Assembly: GCF_000150275.1 (NCBI RefSeq)
Contig: NW_002060944.1
Coordinates: 1,005,232-1,069,231, forward strand
Origin: Trichoplax adhaerens
Lineage: Eukaryota; Animalia; Placozoa
Length of the DNA: 64,000 nucleotides
Direction of reading: 5' to 3'
Made by a program: the position numbers and the translations under genes. The notes under the pieces were generated by a model, which was not told the origin of the DNA, did no database searches, and was given only the letters and a program-made list of their open reading frames with translations. Positions within the stretch are counted from its first letter, which is position 1, and every line of letters starts with the position of its first letter. This document shows positions 1 through 64,000 of this stretch, in pieces.

Positions 1-3000
1 AAAGTTAGCAAACATCGTCGAGAAATAATGATTGCGATCGTAGCTGCAGGACATAAAAAATTAATAACTGTCACGATCTCAAAAATAGCACTCGTCAATT
101 TATCCATCGGTGATCAAATTTTTTTCCCATTACTTGAAGCAAGAAAAAAATAAGCTGATATTACGCATAAACTGTTCATAACTATTCGTCGATTATCAAC
201 AAGATCGAGAGTTATAACAGGAATAAAAAAATCTTCTCTCATGATAGAGACTGTGGATCCATTAAATAATAAAATGATAACACAATCGAAACTAAATACG
301 AACGGTAACTGGCAGAAGCATTTAATTCCAGCGAAACTAAGCATTCTTTTCTACGTATAACAACATCCCATAAACTAATTATGCTCGTACAAGATGCCGT
401 ATGTTGATACTAGATCGATGTGTATTCATGATGTGAATCATCATGATAAGTGTAGAATGGTAGAATAGGGGATTACACTTAATTTTATGTAATCTGACAC
501 GCCAAAAGTATGAAATACGAACATTTAATTAAATAAATTAGATTCACGTAGTATGTACCAGTATGTCATGATTCATGTTTATTTGTTAAGCTATAGTCCT
601 CCCTCAATTTAATATTCAACAGATTGACAGCGATAACTTGATGATGCACTACCCCAAAGTAAAATCCCGTGACATCATCTTAATATTTAATAAAACAGTC
701 AATATTGCTTGTAATTTATTACTTTCCCATTGCTTGAATACATCTATAGCGACGATTAAATACGTGCATAGCCCACATGCCAATATTTTTTACATCATTT
801 TATTTTACAATGGACCAATCATTTGTAGTCTATTTCCAATAGCATATTTCTTATTTGTTTACTAGATAGAATACAAATTGTGCTGTTTATGATTGTACCA
901 GCGATCATTAAAGCTTCCATAATAATAACAGTAAGCGTAAATAGAATGGCGAAATGCTATTACGACCCAGTGGAAAAATTAATTAATTTCTCTGGGATGA
1001 GTGCTCTACTTTAATCGGCATCATTGGCCGATCCAATCATTTAATTTTGAATCGGCCCTTGGTACTTTTCTATCACCCGTAGAAATTGCATTCTTTAGGA
1101 AATGATGGTATCTAATTTGCCTCCAGCCTAAGAACAAGAAAATAGTAATACGTATCTCACGAAAGCTATAAATAATTATTACAGTAAAAATACTTTAAAT
1201 CTTGCCCTTTGGTATTGTTATTTCTATTGAAATGATTAGTCACTACATGAACCCTACGTATGATTATGTACCAATCTGCCTAAGAAGGAAAACATTATTT
1301 CCGGCACTCTATAAAATTATCTTAATCATTATCTTGTCTTACTGGAGTGCTTCATTAAAAAAAAAAAGATTCTATTCAGTTTTCTACAGTAATTTACTCG
1401 TACATTAAAAATTGGATGGCTAAATGGTAATATTAGTAATCAAAAATAAATTACTGTAATAACTTAATAGCAACTTGATTTCCCTCTTGTATGATACAAA
1501 GTTCCCATCATCAGGAAAATACAACAATAACTACACAATTTTTATTTTTAAAGAGTTATTTTTATTTGGTATATCTGCAATACAGTGTGCGGCCTCTACG
1601 TTTTTCATATCGTGACCATTAAAATTATTTACAACAATTGATCAAAGTGGCATAGAGAAGAAGTTAGTTTAAACTTTTTCATTTGTCGACTTGATCGTTC
1701 TCTATGGCAAAAAGAATTCTACAGAGATAAAATTAAAACAACTTGTATCATTATGAGGTACCGGTTATGAAAATAGAACATCAGTACCATGATGATGCTA
1801 GACATTGCTGCAATGATATTTATAAATATAACTGCAAAGATAAAATGCGATGGAGTGTTACAACTGAAAATTCTAAATTATAGAATCGATTTTTCAATAT
1901 CATCTTATAGGCTGTTTATAGTCATACAAATCACGTTATCAGTGTAAATAAGGCCCATCTAGATTACAACTATCATCATTACTTCCAATTAATATTATAT
2001 GCTATTACCATCATGATGAAATAAAATTAATATTTTAAACATATCCTTAGTGGCTATAACTTTTACTTTGACGCTAAAAATGAACAAGTTAAAACTTGAT
2101 ATCAAGCTACAGTTAAAATATCTCCGTATGTCATAAGCGTGACAATATTATAAATCTTTATCCTATTCTCTCTATAAATAAAACAGACAGAATATTTTAT
2201 CCAGTGCAATCACAAATTTATAATCCAATCAATACTTTAAAATGGATGGAGTTCCAAAAGTTTATACAACATTTTTTTCAATGCAAAAACTTTCTCCATC
2301 GCCAACATGTCCTTCTACTAACCGTAGATTGATCATTTATAGAGTCAATACAATACATTTTGTTAACTTCTTATTACAGAAAAAGTACAGGAACGATTAT
2401 GGAACCATCGCTTAGCTAGCTTCGGCTAAGCCAAAGATGGTTTTCTTGTTGCTTAATGTTAGCAAGATACGAAACAAAATCAATTTTCAATCATCCAAAT
2501 GAGATTGAATGTAGAGTTAAGTTAGACGTAAACTATTAGGCTTAGAAATCAAAGCTTAGTACGGCTAAAATGATGCATTTTTAAATGTGTCATTTTAATG
2601 CCTTTACCATCTATACAGATGGCCAACCAGTTTCATTGAGTTCAAAACAATACTTAGTAATCAAGTCGAATATCAATTTGAAATATTGAACTTCACTACA
2701 TCGGTACTGTCTCAAATAATACATGTTTACAAGCAGTCGCTTTCTAGAGAATAGTAGAATTGAGGATTGTATTTATCGTAAGTTATACTTATTATTACAT
2801 TAATAAAATAAAATAGTCTAAGATTAAAATCGCTGTAGCCAATTTCGAATTTGAACGATAAGAAAAGAAAGAGTTGTGAAGAAGAGATACGAGAGAGTGA
2901 ACGGCAGAGAAAAAAAGAAAAAAAGACCGAAGCAAAGTATAACATTAGCAATAAGTTAAATCAAAACAACAGCAAGGTGGATGTTTGTATCATAACAATT

Positions 3001-3387
3001 CGCTATCGTTGCTTGTACTACCTATAGAGTAGTCTATTTTCTTTTTTTCTTTCACCTCATCGGATGAAGAGGATCAGATTGGGTTGTTTCAATCTTTTTA
3101 TTTCTATTCTTCCTTGCCTCATTTTTTCATGGCTTCTTTTTTTTTTTAGCTGTGTCATTCTTTACGATCAACGTGTTTAATAAGAGAAAGCAATTTTTTT
3201 TTCTTCTTTTCATTTGAAAACAACTTGATCGCTATGGTTCAGGAAGAAAAAGAACATTAGAGTGCCAATCTTTTCTTTGAACTATGCAACCATGACAGTG
3301 TTGAATCGTTAGCCATGATAAAGAATTGTAAATTAAATTGTGTAGTGTATTCTTCTTCTTCACCAACTAGTATTTATCGCCTTGAAG

Positions 3388-4461
3388 TTAAATTGACTGG
3401 CTGTAAGCTTCACCAAAGTTAGCATACAATGAATTTCTGGTAAAGCTTTCCAAGTTATTGACATGAGGTGAACACTTGACTGCAGATGGGATATTCATGT
3501 AAGTATGTTGCAATGATTGTTGTCGGCCATTTTGAAACGGCTGTTGATGATATCCACTACAATTGATTGGATGATTATTAGCTTGCCACGCATCAACGCT
3601 CGTGATTGGCACTCCATTAATCAACTGGGCTTTGTTTGCAAATGTGTTATGTAAGCTAGCCGTAGTAGTAGCGGTGTGATGATTGCTGTCAACATATTCC
3701 CAATCCTCTTGATAGGACTGTTGTTTACTAGGTGGAAAGTATTGGTTGAGTTCACCAGGATCGACATTACAACTAGTGAATTCATTCAATAAATCGCTAA
3801 ATTCATTTTTTGACATATTGACCGAGTTGGCTTGACATGAAGGTAGCGATCGTTGCTGTTGTTGACTTGGTAATGGCTGTTCCGGCTGTTGTGGAGGAGA
3901 ATGTTCGACAGAATCGGTACTAGCGCAACGCTTGATGGCGGTTGTTGGATAGAGAGTTGTGGTTTCATTGCGTAAAGCTTTAAAAATTTCACTGGCTGGT
4001 ATTTCTTGTGGTTCATCATCACCACTGGAAACAGAACCAGCTCTTTTTTGTTTATTTTTACGACGTGGTTGGTATTTGTAGTCGGGGTGATCCATTTTAT
4101 GCTTGATCCTTAAACGTTCCGCTTCTTCGATAAAGGGTTGCTTCTGTTCATCGCCTAACAATTTCCACAATTTGCCCAACGTTTTACTTAATTCAGCGTT
4201 GTGTAAGTTGGGATATTGTTCGGAGATTTTTTGACGAGCGGCTTGTGCCCATACCATAAAAGCATTCATGGGGCGTTTAATGTGTTGTCGACTACGTTGG
4301 CTAGTATGTAACTTGATCGACATAGGCACCGAACTCCAATCGTAATCTTGAAGGACGTAGGAGACGGCACTTTTAACTTTCTTGCTGATATTTTCATTGT
4401 TGACAGGATTGATATCCAAGCAAGGCTTGATGTTAACGTTGTGGACTTTAGTATTAGACAT
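3388..4461 (-). CDS. SoxE: SoxE-group HMG-box transcription factor (Sox8/9/10-like), single coding exon, 357 aa
   Basis: HMG box [43 protein letters not shown]...[11 protein letters not shown], preceded by the SoxE dimerisation motif [29 protein letters not shown] resembles the SoxE transactivation motif (EFDQYL in SOX9). The ORF track starts at a TTG (4566); the first in-frame ATG is at 4461. Confidence 0.96.
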
Positions 4462-4946
4462 GATGAAAAAAACGATCGATCCGAAGAGAGAGAGAAGGAG
4501 GGAAAAAATGTAGGTTAGTCTTGATAGACGAGGATTCTTTTCTTGGCTTGAAAAATAGCCTTCCAAAGTAATTGATGGCTGAAGAAAAGGATTTTCGATC
4601 CGAATCGTACGGATAGATCCAAAATAGAAGAGGGGGGCAAAAAAATGGAGTGATCCACTATAGGAAAAAAAAGAAAACTAACTCGAATCAACGTCCCAAA
4701 TGTTGAGAAAAAGTTGTTCACACGATAGAATAGGATTTTCCTGCTCCCAGTAGCTAAGCAAGTAGACTAAGAGGAAAACAACGTTCAAGTTGGAAACAAG
4801 ATCGCAAAAAAGGAAGAGGAAAAAACCGGCGTTTGAATTGTCAATTGGAAATAGAGTGCAGTAGAAACAGCAGACAAAGCTCAAATACGAGTGCACTTGG
4901 TACAAGTACGCCAACCTTGTGTTGTCAGATGAAATGGATTGCAATA

Positions 4947-4990
4947 AACTGAAGAAGAAATTGGATGTTTGGCATTTATATAGAGATTGG
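4947..4990 (-). promoter_or_regulatory. SoxE core promoter: CCAAT + TATA box + initiator
   Basis: On the minus strand: CCAATC (4990-4985), TATATAAA (4982-4975) and a TCAGTT Inr (4952-4947). The Inr +1 A at 4950 is 30 nt from the start of TATAAA. Predicts a 5' UTR of about 490 nt. Confidence 0.7.
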
Positions 4991-7900
4991 GATTGTTTAC
5001 GGCGCTAGGAATTATTATGATAAATTGTAATAGCCTACGCCTTGCTGATTGATTGAATTGATTATTGGTTGATTTGAGAGTGACATTTGTCATCTTGGGG
5101 GTCGATGATGATTGGTAGAAAAGTTGTAAAAAACATGTTTTTTATCCATGGACATACACAAGACATGTCAAGCTGTCAATCAAACGCGGCATCCAAGACA
5201 AGTTAATTAAATTTTTAAATTGAAGGATGCAATATGTCACTTTTCTTCTGATGCTTGATCCAATCAATCTAAACAATACTACTCCAATTTATATTGTCAT
5301 TTCTTCTGGTAACAATTGTTAACATGGCCAAGCATCATTGCTTATCTGTAGCTAATATTTCAAGTAAAAGAGGAATATAATCGCCGGCTGTATTCTGTCG
5401 GGGTGTGTAACTCGATTGAATGTAAATTGGCACGATACCCTTAATGATGGTAATAGGTGAAAATAAAGCCCATCCAAAGCGTGCAGTCATGACACTAGCG
5501 TAATTAATTGTACGAAGAGTTGGCTAGCCTTACAAACTACCATAACAATACAGGAAATGAAACGATAAAATTATACACTCCATACAATAGGACAGTGGAT
5601 CAAGTTAAATCAGATCTCAACATTATTTTGATGTCGGTAGTACAGTAGTGCCACTGTTCAACTATTTAAAGGCAAGGAGGGATGTAAAAATAAAATAAGT
5701 AATCAATCAAAAAAAAAATTAAAATATGTAAAATAAATAATGTACTCAAAGACATGATCATGATTATGTTAGAATAAGGGGGGGGGGAGAAAAAAAAAAA
5801 TTACTTTTATTTATTTGTATCATTACGGCTACTCACTAGGTAGGTAACCCTAGAAAATTATACTGTTTATCTAGTAGAGTTCAATTAAATTCAGTCAATC
5901 AAAACTTTACTGTAATATGCTCAAGCTTTGACCTTATTGTATTGAATATAAGCCAGCGGTAGAGAGAGGCCAAATATTGTGGGGGGAAAAAAAAAGATGA
6001 TGACTATCGTATCCATAGATATTTATTCTGATGGAATACAACATTTCCATCACGATCATCAACAGATTACAACGATAATGATATCTCTTTTAATGATACA
6101 ACATCAGGCGATGTGAGTAGGCAATGAACGCTTCCTCTTCCGAACACTCCATGCAGTGTAATTATTTTGCTAGAGTATTATTGAAATAGTATGCCTTGAT
6201 TCATTCCATAGGCGTGTACGTAAAAACATCATTTCCCTGACTAAGGGATTTAACATGCGGTGACGGTCTAGTGTAGATCATTTTTTAAGGAGAACCAAAT
6301 TGGCGTCAGAAATATTGACGTAGTTGAAACATCACGCTCTGGTGTCTATGCCAGACTAACTACAGTCTAGTACATAAGAAGGGCTTCTACAATACAAGTA
6401 TGTTGAATGATAGCAGTGAAGATGATAATATTCAAGTTGGACATGGGGTGTACATGATGAGTGTATTCTTTTCATACTTGGGGGTAAGCCCACAACTGAT
6501 TACTATCAGGATGGGGATAATAATACTATTGGTTGTATGGAAAAACATGGAATATGCTGTCTTCATCGAAGAGAAAAATCAATAACGTCGACGAGAAAAA
6601 AAGTATCATCATAATTGAAGATTGCGTATGATACGTGAATAAATAAAGTAAATGGTGAATAAAGTCAATAAGGTATTGAAAATACTGGCTACACTCGAAT
6701 GATCAAAATAAGGGGGCAGTTCCACCTTCGTATTTGTTGTACCCACCATCCTGAACATTACTCTACTCTACTACTATTGAGTGATGTTACACACATGCAT
6801 AGCACACTATGTACACCAAAGCTTATAGATGCACATTCTATCGACATCCATTCCACAACTGGAGCGATTACTCTCTATAAGATCGGTCAACATTGTTGCC
6901 GCCATGATTGTATCCAACCCCCTTGTTCCTACATAAAAGCCAATCGATTTGTGTATCTACTGGACAAATAATAATATTGAAATAATACCGTATGGACTAG
7001 CACTCACCTCATGTTACCTATTGTCTTGACGGCCTTTTTCATACTATTGTTGCACTTATTCTACGATACAATATACTAATTAAAATGCTTCTTTCATCTG
7101 CCGATCCCCATCAATATTATAGCCCATATTAAGTTGACGATACATCCAATATCGAAGGGATAGTAAACAAATATTTTAAGGCTATTCTATCGGCTAGGGA
7201 ATAATGATATCTAGATAATTGATCGGATAAACATATCCTCTAAATCATTACGTCTTAGCTAAGCTTGAAGCGCTGCCAATTAGTTCAGTCCGGAGGCATT
7301 CGGTAATATCCACTATCGAAATAATAGCCATGGCTAAAATTACATTGGCAAAATGAACTAATTAATCTATATTTAAAAGGATAATTTCTTGACCATCCAT
7401 GTAATTTTCTACAGTTGTATATTTTCTATTGCTAGCCTCGGCTATGGACGCGTATACGTATACAATAAAAAAAAACCCAAATGTCTGCTTAATTGTATAT
7501 CATTGTATTGTTCCATGTTAAAATTGGATGCTTAACATTGAATTATTTTGTTTTCGTTATAATCCTTCTGACATGAAACTTATTGAGAAATTAATGAATA
7601 TATACATATATAATCTATTCAAATGCCGATCCCAGGACATACTTTCTCTCTGTTACCAACTTCAATAATAATTGTTAATAACGACTCAGTTGAATACACG
7701 CCGCAATCTCTTCCTCATTTTCTATCTTGAATAAATAGTTATTTTTATCTGCTTACTGTAAAGCAATTTAATAGAATGACCTCAATTCTGCCATTCAATA
7801 CTTAAGGTACTGTTAGTCCATGCGATACATTCGCCTTTTCCAAATTAAAATATAAAATTACCAATATTGCAATGCGTCATCGCAACTATCTCGTCATACA

Positions 7901-10900
7901 ATTTATCAATTCTCCTTTCATACAGCTTAATGAATCATCATTTAACGGCATCGATTATAATGAATAAATCCAAAAGTGTTTATTCTAGATTAAAGAAATC
8001 ATCTGTAGTTCAGTCTTTCCCTTTCAATAAAATAGGATCGATTCACAACAGAAACATTAGCTAAGTGACTAATTTACTATTAGCTATAACATAGAGAAAC
8101 ATACCTACTTTGATTAGACTCGATCCACGTAAAATAATATAAATAATGTTTTACTGCAATCAGAATTTAGAATATCACCGGTATTCGAGTTTAAAGCCAT
8201 TAGCGTGTGATACTCTATCACTATTTATTTTACTACTATCATCGATCATGAATGAGTTTACTGAGTTACTATCTCAATACAATTGCAAAACACATTTTGC
8301 CAAGTTTTTATTATGCTTCCGTAAATTGTAGTTTTCAGAGTTAAGTCCCGTTAGCTAGTTTATTTTCATAGCTTAGATAATTCAAAGGATGCTTTCATGA
8401 TTTTACTAATGATGTTGTGTAACACTTTGTTAAACCTAACGAATGAAATTTTTATGTCCATCTAGCCATTTGCAAGAATGCGGCATTAATATGAGTGATG
8501 ATTACACTTTGCAAAGCTGACTATGATAGACGTGATACAAGCAGCATGTGCAGTGCTAAAATACAATAAACAACTCATCGCTCTCAAACTAGTTAGACAG
8601 CTCTCTTTCTTTTATTGATACCAAAGTTATACAAAATGGTTAGTTGTAGTGTTTGCAATTCGATGAAGGAAAGTTGTATTCTTATTCTAGTTCAATTCGG
8701 TCCTGTTTTATAGCCATCTAAGTAATTCAATGATTGCTTTAGCGAGATAAAGCTAAATTTTCACTCTTGGTGAGTAAAGTTCTATTAAATAGGAAGACCA
8801 TGATTAAGAAGTTCAATTATTGCTCAACTTTTAAGAACGTTTAATCGGATGGCATTTTAGATTCATATATATATACAATATAAGAGTATATACAAGAAAT
8901 GTATTTTAAGCAGCGTAAATGTCGTACAGCTACATTTCGATAATTATTATAGTACGAATGTGATGATGAAGGTTGCGAAATGCAAATGAAAGTCTTGAAT
9001 GGCATCGACAATGAAACTTTGTGTTATTACGCAAAGAGACTATTAACTAGAGACATATCTGTTAGCTTTACACCTATTTGACGATACCATTAAATTGTAT
9101 CTGCTTACAGACCCATTAGGATTGTATAACGCATGAATGTTATCCTTACGACCAGCAGACCATTCGCTCATTTTGGATTACAGTATTATTTCTATCCATA
9201 ACTTTATTAAGTCGATCATTGAACAGTACGCATTCTGTTTAAATTACTGATCACTTAGTTAGAACATCAATCATCGCAAGCATGTGCCAGAATTATCATC
9301 CGATGTAATAAAACATGAGTCTGTTATGAAGTACTTGTTTGTCTGTAGCTTAGTTGTATAACATTATGCAAGTTGAATATCCTCTATTATCACTGCATAC
9401 TCCCATAATGTTGCAGACGTATGGAATTTCATAAATATTTTACTATTCAAAACATGGCGATAAATAGAAAGTCTTGTTATGCACAGGAATGACGTCAAAA
9501 CTCCAATGTTGAATGATATTTTATAGAAGACTATTTTCCTTGGCACACATCAACTCACGCGATGCAAGCTAACAAGGATAGCTAAATGTTAACTGTTATT
9601 AACGCACTCTTTACCTTATTAATTCTATGGTCCCGCCTACAATCTTCGTCTATTATGTGCCTATCTTTGGGTAATAAATCTGCTAAAGAGAAATTCGAAT
9701 TAAGTGTGTTTACATATAATTTACTGGGTTACTACCTTTCATGCTATAGGCGTTATCGCATATTGTATCAGATCCAGTAGAGAAATGAGTTTAAAATCTA
9801 GCCATTTTTGCATAACGATTAAGAAAAAGTAGATAAGGAGAGATTCTTTCTTGGTTAAATGTACAAATTACAACTTGAATTCGTCATCAGTCTTACTACA
9901 ACGCCTTGACTGGATATTTCAAATCATACAAGAGCTCTAGTAGGCGAATATCTTGCTAGACAGAATCGTAACACTTTTATGAATTATCAATGCTTCCTGT
10001 AGATGGGCCTTCACATCATTCTAGATGTAGAAAGTATAAAGTTTACTCTCGCATTGCATCGTTAATTAAAGTAAACGATATCATAAAAAGAATCAACGTA
10101 GACCAAATAGAGTACCAATACATCTTTTACTGTAATCTATCCTATGACTTTTTATATGAGATCGTATTTAACATTTCGTCTATTTTTCGTTATTCATGGT
10201 AAACATCAATGTTGTTTTTTCCAAATAATAACGTAGAAATGGGCCATAGACTGTGGCTCTAAATATTTGCTCATAGTCCTTGACATATTGTATGATAATT
10301 ATGAATTGATTAAAAAAAGCAGCTTTATAAGCGAAGCAATGGAGTAACAAGGTCAGAACATATCAAGTCAATGTTGCAAAGCAAATTGTACCTATTTGCC
10401 CAATTGAAAAAAAAATATGACTGTAGTACTATTGTAAACTCTTCTAGCATGCACTAGTGCTACCAAATATAAATTAATGACTCCCTTAGGGTGGTAAAAC
10501 AAATTAAAAATAATATAGTCTATAAAAAGATGGATCTTATGTTCTACATTGATTCTCTCACTCTATACATGATTTTAATAGTTTATGATGTCTGTCGGAA
10601 TTGAAAATAATTACTAAAGTAATATTTACTTAACAGAGTGACATCCTAGCGTCCTCATTTAGGTGTAATTCCGCATAATCAGAATAATCAAAGTTACAGA
10701 AGCAAAGTACCGTATATTATATGATGTCGGCACAGCACTTGTTTCTATTTACAGCTTGGAAATTACTGAAATATCTATAGTAAATTGCCGGTGACTTCTG
10801 TTTATCATAAGGACGGTATTTTTAAGTGTTATTCAAGACCAGTATATAAAAATAAGATAAATAACTTCCTGTAATGAATGTAGTGCGAGTGATAATTGGC

Positions 10901-11300
10901 TTGGATTCTATCATATGAAGTAGTAGCAGCTAAAGGAGGATATTTATTAATATTCCATTCATAAGGCATTAATAAGAATTATGACCCCGTTTTTGTGGTA
11001 ATTTGTCTTCTAGGTTGTATCTGCTATACTGACTACAAAATTAGAGTTTTTAAGAACTCGATGCAATACTGTACTGTAATTAAGTATCATATTATATATT
11101 CGGGTGCTTATTGTGATCAACTGGTAGCCTTTTGTAATAATTCGTGGTAGAATTATGACATAACCCATTTCTCTTCTTAGAGTATTTTAATATAGGAATG
11201 ATGAGAGGCAATTCCTTGTGATTATAGTAGCGTGTTGATAGACATAAATAATTTATAGACACTGCACGTAGTATATAAAATGCTATATAAGTATTTAAAA

Positions 11301-11635
11301 AGTAAGCTCTGTATTTTATAAGGCGACAGCATTTACCAAAAAGTACATAGCACTATAAAAATAGAAGCAAAATATAATATAGAAATAGGATGATAATTGG
11401 AAGTATTAAAAATATGCAATTTACAAGTTAGATAATCTATTCCGCGATTACAATCTTATAGGCATATTATAGTAAGCTCTCTTTTCTATAAGGCAATGGT
11501 ATTGGCTAAAAATGATATAGTATTATAAAAATAGAAGTAGGATATAATAACGAAATGGGAGGATAGTGGTAAGTATAAAAATATGCAGTTTTCAAGTTCG
11601 ATACGGTAATTAATCTATTACATGATTCTGATCTT
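11301..11635. repeat. Old tandem duplication, two diverged ~170-bp units
   Basis: Both units start AGTAAGCTCT (11301, 11471) and share TATAAAAATAGAAG and AAAAATATGCA blocks. Confidence 0.8.
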
Positions 11636-14600
11636 GCGTGCTATAGACTCTTATGCAGTAAAAGGACCATTCAATTTTCTGTCCTTTAGGTATTCAGCTA
11701 TACTATGTAAGTTGTAATAATGTATGGAGTATAGGGCAATTAGGGGTAGGAGTATAGGGCAATTAGGATATTTGACTATATGCTAGGCAAAGCTTATGTA
11801 CAGGATATTCTAAAATTGTGGCTATAATTCTATTAATAATTATAATTATAAATAAGGTTAATTTTATCTTCAGGTTAACATTTTATAACTCATTCTTCGT
11901 TACTATCATTTCCTACAAAATATCGTTTAAAATAAATGTCTTCCGAGACAGTCGTGTTTAACTCATTATCAGTGATTCTTTCTTTCTTAACATCCTTAAT
12001 TATATGAGTGCATTCACATCATAGTACCATAATAGGCTTTGTTTAAAATTCTGTAGATAGCAGCCGAAGTAAATTGCTTTTACTATTAATAAGAGAAAGT
12101 AGGTTGAATATTTTTATAGTGGCTTATGATCAATTTATTTTAAGATTTACTATTGTTAGACAGTTTTTATGATAGGAGACGATCAATTATTAATATACCT
12201 TGTCTATCTTTTAATTTTATCAACGTGAAACTAAATATTTTTGTTTTTTATATAAACTATTTTACTATTTTATCTACGTGCTAGTTAGTTCATTTAAAAA
12301 GCGATTACCAAAGCAAAAATGTCCTATGAGTTCTAATTTTTTAGTTGCCATGCAAAATATTGATATCACGCGCTGAGAAAAAGCTTCATTTATTAAATAG
12401 GTCCTTTGATGTCATGATTAAATTACGTGATTTTTGATAAATATGCTGAAAGTAGTACCTGGACTTATGTTATTGGCCTATTTTCAATTAATCATCAACT
12501 AATGAGTGTTGCTATGAAAAATTGATATAATTATCAGATTTAAAAAGGATTAAATAAAAAAATAAAATGTATAGAGGAGGTTTAAATTTAAACTAACTGA
12601 TGTAATCGGAATTCAATAATATAAACAAAGGCCAAAAAGACTAAATTTCTTATAGCATCTATTCAATACCTGACAGACTATCACGATGATATTAAAGCGA
12701 TAATTATAATTTGTAAACAGATTGACGTGATTTTCTAGTAAAAAAAAGTATGTCGTCATATGGCCATGATCGTCAATACTGTTATTCTTCATTTTAGGTT
12801 CAAATTGACGCTTTGCATAATAATTTATAGATAAAGAAATATGTTAAACGTCCATATTAATATAAGTTATTAATCAGATATAATTGCATCTTCCATCCTC
12901 TTAACGCATCAATTATTTGACGTACTTATGCACACGATCACATCAACATAATGGATACAGAATTTGGAATCATTATTTTAGATTTGTAATTATTATTTTG
13001 AAATGCGATTGCTATAACCTCAATATTCAGTCAACGGAAAGCGACTTTGCAAGAAAATCTTTAAATAACTAACTCCAACTAATATAGTGCTTGGGTTAAT
13101 TTTGAACCGATCGACTTCTGTAGATCTAATAGTGTAAATGTTATTTCGCTGCAACATTTACATTATTCATGGAGTTATGCATCATTCGACCAATATTAAT
13201 ATTGTATTATTAATTGATTTATATGGCTCGCTATACTTCGATGTCGCATCAAATTAATTGATATTAGTTTTATTTTTAATTGAATTTCATCAGATCAAGC
13301 TAAAATTGACATGTTCATTAAACTACTTATTTTTTTTTAGTTCTATCGGCCATAGTAGTGGTAGTCGGTTCAATATGACTGATATGTCAATAGAATATTC
13401 TAATCACTACTGATCCTGTCTTATTTCTATATAAACGAGTATTGAATAGCATTTAAAAGTTGAATATTTTATAACTAATCCTGTGGTAGCCATCATCTAC
13501 CGGTGGCTTTACTAGGATATAAATTAGTATAAATGTAACGAACATCGATTTTAAAGTAGTTAATACCTATTGCAACATAAGCCAGCCCCCCTTTCATGCA
13601 TCATAGATTGTCATTTAATAAATAGATTTTTATGCTTTTATTCAAAGCCATCCAGTCTAACAATGTGTAGAAAATGTATAGAGAAATAAAGCACTATTCA
13701 AATATTAACAATAAAATGAAAGTAAAAGTAGGCATTAGCGAAGAGATCGTTATAGACTGATATTATTGCTGACATCGTTGACTTTGATCATAGTGTATCT
13801 CCTCCTTCTTGCCAACCCCTCTGTTTTGATGAGCTAACTTACAGGAATTGATAGGCGTGTAATTACATCTGGTGTCGCTAATAATATTAATAAGATTGAA
13901 GTTCGCGAATTCAAAATTATCTTATGCAAATAAGATAGTGTTTTAGCATGAAGTAAGTTGCCTTAAAGTAATCGAAAGTAATTGGATCATTGACATACAG
14001 TTTCATTAGAGTTCCATAGAAAGAAGAAATTTAAACATCAAATTTTATCATTACTTTTGTCTTGTGACAATTAACAATAATACGATTTACGTCAACTATT
14101 CATGACATTGCTAAATTCGGTCGACAAACATTAGAATAGAATCTAGATATAGACACGTATTATAGCCGATGTAAATTGTATTATTTAGGCTAGTAAAGTA
14201 GTGCAGTTAATATACAAGATGCCCAAAATAGGACAGCGTGCGAAAATAAATTATCTTATTTATGTTTATACGTAAATATAGAAAATAAAATCATTTGCGA
14301 CAAGCTCTAAATTTAATTTATCTCAACCCCACCTCTTCGACCAGAATCTTCTTGGTCCAATTCAATGAATATGTTTAATATTATTTCAAATTTCAATTAA
14401 ATTTGACGGAATATGTCATCAATTATGACTAACGTTGCTCTTCCGCCATAGTTATCTATCAGAGATTTCTTCTTCATTAATGCTAATCAGATAATATTTT
14501 ATAGGGGTATGCATCAATGCAGTAAATAGTTTTTACTGGATCAGTCATACAATTCAATCTATAAATTTATGTAGCGACAGAAAAGTGAAAAGAATAGAGT

Positions 14601-17600
14601 GGATTTTCATATGATCACACTTGTATTAACTTTTTTGTTATATTTCGCGGCAATAGAATCTTTTATGTTGTCATGAGAATCCATTGTCTTGTTGGAACTA
14701 TGAGTAAAATTATCTCGTTAATAAATAATAGACATACATAAAAAGCAGCAGAACTAGATAATTCATTTGAATAATGATGAAATAAGTTCATCATGTTATG
14801 CCGAGAATATTGATGGTTCACATTTTAGATACTGTTTGATGACGTAGTTGATATTTTGTATTTATCTGACTATTATGAAGGAATTGTGAGTAGCATTAAT
14901 ATTGAAGACGGTTATTTTAATTAAGAGGGTGGGGAAAAGCTGGTCCTAGCTAATTTTAGCTTATTTCTATGTTGCAGTAACTGGTAAACAGATCTCAAGA
15001 GGCAAAAGGAGAGCGATGACAAGATATCTTTATTGGATAAAGCAGTAACTTGTCTGGATAAATTTGTATTTGAATATTCAATCTAATTAAATTGAAAATA
15101 AAAAATTGGCGACTATGATATTCCAATGGATCTGTTCCACTAAATTGTATTTTCAGATTTTTAATTCAATGTTTTGTATTTGGATAATAATGGCCTGAAT
15201 GATACTTTAGCTAAGAAGGTTTCTGTTATCGATTCTTTACGTTAGTTCTTAATATAGAGCAATGTGTGCAAAAGAAAATATTTTCCGATATTGATTTTTA
15301 GCCTAATTGGGAACTGATCTTATTACCCATTGAATAATCTCACATTTACTTGTTATTTAATTCAGCTGATATTGTTTATATTGATACTGAAAGTTAGTCA
15401 AGTTAATTAAGTTGTTAAATAGAGCGATTATTTTTCTCTGATTACTATTACCGGGATTATCATTATTTTATAAATTAATAAACTTTCAGATAAATCTATC
15501 TATATACTAGTATATGTGTTGGGATATTGATAATTTCCTGCATATTTAAGTGTAGGCGTTGAAAATTCAAGTATACCTTATATTAAGATTTAAAAATATA
15601 CATGTTTTGACGGAATAAAATAGATTCATTAGATTACCGTTGTTAATATAATATGTAGCTAAGATTGAAAATATGGTTGTATAGTGCTCATTTGAGCAGG
15701 CTGTAAATAGTTGAAAACTTCTGGAAAGAGCGTCTAGGGATTTATTGCAAGTACTTGAATTATCAACTACTGTAAATTATGCTTTATAGGCCAGTTATTC
15801 TATTTACCTATAAGACATTCCATTATAAAAGAAATAAATCAATAGGAGTGGTCTCGTGGTAAAATAGGTAGAGAACTATTTTTGAATAGTAATATTAATA
15901 AAAATAATTTTCTTTGAGTTTGATTGCTAAAGCATATACACGTAAACATAAACTATAAGCAATTATAGTTGTACTAGATTGCATTTATCTTTGGATGAAT
16001 TTTTATATTCCTTAATTGATTGTATTGCTGTTAACTTCCTGCTGACTTTCATATTTCAAATAATATTCTACTTCATGATATAAAATAGTTTTATGATCAA
16101 TCATTGTTTGAACTGTGGGATACGCGTATGCTGATATTAGTCAATGAGCTGTTGTTATATTGGTTGGGGTGGGTTAAATAGGCAAACAATACTGCGAGAC
16201 TTATTTAATTTAGCGATCACGGTAAATGTTTACCGTGCTTGACGTCTAAAATTTTTTATTTATTATTAATCCTATTAATTATTTGATTATTCTTTAACAA
16301 ATATACTCGATAATCATTACTGATGGTATTCTAAATGGATAAGTATCATTTAATGACGGCCTGAATTGATGATAGTAATGAAACTACTACATATTTAGCT
16401 ATTTAACTCTCTAATTCTTATTTTAAGTTTTTAAGTATTGCTTTAAAAACAGAACGTTGTATATGACGATAAAAAATCTCATTATCAGTTTAAGATCTTA
16501 TACTGTAAATAATTTATTCTTCAACCATTTGCAAACTTAGCCAATGACTACAATTACTACATTACATCAATTAACAATGATATTAATTCCTTCTGTGTCA
16601 AACTCTGCTCGGTTTACTTTCGATTGAATAAAAAAACGATCGCTTTCTTTTACATCTTTTTACTATAGGGAACTATTTATTGAAAATTCAGCTTATTTAC
16701 TTTACGATTTTGAAAATATGAACGAGTGCTGAATAGTAAAATAGTTGCCTATTCGTCTTAAATTAGTACAGAGTCGGTAAAATTTCTCAATTTAAGCTGA
16801 CAATGAGTACATCGATGTTGATTTAACGAATATATAAGATTGAATATGAATACTGTAATGCAAATTTCTTGTCGGTAGTAAAGTACAGTAATTGCAATTC
16901 TGTCAGTAAAATGATGAATTACAATTAGCTAGAAATATTAGATAGGCTCATAGGATTATAGCCGGCGGGCAGGCCGAAATATTTAGCATATCTTACTCGT
17001 ACGTACGTTGAAATAAGTACTTAGTAATTTTATGTCCGGTTTTGCTCGAAGGTATAAACTTATGAGAAACATCTTGCTATTATGATTGTATTCTGAGTAA
17101 GCTTAACTAAAATATCAATACGTAGTTAATAGTGTTTTGATTACGATAGTAAGAAGACCTCTTCTTAGTTAAGCTGAATTTCGCTGATAATAATTATTAA
17201 TGGAAAATGGGAACATTAATATCTATCCAGGAAAACTGGTTTACAAGCCATATGCACGTATAGTATGTAATTTGTGCTTTTAATTTTATCTATGTTATTC
17301 AAATACATACGTACATATATCCTGCATCATACATTCAATGCAATTCTATAGATAGTTCAAAAATTATTTAACGTTTACATAGGAAGCATCAGATGGAAGT
17401 TTAACGCTCTGTCGTCAACAGATTCAATATATGCAATAAGTAAACAAATATTGAATCTCTAAATATACAAATAGATTGATTACTTGGCGAATTTTAACCT
17501 TCCAATCCACGTTCATTATTAAGTTAAACCCAGAATGTAAAGCTGTAATGATTTAAAATACTAACAAAGAGAATTTTGAAGTGTTGTCCAATATTGATCT

Positions 17601-20439
17601 ATAGTTATAGTTTACTTGATCATAATGAATCAATGACCGGAAGACTATTCAATTTTTGTTCTAGTAGCGTTGGCAAAATGTGTTTACAGTATGCTTGTTA
17701 TATCTTATTATCAAAGCCACAATTGCCTTCACAGAGATGACTTTCTGATCAGGAAATACCAGATTGTTATATAAGAAGTTGTTAATGATTTGATTTTCCT
17801 CTGGGACAGTCAACATTAAACTCAATGCTAGTATTAATGTCAAATCCTTATTTCTATACAAGTTTACGTTAAGTAGGGTTTATTAAATAGTGATAATAAT
17901 ACTTCGTGATGACATTATTTGTTTTTTCCTTTCCTTGCAGCTGGACAAGGTATTGTGTTGGTGCATAATGGCTTCGCTAAATTTAATTTACTGACGTCGT
18001 TGTAATAAATGATGAATTTAATGTTGAAAAATGAATGCCTTGCATATTACCTAACAATTTGTTATTGCGTTCCATTAAGGCAAAACAATCGAAGTTATGT
18101 TCTGTATTGTGTCAAATTACATGAAAATTGGTATGTGAACAAGAATAAGTGAATGATAAAATGAAATTTTTTAACACCATTGTTTAAAATTGGCAAATGA
18201 TTTGAGTCGTTAAGATTGATTGATATTGAAAAAGTTTAAGCCTACGTGTGTAGTAATCGTTTTGATTATTCCAGATTTGAAAGGATTTCATCATACAACG
18301 ACGGCATTTACAACAGATGATGAGAAGAATTTCTTCATTGTAAAGGCTTGCTATTGATGCATGCATTAAATTGGAATTGATATAAAATGATTACACGATA
18401 GAGTAACCTAGTATTCGTAGCTGCCCATTTCAATATGTTCAAATTCATTGGTTGTCTACTTTCTGTCAATCAAAGAACAGACTACGTAAACATAAGTTGG
18501 ATGTGTACTAAAATAATAATAACTTTCATTTACTAATAAACAATTTACGAATTTCCTTCTTGTGGCTCGTTATTTTACTCTTTACAAGGAATTTTAATTG
18601 CTTCTTTTACAGGAAGCATTCGTCATACTTTGCTTAAAGTGATATTTAATAGCAATCATTATTGTATAGTGTAGTTATCCGTGCTTTGTACATAAAATTG
18701 AATTATAATTTATAAGTAGTGATCGAATTACTTTGGAAAAAGTGACAATTACGGATTGTAAAATAGAAACAGGCCGTATACTGTATTAGCGGTGAAATCA
18801 CCCTTAACTTTCTAGAATTTATTTCTTTTAATTAGAATCATTCAAAAGAGAGTGGTAATGGACAATTTCCTTTACAAATTGCCAATAATTAGAACAAGAT
18901 TGATCAATTTTGAGGGAATCTACAGTATCTACGTTTCTATATAGTAAAACCAAACCCATTTTGATATCCTAAGCTGTGGCTAATTACGCTTTTGCTATGG
19001 CTATTAATTATCAGATGTCAATACACTTTTACCAATAATATGCTGTAAAAAATAACGCATATATAGCAGTGCAAATTATAGACGCTGCGGCAAACTGGAT
19101 AAATGGAGTGTTTATTAGCGATTTATGGTTTGTGTCTGACATACTACGTTGTTAATTAGCTAATTAAATTATAATAACTGCCTTAATTAACAGTACCTTT
19201 AACATTAATTTCATCATTTTTGATAGTTTTTCCACCGGTAGAACAAAGTATGACTAGTAGTGATCGAATCTTAATGATATTTAAAAAGTATTTCTGCTAT
19301 TCTGCTTTGCAATTCTACCTAATATTATGCTCTATTCCCTCTCATTTACATTGTAATACATCGTGGTTTTCATCACTTAATAAGGACACATTGAATTATC
19401 TATGGATACTAATTAGGATTAGCCATTATGAATGATCACGTAGAATTTTTTGAATATCCAACTCGTTTCTTAATATGTCATAAGAAATGAATAGATCCAT
19501 TTATGCTACTAAACATTTAATTTTGACCGGTAGTTATTTCTAAACGCTGTCTGTTACTTAATATAGCGGATTTTGACCTTAAAACACAATACGTATACGC
19601 TGTAGGAAGTAATAGTAGCTAATATGCTTACTAAGAAATGTATTTTATATTTAATGATAAATTATATACTGAAATAATCGTAATTTACTGGATACTAATA
19701 CCTGAAATAAGTTACTATACGCGTATATTCAAGTTACTTATCGTATTGTAAATTGAATTAAATACTGGAAAGATCATGATTTGCTGTAGGTCTAATATCA
19801 ATTTGACTAGATACTGATAGCTGAGGTGAGTTGCTGTAGGCATATATTTGAACGTGGCCGTATGCGAAATCGGTCATTTTGTAAATTGATGAAAGTACAA
19901 ATGTATAGCAATGCTGTAGTTTTAGTCAGAACTTATTAAGGCTAAAGCTATCGAATTTCGTCTGTTCAGCGGAGTAAATTGTATTCCTTCACATCACAAA
20001 TTATATTGATGGGAGGGGGGAGGAAGGTTATTGCAAGAATTTTAGATAATCAGCAGCAATAATATTCTCTGTTTTTGACAAAATTATTCATGTCGTAAAA
20101 GTCAAGAAAACAATGAAATAACGTAATTTTATAAAAAAAATAAAATGAAAAGCATCTTCATAACATGAGGGGAGGGAGGAAGATTTTTAAAACAGAATTT
20201 CGACAGGTATAGCATAATCATTTAAAAGTAGATGATAATGTTGTCTATCCGATGTTGACGCTCTTTGACAATAATTTTATTTTACTAAATTGGAATAAAA
20301 CTAAATCATTTTCTTTAACTATATGTAAAGGTCATCAGACTAATGAAATTTTTATTAATTATGTTATTAAGACATCATATAGATACTTGAGTTATGACAG
20401 GATCACAATAGTTAATTGGTCTTGATATATTCAATCAAT

Positions 20440-20720
20440 ATTGAAAGATCCGTTCCGACCACCTACTAAGGAAGCTCGGTATAATTCGTATTAAGGTTAC
20501 GAATGTAATTTCCAAATTGGTCGTTATAGGCGATATTTATTACGGTAACTTACATTAGACATACTACCAAAGAAGCTCAATGCGATCAGTATTTAGGATA
20601 TGAATGGAGAGTTTTACCTTTGGTTCCCTCGATCGGTATACATCCATGAAAAATTTTACTCGAATGGATCAGTGGCATAGATGTATACAGAGACCAGTTA
20701 CCAATACATTAATGTACTGA
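20440..20720 (+). pseudogene. Possible decayed ubiquitin-conjugating enzyme (E2) remnant
   Basis: Fragments across frames: DPFRPP, YE/GEFYL, HP, FYSNGSV, IDVYRDQ. These resemble the UBC consensus (YEGGxFxL...PFKPP...HPNxxSNGSICLDILRxQW). Stops and frameshifts are present and the motif order is not fully colinear. Confidence 0.3.
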
Positions 20721-21754
20721 TAGGCTAGCATACAATTCGAATAAATAATAAAATTAATAAGAAGTACATAAAAGTCATGAATAGACGAAAATTCTTTTGC
20801 AAGAAAATTGGATTATCCTTAATCACATAACTTTATAAAGTGATAAAAAAGGCGTTAGTTCTAAATTACAGTACAGTACCATAGAAATAAACCAACACTT
20901 CTTAGTAATTATTGAGAGTTGTTTATTCATGACAACATTTTCTCTAATTAATTTATTTGCTCGTAACTAAGTTCAGTCTGATAGAATAACAGGAGTTGAA
21001 TGAATGCACTGAAAGGCAGTGCGATACTGCGGTATCATCAAGCAGTAAAAAACAAATCAGCCATAATTATCGTTCATGTCAATATGCAAATTGCAATAAT
21101 AAGGAATGAACATTGTACAGGTATTCAACTGGAAATAATCGTCATGTTATGTAGGCTAATTGATAGATCTATACATAAGTTGTTATCCAATTTGGGTCGA
21201 GTTACTAGCAGTAAATCGCCAATCTAATTATGTTATTATTTGATTTAGATTGTCACTCTCTGGAATACAGTCTAGTTGTAATATAATTGGGCTTGCATGC
21301 AATCATTGGAAAGCCTAATCAAAAGATAGGAGGCTTTCTTCATTTTATTTACTATTAATCAATTTAATGATGACTTTCATACATGCGCAAGTGGTATTTG
21401 CGAAATCAGTTGTTAGTGTTGGATGGCATCCTGACTGTAGTCTGTAAAAGCGTTTTGGCAATTTTTACAGGAATATTGACTTCAATTGATTGCCAATTTT
21501 TTTTCACGTCAGGCTTGAAGTAAAAGAAGTTGATAGTTCTTCTCTATGACCTATTTAGCTTGGCGATATTGCATACTGGCACTCTTGTATTCAATCGTGT
21601 CATCTGCAATCGGCGATCATACTGAGCTTTAGTGTTGGAGCATAGGTAACTAATAATTGGCCCCGAATTATCTAATTTAAGATGATTTTCAGGTCGTTTG
21701 ATTTTTCTTTGGACTACAGAAAGTAGCGCATATACACTTCGCTATTTCTGAGCC

Positions 21755-21862
21755 GATAGTATATTGCAATAGCAATCAATAGCCATATATTTATCTACAT
21801 AAGCATATCAGATAGTATATTGCAATAGCAATCAATAGCCATGCATTTATTTACATCAGCAT
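21755..21862. repeat. Short direct tandem repeat, two ~55-bp units
   Basis: GATAGTATATTGCAATAGCAATCAATAGCCAT occurs twice. Confidence 0.85.
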
Positions 21863-22692
21863 ACTATATATTACAGTATATGAAGACAGGAGAGTATTGT
21901 CAAAACTACAGTAGAATAGTAGTAATATTTGAAGAAACTGACTGGGACTAAGAAAAAGATTAACATCGTGAGAGCAGAGCAAGAAGTGCAATAAAGTAGC
22001 AAACTTATGAGAGAAGAATTACTCTTATTACGAGATTGAAGAAATTTCGATGTTCAATGCTAAGAAACATTTGATATCTTACATTCTAGTTCTTTCATTA
22101 TAACTATTTTATTCCTCTACTTTCTTATACTGTACTTAAGCGTATGTTACAGTTGTTATAAATTCAACTCACAACCTGTCTTTACCTACTGCATTCAGAT
22201 TATTGAGGTCTTTACGTTGTCTAGACTCATCTATGTACCAGACTTAAAATTGTATACTGGCTGGCTCTGTTTATGCATGAAGGTCTAAGACTGGGTAAAC
22301 CTACATTGAGAATTGTAATATATTCTAGAGACTTAGCTTAAATGCTACGTTTTTCATAGCACAGGTATTTACATCAATATGCGTATACCAGTTTACAAAG
22401 TGTAGAGCAGAGTGTGTTGTAAAATAAAGCATTTTGTCCGTAAAAACTACAAAATGACTTAATGCATATAAAAATTCGTAAGAGAAATAATTTAAAAATA
22501 TACCATTGGAGAGGCTAGAAAGAATGCTAGCTGAAAGTATAATTTTAATTAAGTAAACTACTCTAGTTTTAGAGAAACGAAGGTGCAAATATCGTGCATT
22601 ACAGTCCTGTAGCGAGGTAGCAGTAATTTTCTAGTTAGCCTGCAGACTGGAAATAGCTTTGTCTACAGCTGCCACGACCTGTAAGTTGTGAC

Positions 22693-22847
22693 TAGGGACT
22701 ACTCAACTCAAAAATGTTCTCCTATATTAAAAATATATGGGACTTGTTAATACTGTAGATTCGTTGCCAGTCCCGTATATTTTTAGTATAAGAGAAAATT
22801 TTTGAGTTACGGCTTTGAGAGGAGAATTTTTAGTTACGTAGTCCCTA
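22693..22847. mobile_element. 155-bp non-autonomous DNA transposon (MITE), hAT-like
   Basis: TIRs TAGGGACTAC...GTAGTCCCTA, flanked by a perfect 8-bp duplication GTTGTGAC (22685-22692 and 22848-22855). Long internal inverted repeat: AACTCAAAAA...TATATGGGACT / AGTCCCGTATA...TTTTTGAGTT. Confidence 0.88.
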
Positions 22848-23289
22848 GTTGTGACACAAGGAGATCATATAAACTGAGTATACTCTACTGTACCTTGGTT
22901 GATCGAGTAAAACTACCTTGTAACCTAATATTAAGTAGGATTACTCTTTAAATATGAAATTCTGTGCTGATATAATCGTTCCATCTCTACTTTTTATCCT
23001 ACAGATAATTCTATGATCAATGTGTATACTATTCTACTGTATTATCGGCATTTTAGCTCAATTGACGTAGTGAACCATTGGCGCGTCTGCCTAACATGAA
23101 ATTGAGAAGGAAAGATCGAAATAATAAATTAGCAGTTTTAGCACAGCTCCAGCACAGCAAGATGTGCTATGAAATGCCAATTCGTCAGATTTGTCGTTCC
23201 GAGTCGGATCAGTTTTTAGAGAAGAAATATTTTTTAATCGGATTTCGGAGTGAGACATAGCATTTTGATGGACCTTTTACTGTACAGTG

Positions 23290-24470
23290 TGCAGTAAGAA
23301 TGAATCACAAAATGAAAGAAATGTAGTGGTGCTGATGAAGAATACAGTAAGAATGAATCACAAATTCAAAGAAAGTGCATTTTGCTTTCATTATCCAGTA
23401 TCTCTATGGCGCTGATGGAGAACACAGTAAGAATGAATGACAAAATGGAAGAAACTACATTTGCTTTCATTATCCAGTATCTCTAAGGTGACGATGAAGA
23501 ACACAGTAAGAATGAAACTACGATTTGCTTTGCTATGGTGCTGATGAAGAACACAGTAAGAATGAATGACAAAATGAAACTGCATTTTGCTTTTTTATGG
23601 TGCTGACGAAGAATACAGTAAGAATGAATGACAAAATGAAACTATATTTTGCTTTTCTACAGTGCTGATGAAGAACACAGCAAGAATAAATGACAAAGTG
23701 GAAGAAACTATATTTTGCTTTCATTATCCAGTATTTCTATGGTACTGATGAAGAACCCAGTAAGAATGAATGACAAAATGGAAGAAAGTACATTTTGCTT
23801 TTCGATGGTACTGATGAAGGACACGGTAAGAATGAATGACAAAATGGAAGAAAGTACATTTTGCTTTCATTATCCTATATCTCTATGGTGGCGATGAAGA
23901 ACACAGTAAGAATGAAACTAAATTTTGCTTTGCTATGGTGCTGATGAAGAACACAGTAAAAATGAATGACAAAATGAAACTGTATCTTGCTTTGCTACGG
24001 TGCTGACGAAGAACACAGTAAGAATAAACGACAAAATGAAACAACATTTTGCTTAGCTACGGTGCTGATGAAGAACACAGTAAGAATGAACGACAAAATG
24101 AAACAACATTTTGCTTTGCTATGGTGCTGATGAAGAACACAGTAAGAATGAACGACAAAATGAAACAACATTTTGCTTTGCTATGGTGCTGACGAAGAAC
24201 ACAGTAAAAATGAATGACAAAATGAAACTGTATCTTGCTTTGCTACGGTGCTGACGAAGAACACAGTAAGAATAAACGACAAAATGAAACAACATTTTGC
24301 TTTGCTACGGTGCTGACGAAGAACACAGTAAGAATGAATGACAAAATGAAACAACATTTTGCTTTGCTATGGTACTGACGAAGAACACAGAAAGAATGAA
24401 TGACAAAATGGAAGAAAACTCCATTTTGCTTTCATTATTCCGTATCTCCATGGTGCTGATGAAGAAGATG
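23290..24470. repeat. Minisatellite, core unit 62 bp with shorter and longer variants
   Basis: Unit CTAYGGTGCTGAYGAAGAACACAGTAAGAATGAAYGACAAAATGAAACAACATTTTGCTTTG starts at 24057, 24119 and 24181 (period 62). Some variants carry GGAAGAAA and CATTATCCAGTATCT insertions. Confidence 0.97.
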
Positions 24471-24721
24471 ACTGGAGAGTACAATACATTGTACTGCATC
24501 TACAGTATAATGTACTGTCAACACTGTACTGTATGGTGCTCGAACTGTACTGTAGACCGCTGAGTCAATGATGACAGGCCAATCTCTAGCATTGCGATAT
24601 ACTGTGGGGTACTGTTTGATACACCACTTGTAGAGTGTAGCATAAGCCTTAGAGCCAATGGATTACCCTAGTCTACCCAAAGTATTTCATTGAATCAATT
24701 CATTTGGCAAGAAAGAATAAC

Positions 24722-27700
24722 ATGGCTACTAAATCAGTCGTGATCGTATTGCCTAATGCAAGAAGAAAATCCATCAAAGTCAAGACTAATACCACTATTG
24801 CTGAAGTAAGACACTCTTTGAAATAAACAAATAGACTGAATAACACAATGAAACTTTCTTATCCTAAAACAATTATATCATTAAGTGTTTCGTCAATGTC
24901 GACGTTGTATTGATTGGACATGGTTGACATCGAAGTAATTAATATTGTGAGCAAATTGGATTAAATCGACTTGACGAATGGATAGCCACGTTAATGAAGT
25001 TTCAAAGTGTGCATGTTGTTTATTTTTCAACACAGAATCGAAAAGGGAAAACAGGAGTTTACTGCTATATAGCCATGATTAGCATGTTTCCATTAACTTG
25101 ACAATAGATAATGATATCATTCTCTAACGTTAATCATGCTCACGCATGTTGACTACCACATTAAAATGGACCCTTGTCTATCCATTCTCATCATTGATTT
25201 TGTATTTATGGGTAACAGATTGTCGACAACATTTGCCTTAAAGAAAAGCTAAATTCATCATTCTACTCACTAAGGTAACTTGTTGTTCTGAATAAATGAC
25301 TTTCTATCTGTGTGCACTGAGCTGTTAAATAGTAGAATAGTGATTGCTAAATGGAAGAGATGTTGCGCGCTAGTAGAATACCTCCTCTCGCAATAAACGC
25401 CAGATTGTTAGTGTATCCAAATCTTTTTCTACAAACATACTTAGATTGCGTATATAGTAGTTATTCCCCTCAATGGAATTTTATCAGTTATTGTCCTTTT
25501 TCTGTATTTTTTGTGCTAAAAATGTTGACGATGATCATGACTTTCTTACCTATTGGACAGATATCAAAGGAAACTTTTGCAAGAATCCATTACTTTTCTA
25601 CACGCTAATCTACCTAATAATGTCTCACTTGAATTAATTAAGCTGGATAAGCCTAAAACTGGTAAATAAGTCAATACTGGTACCACTTTCAATGCATTCT
25701 ATAGTACAGTACTACAGTACATTGCTACCTGTATGTCAATTCCATGTGTTAAAATAGAACAACAAAAGTTAAATAATTCTATACCATTCAATGGAAAACA
25801 ACAAGCATGAATCAAAATATTAAATGATGACCTGCTTCGGTAGTAGTACGAAATGGTGATAAGTTCTCTTATCTAGATGATACCACTGCTACTAACCTTT
25901 GAATGGCACAATATATGCATGCATACCAATTGGCTCGGTTAATCATAGCTATTGACTAACATGCTAATATACTCTTAGATAACGAAATTACGGTTGCCTT
26001 GCAAGTTGGTGATGGATCGAGGCTACAACATTCCTTTCCAGCTTCAACATCATTGTGGGATATTATACAGCACTGGGAGAATCAGTATTCCAGGTATTCT
26101 TGCCCACTGCATATTGCTGCTAAAGTATTACTACAAATAGCTTCAAATCTTACTGATTTTTTACAGAAATTCAAGTCTTAAAAGTAATTGATTGACTATG
26201 ACCTATTTTTTAGAAAGAATTTGCCCTCACTACTTACAACAGAAGCAAACAAAGTTATCTCGTGTGTTTACATGCACCAACAGGTGAACTCAGATTCTAA
26301 TTGTTTCTAGTACAGATTTTTGTTTTCAATTTGGTAATCATTTCGCTGTACATTTATCTTTAGATCTCTGGTCGAAATGCCTTACAACGAACATTTTTGA
26401 GATCGTTGGGCTTGGATAGCGGAAGAGCAATTATCAGGTATTGCCGGATGAAACTACTTATTTTGACCTTCATGAACGATTTTAAAGCAAATTTCTCCAT
26501 CTTACTTTAGATTACATTATCGAGATGGTCAGGACGAAGATAACCGTGAGCTTAATTCTGAAGTGGAAAGGACCTTTAATGTGACTAATACCGTTTCTGT
26601 GCCATCTGAACCAAGTGCAGAGGAGGAGGGAACAACCATAGAAACAAGTCAGATCAATGTAGAAGAGAGATTCACGAAAGTTCCTTCAAATCTGCCAGCT
26701 GCAAATATTGAAGCTTCAGGTAGTAAAATTTAAATTAGCATTTGTAATTATTTTAAACTAATTGAACTAAGCGAAATCTTAATTGTACTACCAAGGTTCA
26801 AGAATAACGCTGTCTCATCAGGCCGATGATCATCAACTTTCGGAAATAACTCCTCAAGAATTCACTTCTAATGTAGTTGAAAGCGATACTAATTCAGGCG
26901 CTTCTCATGCACCCGACATTCCATTACCGATGGAAACTGTGCCAGCTCCGATCGAATCAAAAGAGAACTCTCAATCAGACATTGGGGAGCCTGTAAATGA
27001 TAATCCTATCAAAGTATAGTCTTGTAGTTGAAACTTGGTTTTACAGCAATAAATCATTTGTTTAGATATCTATCTGTATGTAATGCTAGCATGTAGAGTT
27101 TCGATCTAGCGGCTTATAAATTTGCAATAGTAGAATCTTTCTATGTTTGACTACAGTCATTACATAAATAGATGAATTAACAGTTTTTTACTCAGACTAT
27201 TGCACAGCCGATTATTAATCTCTTTCAGGATTTTTAAATGGCATTTTTATTATTTTATAACCTATTTAGAAGAAATGGGTGACCGAAGGCAAGCCTGGTA
27301 TGAGATTCTATATTTCTAGATCTATGCCACTTGATATAATTACAGCAATAGTGAAAGCTGATTAATTTAATATTGCGTTTCAATGTGGAAGTCATTTACG
27401 TTATTAATTTTAGACATTGATACCTTATTCTCACAGATGAAGACGTAAAACGCCGAAAGATCGATGATGATAACATACTTGGAAAAGATGGCAACTCTGG
27501 AGACATGAACAAAGTAAGTTTCGTCGTTGTATTAGGAGTGAAGGTAAATCTGTTGGAAAGAGCAACTTTTTTATGAGTATGATCTTATTTTTCGAACTCT
27601 AGGACGTAGACCTTTGTCCAGTGGTTTACCACCTAGATGACATTGAAGGTTTTGAAATCGATTCTGGTTAGTGTAGATATTTTGCTGATATCAAAAAATT

Positions 27701-29536
27701 ATAGTAAATGTTTGGTTAAGAAGTTACGAACGTGTTATTATCATAGCTCTGTAAAATTTTGACATTGTACTGCAACCGAACATACAATAGATTGGCTTAT
27801 TAATTTACCAACACATAATTAACTTATGAATTCAGAGGTATATTCTGACGATTTCTATGATGTTTCCGTTGATGACATTAAACAAATGCTTCAAGGATTA
27901 CATTATACCAAGTATGTGGATATTTAAAATTTAAGAATACTCTTTACTTGTAACGTGACTTGTATGTAAATATGGGACAAAGCCTGATATATTTTATAAA
28001 TGTAAATTAAGTTTTAACTAAGTTATGCAATCTTGGTACACTCAAATATTACCTCAGATCTCATTACTCGAACAAAGATCAGCAGATTCTTATGACTAAG
28101 GATTTACGAGATAAAAGAGCTTTGGAAAGTGCTCAAATTTACGATAAGGTATAAGTGGATACCAGTTAATAGCATAATAAATTTTGAAGATATTTCAACT
28201 GTACTATTTCGATTCGTAATGACACTTTGACTTCAAACACTTTCGTCATGACAGATATTTATATGATTTCAGGCAGCAATTCGTTTCTACTTTCCAGATA
28301 AGTTTGTGATACAGGCGTTTTTTAAAGTTTCTGCAAAATGTAAGTTTAATTATTGCATTAGTGGATCAGGAAAGATAGTCTGAGAAACTATACATGAACG
28401 TTATACAAGATTATATAGTATACTTGACAATATGCTAAGATAATTATAACCAGTTTTATACATTTTAACCTTTAATGAATGTGTTATATTTAAATATTTC
28501 AAGTGGAATATGTGTTGCGTACTCATTCGCTTGATACTTTATCGGATCTAGTAACTGAAGTTGAAAAATTTGTAAAATCAACACTGAATGATGTAAACAT
28601 GCCGTTCTATTTATGTAAGTTCGTTGTTATACCAAATTAATATTTGCTTAAATGAAGTAAGGCAACTGTGAGGGCAATCTTACAGGTGTTACAACGCTTC
28701 TGTATTGTCATTGGATTTTATAGTATCTGGGAATTAAATATACTTTTATCATAAATTTAGATACTGCACCACCAAAAAGGATTTTAAATAAAAAGGATAT
28801 GAGATTATATCAGGTAAAGCTATATCACTTTCGATTATCAGCGCCCAATGCAATGAAATGTTATAGTAACCAAAAATATTTAGGCTGGGCTGGTTCCTAA
28901 GGCTATCATTCATGTTGGATGTGATACGAAGCTAGGTAAATGAGCTATGCTTTAAACTTTAAATTCTGTGTTGCCTAAATATTTGACTCATTAAATTGTA
29001 GATAGTTATTTAGCCCCGCAGTACCTTGATATGCGCGTAAATCCAAACTCTCCTGGTCTGTTAAGAGATGTGGACATTAGGTTGTTGATATAGTTGGATG
29101 ATGCTGTTATATATTGTCTACAACATTAACTGTTCTGTTTTCTTCCTTTTTTGTATTCCTTTTGGACTTGCTCTGAAATATCGTTATTTATTTTATTCCT
29201 ATTACTAAAGCAGAAAAACTCAAGCAAGTGATAGTGGATTAGATGCAGCATCTAGTAAAATTAGTGAAAAATCTAGAGCAGATAATATCAAGAAAGGAGT
29301 AGAAACTAACGAAAAACAACAACAAACACGAAATAAAGATAACAAAGATAGAAAGGTTCCAAGATGGTTCCAAATTGGTAAAAACAGTTATTAAATTACG
29401 TTGTAGAATTTCTATGTTTGGATCATGACCGTAACTTTGTACTGTAATCATTTATATCTTTCACTTTTATTAGTAGAAATTTAAATTTAGAGCAGCATGT
29501 GTGATACAGAATTTTTTTATGATAGGAAATAAATAA
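24722..29536 (+). CDS. ASPSCR1: UBX-domain protein TUG/ASPL (tether containing UBX domain for GLUT4), multi-exon
   Basis: Spliced exons give MATKSVVIVLPNARRKSIKVK.., ..HANLPNNVSLEL.., ..VALQVGDGSRLQHSF..SLWDII, DDFYDVSVDDIK, a UBX segment IRFYFPDKFVIQAFF..PFYL..APPK, and C-terminal KVPRWFQI. The stop is at 29536 if the last intron is spliced, otherwise at 29394. Confidence 0.9.
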
Positions 29537-30435
29537 TACATTCCATGGAGTACAGCCAGTGAACCGTTTTGGAAGGAAATTTTAGCCTTTACTCACTTGA
29601 TCTTTTTTATCCATTTAATTATCAATGCAATGCAATAATAAATTCTGTAATTATACTGCGTGTGAATTGCTTATTCTGAATTATTTGCTTGCTAGTGTGC
29701 TAATTGCAATTTTGTAAAGCTTTTAACTTTGTGGAATAAGCGAAAATACAGCTGCAAGTATATTATTTTTCAGGTGTACTATAGCCTGTAATATTCTCTG
29801 TATTTGAGGCAGTAAGAATTTGTAAATGTTTCTATTTTATAACCGTACCTCTAACTTTGATGTACAGAATTTGGAAATAAAATTTCTAGCATATAGCTTA
29901 TTATGACTAGTATTTCACTTCGTGTAATGTGCTTTATGGTTTAAAGCATTGTAATATGTACTGTTTAAAAAGTAGTTGAATACGATATATCGAAGATGAT
30001 TCCTGACACAGTATGTACTTGGTAGTCTCTGTTATATATGCGTGCATTCATGTATCGCTTATGGAAAAAATGTACGGCGTTTGTAGACTCAATGTATGAG
30101 CATCTAAGACAATGTTCTAGCATTGAATCAAACGTTTGTATCTTAATGGTAAATTTATTTTATGTATAGGATTATAGGATTACTTTACCAATTTCATTAT
30201 CCAATTCGTAAGTTGGAAATACTGTAGCTAATTGTATCATTTATCGGGCAGATTTGCTAGACGATACATATGCCTTAGCAGAATTACCACCGATATAACA
30301 ATGAACTTCTGTCATTAAATGGTTTCGATGTTTGGATATTGTTGTCGATCGTTGGATTTATTTCCCAACTAAAAGGATTCTGCAAATAGATTAAGCATAT
30401 AACTTATTGTAATCTTGATGCTAGTTTATGTTAAT

Positions 30436-30820
30436 GTAAAGAAAGCAGAACGGATATAATCCTACTGTATACCAAGTTAAACATAAGATGTTTAAATGGT
30501 ATTTAATCTTGGGTTAAAGCGTGCATCAAGGGAAATAAATAAAAATTATATACGAATATACATTAATCAATTAGTTAATTCATACTGTTACAATATTGGT
30601 ATCCCTAGAAAATGAGTTTCCGTTAAGTAAAGGAAGCACAACGGATATAATCATACTGTATACCAAATTAAACATAAGATGTTTAAATGGTATTTAATCT
30701 TGGGTTATAGTGTGCATCAAGGGAAATAAATAAAAATTAATTATATACGAATATACGTTAATCAATTGATTAATTCATACGGTTACAATATTGATATCCC
30801 TAGAAAATGAATTTCCGTTA
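30436..30820. repeat. Tandem duplication, two 191-bp units
   Basis: GTAAAG.AAGCA.AACGGATATAATC...CCCTAGAAAATGA.TTTCCGTTA at 30436 and 30627, highly similar. Confidence 0.93.
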
Positions 30821-30924
30821 CTTATTTATGTTTCTATACTGCACAGTGTACCCTAGAGACCCTTACACTTGTAGTATAATTCTAAGATTTAGAAATGTAA
30901 TTTTACCCAAAATGTCATCAATGA

Positions 30925-31290
30925 ACGTACTACTGTACCGTAGATAGAAAAGTGGACATTCTGCGCATGCTCATATTTACGCTGTATGTATGTATGTACC
31001 GTACTGTGCTTACGAGCGTTACTGGAAGTCAGGTCTAACTGGAACTGCATGACATGGACTGTTCAGTACAGTACCAGTGTACCGCAAGGACTGTACAGTA
31101 CTGTACTGTACTGTTCTGTATACAGTTGTACAGGATCTCTTATGCATGGAGTACAGTACCTAATAGGGCTGTGTACAGTATATTGTACTGTAGCAGCCAT
31201 GGAGGTGGTCCGGCTATGGTCAGTACTGCGCCTGCCCAAAAATGCGATGCCATAAAGCAGTGGTTTCTGGGAAAGTGGCTTTCTTCTAGC
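30925..31290 (+). promoter_or_regulatory. RPL18 promoter: TACAG/CTGTA tract, NRF1-like site, TCT/TOP pyrimidine start
   Basis: TGCGCATGCTCA at 30962-30973; dense GTACAGTACTGTAC repeats at about 31055-31190; CTTTCTTCT at 31279-31287, about 20 nt before the ATG. Confidence 0.65.
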
Positions 31291-31307
31291 TTAGCAGGTC
31301 GAAAAAG

Positions 31308-32779
31308 ATGGTGAGTACAGCGTGATCGTTAAATAGTATCTACAATTTATCCATTCAATCCTTATTAAAATACTACTTGTACTGAATCATTTTAGTCAAA
31401 CTATTGACGTTCTTGTTATAAACCACGATAGGGTGTCGATCTCGATCATAACAAGTTTAAGAAAACGGTTCGAAAAGAACCACAAAGCAACAACGTTTAC
31501 ATACGATTGCTAGTCAAGGTAAGCATTCCATCGACGTTACACCGTCTAGGATTTAAAGGATGTCAATATTTCACTAGTGGATTTATTCATAATATATTCT
31601 GTTACAGTGCGACAAACGATAAGTTTGATAGCGGTTGAGTGTGTCGTGCTTTAGTAGATACAGTCGTTTTCTATTTCCATGTTGTAGTTAAAGTTTTCCA
31701 ATGATTTCGTCCATTTTCTTCTAGTGTTAGTACATCAAATTATCACTGCAAGTAATCATAGAAATGTATAACTTGTATGAATGTATTCAATTTTTCTATG
31801 CTTAATTGAATAGTTGTACCGATTCTTGGCTCGACGTACGGAATCTCCGTTTAACAAAGTTGTTCTTAAGCGTCTGTTCATGAGTAGAAGACATCGTGCA
31901 CCTATTTCAATAGCCAGAATTGTATGTTGTAATATACTCTGTAAATGATATTATTTCTTTTGGTCGATTTGACGTATATTTCGTACCAATACTGCATCAA
32001 GTAATATTAGAGACTTTTCCTCATGTGAACTGACTATTCCTGTATTTAGCTTCGTAAAATGAAATCGTATGATAGTAACAAGATCACTGTTGTTGTGGGA
32101 ACGGTTACCAATGATATTCGCGTATTAAATTTACCAAAAATGAAGGTTAGTGGTAGTTTAATGGATCGGCGTTCCATTGGATATTATGAATTTCAGATAA
32201 GGACTACTTTAACTAATGGAGATTTTTTATGTTCCAAATTGGATTATTTCTGGATTAGATATGTGCTTTACATGTGACGGAAGGTGCTCGTGAGCGTATA
32301 CTCAAAGCTGGCGGAGAGATCTTAACTTTTGACCAACTCGCTTTGCGTGCGCCTAAAGGACAAAATACCGTGTTATTGCAAGGTATTGAAATACTATGCA
32401 ATTATCGTAATGAATCGATATGAGTATATACTACTTTACTAAGTAGCATCTGTGGACGTCGATATTAATCCCTTGTGATCTTATCAATAGGACCTCGGCA
32501 TGCCAGAGAAGCCCAGAAACATTTCGGACCTGCACCTGGTGTACCTCACAGTCACGCTAAGTAAGTGTAAAGAACTAGATGCAGTAAATAGTATTTTACT
32601 AAAAGAATTAAAAGGCTTTAAGACGAGCTCATGACCTGTAATATGGTGTACTTGCTCTGAATGCAGATAAACTTGTTACTAACATTTTGATTATTTTTAT
32701 TAGACCCTATGTACGAAGCAAAGGGCCTAAATTTGAAAGAGCTCGCGGTAGGCGCAGAAACTGTGGATATAGATCTTAG
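31308..32779 (+). CDS. RPL18: 60S ribosomal protein L18 (eL18), 7 coding exons
   Basis: ATG|gtgagt, then [111 protein letters not shown]. Confidence 0.98.
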
Positions 32780-33291
32780 TGGAAAGGACAGCCAAATGTG
32801 GACATTGTACTTATTGATTCATATAAAATTGGCTCAAATAATGTAATAAAGACCGTAAACATTGTTATTGCACACCGATGTCTTCGGCATTTTATCTTAA
32901 TTACCGAATTTGTATGTGCAAAATAAAAGAAACGAGCGTTTATTTGGAAGAGTTCTTCATTTATTGTTGGGTCTAGCTAGATATCGAATTTAGCTATGGA
33001 TTTAGTATTAATGGTAAAGTGAGATTTCTTATGATAATTTTGGCTTCCGTGTTGTAACTATCGAACATCGCTATATTGACTACAGATAGCTGTAGTTGCA
33101 GTAATCGTTGCTCATAAATATGCCAGTGCTGTAGAAACTGCCGAAACTAACAAGTAGATGATAGTAATGTGAACTTGTCAGATCATATGTTAGTCATGCC
33201 AAGAGTACTAGGAAGTGCTATGCTGTAGAAGAATGGTAATGAATTACTTTTATCATGCATGTGGTCTGTGCAGTGGCGGAATGAATTTAAG

Positions 33292-33315
33292 CAGGGACTT
33301 CTCTAAAAGTCCCTG
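33292..33315. mobile_element. 24-bp TIR-only mini-element (CAGGGACTT-N6-AAGTCCCTG)
   Basis: Perfect 9-bp inverted ends related to the MITE TIR at 22693; flanks ATTTAAG / ATTTAAA (7 bp, one mismatch). Confidence 0.55.
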
Positions 33316-34455
33316 ATTTAAAAGTCAAATTCACCTATAATTATGATTATTATTAAGAGTACTCTTGCGGTACTGTAGCAATGTCGTTGTATTATCTATT
33401 TTAATTTAAGCAACGAAGGGTGTGAGGGAAAGCTACTAGATTATATTGGTTGTGTAATGAATGAGATGTCAAAATTTTAAGAAGAACGTTGGTTATCAGG
33501 ATTTTATAGCAGTAACAAGTACATTATGATGTCGCTGCAATTTTACTCGTATATTCATTTCGAGAGCTATGTTTGACTATTTACCCCTTTACCACAATAA
33601 ATGTAGACTAAACAATGCCATCTTGATGAAATTTCCTTTCACTCTTAGCTTCAGTCCATAGTTGAATGTAGTTAATACTATATATCAATTTATTATACTT
33701 TGGCTTTGTCTGAATTCACCTAGGCTTTTTCGCTCAGTTTTGTATAAGATTTAACAAAATGTTACTTTTACGCGTATAGCACTTTTGGTAACGTCTGAAA
33801 TCTACCTAGGCTTACTTTTTTTGCTAGGTATCGACATTATATCCACTGGACCAAGGTTTCGTTAATCTGCTCTGCAACGAAGTAGCCAATTATAAGTTTT
33901 TATCGTAAGCTATGCAAGAGATGTGCATCGCGTGGAAACACAAGTGTAAATACGTGCTTCTCTGAATTTTTATTTAATCTAGACGCTGAAATTATTCGAT
34001 GACAATTGCAAAGCAAAATGTCTTTGTTTCATTTTTAATAATAATTATAATGATTGCCACTGATAGAAAAACGACCGACCATATTTACATATAAACAACA
34101 AGAAAAAGTTAAATTGTCAATAGGTAACAATGATTCGTACTAATATAAAAATTTTAATTTAATTTCGAAAGATTAGCGACAACCTGTATATCAGTAAAGA
34201 TTTTAGCAACGCGTATAACACTATAAATGACTTTTCACATTACTAGTACCGAAATACAGTACGTAATTACAGTAATTACACTATCCTGCTGGATTACAGG
34301 AATCCTACTGAGTTATATAACAAGCCGCTGCTCATTAGAGATTCTGAGATTTTGTACGACAGCACTGTACATTAGTAGCGTTGATAAATTACTGACAATA
34401 ATTTAAAATTTACCGAGAACAATAACATTATACTCTTATTTAAATCGTAATTTAC

Positions 34456-35922
34456 TTAATCGACATTAGCTAAAGATGCCATTACGATATTTTCACCCCT
34501 TAGGTAAACCTGGTGTAAATATCTTCTGACAATGATGAATGATTGATCAGTTTTGATAACATCTTCTGTTATATCAAAGTTCTTTATACGCCGAAATTGA
34601 TCCGTTCCAGTGACTTTATATTGGAGGGCAGATTTCAACGAGCAGGCATGAATACCCTTCAAGTTTGAATAATTTTCACTGGATGGATCATTTGCGAGTA
34701 GGTGTAAAACAGCCGCAGCGGTACTGTCATGACTCGCAGTTTCGGCTAATACTTTACTTGAATTTTTTCCACCGGCAGAACGCATGAAATAATGTGGCAA
34801 CGTGTAAACTTCGTCTACATCTACTAGGACCTGAGTGTTGTACGTAGAATCGCAAGTGTATGTTAGTTCATTAGTTATCATTCAGAATTATTTGCGATAC
34901 TTGTGTGTAGACGATAATGCATCATATTCATTGCATTCCAATTTTAAATTTGACTGTAATATTGGTAATAGAAAGAATGTATATGTACTACACACTGGAG
35001 TTAATATACAACCGATCATGCTACGCAGGATGACTTACGACATTCATGTGCTTGTCGAAAGCAGCAACAAAACCACGGCAAATTCCTCGAAGTTTATCAT
35101 AGCTACGAGTCCAAATGTGTACCGATTTCCTTTCATTTAACGCTGTATACAGTATGCTAAAAGGTCCGCTTGATAAAACTTTTTGTATGCATGGTAAAGA
35201 ATCACAAAAGATATTGTATTACAGCAGTGCAAGCAATGCAAGGGCAGCGAATCTTGATGGTATAATAAATTACAATAGCACTCGTCTATGTGTATCCAAT
35301 TGTAAGGTACTGACTGTATCAACGTGCAATGTTTGCAATTGCATAGGATATCAATTGCAAGATATTTGCATTACTTTAAGAATGAGTTGAAATTTCGATT
35401 GCAAGAATTACAAGCAATATTGCTATCAGGTTACAAGGAATAGCAAACATGAATCACACAATTTGGACGCGTGTAAGCCAAAATTATGACTATCCTTCTG
35501 ATTATTGAGCAGTAATGACGTTTTGCGATATCGATGCTAGCTAGCTAGATTGTCACTAATCGAATTTGCATCTTGTATAAATGTGTCTACATACGTTTCA
35601 TTCTTTCAAGGACATTTGGCTTGGCTTTATTTTTGAGTTTCTTTTCTTTATTAACAGTACGTGCACTCTTTGTTGCAATGTCGTTGATCTTGATGCCTTT
35701 TCTAGCCGATTTAGCAGCAGCAGCGGCTGTTTTAGGAGGCTGATTGCTGGCGCTCGCTCGATCAGTCTTGCGATTTGTTTGCCTTTGAACGGCTGCCCAA
35801 TACGAAGCTAGATTGTCATAAGGTTGTATATCATCACACGGTGGCTTTAAATCTTTCGTGTAAAGTGCTTTCAAGGCATCAAATTGATCCGATGCAAAGT
35901 CTAAGGTAGGATCTCTTTCCAT
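34456..35922 (-). CDS. LSM11: U7 snRNP-specific Sm-like protein Lsm11, 3 exons (35922-35595, 35178-35039, 34830-34456)
   Basis: N-terminal LDFASDQFDALKALY..PYDNLASY and NVLERM; Sm1 GPFSILY..RGICRGFVAAFDKHMNV|VLVDVDEVY; a long spacer; then Sm2 RYLHQVYLRGENIV. This split Sm domain is typical of Lsm11. Confidence 0.92.
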
Positions 35923-36024
35923 TCATTCGCATCGCTATTCGTTTCTCAGCAGAATTTGGTACCTGCAGGCTAGCTGTAGACTGCTCTCGGATGATTTCGC
36001 GTGTAGAAATTACGGGACTTTCTC

Positions 36025-36600
36025 TGCACTGTACTGTACTGTACAGTGAACATACAGTATTGTTACAGTACTTTGTACAGTACTATACTGTACAGTACTG
36101 TACTGTACTGTACTGTACAGTACAGCACATCACGATCGTGGTTCAAGCTGGTTTGAGGTGCTCTACAGTATGGTACAGTACTGTACAGTACAGTACAGCA
36201 CATCACGATCGTGGTTCAAGCTGGTTTGAGGTGCTCTATAGTACAGTACTGTACAGTACAGTACAGTACAGTACAGTACATCACGATCGTGGTTCAACCT
36301 ACAGTACAGTGCTGTACAGTACAGTACAGTACTGTAGTTTGACGTGATCTACAGTACTGTACAGTACAGTACAGTACAGTACTGTACAGTACAGTACTTC
36401 TATCAGTACGTACTGTAGAATTGGGCCCAAAACTTCCGGGCGACCGTCCGAATTGTGCTGTACAGTGTACAGTACATACATACAGTACTTTATTGTATTG
36501 TACCGTCCGAATTATGCTGTACAATACATACTGTACAGTTGCGTACAGTACAGTATACCCTGTACAACCTACCGTACCGTTACGTACTGTACTGCAGGCG
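36025..36600. repeat. (TACAG)n/(CTGTA)n tract with three interspersed CACGATCGTGGTTCAA modules, in the divergent LSM11/SLC25A17 intergenic region
   Basis: Pentamer runs in both orientations; palindrome CACGATCGTG at 36131, 36204 and 36282. Confidence 0.95.
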
Positions 36601-37148
36601 TGTGACATGTCACTGCTGAAGTGCCGACCGATACACCACACCAAGTCAGATGTCACTGCCAACTGAATGAATTGACACGACCAAACGGGTGAGGTCAGAC
36701 GACTCCGGTTGAAGGGTTCAAAGTTCATACTGTACCAAGGCTTCTGTACATACAGTACAACTACTGTCAAGAATTCAGTGAGAAAAGGCACAAGACCACC
36801 TGAGCCTACCAAAGTCAGTCACCACCGCCGGTCAGGTCGCTGCTGATGAGTGACGCAGCAACTACTGCCTGCAATTCGTCTTCTTGTCACAATTAACAAG
36901 TTGCTTGCCATTGCGGTACTACAGTAAGCAATTTGGTTCAAGGTTGCGCCAAGAGTTTCAACTTTACCGCTAGGGGCTGTGAATGAATTGATTGAGCAGT
37001 GCGGCATTGAAAATTTGGTCAGCATTGGCAGTGTTACTACGCTAATTTTGCCTAGCGTAATACTCCAACATTGGATTCAAAGAACTGGCGAGTGGTTCAG
37101 TTCAATTCAGCGATAAATGAAAGATTGCAGTCGACTTCACTTCAAGCG

Positions 37149-39987
37149 ATGTCAACTCTGCTAACATTTGAAACATTTGTGCACGCTTTTGCTGGAGCTT
37201 CCGTAAGTATTATTCGTCCATCAGATGCATAGAGCACTGTTGAATTGAATTGATGCACTAGCAGTTACTTGTCAATACGAATGGCGTAGACAGCGGAGAA
37301 AGAGCAGAGATATCCCATATCCTACAGTATACAGTTATGGAGCTTACTGTAGGTATTACTATGCATTGTAATGGAGACTGTCTAAATTTGCTGCATAACA
37401 ATACAGCGTACAGTAGAATGGATAGGATTATCGCTGTAGTATTATCGTTCGAGACTCTCCAAGCGATGCTATAATTAATGTCATACAGAGGATCCTGCGC
37501 CTGTATTAAGTGCATGTAGCACATGTAGGATATGACATTCAAACAGCTTTGATTGGTAGAATAAGAAGGATAGCTTTTTCCTATAAAGTAATGTTATTCA
37601 ATCCTTAACTCGACGTACCAAGTTTCCTCCCATGACACTATATTCTGTATTATCAAGCGTTCTGTTATGGTCTACTTGTCATCAATATCCCCATAGCGGT
37701 AGTAAAATTCGTGCACTCGTGCCAGATAAACAAGTAGCAATTCAACCTTATTTTCTCATCTACTTTTAATGTACTGTCCATTCATTAAGGATAAATGGAT
37801 TCTATAACTTCGTACCAGTAGATCATGTTAATGTACTGTCCATTAATGAAAGATAGATGCATTCTACAATCTCGTACCAATAGATTATGTTCGCAAAATA
37901 ACAACCACGACTATCGCGATAGTGCAAGTAGGATGCAGCCTGTCGCAGGCGATACTGGATGACACTCTTGATTGATGGATCAGCAACTTCTGTTTTGATA
38001 TACCGTTAGCGCAGTCTAGCTTGTAGCACTAGTACCATGCTAAAGATGGGATTAGTAGGTGTGAATGTTAGCAATTAGGCAAAAAAGCCTCGCGATACTC
38101 CGTTGTAACAGGTATCAAGCGAATGTCGTCGACAATCAATAATGATTATAACAGAAGAGTATTGAAGCCGTTATATGGTATTATCAATATTTATAGTACA
38201 ATTATTTTTTGCATGATGTAGGGTAGTGCTTTGTCCACATGTGTATTTTATCCATTGGATCTTGCCAAAACTCGCTTGCAAGGTAAGCTTTCCATAATAC
38301 TAGACGAGTATATACTGTAGACGATCGAATGTGAAGCATTAAAACTCTCAAAAGAATTGCCATGTAATAATAATATTATGATCGTCTAGTGGATACACAA
38401 ACCAAAGATGTCCAACCAGTCTATCAAATTTTAAGCAAGATTATCCGCGAAGAAGGATTGTTAGTATCCATATAGAATAGTGATTAGTGATTAGACTGTG
38501 TTAATAATCATCTCTGTGATTGGATCTCGTGATTTACGTTGAATTATTTATATATCTAAAATCGAATGATTATTAGTAAAATAAATATTTATAACTTACC
38601 CGCAACTTTTTATGACTGTCATAGCTCTTCCCTGTATACTGGCTTTGCTCCTGTGGTATTTAGCCAATACTGTTCCAATTTTATCTATTTTTATGCCTTT
38701 AATGGGCTAAGAATGTTGAACCGAGTGAAACAATTGCCATTCAATCAATCTATTAGCGATCTTGTCGTGGGGATGATTGCTGGTAATAACTCTTATTAAG
38801 CTGCAAATGATAATTATAAATTAGTTTTTGTTTTTAATCTAAATATTATTGTAAGTACGAAGCATAAAATAATAATAACAACGTACATGGAGGATATAGC
38901 ATTGAAATCGTTTGCAGTTGAACCAAAATTGAACCTGTTTATCGATATTTATTAGGCTCAGTCAATGTTGTCATTACTACTCCTTTATGGGTTGCATCAA
39001 CAAGACTAAGATTGCAAGGAATGAAGGTCTTAGATTATAACCGTAAACTGATCGACAGGAAACCTTATTTAAATATGTGGGGTTAGTCGATATTAAAGAC
39101 CGATAGCGCGTATTAATACAGTTGTTGATACAGTGTAACATGCCGGAATGCCAGATAGGACGGCCATTTAATTATTTGGCATTTATATAGATTGCTTTCG
39201 GAGAATAGCAAAGGAGGAAGGCGTTTTTTCTTTATGGAACAGCCTCGGCCCATCGCTGATGCTAGTAACTAATCCAGCCATTCAATTCATGTCATATGAA
39301 GCTGTCAAACGGTATATTCGCCGTAATACCGGCGGTGTAGAGGTAAAATCTGCCTGTCATAGATAGATAATAATACCTTATTAATCTTACATTTTACTTG
39401 ATTTGATAGAATTATTTTCATTTCATATTTTAGATATCGGCATTAACTATTTTTCTTATGGGTGCAATATCGAAAGCAATTGCTACTGTTTTGACTTATC
39501 CTATTCAAATTGTTCAAGCTCGTCTAAGGGTAAGAATATCATAAAAGTTTTCGATCTTGCAATGAATCAACTTTCAGGCATGCGTACGCTGTAGAAAGAT
39601 CAACATAAAAATAATAAATTTGTTTTTATTTTATATAGCATAATGCATCTGTGGATGACAATTCTAAGAGAAGGCGTACAGTTATTAATATATTTAGAGA
39701 AATCTTACGGTAAGTCTTGCAACTCAATGAATCTTGTTACACTCTGTTTCCTATAGCAGTTTCATTTCTCTAGTGATGTATAACAAGGATATCATGGATA
39801 GCAGCATTTCTATTTATGATTTAACTGAATATAACTGGTCAACTATAATAGGCATGAAGGATTTCGTGGTTTATTTAAAGGATTAGAGACGAAATTATTG
39901 CAGACGGTTTTATCGGCGGCCTTAATGTTTACTATTTACGAAAAAATTATCGCCTTTGTCTTTTGGGTTACTAGAATTAAGAAATAA
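37149..39987 (+). CDS. SLC25A17: Peroxisomal cofactor carrier PMP34, copy A, multi-exon
   Basis: [18 protein letters not shown]|[87 protein letters not shown]; three mitochondrial-carrier repeats. Confidence 0.94.
37766..37892. repeat. Intronic tandem repeat, two ~62-bp units
   Basis: TTAATGTACTGTCCATT...CGTACCA.TAGAT.ATGTT occurs twice in intron 1 of PMP34 copy A. Confidence 0.8.
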
Positions 39988-41724
39988 ACTTGGATGTACT
40001 CTTCTTAAAATTTTATATTATATTTCAATTTCAATAGACAAACGGAATGTTCTTATTTGGATTACAATAGTATATGCGATATAGTATTCTAGATCTAGTT
40101 ATCCTTCAAGTACTTTTATAGCGTTAACGCTGTTGATATCTATTAGTACTATTCCAGCTACCGTAGATGAAGCTTTTATTTATAATCCCAATTTTAACCA
40201 CATCGAAAATAATATTTAGCTGGCTAGGGGCATTTATAGTCGATATTAAAACATGATTCGTATTAATGGAGGTATGAGGCTGCCGCCTGTTGGAATACAA
40301 ATTTTATGTAACTTGTCAAGATTACTTGGAAGATTTTAGCATCATATTTCTCATCCTCTACTGTAATAAAGCATTGCACAATAAAGTTGTTACTTTATCT
40401 TGAAATAGTGTCAATCTTACAGTGGATGTTGTACGATAATGATAGCTAGCAGACCATGTTTATTTTTGACGTCGTACACTACTTTAAAGTAAGTGTACAG
40501 TATGTACAGCTATAACTTGGTTCATTGCATTGTAGCAATTGATTAGATTTCGATACCTTGTCCTGATTTCTCCTAGAAATAAAGTAAAATAGATCGAATG
40601 AACTACAAGTACTTGTATTTCACGCTTTGCATAGTGTATTACAGATTACATCACTTAAAGTGATATAATTTGAATTATTCCCTCTCCTCTTCTAATCTGT
40701 TAAGAATCAACCCAATTTTTGATTTTCACTATTTACTCAATGACGATGGATGTTGATTTCGATTGGCAATTTATTTATCTTTACTGTACAAAACAGATGT
40801 TGTAGATATCGGTAGCAGAAACCGTTTATAAAACCTCGATGATGTACCTAGTACTGAAATTGTCAACACTAGATAGTTACCAAGTATCAGTAGAGATAGA
40901 GTTAGCAAGGGCTACTAACAGAGAGAAAGAGATAGCAAGTCTTTTTAATTAATTATGAATCAGCACCTTTGCACTTGCAACTAATGCAATACAGTGGTGG
41001 GCGACCAATCGAACACCCCCCAGCCTATTTTCAATCATTGCCTGACATCTGTTTTGCACAGCATCTACCTACTACGCTGTATAATTGCATTTATCCCATA
41101 GCGATTTTCCTTTTACCTTTATCATCTAACCCTCGATCCCCTATGCAATAATGACTTGCTATTGATTGATTGATTGATTTTTACCCTTCAGCTAGCAGTA
41201 CAAGGCCATCATTCCAGTCCGCTACTCTGCCTGTCCGACGCGATCCGAGGTCAAGTCCTTACGGTGTCTAGTAGCTCGGGTTCATAACCCGAGTATCAGC
41301 CCATCACGTGATACCGTTGGAAAACCAACCAATACTTAGCCAGGTAGGGGTGGGTAGGGTTGGGGGTCAGCCAGTACTTCCATACTGTAGTGTAGTAGGA
41401 CGACCTTCGACCCGACCCATGGTGGTATCAACTATCGAGTGTACAATACAAGACATACGGTGCAGTCAAAGACCTTTATCGTTGCAATGTCATGCTAGCC
41501 GATGTCGTCGCTGCTCATACACTTCCGTCATCTCTGGTGATATTACGCATACTGTATGGATGGTTAGGTCATGAATGGAACGTAGTACTGAACGAACAAT
41601 CCTCGACCGGGTCAAGTAGGAGTCAGCGGACAGGAGTATTGCAACTTCTTTTTGCCTTGGTGAGAGCAATCCGCCGATTTCAATTTCAGCCCATCACGAC
41701 AGCAATCGACAAGCTTTCATCAAC

Positions 41725-44700
41725 ATGTCTTCGCTTTTAACCTTCGATGCGTTAACACACGCCATTGCTGGAGCTTCTGTAAGCTTTTACCTAGACTAAA
41801 TTCTTGGCTAATTGTTCATTTTAGACTTGATTGTGTATAACTACAATGTTGCCTGTTAATGAATACAGTAAGGTTGATGTCAAAAACAGTAAGTAGAGAA
41901 GGCATGAGTAAAAAGGATCGACTGTAAAACCAGAACATTTATAGCGATCGATCAATACAGTTAGTTGTATTGACTGTAAGAATGCCTTTGATTATGTTAT
42001 TACTTTAGCGTTAGCCATTCCTTGCACAGTACACAGTCGACACTATCGCATTCTGATAACGGTCGAAAAGTTGCAAGGTTGCAAGCTATTAAACCGTATT
42101 GCATATGCGCTCATACAATCCATTATTACTATCCATATATCATGTCCGTTTATAGCCATTCGTGCAAATTTTGGTCAATGGATGCGTGCATCATCTTCAA
42201 AGCTTGTTTATTTCTGATAATTTTTCATGATTATCGTATTATTCTAAATAGGGCAGCGCGGTAGCGATGTCTACCTTTTATCCATTAGATCTGGCTAGAA
42301 CTCGTCTGCAAGGTAATGTATAGGAGATTTTGTACAGATTTAGGCGGCATTTAGACACAACACTTTGCAAGTATGGCAGTTGAGCTTTTTGCATGCTCAA
42401 TACTTTAGTGCTTATTCCTACGGGCTCTACTGAAATTAGAATAGCATTTCATAGAGTGCATGGATGGGTTATTTCGATGTGCCAGCTAGCTCATACTGTA
42501 CACTGTATGTTACGATACATCATGATCAGCCAACTCTGTCAACGTATTAGCTCAACCCTAATTAATGGAGAACATCTCCGCATGGAGTTAACACCAAATC
42601 TGAGATAGTGGGCTGATGAAGCATTCGCCGATTCAGTATCTCAACCTTGATGTTAACTTTAATTAATTCTTTACTTAGGGTTAACCTCTGACGTTGACAT
42701 TCTTATAACCAGGTTGTCTGAGCGCGTTTATATTAAATACTGTGTTTAGCTATCTAATTCGGATATATAAACAACCACCTTAGCGTACTTATATGCTCAC
42801 GTGATACATATGCACTGTATATTTAGCTACTGCTTAACAAAGTCAATTCTAGCTGACTTGATTTCTGTAGCAATAGCTGAAATAAGGCTGATGCAATTCT
42901 GTTGCTTGATAGTAAGCCATGTGCACTTATTAAACTGTCGAACATCGTGCGAGTTAGGCAGCTATCAGCTTGCGAATGAGCTTGAAAGATAAATACATGG
43001 CGCAATTGCAGTACTTTACTAACTATAAATACCTCTGTATTTATATTACTTTTTGTTAATATTTTTCATTGATATCATCGTATGCCTTTGTGGATCTTTG
43101 CATGATCAATGTATAGTTGATATGCAGACCAAACTGGTTAAACCAACCCATCAGATATTAGCCAAAATTATCCGAGAGGAAGGATTGTAAGATAAATTGT
43201 TTTATAACCATTACTTTAAAATATTGCAAATACAATAGAATCATATGAACAACACGGGTTAATAACTAAACCAATTGTCGCTACACTTTCTCCGTAGATC
43301 TGCTCTTTATACCGGCTTCGGACCTGTGCTAACCAGCCTGTATTGTTCGAATTTTGTCTATTTTTATGCCTTCAATGGATTGAGGATGTTGGATGTGGTT
43401 AAACAACTACCTTTAACTCAGTCAGTTAGTGATTTAGTGGTTGGAATGGTTGCTGGTAAGTCTTTCGCGCTTGAATATTATTTCAAAATATATATTTAGA
43501 TATGTTCATCAATTAAATATTGGACCAACCTATTGGTAGTATCGATTGTAGTGTATGGTTAAGCCATTACATTTTCATAGATTATGGAAAGAGAACATTA
43601 CTTTAAGTGGAAATAAGAAAATTAATTAATTGCGCACTTCTTAATTTTTGAAGGAGTTTATTTCAATTCGAGATCATTAGCGGCATTCAATATAATAGCT
43701 AAATTTAATTCTCTGTAGATTCTGTCATATTAGAAATCGTGATGTTAAATTTTTGTTATAGTACTGAGTTTATGCGTTTCTACTTGCTATCTTCATTTTA
43801 CGAGCTTAAAAAAAGACAACAATATAAACAGTATAGTAATTGTGAATGTTATGCTTACAGTCTTGAATTAAAACTTGCTAAGTGTTGGTAATGTAATACA
43901 GGTACTATTAATGTTTTTGCAACAACTCCACTTTGGGTTGCAAATACAAGACTGCGTTTGCAAGGTGTGACTGTTCGTGATTATAACAATAAAGTCATAA
44001 AAAAGACTCAGTATACCGGTATTTTTGGTAAGTTGACGTTAATGTAATGCCACCTAATTCAAATTGAGCTACATTGTATACGAGTAGACAGTCTAATTGA
44101 TAAAGTATCGTTATTATAATGGCAGATTGCTTTAGACGTATTATCAAGGAAGAGGGAATACTTTCCTTATGGAGTGGTCTAGCACCATCATTGGTATTAT
44201 GTTGTAATCCCGCTATTCAGTTCATGTCATATGAAGCTCTTAAAAGATACATTACTCGAGGAAAAAACAATATGCAGGTTACTCGTTAAAATCATTTAAA
44301 GCTGGAGTCTTCAAATGAAATAGCGCTATTATTATTATTATGATTACTACTATTAATTTACATGAATAGCCTTATGTCGAAATGGTTGCCGCTGGTTACT
44401 ATTCTATTTTATCACTTAGCTCATAATAGGTCGTAACTTGTATGTACAACTGGTGTTTTTACTGTAGATTCCATCTTGGTTGGTATTCCTAATGGGCGCA
44501 ATCTCAAAGGCTATTGCAACTGTGCTCACTTACCCTCTGCAAGTCTCTCAAGCTCGTTTAAGGGTAACTTCATATAAAATAACTGCCGCATAAAGACAGG
44601 TGTCGTTAATATTAACTATTAGTTTATATGTCCATAAATACCCTTAGCACAATACTTCTGAAAAGGCCAATAAGAAGCGTACCTTCATTACTATCATGCA

Positions 44701-44993
44701 GGAGATAATTAGGTTTGTAACTCATTGTGTATTAATTCGTAAGTTTACCGAAATATTTAAGATTATTAATCCTTAAAGATCAACCTAACATGACAGTCAC
44801 ACATCGAATTTTACTCTGTCTTATTTACCTCGCTAGGCATGAAGGTTTCTCTGGTCTATTCAAAGGCTTGGAGGCGAAGCTATTACAGACCGTCTTAACT
44901 ACAGCTTTGATGTTTACCATGTATGAAAAGATTATGTCGTTCGTTCTGTTTGTAACGAAGGCATCACGAAAGAAGGCATCATTGTCTGCTTAA
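41725..44993 (+). CDS. SLC25A17: Peroxisomal cofactor carrier PMP34, copy B, multi-exon
   Basis: [18 protein letters not shown]|[86 protein letters not shown]; same intron positions as copy A. Confidence 0.94.
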
Positions 44994-45899
44994 CTCGCAT
45001 GTAATCTAGTGCATTGTTAAAATTAGTTTTCTTCAATATCTTTGATATCAAACATTTTTTGTACAAAGACTTGTAGTAAATGTAATATTGCATCGTTAAT
45101 ATATGTTTATAAAGTTCTTTTGTACAGACTATAATACAGTATGCAGTAATGATATGATTAATTATCCGCTGTAATTTGTACCTTCACGAATAGTAGGTCC
45201 TTAAATTAACGATTATAATTTAGATGATATTTATTAGTGGATATTTATAATAGTTCAAGAACGATGTACATGTACTGCATATCTGAAAATTTGTAACGGA
45301 AAATGTACCAGCTATTGATGGTTGCTATTATGCCGAAGAATATTACCCCCATACGTTGTAAAGTATTTGCTAGCAGTATCAAAAAATCATTCAATGTGTT
45401 CATGAATGTCATGGAATAAATAGGTAGAAGGGCTCATGCGTTACTATTATTGCAAGCTTTATTACAACTTTGTTTTACGCGTAGTATAAATTTATGCAAA
45501 AACATGAATTTTAAGATAAAAAATAAAAATATATTTGCTGGCTCTAGGCTACCGATATTTTCAGGTTTGTTCCTAATCGATACCGTAAGAATTCTTGTTT
45601 CTGGTAGTTACGCGTTATCAACTTTGCATTACTTTTGCTTGATATCTTAATTTGCGTAGTAGTTGTAAGCAGTGTAGCGTGCAATAATGTCATATATATT
45701 GTACAGCATTTTTGTGCATCAGATTTACATAACAGAGTCAGACTGCCAGAGTACAGCATTAGGCGAAGAAAATGAGGTGTAGAGAGAAGATTGCTTTGAG
45801 TTAGGATACATCATTAATTTAGCAAGATTCCAAGCACACCATATTACAGTAATATACTACTGCATGCTGTACAGTCTACCGTACCAAAGTTTGCATGTG

Positions 45900-46143
45900 G
45901 TATTACTAATTATTATATAATCCATTAAGACTTTACCATCTTAGATAAGACTATGTTATACAATCCATTTCTAATTATTATATAATCTATTAATACTTTA
46001 CCATCTTAGATAAGACTATGTTATATAATCCATTAACACTTTACCACCTTAGATAAGACTGTTATATAATCCATTAACACTTTACCATCTTAGATAAGAC
46101 TGTTATATAATCCATTAACACTTTACCATCTTAGATAAGACTC
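45900..46143. repeat. Minisatellite, about five copies of a 41-bp unit
   Basis: GTTATATAATCCATTAACACTTTACCATCTTAGATAAGACT is repeated. Confidence 0.93.
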
Positions 46144-46211
46144 TTTTTACATACAGTATGGAAGAAAGTAGAAACTATTATTTACTTTACGATTACGGCA
46201 GTCAAAATAGT

Positions 46212-46236
46212 CAGGGACTTATCTTAGTAGTCCCTG
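46212..46236. mobile_element. 25-bp TIR-only mini-element (CAGGGACT-N9-AGTCCCTG)
   Basis: Perfect 8-bp inverted ends and a perfect 7-bp flanking duplication AAATAGT (46205-46211, 46237-46243). Confidence 0.68.
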
Positions 46237-47001
46237 AAATAGTGTGCAGCAGTGTTTTGCAGTAGAAACGAATTCTATGATATATTATAAAAATAGCATA
46301 GTGAATATGCATACCATAGTCTGCTACGAATACCAGCAGCACTACTCAGTGTATCTTGCTATACTGTGCGATCTATATAAAAGCTTTTACATGTGAGCAG
46401 ATCGAATACACCACTTGTATGACTGTATAGAGAGACTAACCGATACTGTACAGGCGAATGTTCTGTGTACACTGCCTGATTTCGAGTACCAACAGTACAG
46501 TACTGTAGTTGGCAATCTTGCCGATGGCGGCCATGATTTCCCTGAGGAGGCTCGTAATTCCACTGAAGGAAAATCTACTGTAGTAACATGATAACTTTAA
46601 ATCTTAGCAGATCTAGAGAAAGATAATATCCCTTAGCGTCTAGATTCTGATTTAAAAGCTAATTGTATTTGGCAGTGTTGTGTTATATCGCATGAAAGCC
46701 TTGCGTTCCGAAAGAAAGTGAAGATTATTAATTCCAATCAGATTTTGATATTAATGCAGGTGGATTGAAATACTTTGCAATGCAGCAATTCTTAAATAGG
46801 CTTTTCTGATCTGCCAATTTTAGCTGATACCATTGGTATTAACACTATTGCTATTGATAGTTTTAGCACCACGATTGAAGAATTTGAAAGCTACAACTGA
46901 TTTATCCTATTGCGACGGAAAATTTCCACACTAGTGGCCTACAACTTCTACAAGATTCACATAAACATACGCGTAATTTTGCCTAGCTACTCGATTGAAT
47001 C

Positions 47002-47742
47002 ATGCCATGCTATCGCTTCTACTTAAATTCCAACCTGGTCAAAAATGGTAGAGTTGCCTTACAAGGCGATCAGTTACATCATATGAAGAATGTAATGCGA
47101 CTGAGAGTCGGAGAAACGGTAGAAATTATAAATGGTAGAAATCAATTAGCACAGGCCAGGATCGATGCTTATCAAGGCAATCAAATTGCTCACGTAAACA
47201 TTGATCAAGTCTTGACGCAATTAGTACTGGATAAACCGAGAATCAATTTAATTCAGCCACTTATACGAAGTAAAGGCTTAGATCTTGTCATCGAGAAATG
47301 TACTGAATTAGGAGTAAGCCATTTTTACCTCTACGCCAGTGAACTTGGTGAAATTTCGCAATTTAGCTCTGCACGTTGTAAGAAATTAACTGAGATTGCT
47401 ATAAGCGCTATAAAGCAATGTGGCCGCCTCGATTTACCAACGTTGACATTTGCTGATCGTTTGCATAATTTAAAATTACAATCAAATGTGCACCCAATAT
47501 GTTTTGGTGATACTAGGCACTTGGATAATGCTCAGGTTGGATTTACGCCTCAATCCACCCTAGCTCAATGTAAAACTGTCTGCATCGGACCTGAGAAAGG
47601 ATTTTCCGATAAAGAAATCAACTATTTAGAAAATCAACTTGGTGCTACTGGCATCAAGATAAGTCCTTTCATCTTAAGAAGCGAAACTGCCTCTATTACG
47701 CTGACGGCCTTGACAAGCTATGCAAGCATATTGAAACAATAA
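47002..47742 (+). CDS. rsmE: 16S rRNA m3U1498 methyltransferase (SPOUT family), intronless, bacterial type
   Basis: Full-length 246 aa with the RsmE motifs HHMKNVMRLRVGE, LDLVIEKCTELGV, AIKQCGRLDLP, CIGPEKGFSDKE and ILRSETA. Confidence 0.95.
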   Translation: MPCYRFYLNSNLVKNGRVALQGDQLHHMKNVMRLRVGETVEIINGRNQLAQARIDAYQGNQIAHVNIDQVLTQLVLDKPRINLIQPLIRSKGLDLVIEKCTELGVSHFYLYASELGEISQFSSARCKKLTEIAISAIKQCGRLDLPTLTFADRLHNLKLQSNVHPICFGDTRHLDNAQVGFTPQSTLAQCKTVCIGPEKGFSDKEINYLENQLGATGIKISPFILRSETASITLTALTSYASILKQ

Positions 47743-48339
47743 TGCTTTCCACTTACAGTGCAATGCATCTACAACGTCATTATCGCCAGATCATGTTGTG
47801 CTATTCAATTGTTGTATGTTATGGTGATAGCGCCTTTTTATCGTAGTAAGAGTCATGCATGGCCTATATTTTATATAAATATTATTAAACTGTAACGTCA
47901 AGAGTAATTCATATTTTATTTTTTATGAACGATCTGTCGTCAGATTTTGGTTCTAAAAATATATTATATTATAACATAAATTACAAAATAACAGATACGT
48001 AATGAACACGATTTACGTCATCGAGCTCAGAATTCCTTGCTTTATGCAATAGTTATCAATTTGGTTAAAAAAATATCGAACTTGGCATTTCTCTCATGCT
48101 CGCAATATCCTATTAAATTACAACAACCATGATCATCGTTCAAAAATAATGGGCTATTTACACAATTGATCACGGTATTTATAACTACAGAAATGATATT
48201 CCATTAATAATATTATTATTTACCTACTATAAAGAATAATGAAATGAAAATAATAAGCTGGTAAAAAATATTCTTTGTTATAGCATTAAGACATCATCCC
48301 ACTTTTGCTAGGTAAATATGGGTTTACAGTGCGCTACTG

Positions 48340-51300
48340 TCATGAGGTCTGTTCAGGCTCTTCCGTAAAATTTTCAGTTGCAAAAGCCATAGCTTCCTGA
48401 AGTCGTGACAGCCTGTAAAGTCAAAAAATAATTGGATATTGCTTATTACACTTATAGCAATTTATTTGCACGATAGTTGACTTTCAGATTTATGCAGTAC
48501 GAGTAATTCTAAAGTTAAGGCAGAACAATAGATATTTATTATATAACCTTCCACTGCGGCTAGATGGCCGTTGTCCTGCAGAATATGGTCGCTCATCCAT
48601 TGCGCTCTTGGAAGGTGATATTGCTGCAATAGTAAAATTCAGCAAACAAGAATTTAAATGAAAGATTTAATGTGTAATTTGTACACATATACTTTGAATA
48701 TACAATAATAATTCTTGATAACATGACTGAATCGATTATACATGACAGTCAAATCTAGATTTCTAGTTTTACTAGCAACGCAATTAACTTGACTTCAACG
48801 ATGTATAAAATAACAGGAATTTATTATGTCCTACTCTGCTACTACTGTTTTTTTGTTATAAACCTACACTACCAAAAGATTAGTAGTAGTTCAGCTCCTT
48901 ATAGAAAAATATGCTGTGCAATTGATACTAAGGATCTCAATATGTAAAAATAAATAATACATCGTTTTATCATTGTACGCGAATATATACTAAAGTGTAA
49001 ATTTGAAGTTAATCATACATCGTTTAGACATGGCTTGTACAGGGAGTAGCTCATCGATTGATTTCCGGATAGAATTAAATCTATATATTGCAATTCCATA
49101 GGAAATAACAAGAAGTCATTATTTTATCATTACACATAGAACGATATTAATAAAATAAATAGGCAAGCAAACCTTTCTTGTACTGAAGTTTCAAATGTAT
49201 GCAATTGCCTTGTAGAAAATTTAATTATTTCCTCTACCTCTTTGGACTCGAATCCTATATATGGCAGAAATTTTCGTTCAATTATTATATTGCAATACTT
49301 TGTAATAAGCTCGTTAAAAGCCGTAGAGATATATCCGTAGTAAGTAAGTAAGTACTTGTACTGAGTTGTACATAATAGAATCGGTAATACTGTATATCGC
49401 TATTAATGGAGATATATGGGACTGCAAGAAATACAACGCCAACCTGACATTTTTCTCATAATAATAGTTGCAGAACCCGGTCGTTTCGGATTATTTTTCG
49501 ATCTCTTTTGTTTCTTGGAGTTAGAATATAACACAAAAGTCCAAATATCTTATACATTAACATACTTGCGAAAATCTAGCATAACGATTAGCTTCTATAC
49601 TAGATACCTTGTTCAAGGATTCCAGATTTAGAACAAGTTCCCATATCTTGGCTAAAAATCTAACACATGAGAAGCATTACTTTAGCTGCAACAGCCGATG
49701 AAATTACTCAATAGTCTGCTAACATTCTTATTTGTTACAAGTATAAATCAATAAAAGGCATATGATTACCCCCTATATTCCGGAGTTGACTCAACAGGAT
49801 TTCCTTAATTTCAATTTTAAAGAGAATATTTTGGACATCATTTGCACAAAAATATTGCAGTGAAGAGAAAATAGGCATCAAATAAATTATAGCGATTTGT
49901 GCTAACAATTTTACTGACCTATTAGTAAATATTCTGTTGCGGTAGAAATTAACTTTAGTGATTCCTAAATAATGAAAAGAACCATTTTTAAGTTTTTGCA
50001 AGATAGTCTCGTGTATAGAATTTTCAGGTAAGAAGAGAATATCCAATGGTGATAGTCAACGTTGTTATATCTACAAACGATTATGTAAAGTAATGATTCA
50101 GATCTGTCACTACTTCTAGGCTAGATACCCATATCTCTTGAAAAAATGCAATGACAGCTGTCATAAATCATCAAGCAGTTTCATATTGACAACTGACTAC
50201 AATACAGTGGCAGAACACAAAACGTATTTAAAAGCAGTATGCATCGTGAGATAACTTACCATATCTTCAATAAAAGATATCTGATTTCGTTGTATATCAA
50301 GTATTTCGAGAGCCGGAAATTGAACATTTATTCTCTTTAAATAGTTGTAATAGATACCATTAAAGACTATTTATACGTTAATACTTCATACTTGTATTAC
50401 GACGATAATCATTGAATATGAAGTACCGATATTGATGAAATCAGATTGTCAGCTGCTCGCAGTTCTTGCAGTCGCCTGAAAGTGTCAAGTTTTTATCTTG
50501 ATAAGGATACTTACCGGATAGTATTCAGAATTCAGTTTAATTAAATAAATACAAACCCCATTTTCCCTAATGATTCCAAAGTCTGTATTTTATTTCGGCT
50601 GATATTAAGATTCTATCAAAGTAAATTAAATTCAAAATTAGTTGGGCATGTCGCTCAATAAATCGTCCAGTTTTTGGATTTCTTATGTATTTCTATTTCT
50701 ATTCTGGAACGACATGCTTGTATAGATTTATTTAAAATGATTGTTAACACTTACATTCAAAACATGTAAACCATTCAAGCTACCAACATCGGTAAGACTG
50801 TTACCTGATAGATCTAATTCCGACAGCTAGTAAAAAATTGCATAAATTATGTAGATTTGATTAATCTAATTTCACTTATAACTAGCGAAATGGTGCAGTC
50901 TGAGTTACAGCATGAAAAATACTCGCATAAATTTTTTGATAATGTTCATTATTATGGTGCTTGTATCGTACTAACTGATTTGCAAGCAAGACTATCCGGT
51001 AGATGCTCTATTTGATTATTTGCTAATCGTAGTTCCGTTAAGGCTTTCAAACAGCAGATATTCTATAGATATCAACAGAAATAAGTCATATCATCACAAA
51101 ATTGAGATGCATCAGTCATAAATAATGGTATTATGATCCCAGCTGATACTTTTACGGGAGGTATTTTATTTAGATTAACGAATCACGAAATGACTGAATG
51201 AACGACTTGAAATTATAATTACTCCTATACTAGCCCCATTATATCACATAAATGCCGAAAGATACTCACCGTTAAATCATGGATACAATTGTTGCTCATG

Positions 51301-53472
51301 TCTAAGCTACTTAAATTTGGGCAACAAGTCAACGTGTTTTTTTCCACTTTATTAATTTTATTATTGTCTATCCGGAGGAGTTTGAGTGCCCTTAACGATT
51401 TTAAACCGTTGCCTAAATGAAATTAATAACAGCTAATCAATAAATATGCTACTGGTAATATTACACAATCTATGGTATACAAAACCTAAGATAAATTTGA
51501 ATACTACTTACCTATTTCAGTAATGTTGTTAAACTGAAGAATTAGGTTAGTTAATCCTTTAAGTCTGTCATTGTGAACATTTTTTAGTTAGATTAAGAAA
51601 GTAGATAAGTATACTGTACACTGTACAGTATAAAATTGTACATACAATAGGTAACTAGAAAGGTATTATCGACACTGGCCGTAGCATACACTTGTATGTA
51701 CTGTCGTTGTTAAATTATTATTGATCGTTTCTGGGAATGTTGATGTTGACAGCTACTGGTTACTTACTTCTCTAAGCCATTTAACTCAGAAATTTTGTTC
51801 GAGTATAATTTCAGTTCACGCAATTCCTATACAGAAAAAGGTGAAAGTCAAATCCCTAGAAACTTATATGGGAACACTGGTGTGGAGAGGTTGTTATATA
51901 CTTGTTTTACGATACGTATATCAAACATGCTATATTAATCAGTAACAAAAATACCTGATTGTGTTGTAAACCATCTATCCATTCTATCTTATTACATGAT
52001 AAATCCAAGACTCGAAGCTTTATAAACTGTATTTAATGATGGAGTTAAAGGAAGAGTGAAAATAAAGTTAATTAATTATAATTCTTTATTTATTGGATTC
52101 TATTGACATTGATTCCAATAGCAAGCATAACGACATAGCCCCATTGCATACGGTATTACTAGTTCATAGTAAAGATAACAATAACGATAGAAATCATTGA
52201 TTTGGCTTTGATATACTTTTACTTGTATTGTCATTGTTGACCTATTGATACTATCATGGCAGGTGTGAGGAATGATTTTACCTTTTCTAAGTTTGCAATT
52301 CTTGTTATTCCAGTGTTGCTTATATCCAGGCTATAAACGTCGGCGTAGTGTTTTTCGTTGCATTTCTTCAACTATTGGATATACAATACGAAAACACATA
52401 TCATGAAACCAGATCAATCAATCCATTGGTCAGGAAATTAATACTACTCTTATATTGGTTGTTAATTTGCAATTGTTGAAGCTTTTAGTACTGTAGCTAA
52501 TGAAGTATCTGGCTAGTTTAGTAGACAGCCGAATGCAGTACCATCTACTGTCACGCAGTAACTGTATTTATCTATATTAAGACTTTTGTTAACTTTCAGA
52601 ATAATAACTTACGTCATAGCTATTTTTTCCATCAGTCACTGTACAGTATGTATCTAATTCTATGATCACTGCACACAGCAGCTAATGAGGGATCTGGCTA
52701 GTTTAGTAAACAGCCGAATGCAGTACCATCTACTGTCACGCAGTAACTGTATTTATCTATATTAAGACTTTTGTTAAGTTTCAGAATAATAACTTACGTA
52801 ATAGCTATTTTTTTTCCATCAGTCACTGTACAGTATGTATCTAATTCTATGATCACTGCACACAGCAGCTAATGAAGTATCTAGCAAGTTAATTAGTTCA
52901 CGTGTATGTTACAGGCCGAGTAATGTATTATACGTGTACAATATATTGCTCTAATCGGCGATATTGATAGGCTCTCTCAATATCATAGTGTCCATATTAT
53001 TGTTAGGAAAGAGTAACTGTATCCTTTTCGAAATTCACTCTATCCTTATACCGTGTCTATTTATCGATCTTGAAGCTTATACTGAATGATAACAATTTAA
53101 TTCAATAATTCTAATTGATGTGTATCGATTGGAAGGTTAATTTATTCCTTACCGATGACTATAGCAAGTACTATAGGTAACTATCAGCTTCAAAATTGAT
53201 TGCATTCTACTATCATTCTTAATTCACCCATATAGAAGTCTATGCTGGAGAATCATCATAATTCACTTGACTGTTCATTTCGTTTCCATGCCTAAAGTAT
53301 GTTGACTATACTCTTGCTCTAAAGCTACTGCTGCATTTCGTGAGCTGATTCTGTCATAGCTTACCATATCTTCAGCTGCAATCACAACAATGTCTTGATT
53401 ACTGCCGAAAATAGTTTTACTGGCAGCTTTATCCTTTAGCTTTTTGACTTCTTTACGATCGTGTGAAGTCAT
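48340..53472 (-). CDS. Leucine-rich-repeat protein (SDS22-type repeats), multi-exon; exon set approximate
   Basis: Exons encode SLDISNTGITRIANLEK, LRVLDLSCNKIEWMDGL, LKGLTNLILQFNNITEI, LKLLRIDNNKINKV, LSSLDMSNNCI, LTELRLANNQIEHLP, ELDLSGNSL and LEILDIQRNQI. The last exon is RLSRLQEAMAFATENFTEEPEQTS*. Confidence 0.82.
52495..52885. repeat. Near-identical intronic tandem duplication, 185-bp unit
   Basis: AGCTAATGA.G.ATCTGGCTAGTTTAGTA.ACAGCCG... at 52495 and 52680, plus a partial third start. Confidence 0.93.
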
Positions 53473-53519
53473 GGCGTTCTCTTCTGTGTTGAAATCTATC
53501 CAAAGTTGTTTAGCAATAA

Positions 53520-54140
53520 TCCGCCATTTTGAAACTGCCGCCGGGTGAGCAGATACTAGTGATCCTTATACGGTACTGTACGTACAGTACCGTACTACCC
53601 TAACATTATCACCAATACCGTACAGTACAGTACAACAGGTACGGTACCGTACTGTACTGTATACTGTACTGTACTGTTTCGTCGGATGGACGGACTTCTC
53701 ATGTACGAGATTGGTACTGAACCGTACTGTACGGTACGGTACAGTAGTGTACAGTATGTACTGTAGTGTACAGTATGTACAGTGTGAACCAGTTCGAATC
53801 AGAGTACTTTAAGGTACCCTAAAATCACGAGTGTGAATCAAAATGTAATAAGAATTATACGAATATAAAGCTGAATAACTTTGAGACGTAAATAACAATT
53901 TAAAAATGTCGACCTTGAAAGTGTACAGTACAACTGCTATACTGTACACTGTACAGTATAGTGTGTACTGTGCACTATATGGTCGGATGGACAGACTTCT
54001 CATGAACGAGATGTCGAGATTGGTACTGAACAGTGTACAGTACACTGTACAGTATTACACAGTACTGTGTACTGTGTGGTCGGATGGACGGATTTATCAC
54101 GTACTGTACTGTATACTGCATGTACAGTACAGTATATTTA
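53520..54140. promoter_or_regulatory. Bidirectional LRR/PMM promoter with (TACAG)n tract, YY1-like site and repeated GTCGGATGGAC module
   Basis: Divergent ATGs at 53472 and 54312; CCGCCATTTT at 53521; GTCGGATGGAC at about 53681, 53982 and 54079, two of them followed by GAGATTGGTACTGAAC. Confidence 0.7.
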
Positions 54141-54311
54141 ACTGGACCACAGCTGACGGAGTTTTGTTGACTGCGATTGAGCAAACCGGATACAACTAAC
54201 TCGGAGATTTCATTTTGGTGCGTAGAACTACTGGTAGTTAAAGTGTCGACGAGAATCGGTTGTAAAAAGGAGATCAACATTTAGGAAATTGATTATTTAG
54301 AATCGGTGAAA

Positions 54312-56250
54312 ATGACTGCCAAAATACTTGTATTATTCGACGTGGATGGCACATTAACGCCAGCTCGCAAGGTTAGCGATGATCCATTGAAGGCTGTACT
54401 ATTGTAGATTGTAGGCTTGAACAGTACAAGTACTTGCACTCTCTTGGCTAGTTGCTATCCGTCATCGATCAATCAACTCCTTCTTGACTAACTCTCTCTC
54501 CAATATTAGCTTATTGAGGATAACATGAAATGCACCCTAGAAAACCTTAAGAAACATGTTGCTGTTGGCATTGTTGGTGGATCAGATTATGGCAAAATCA
54601 AGGAACAATTGGGTGGAGAGGATAGTAAGGAAAAGATAAACTTATTTCTCTTACATGCTATCGTATGGCATGCTTGTATAGCTCGCTGTTTGTATTCTAG
54701 TCATCCAAGCTTACAAATACATGCAGTATAGGACATTAATTCAAAGATCATCAGCAGGCGACAACACTAGTACAAATGGGATCTACTATAAACAGTATAC
54801 TCTTCAGTAGTTCCGCTTGGGTTTACTTGCCAAGACAGTTATTTCAAATGGAATGAGCATTTCCGTAGAGGAGTAGAAAATTGTTTTATAGATGACTTGA
54901 ATATACCTACGTCTTTTCAGTACAACTGCCAATTTGTCAACAAGTCTTGTAACACGACTTGTAAGACTTATTACATTAGTTGGTCCTGTTTATATTGCAA
55001 TGGATATGAAGTAGGTAGTTTACAATCAATTCTATTATATGATTTCAATCCTTTCTCGCCAGTTCCCAAGTTTTATGATTATGTCTTTGCTGAAAATGGA
55101 GTTGTTGGTTATAAGAAGGGTGAATTAATAAGCGCTGAGGTCAGTCAACTTGCTATACCATGATATTGTTGGCTATTCATCAATAGTCAGTGTAGGAATA
55201 GTGGGTAAATAAATTGTTCAAAATTGACTTCTGATCCTTTTTGTAATACCTGCATAGAATATTGTCAGCTGCATCGGAGATGATAACTTACAGAAAGTCA
55301 TTAACTTTGCTTTAAAATACATGTCTGAATTGCAATTGCCTAGGAAAAGGTTGAATACCATCATGCAATAATAAATAGAGTAGACGCATATTCGTTATCG
55401 CTCTACGTCAATACATACGAGTCATATACTGTAGTACTACATAACTTAACATCACATAACAGTAGTTCATTAATTCTTGATTTGTCATTCTAGAGGTACT
55501 TTTGTTGAATTCCGCTCTAGCATGATTAATCTTTGTCCTATTGGACGCAGCTGTAGCTACGACGAAAGATTGGAATTTGTCGCTTTGGACAAGGTATCAT
55601 CAGAAACTTTGTTTGAACTTTTCTAGCTACGTGTATACAGTTTTTCTCTATGATGGTATACGAGTATTATCATACTATCATAATATACTATCATACTATC
55701 CTATTTTATATTTATCTATGACGATACAATTTCTATTAGGCTGAAAATATTCGACTCAAGTTTCTACAAGCTCTCCGAAAAGAATTTCCTGATGTTGGCC
55801 TACAATTTGCGATCGGTACACATGTTAATCCAAGGACAATTTACTTTAGGAAAATTAAAATATTATAACCACTAATCAAAATTGTTACAACTTTTTGTAC
55901 TGGACACTGACATAGGTGGGCAAATTAGTATTGATGTCTTTCCAATCGGATGGGACAAAACTTATTGCCTACGTCATATACCAGCGAATGAATTCGATCA
56001 AATTTATTTCTTTGGTGACAAAACTCAACCGGTATATAACAGTTGTTAGCGATTTAGCCTGATTGCTTTTTAAGCGAATATAATGTATCATTCAATCGAT
56101 GCTTTTAATACTAAGATAACATATTTTCGCAACGATCAGGGTGGGAACGATCACGAAATTTTTAATAGCGAACGCACAATTGGTCATACCGTTACATCGC
56201 CAGAAGATACAGTTTGCCAATTGAAAAAACTTTTCCCTCAGATCGCGTAA
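54312..56250 (+). CDS. PMM2: Phosphomannomutase (HAD-IIB, PMM1/2 family), 8 exons
   Basis: [100 protein letters not shown]. Confidence 0.97.
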
Positions 56251-57489
56251 CGTTACTTATTTAATCGTTCCCGTAATAAAAAGTTATAGTTCTCACAAGA
56301 AAGTAATTATGATACTTGCTCCAACGATCCTATACAAATGTTGCACGTACGATCTTTGCTTATTAAAGATTTTTCATGCTGTAAAAGAATTTTTGAATGA
56401 TTTGGGAAAGGATGTTTCTTCTCTGGTCGGTAGTACAAACATCTGCCCATTTTGCATTGGATAGATAAACTTTGTTGGTGTCGAAATACCTAAAATGATT
56501 ATAGAGTCTGTTCAATTTTTTTCTACCATGGATTGAAAAATGCTCATTTGGAGTACATTTAAATAAAAAAACATTTTTTTAATATTCACATTTATTGGAA
56601 ATTTGCCTAAAGGTTGCGGCTAAAGTTCATATTTAGTTCCTTGTATCTCTTTAATGGCTAATTTCTTATACGAATAAGAGGTGCTACTGTATAAATAATT
56701 ACATATCCGAACTTGTTATTCTTTTTGTCGTAATGCTATATATCCAGAGCAACTAAATGTTGGATTTCCCTATGGCTGCACTTTTTATTTTCGAATGCAC
56801 GTAAATGATCGGGAATAGCTATTATATAATACAATCGGAAGTAGCAGTCCGTCGTTAATTCCGATAATGAAATGGTAAAACAATAATGGTATCTGCGTTA
56901 GCTACAGCTTATCCTTTTGTAATATATGTACAGTACAGTACAAGTAATGAGCATGGAGAGAATTCTGAATTCCCCAGGTCAAGATTTCGCGTACTGCAAA
57001 TACATGATGCAAGAAAAATTATACGTATAGATAGCATATTATTACAATAATTATATATAATTATACGTATGATTTACCACATTATATATTCTATTACAGA
57101 CTAGTTTTAATACGTATTTTACTTTGCACTACGTTCTGGTATATTTATAAGTAGTATAATAAGAAATATACCACAAACTTGTTGTTATACCCGTAGTAAA
57201 AACACAACTTGAAATAAATTTACGCGATGCTGAATGTTATATGCTCGTTTAGATACAGCAGTCTGAAATACACGTTATACGAATATCGCCACAATGTTTC
57301 AAAAGGATATTCTAACTGTATTTATACAATTCGATATACTGATAGATGAAATTGTTGCTTTTTCAAATACTTTCAGGTATGTTAGTAATATGATGAGATG
57401 ATAGAATAATACTCTACTAAAATTTTAATCTCTATGTCATTAACAATTCGCGCGTACTATCCTAAGCTTCCATAAGCTAAGTCAGAACT

Positions 57490-60385
57490 TTAACCCAATC
57501 CAACATCAAGGGACATCATAACGAGAAATCCAACGATACAACCAATGGATGATAAACGACCATTACCACTGTACATATTGAGATTAAATAACAGAATCAA
57601 TTAGCCTGACCGGCTATTGTAAATTATTTAGAGTACTGAGTGCAGAATTTGATTGATTTACCTAGTTTGCGCTTCCGGGATAATATCATCAATGACTACA
57701 TAAATCATGGCACCAGCAGCAAAGGCTAATGAATAAGGCAAAATTGGTTCAGCTATCTGAAAGATAACGTTAAAATACTATATATGAGTCTCGATAGATA
57801 ATTTTAAGGCTAAACTTCAATTACCATAACGGCTGCAGCTCCTAATATTCCAGCTATTGGTTCTACCATTCCGCTCAGTTGTCCATACCTGTACAAATTT
57901 GAATCGTCAAATATTCTTATAATGACGTAAGGTAATTAATTCAATTCTACGTTTATTTTTAAATTGATACATTAATAATAGGAAAGTAAAAGGCTACAAA
58001 AGGTCATGAACGTATGAGTAAACCGCATACCAGAAACTTGTCCATGTTGAGAATCCCATGGCCTTAAGAGGTAGGCTTACAGCCAGTCCTTCCGGAAAGT
58101 TCTGAATGCCAATACCAATTGCTAGGTTTCTAAATTAAAAGATTGAATACAATCCTAATTCAAAGTTATCACTTTGCAAGATTTATCCAATCATCTATTG
58201 TTGCTCGATGGTTGTTATGTACTAAGCACTATAGCAAGGTGCTAGCGCTCTCAAACATTGCGTGGAGCAATTTGATAGTCAGTAACTTTGATAAATACAT
58301 TGCTGACATCAAGCGTATGTAACAATCTTCAGTAAATTATTCGTTGCGAATTTAAGAACATTTTGTATCATCGTACAGTTTATTAATTAAGGTGTCTAAT
58401 AAATACATACGTATAATACTTGGTGTGTACAGTACATAAATAGATTCGAACATATCGTGTTAACATCATTACTATGCTCTTATAATCCAGCTACTAAATC
58501 TATTACTTAATTGTTTCATTGCAATCACATACTATCTTTCTGTAACAATAGTTTTACCTAGCATTTTCAAAAGTCGCTTGCTCCGTTTTTCCAATTGCAC
58601 CAAATCCTACTCCAACAGCAAGACCCTCTACAATTTGAATGTAAAATACATTCTTCAACATGCATACTTTTACGTTTCATGATCAGAGCACATGAAATCT
58701 AGATGACTCATCTTATCTACAATTTTATTTTAATTGTACAGGTTTTGTGTATCTGTAATTGATAGTTGAAGAAAGGTCAACTTAAAATACACAGTATATC
58801 GGTAGAAGTTTTGCAAAATGGAAGAAAATTGGTGTACCTGGAATGTTGTGGACTGTTATCGCGATGACTAGTAAAATGATACGACGCCATTGAAGATTAA
58901 TCATCTCAGAATTTTTCTGGTATTCAGAATGTTGAGTTTTATTATTCTCAACTGCTTTATTATTGAGTGAACGATAGACAAGGTTACTATTATCGCTTTG
59001 GTGATGATAACGATTATTGACTTCTTCATCTTCTGCTCCTAATTCAAATCGTTCGGTGTCTTCGTTCATACTTTTACAGTACACATTTGCTAAAGCGATT
59101 TGGGGTGAAGAAATATTCTAGAAGGATTTCGAAATAGTTAGAATGACTAAATGAATTTGAACATTTAAAAGGTGATGACGATACTATACTGTACTACTAT
59201 AACGTAACTCTTTATAGAATAATAAAAAACTTATGATCGATTTTGACAACATTTGTAGAGTACGATATGATAACGGCAATAAAAACAAATTGATATGCTT
59301 CATTAAAGTTTTAAAACAAAATATTCAAACATCGCTGCCCTACCATTCTACTCATCATCATATCAGTGACACCAACAAAAGCAGCACCGAATGCGAAACC
59401 AATTCCAACGGGTATAAAAGAAAACTGGCCATCTTGGCCGTAGTGGCCGGACTTTGTAGCTAATTCTATTGCTGGCTGTAATAATGACCAAAAGGAAGCT
59501 GCCACCATAACCTGTTATAACAGTAAAATAGTCTATCGGTTATTGCTGGGCAAGTAATAAACAGTCAATATTGCTTTATAGTACGTGGTTGACGATTGAT
59601 ACAAAGAAAAAACAATTTCATGGTACTGCAGTATCCATTGTGGACAATAGAAACTGTTGCATAACTAACAAACAGAAACAGCTACCAGCCATCATAGTAT
59701 ACGATATTGCAATGCAGGTTGTTCCCTGCGAGCTTGTTATTCAAATAAGGCTAAAATGTTACATTAATCATTACAATTTGAAGAAAGTAGAATCGATATA
59801 AAAGATGAGAGAAATATAATTTTGAAGCATCATTCTAGTTACAAGTTAGAACGTGTGGAATATTAAGAAAAGATTTGGGATGGTTCATACACGTCTATAT
59901 CGTTATTTGCATCTCAAGTCGTTGTTGAACTTACTCCGGCAGCAAATCCAAGGCTACCATCTAGAACTTTTCTCTAAAACAGAAGAGAAAAAGCCTCCAA
60001 TTAGTCAAAATGGTTTCCATTCTCTATATTACACAAAGCATTTGTGCTAAAAAGGCATCACTGTGCCTAAATGAAATCATTCTCATCAAATCAGATTGAT
60101 CGGGCTATTAAGTCATAAACTTCTAGAGGTATATCTACTCGTAGAAGCCCATGGTGAAGTCAAGACACTGTACTTTGAGCTATCGTTATCCTAATACTGT
60201 ACATGGTCCATAAAAACAATAACAATTTCAAAGCAATCACTCATGAACAGGAATTCTACTGTATTCTCTAAACATACCTTGCCAGATGAAAAGACAAACA
60301 CTAATGCCGCACCAGCAGCGGTTAAACCCCATGTGAAGAGTGTGCCAAAATATGCCTGAGCTATAGGCCCATAACCTCGTATCAT
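57490..60385 (-). CDS. SLC39A11: Zinc transporter ZIP11 (GufA subfamily), multi-exon
   Basis: [137 protein letters not shown]. Confidence 0.97.
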
Positions 60386-61090
60386 GTTGATGCTTTCAAA
60401 CCTGAGTCAAGATTGGGAAAAAATTGCCTCCTTAACGGTTAAGTCGACACAGTTTGGATAGAATTTTCAGTCTTCCAGAACCAATTTGTTGTCGCTTGGG
60501 TAATAACCAATGCTCAGTGAATCGTATCAAGCGATAAATAATTAATGAAACAATTTGTTCTTGCAATTGTAATCATTGGTGATAAAATGGCCAATTTGTT
60601 TTTAGCGAGGACAGCTAAGAAACTTGACGTCGATACAGCCTATGCTAGTCTACAGTTCATATGCAAATTTCTGCAACAGAGACACTTTCCAATCTTCTCA
60701 AACAATCCAACAAGATTCTTGATTGACTAGCCAGCACAACAGCTAAAATAACATTAAAAGTATTTCCTGAAGAACAGCTCGCACAAGCTACGGTTAAAAG
60801 GCTGCCCACGAAAGCTGTTGCTGGCCACGAAATGATGATATTCATTTCCGTACTGTATCCTACTGTACCATGGACAATGGTATCCAACGTACCCTCGTCC
60901 GTCAGTCCACGACCAGGCGTATTGTCATCGACTAGATGGAAAGTAATGTCACATCATGTCACCCTTTGCGATTCAGCTGTTGCCCTGTCAGTGGTCACCA
61001 TGTTACCGTGGAACTTTTCATCATTTGCTGGCATAGAAAACAGTGAAGGTTGGATGATATCCCGAGTATCATTGCCAGGAGGAATGATGC

Positions 61091-62220
61091 CACTCATAAA
61101 AGGTTCATTCTCATTATGAAGTTGATCAAGGACTCGGGGACTCATGATATGGCCAACCAACAACATCAACGACTCGATTTCATTGCCTGATTAATTTCCT
61201 CTACTTGTGAGATAGTGTATATGTTAAGTATATATATATATACAGTAAATTAGGCGATCGATTTCATTACCTGATTAATTTACTCTACTAGTGAGATAGT
61301 GTATATGTTAAGTATATATAACATATATACAGTAAATTGATCGATCGATTTCATTACCTGATTAATTTACTCCACTTATGAGATAGTGTATATGTTAAGT
61401 ATATATACAGTAAATTAATCGATCGATTGATTAATTTACTCTACTTGTGAGATAAGGTACAGTATATATTAAGTATATATATATATATACAGTAAATTAA
61501 TCGATCGATTGATTAATTTACTCTAATTGTGAGATAGTGTATATGTTAAGTATATGCAGTATATATACACAGTAAATTAATCAATCGATTTCATTACCTG
61601 ATTAATTTACTCTACTTGTGAGATAGTGTATATGTTACATATATATATATATATATACACAGTAAATTGATCGATCGATTTCATTACCTGATTAATTTAC
61701 TCTACTTGTGAGATAGTGCATATGTTAAGTATATATGAACGGGACGGTATGCGAAATCGGTCATTTTGCAAACTGCCCGGACAAAATCATTCCTAGGAAT
61801 GGCCGTAACATATATATAACATATATACAGTAAATTAATCGATCGATTTCATTACCTGATTAATTTACTCTACTTGTGAGATAGGGCATATGTTACGTAT
61901 ATACATATACACAGTAAATTATTCGATCGATTTCATTGCCTGATTAATTTACTCTACTAGTGAGATAGTGTATATGTTACGTATATAATATATACACAGT
62001 AAATTAATCGATCGATTGATTAATTTACTCTACTTGTGAGATAGTGCATCTGTTACGTATACATATATAGAGATATATGTATAAGTATATGTGACATATA
62101 TACACTATCTCAAAAGTAGAGTAAATTAATCAGGTAACGAAATCGAGTCGATGATGCCGTCGGGTTGTATCACGATGAGTCCTTGATCAACTTCATAATG
62201 AGAATGTACCTTTAAGAGTG
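61091..62220. mobile_element. Foldback-like element: ~130-bp imperfect terminal inverted repeats enclosing 10 tandem 70-90-bp units derived from the inner TIR
   Basis: Perfect 30-bp inverted match between 61106-61135 and 62177-62206, plus an inverted match between 61171-61226 and 62092-62149. The internal unit GATTAATTTACTCTACTTGTGAGATAGTGTATATGTT occurs 10 times. Confidence 0.82.
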
Positions 62221-62612
62221 ATGTCCAAAATTGAAATGATACGTGGACCGATCACGACTGAAACCATGGATTACTAAATATAGCCGTTACTAAAATGCAA
62301 TTTCTTTCATGCTTGTCAATGTTTGATTGATGAAATAACGTTAGGACTTTAGTCTACGGGTAATGTCATGTTATAGCCTTGCTTTGTAAATTGAAGACAG
62401 GAAAGGGAGTTAAGGGATACAAGTATAGAGTGTTTATTAGTCGGGCTGTGCCGTAGGAATGCGTAGCATGCAATCCTAATGTTTGCTTGACAGTCTTCTT
62501 TCATAGTTCCTTACGCTACGCAATGATTAATTTACTGACAGTTAATACGGTATCATAGTACTAAACAGAATGTGATTGTACATGATGTTACAGGTAGAAT
62601 GGAATATTTTCC

Positions 62613-62920
62613 GATATTTCACGTCATTATAATGGCTAGTAAATTGGTGGAAATTGAACGGCATATGCTTTAACAACGTGACACGCGTACTATTGCATTA
62701 ATGCGATATTTGATGACTGGTAGTAGTATCAGTAACACGATATCCCAATATTAAGCAGAATGTAATTATGAATTACGTTAAAGGTAAAATGAAGTATTCA
62801 CAGATATTTCACATCATTATAATGCTAGTAAATTCATGGAAATTTAACGGTATATATTTTAACAGCGTGACACGCATACTATTGCATTAATATGATTTGA
62901 TGATTGACAGTAGTATCGTT
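62613..62920. repeat. Diverged direct duplication (~115-bp block, period ~191)
   Basis: GATATTTCAC.TCATTATAATG.CTAGTAAATT...CGTGACACGC.TACTATTGCATTAAT at 62613 and 62804. Confidence 0.85.
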
Positions 62921-63291
62921 AAATATAGTATACTGTAATATAATATTACGAATAATTAATTATACTTATATAAGAGTTAGATTTGCTATTTCCCTAGATA
63001 ATTTTCTTAAATAGCCGGATTTTACAAATTTTAACAATTCTACATGCAGTATATGATCACTGAGTACTGCGTAATGAACAACATCCTAGGCGTACAGGAA
63101 GGGAAGATAGCCATATTTTATAAGATTAATCAGTATTATACCCTAATACAGTCTTTTTTTACTTGCCTGTACATTAATAAGCAATATACTTTAGTGATTA
63201 AAATACTAAAGTAAAGGAATGATTAAAATGTTAATAAATACAAGAATGAACTATATGAATTGAATGATGAATAATAAATTAGCAAATCAAT

Positions 63292-64000
63292 CTAACTGAT
63301 TGAGTGCAAAAGCACAAGCATAGACAGACTGTGAAAGTAATTAGCTTGAAGGTGGTAATAGGGAACAATGGAAGAAGCCAAATAATAGAGATACATAAAA
63401 TTGTTTATCTGTTCATTGAAAGTTTCGACTACAACAGGACCATAAATTAAAATTTGACCAATAAAATTTGATGTATGAAAAAAAGTCTTATCACCATTCA
63501 AGAAACTGTCTTGCTCTGTATAATTTAATTATATCAAGAAAGGAACATTGAGACTATTTCCTGATATCTTGTAATACAGGCATCAGAATTTTTTATTGCT
63601 GTGTATTGAATTAATCTTTCACAGAAAATTCAAAACGTTGAAGGTTACGTTTGTATTCTGAAATACAACAAACCTTTCAATGCCATCCAACGCTATACAA
63701 CAATTTATAGCTACGTAAGTTATCCCAATAGGACTAATTATAAAGGTTAATTTCCTTTTATCTGTATTACACCTTTCAGTGCTATGAAAAGCAGTACAAT
63801 CATGATTGTGAATGGATTTGGATGACAAGGCTGTAGAGCTAAAATTAATGAACCGTAACAAATTAAGAAACACTTTTGTGTTTTTTTTTCTATTTAAAGG
63901 GGTTAAAGGAAGGTATTGAGGAAACAAGAAGAATGGATACATCAAAGATTAGTCATATTATATTTAACGTAGCCATAATATCATTCAATGGGTACAACTC
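63292..64000 (-). pseudogene. Possible degraded 7TM/GPCR-like coding remnant, truncated by the window end
   Basis: Hydrophobic fragments LNDIMATL, LLRFINFSSTALSS, ITYVAINCCIAL (TM3-end-like) and CLYYKI, broken by stops. Weak similarity only. Confidence 0.25.

Follow-up and report, generated by a model that had tools for sequence, protein, structure and literature searches.

We asked how the placozoan Trichoplax adhaerens came to carry, between ordinary spliced genes, a gene for a protein of the bacterial RsmE family, and what that protein might do in an animal. The gene lies on a 9.7-Mb scaffold, and the whole stretch of 64,000 nucleotides that was analyzed is referred to below as the window. 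Genes that animals have acquired from bacteria and kept code mostly for enzymes of metabolism, detoxification or defence; it is unusual for a ribosome-modifying enzyme to be transferred and then held under selection. The chlamydial transfer of rsmE has itself been known since 2013, when Driscoll et al. (Genome Biol Evol 5:621; PMC3641634) reported the same gene, on a large eukaryotic scaffold, as a candidate for lateral gene transfer (LGT). In that study rsmE was "clearly of chlamydial origin", was one of 12 candidates for bacteria-to-Trichoplax LGT and belonged to a group of 10 "likely recent transfers" that lacked introns and any other eukaryotic feature (PMC3641634). Expression and cross-species data were not part of that report, whereas here we describe a spliced 5′UTR, transcripts, orthologues with 68-69% identity, one of them syntenic, and purifying selection. 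We thus add evidence for splicing, transcription and conservation of the gene across placozoan lineages.

An intact RsmE-family gene

The features of the locus, in window coordinates, are as follows.

44119..44990, + strand: last recognisable coding exons of a mitochondrial-carrier-family gene (Mito_carr matches)
46523..46531, + strand: GATGGCGGC motif, one exact match, shortly before the most 5′ start of any RNA contig
46535..46759, + strand: non-coding exon 1 of rsmE (5′UTR, minimum extent), from an X5 RNA contig
46760..46860, + strand: spliceosomal GT..AG intron of 101 nt in the 5′UTR, from RNA contigs of X2, X5 and X9
46861..47001, + strand: 5′UTR portion of exon 2, with an in-frame TGA (46996-46998) at its end
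47002..47742, + strand: RsmE-family CDS, with a PUA-like N-terminal domain at about 47059-47163 (Pfam) and a SPOUT methyltransferase domain at about 47236-47712
47743..48130, + strand: 3′UTR (provisional end), with ATTAAA signals at 47884 and 48112
48326..50612, − strand: 3′ part of a convergent LRR-type gene, from joints in X2, X5 and X9 and LRR-like exon peptides
48543-48623, 49173-49253, 50259-50334, 50427-50474 and 50556-50612, − strand: some of the exons of the LRR-type gene

A preliminary description of this DNA had claimed an intact, full-length and intronless RsmE ORF. An uninterrupted ATG-to-TAA ORF of 246 aa occupies exactly 47002-47742, and its product has the architecture of the family, in which a PUA-like domain is followed by a SPOUT domain over about 240 aa. 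Pfam matched PUA_4 (PF20260, 6.3e-12) at residues 20-54 and Methyltrans_RNA (PF04452, 1.4e-28) at residues 79-237, and the NCBIfam model TIGR00046, "RsmE family", matched at 7.9e-36 with 123.6 bits against a cut-off of 41. The NCBIfam equivalog models for 16S rRNA (uracil1498-N3)-methyltransferase (PRK11713 series) all scored below their own cut-offs (23 of 23; the best, NF008692, reached 124.2 bits against 196), so the Trichoplax protein is a diverged member of the family to which an exact function cannot be transferred automatically. The ORF claim thus stands, and "intronless" holds for the CDS but not for the whole gene, which has the 101-nt intron in its 5′UTR. No second PF04452 gene was found in the whole T. 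adhaerens assembly, and rsmE is single-copy. The in-frame TGA two codons ahead of the start codon excludes an N-terminal extension in T. adhaerens; the 21-22 extra N-terminal residues of the predicted proteins P0002 and P0003 begin at TTG starts and were rejected as ORF-calling artefacts.

The AF2 model of the protein (pLDDT 94.4, pTM 0.90) was compared with the PDB by Foldseek, and the best matches were 5o96, 5o95, 1nxz and 4e8b, with TM scores of 0.75-0.82 and E values down to 2.9e-20; at least the top 15 matches were all RsmE-family structures (TM 0.72-0.83). The model is a confident prediction of an RsmE-like fold, in which a PUA-like, RNA-binding domain at the N-terminus is followed by an alpha/beta SPOUT domain with a presumably knotted C-terminal SAM site. 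Like E. coli YggJ (4E8B) and Legionella Lpg2936 (5O95/5O96), the protein combines PUA and SPOUT domains at the same length and has the GPExG and LRxET motifs. Unlike them, it is the product of an animal nuclear gene with eukaryotic gene structure, shares only about 25% identity with either, has Lys for the second Gly of GPEGG, as in Chlamydiae, and has Gly at the equivalent of Arg93.

Little or no variation is seen among 50 relatives at G196-P197-E198-x-G200 and L225-R226-x-E228-T229. The catalytic residues E198 and R226 are invariant in all 50 and map to Glu198 and Arg225 of Lpg2936 in a phmmer alignment to 5o95; changing the E. coli equivalent of Arg225, R223, to Ala inactivates the enzyme (PMC5699498). 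The third proposed RNA-binding residue of Lpg2936, Arg93, aligns with Gly92, with Lys91 and Arg89 close by, and this position is also variable in chlamydial homologues (K/A/R/N). The dimer-interface residues Lys100, Glu103, Gln143, Glu227 and Thr228 of Lpg2936 correspond to K99, E102, Q139, E228 and T229, each of which is invariant or nearly so among the relatives.

The gene falls within the chlamydial RsmE clade

Chlamydial affinity had been suggested in the preliminary description. Among the best 120 of 850 matches, the named relatives outside placozoans were all Chlamydiota, at about 40% identity, and none of the named proteins was eukaryotic, in agreement with a bacterial origin. The closest, at 36-42% identity within those best 120 of 850, came from uncultured Parachlamydiales, Simkaniaceae and related MAGs, and these share GPEKGF and KQCGRLDLP with the placozoan protein and form one maximum-likelihood (ML) clade with it. 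The placozoan gene was placed within the chlamydial RsmE clade in a 99-row ML tree (support 100/97) and in a 38-row ML tree (96/98), which bears out the suggested affinity. In the larger tree the placozoan clade itself received 100/100, and its grouping with four metagenome sequences 100/85. One of these four lies on a contig (L085) with the same operon as the named Chlamydiota loci, and another has the same lipid A acyltransferase gene immediately upstream of it. The chlamydial order is YbbR-glycosyltransferase-lipid A acyltransferase-rsmE, with rsmE last in a dense operon, whereas placozoan rsmE is solitary. The placozoan protein also differs from chlamydial RsmE in its long stem branch (about 1 substitution per site), in 7 residues inserted ahead of GPEKG and in its basic N-terminus. 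In an AU test on the 38-row set, a position of placozoans outside the sampled chlamydial sequences, as sister to them all, was not rejected (p = 0.44); a basal or unsampled lineage could therefore have been the donor, and we limit our claim to a place in the chlamydial clade and name no specific donor family.

A vertically inherited, organellar RsmE of eukaryotic descent, or acquisition of the nuclear gene for plastid-targeted RsmE from an alga, might be considered, given that plants and algae have a plastid RsmE and that Trichoplax eats algae. Against such a source stand the named matches, which are exclusively chlamydial in the best 120 of 850, a protein start that is exactly the bacterial MPxxRF, with no transit peptide and no intron in the CDS, and the tree of Driscoll et al., which included plastid-type sequences and put the gene with Chlamydiae (PMC3641634). 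Both of our ML trees were built from non-eukaryotic and placozoan sequences, so on plastid RsmE the argument comes from the match list and the published tree; in our trees the gene sat within the chlamydial clade, with no grouping with holozoan or fungal RsmE. We regard a eukaryotic or algal source as very improbable. A horizontal transfer from Chlamydiota is supported by these sequence comparisons, and rsmE appears to be absent from other animals, judging from the protein-database match list and the earlier study (PMC3641634).

The transcript is spliced

The X5 RNA contig (record 16) covers 46535-46757 and then 46859-47744, and the joint can be shifted 2 bases rightward to give GT..AG. RNA contigs from three studies (X2, X5 and X9) share this joint in the 5′UTR. 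The runs compared with the window were Logan contigs, which are uninformative on expression level, strand and transcript ends; the + strand of the rsmE transcript was deduced from the GT..AG intron. Adapter-like loose letters precede the start of the X5 contig at 46535, and exon 1 contains the start codons of three short uORFs (46588, 46692 and 46754). At the other end, records 12 of X2 and 23 of X9 run from 46859 through 48407 and continue into minus-strand exons; the rsmE 3′UTR and the 3′ end of the convergent LRR gene overlap, and RNA assemblers consequently fused both transcripts.

Just upstream of exon 1, the preliminary description had seen a YY1-like motif common to host promoters in the window, a claim that we could not sustain. 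The 9-mer GATGGCGGC occurs once in all 64 kb, and of its 7-mer core, ATGGCGG, there are 5 copies where 1.7 are expected, a count reached in 7 of 100 shuffles, so the excess lacks statistical support and no shared host-promoter motif is demonstrated. ATGGCGG was not found upstream of rsmE in the related loci L001-L003, and alignment of the promoter and 5′UTR among the three lineages was no better than expected for AT-rich DNA. GATGGCGGC is a possible core-promoter element.

rsmE is conserved among placozoan lineages and under purifying selection

Orthologues with 68-69% identity were found in two other placozoan-like genomes, one of them with downstream synteny. Synteny, composition and non-coding flanks lead us to regard L001-L003 as placozoan. 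All copies have 246 codons with no indels across three lineages. Between T. adhaerens and L001 or L002, dN/dS was about 0.17 at a dS of about 1.1, which is near saturation and makes these deep estimates approximate; between L001 and L002 dN/dS was 0.155. Over all comparisons dN/dS was 0.155-0.172 and dS was 0.5-1.1. Strains differ by one non-synonymous polymorphism, 47501 G>A (C167Y).

Could the gene be transcribed yet useless, a neutral relic? The three uORFs in the 5′UTR and the C167Y polymorphism would fit such a reading. A dN/dS of 0.16-0.17 over a dS of 0.5-1.1 argues against it, as do the unchanged length in three lineages and the intact catalytic motifs, and the position of C167 is itself variable among relatives. 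We therefore consider a relic highly improbable. An absence of transcription with dN/dS near 1 had been named as the pattern that would speak against domestication, and the observed pattern is the reverse: the 5′UTR is spliced, transcripts are present in three studies and dN/dS is far under 1.

rsmE is part of an animal chromosome

The flanking genes had been described as spliced and animal-type, and a Pfam search run exon by exon on these neighbours agreed. Upstream, Mito_carr matched the exons at 44119-44286 (3.5e-12) and 44790-44990 (2e-9), confirming a gene of the mitochondrial-carrier family, a broader assignment than the PMP34-B of the preliminary description; downstream, the LRR-like gene has at least 11 introns in RNA contigs, which read CT..AC on the + strand. 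DNA-like contigs of X1 tile from the rsmE CDS into introns of the LRR gene, and RNA contigs connect the CDS with LRR exons, so that contigs from four other runs and the locus of a diverged relative, L001, back the linkage of rsmE to host genes. In L001 the last two coding exons of the LRR gene are kept beside rsmE (L001 2104-2198 and 2326-2426 match window 48335-48429 and 48535-48634). Synteny with relatives was seen on the downstream side only, in L001; for the 3-kb upstream flank of L002, neither a DNA search of the T. adhaerens genome nor tblastx against the window gave a match. The rsmE gene is host-like in base composition. No remnant of the donor operon was found in the 64-kb window, and the chlamydial-type lipid A acyltransferase was not found in the whole assembly with one query, a search with no positive control in the genome; the earlier statement that bacterial operon neighbours are missing is upheld to that extent.

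Bacterial contamination or a chimeric assembly, which other chlamydial-like sequences in the genome project (cox3, fkpA-trmH; Driscoll et al., PMC3641634) might bring to mind, is effectively refuted and has next to no probability, given a spliceosomal intron joined to the CDS in RNA of three studies, independent contigs that tie the CDS to the LRR gene, the same linkage in a second placozoan-type genome, host-like composition with no other chlamydial operon gene found in the assembly, and an identity of only about 40% to any known bacterium.

Taken together, the 5′UTR intron, the transcripts, the orthologues, the downstream synteny and the purifying selection indicate that the transfer is old and the gene domesticated. 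A placozoan ancestor would have acquired a chlamydial rsmE in its nuclear genome before the divergence of the lineages sampled; only rsmE of the donor YbbR-glycosyltransferase-lipid A acyltransferase-rsmE operon is present at the locus, and it would then have become an ordinary host gene with its own upstream non-coding exon, a 5′UTR intron and host-like composition. We conclude that rsmE is very probably an old chlamydial transfer that now serves as a domesticated host gene of the RsmE type.

Which ribosome might be the target?

By analogy with characterised RsmE enzymes, the product would act as a homodimer that uses SAM to methylate N3 of the uridine equivalent to U1498 of E. coli 16S rRNA, and its substrate would be the assembled small ribosomal subunit. 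The U1498 uridine is universally conserved and lies at the top of helix 44 (h44), in the decoding centre; we take its equivalent to fall in the GUCGUAACAAGG stretch of h44. We know of no report of such a small-subunit modification in any other animal. That placozoans place m3U at the U1498-equivalent of their own ribosome, mitochondrial or cytosolic, by means of an ancient chlamydial RsmE has, in our estimate, slightly less than an even chance. An animal SPOUT-class enzyme that makes m3U, SPOUT1/Ptch, acts on 28S rRNA (PMC11641110); it differs from Trichoplax RsmE in belonging to another SPOUT family, in acting on the large subunit and in being vertically inherited, and the two are related at the superfamily level only.

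The bacterial-type mitochondrial small subunit is our tentative first choice of target, followed by the cytosolic 40S subunit or other RNA and then by ribosomes of the rickettsial endosymbiont. The plastid-targeted RsmE of plants and algae is likewise a nuclear-encoded eukaryotic RsmE, and it acts on the bacterial-type ribosome of an organelle. It differs in having transit peptides and in serving plastids, whereas placozoans have no plastid and their protein has no added targeting peptide. The first 22 residues of the placozoan proteins have a net charge of +2 to +3 and 0-1 acidic residues, compared with a mean charge of −1.6 and 3.7 acidic residues in 47 chlamydial-type relatives, and we read this basic, acid-poor N-terminus as only a hint of mitochondria. 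A cleaved mitochondrial signal is unlikely, since there is no added presequence and the N-terminus forms the first PUA strand.

Alternatively, RsmE may stay in the cytosol or nucleus and methylate the U1498-equivalent of 18S rRNA or another host RNA, which we consider possible, if somewhat doubtful. The h44 sequence near U1498 is universally conserved, and since the protein has gained neither an extension nor a signal at its N-terminus over its bacterial counterparts, the cytosol would be the default location. We know of no m3U at the U1498-equivalent of any 18S rRNA, which counts against a cytosolic target, as does the loss from the placozoan N-terminus of acidic residues typical of the bacterial relatives. 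Characterised RsmE, moreover, requires an assembled bacterial-type 30S subunit (PMC9508554).

That the host enzyme modifies the 16S rRNA of the rickettsial endosymbiont is improbable. Driscoll et al. proposed a role in "maintenance of RETA" (PMC3641634), a bacterial 30S subunit is the natural substrate of RsmE, and the assembly, which includes some symbiont scaffolds, yielded no second rsmE; those scaffolds are only fragments of the symbiont genome, however, so absence of a symbiont rsmE is not established. The gene is also chlamydial and not rickettsial, and the protein has no signal peptide or extension that would bring it into the symbiont compartment.

Implications for placozoan biology

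The basic finding was published in 2013, which limits what the present analysis adds; it narrows the functional options and corrects the picture of a recent acquisition devoid of eukaryotic traits to that of an old gene that is spliced, expressed and under constraint. To our knowledge, Chlamydiae are not among the known symbionts of placozoans, and rsmE may be a vestige of an earlier association between the two. The gene raises the question whether an animal ribosome, with that of mitochondria as the most plausible candidate, has a bacterial-type m3U in its decoding centre. If this is true, what horizontal transfer rewired in an animal would be the core machinery of translation, and not metabolism or defence.

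A full-length RsmE-family gene

Across several kilobases, the sole long ORF is rsmE (47002-47742, forward strand), which encodes a 246-residue product. In Pfam the product matched PF04452 (Methyltrans_RNA, 1.4e-28) and PF20260 (PUA domain of RsmE type, 6.3e-12), and it passed NCBIfam TIGR00046, "RsmE family RNA methyltransferase" (123.6 bits, cut-off 41), while staying under the cut-offs of all narrow NCBIfam "equivalog" models (best 124 bits vs 196), indicating a diverged but full-length family member and bearing out the intact ORF of the preliminary description. An in-frame TGA two codons 5′ of the ATG shows that the protein starts as its bacterial relatives do, with the MPxxRFY segment described earlier and without an added targeting peptide. 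Protein and PF04452 family searches of the whole T. adhaerens assembly (105.6 Mb, 1414 contigs) found no second RsmE, so the gene is single-copy.

An AlphaFold2 model of the product (50 relatives) had a pLDDT of 94.4 and a pTM of 0.90, and its best PDB matches were all RsmE structures with TM values of 0.72-0.83: Legionella 5O95/5O96, Haemophilus 1NXZ, E. coli 4E8B, Neisseria 5VM8 and Mycobacterium 4L69. Residues were mapped by a phmmer alignment to 5O95 together with the published account of this structure (PMC5699498).

Functional residues of Legionella RsmE (Lpg2936) and their placozoan counterparts
Catalytic pair: Glu198, Arg225; placozoan E198, R226
Dimer interface: Lys100, Glu103, Gln143, Glu227, Thr228; placozoan K99, E102, Q139, E228, T229

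These residues are invariant or nearly so in the 50 relatives. The E. coli counterpart of Arg225 is R223, and R223A is inactive (PMC5699498); RsmE acts as an antiparallel dimer (PMC9508554). Lpg2936 Arg93, the third proposed RNA-binding residue, aligns with Gly92, with Lys91 adjacent, at a site that is also variable in Chlamydiae.

Chlamydial affinity of rsmE

A protein search returned 850 homologues, among which P0002 and P0003 (68-69% identity) stood far above the others. The remaining top homologues were ~36-42% identical; each named one belongs to Chlamydiota (Parachlamydiales, Simkaniaceae, Neptunochlamydia and others), and no eukaryotic name occurs among the best matches. A 99-row tree (IQ-TREE, LG+C20 PMSF; ultrafast bootstrap/SH-aLRT) was built from the RsmE of 80 named genome loci, the placozoan copies and the top 17 metagenome matches. 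It recovered the placozoan clade (100/100), the placozoans with four metagenome proteins (100/85), and a clade of 51 rows that includes every named Chlamydiota sequence (100/97). For the separation from plastid and other eukaryotic RsmE, which had no rows in these trees, the evidence is the names of the best matches and the published tree (PMC3641634).

Two of the four sister proteins are themselves chlamydial by operon context. The gene for P0015 lies in the dense order YbbR-glycosyltransferase-lipid A acyltransferase-rsmE on contig L085, an order that recurs in named Chlamydiota loci (acyltransferase identity 47-55%), and the gene for P0013 directly follows this acyltransferase gene on the contig that carries it. 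In a 38-row tree the chlamydial clade including placozoans was again supported (96/98) with a polytomy at its base, and a topology with placozoans outside all the chlamydial sequences sampled, as their sister, survived an AU test (p = 0.44). rsmE can thus safely be placed in the chlamydial RsmE lineage, without assignment to one donor family. The chlamydial affinity suggested in the preliminary description is borne out by the named relatives and both maximum-likelihood clades; the feature is real and the horizontal-transfer reading is supported.

MAGs labelled "Verrucomicrobia bacterium" (loci L006, L010, L026) group within the chlamydial RsmE clade and have the YbbR-glycosyltransferase-lipid A acyltransferase-rsmE operon, so the taxonomy given by their submitters is probably mistaken. 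The same Trichoplax genome project reportedly contained cox3 and an fkpA-trmH fusion of "clear chlamydial origin" and no chlamydial 16S (PMC3641634); these may be further integrated chlamydial genes, one of them for another SPOUT RNA methyltransferase.

Integration and transcription of the locus

Neighbouring genes were searched exon by exon, and Logan contigs from four runs in four studies were aligned to 45000-50900. X1 is genomic-DNA-like and X9 is listed as RNA-derived; all are assembled contigs, informative on presence and splicing and not on expression level, strand or transcript ends.

44119-44286 and 44790-44990, forward: mitochondrial-carrier-family exons upstream of rsmE (Mito_carr 3.5e-12 and 2e-9)
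46588, 46692 and 46754, forward: ATGs of three short uORFs in the 5′UTR, from sequence
46760-46860, forward: 5′UTR spliceosomal intron (X2, X5, X9), canonical GT..AG once the joint is shifted by the allowed 2 bases
47884 and 48112, forward: ATTAAA signals after the stop codon, from sequence
Downstream of rsmE, reverse: convergent LRR-type gene with at least 11 CT..AC introns in RNA contigs

The LRR gene's exon peptides show the LxxLxLxxNxI pattern of leucine-rich repeats. The placement between intron-rich genes holds downstream, and the upstream gene lies in separate exons; that gene had been called PMP34-B, and its assignment stands at the level of the mitochondrial carrier family, with PMP34 not confirmed. 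As described earlier, bacterial operon neighbours are lacking: the genes that flank rsmE in Chlamydiae have left no trace in the window, and a search of the assembly with a chlamydial-type lipid A acyltransferase gave no match. X1 contigs tile the carrier gene through rsmE, and one of 4.1 kb runs from within the CDS (47245) across LRR gene introns, which independently confirms the assembly and speaks against a chimera.

The carrier gene 3′ end is separated from the promoter region of rsmE by a 41-bp tandem repeat (46000-46142; 3.4 copies with 96% matching), which coincides with the sole gap in the X1 tiling (45981-46113). After 48426, in the last LRR intron, an X1 contig carries a 21-nt insertion (AATAATTCATTTATTCAGTAG) relative to the window, an indel polymorphism between strains. 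Contigs of other runs differ from the window in the CDS at 47501 (G>A, Cys167 to Tyr, a residue variable among relatives) and 47586 (C>T, synonymous, Ile195), probably strain or haplotype variation.

Contigs of X2, X5 and X9 share one joint that skips 101 nt, and single contigs join a non-coding upstream exon, extending to at least 46535, to the whole CDS (X5 record 16, 46535-46757 plus 46859-47744; X9 record 23 likewise). The CDS is thus uninterrupted, as stated earlier, and the gene as a whole is not intronless: rsmE is transcribed and has gained a spliceosomal intron and, ahead of it, a first exon without coding sequence. Its 3′UTR overlaps that of the LRR gene, which is why RNA assemblers merged the two transcripts. 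At 47743-48407 the convergent 3′ ends overlap or abut closely (one merged contig in three runs), a possible natural antisense overlap.

The promoter motifs described earlier are present upstream, as an ACAGT/TACAG-rich tract (about 46440-46510) and GATGGCGGC (46523-46531). The furthest RNA contig 5′ end (46535) falls just 3′ of both, which fits a transcription start nearby. The YY1-like motif did not hold up as a window-wide host-promoter motif, since the 9-mer GATGGCGGC occurs once in the window, without significant enrichment of its 7-mer core there (5 observed vs 1.7 expected; 7/100 shuffles as high). The motif is also absent upstream of rsmE in contigs L001-L003. At a similar distance from the ATG, L002 (about 2620-2640) has CGATGCTTGCCATCAT where T. 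adhaerens has CGATGGCGGCCATGAT (46521-46538), a resemblance that may reflect chance or weak conservation of a promoter element.

Conservation and selection across placozoans

P0002 and P0003 are encoded on the short contigs L001-L003 (GC 33-35%, flanks non-coding-looking); their 21-22-residue N-terminal extensions start at TTG and were rejected as ORF-calling artefacts. Two blocks 3′ of rsmE in L001 (2104-2198 and 2326-2426) correspond to the two final coding exons of the LRR gene in the window (48335-48429 and 48535-48634) in the same order and orientation, diverged about as much as rsmE. No upstream synteny was recovered in comparison with T. adhaerens; the shared linkage is downstream, in L001. 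We take these contigs to represent other placozoan species with the gene apparently at the same locus.

The three placozoan-type copies have 246 codons each and zero indels. By the Nei-Gojobori method, dN/dS was 0.17 for T. adhaerens against L001 or L002, at a dS of about 1.1 that is near saturation, and 0.155 for L001 against L002 (dS 0.52). These codon comparisons are a clear indication of purifying selection over a long time, which contradicts both a neutral relic and a recent transfer.

Candidate substrates

The RsmE substrate is the assembled 30S subunit, not naked rRNA (PMC9508554).

To our knowledge the target uridine is universal together with its h44 surroundings, and mitochondrial, cytosolic and symbiont small subunits would therefore all present the site. 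We tentatively rank the mitochondrial small subunit first, because bacterial-type ribosomes occur in the host only in mitochondria and because the placozoan N-terminus has shifted in the direction that such a location predicts. Its first 22 residues have a net charge of +2 to +3 and include 0-1 acidic residues; the means for 47 chlamydial-type relatives are -1.6 and 3.7, with no acidic residue in 1/47 and a net charge reaching +3 in 2/47. A classical presequence does not fit, however, because the PUA domain has its first strand in this stretch, which could therefore not be removed by cleavage. The target that we place second, cytosolic 18S or another RNA, may apply instead. If a host ribosome is the target, an animal ribosome would carry this bacterial methylation of the decoding centre. 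Ribosomes of the rickettsial symbiont, in whose maintenance rsmE was proposed to act (PMC3641634), come last and seem very improbable for an enzyme without a signal peptide or other extension.

An old, domesticated gene

One of the 12 bacterial-like genes that Driscoll et al. 2013 (PMC3641634) reported from large eukaryotic scaffolds of T. adhaerens is rsmE; its bacterial origin, as described earlier, is correct and already published, and the literature searched contained no further report joining RsmE with Trichoplax or placozoa. Apparently new are the splicing of the 5′UTR, the RNA evidence, the conservation and synteny across lineages, the estimate of selection, the operon setting in the donor lineage and the audit of the active site. 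Together they bear out the domesticated transfer proposed earlier and replace the published view of a "recent, un-adapted" gene with that of an old, domesticated one, spliced and conserved across lineages.
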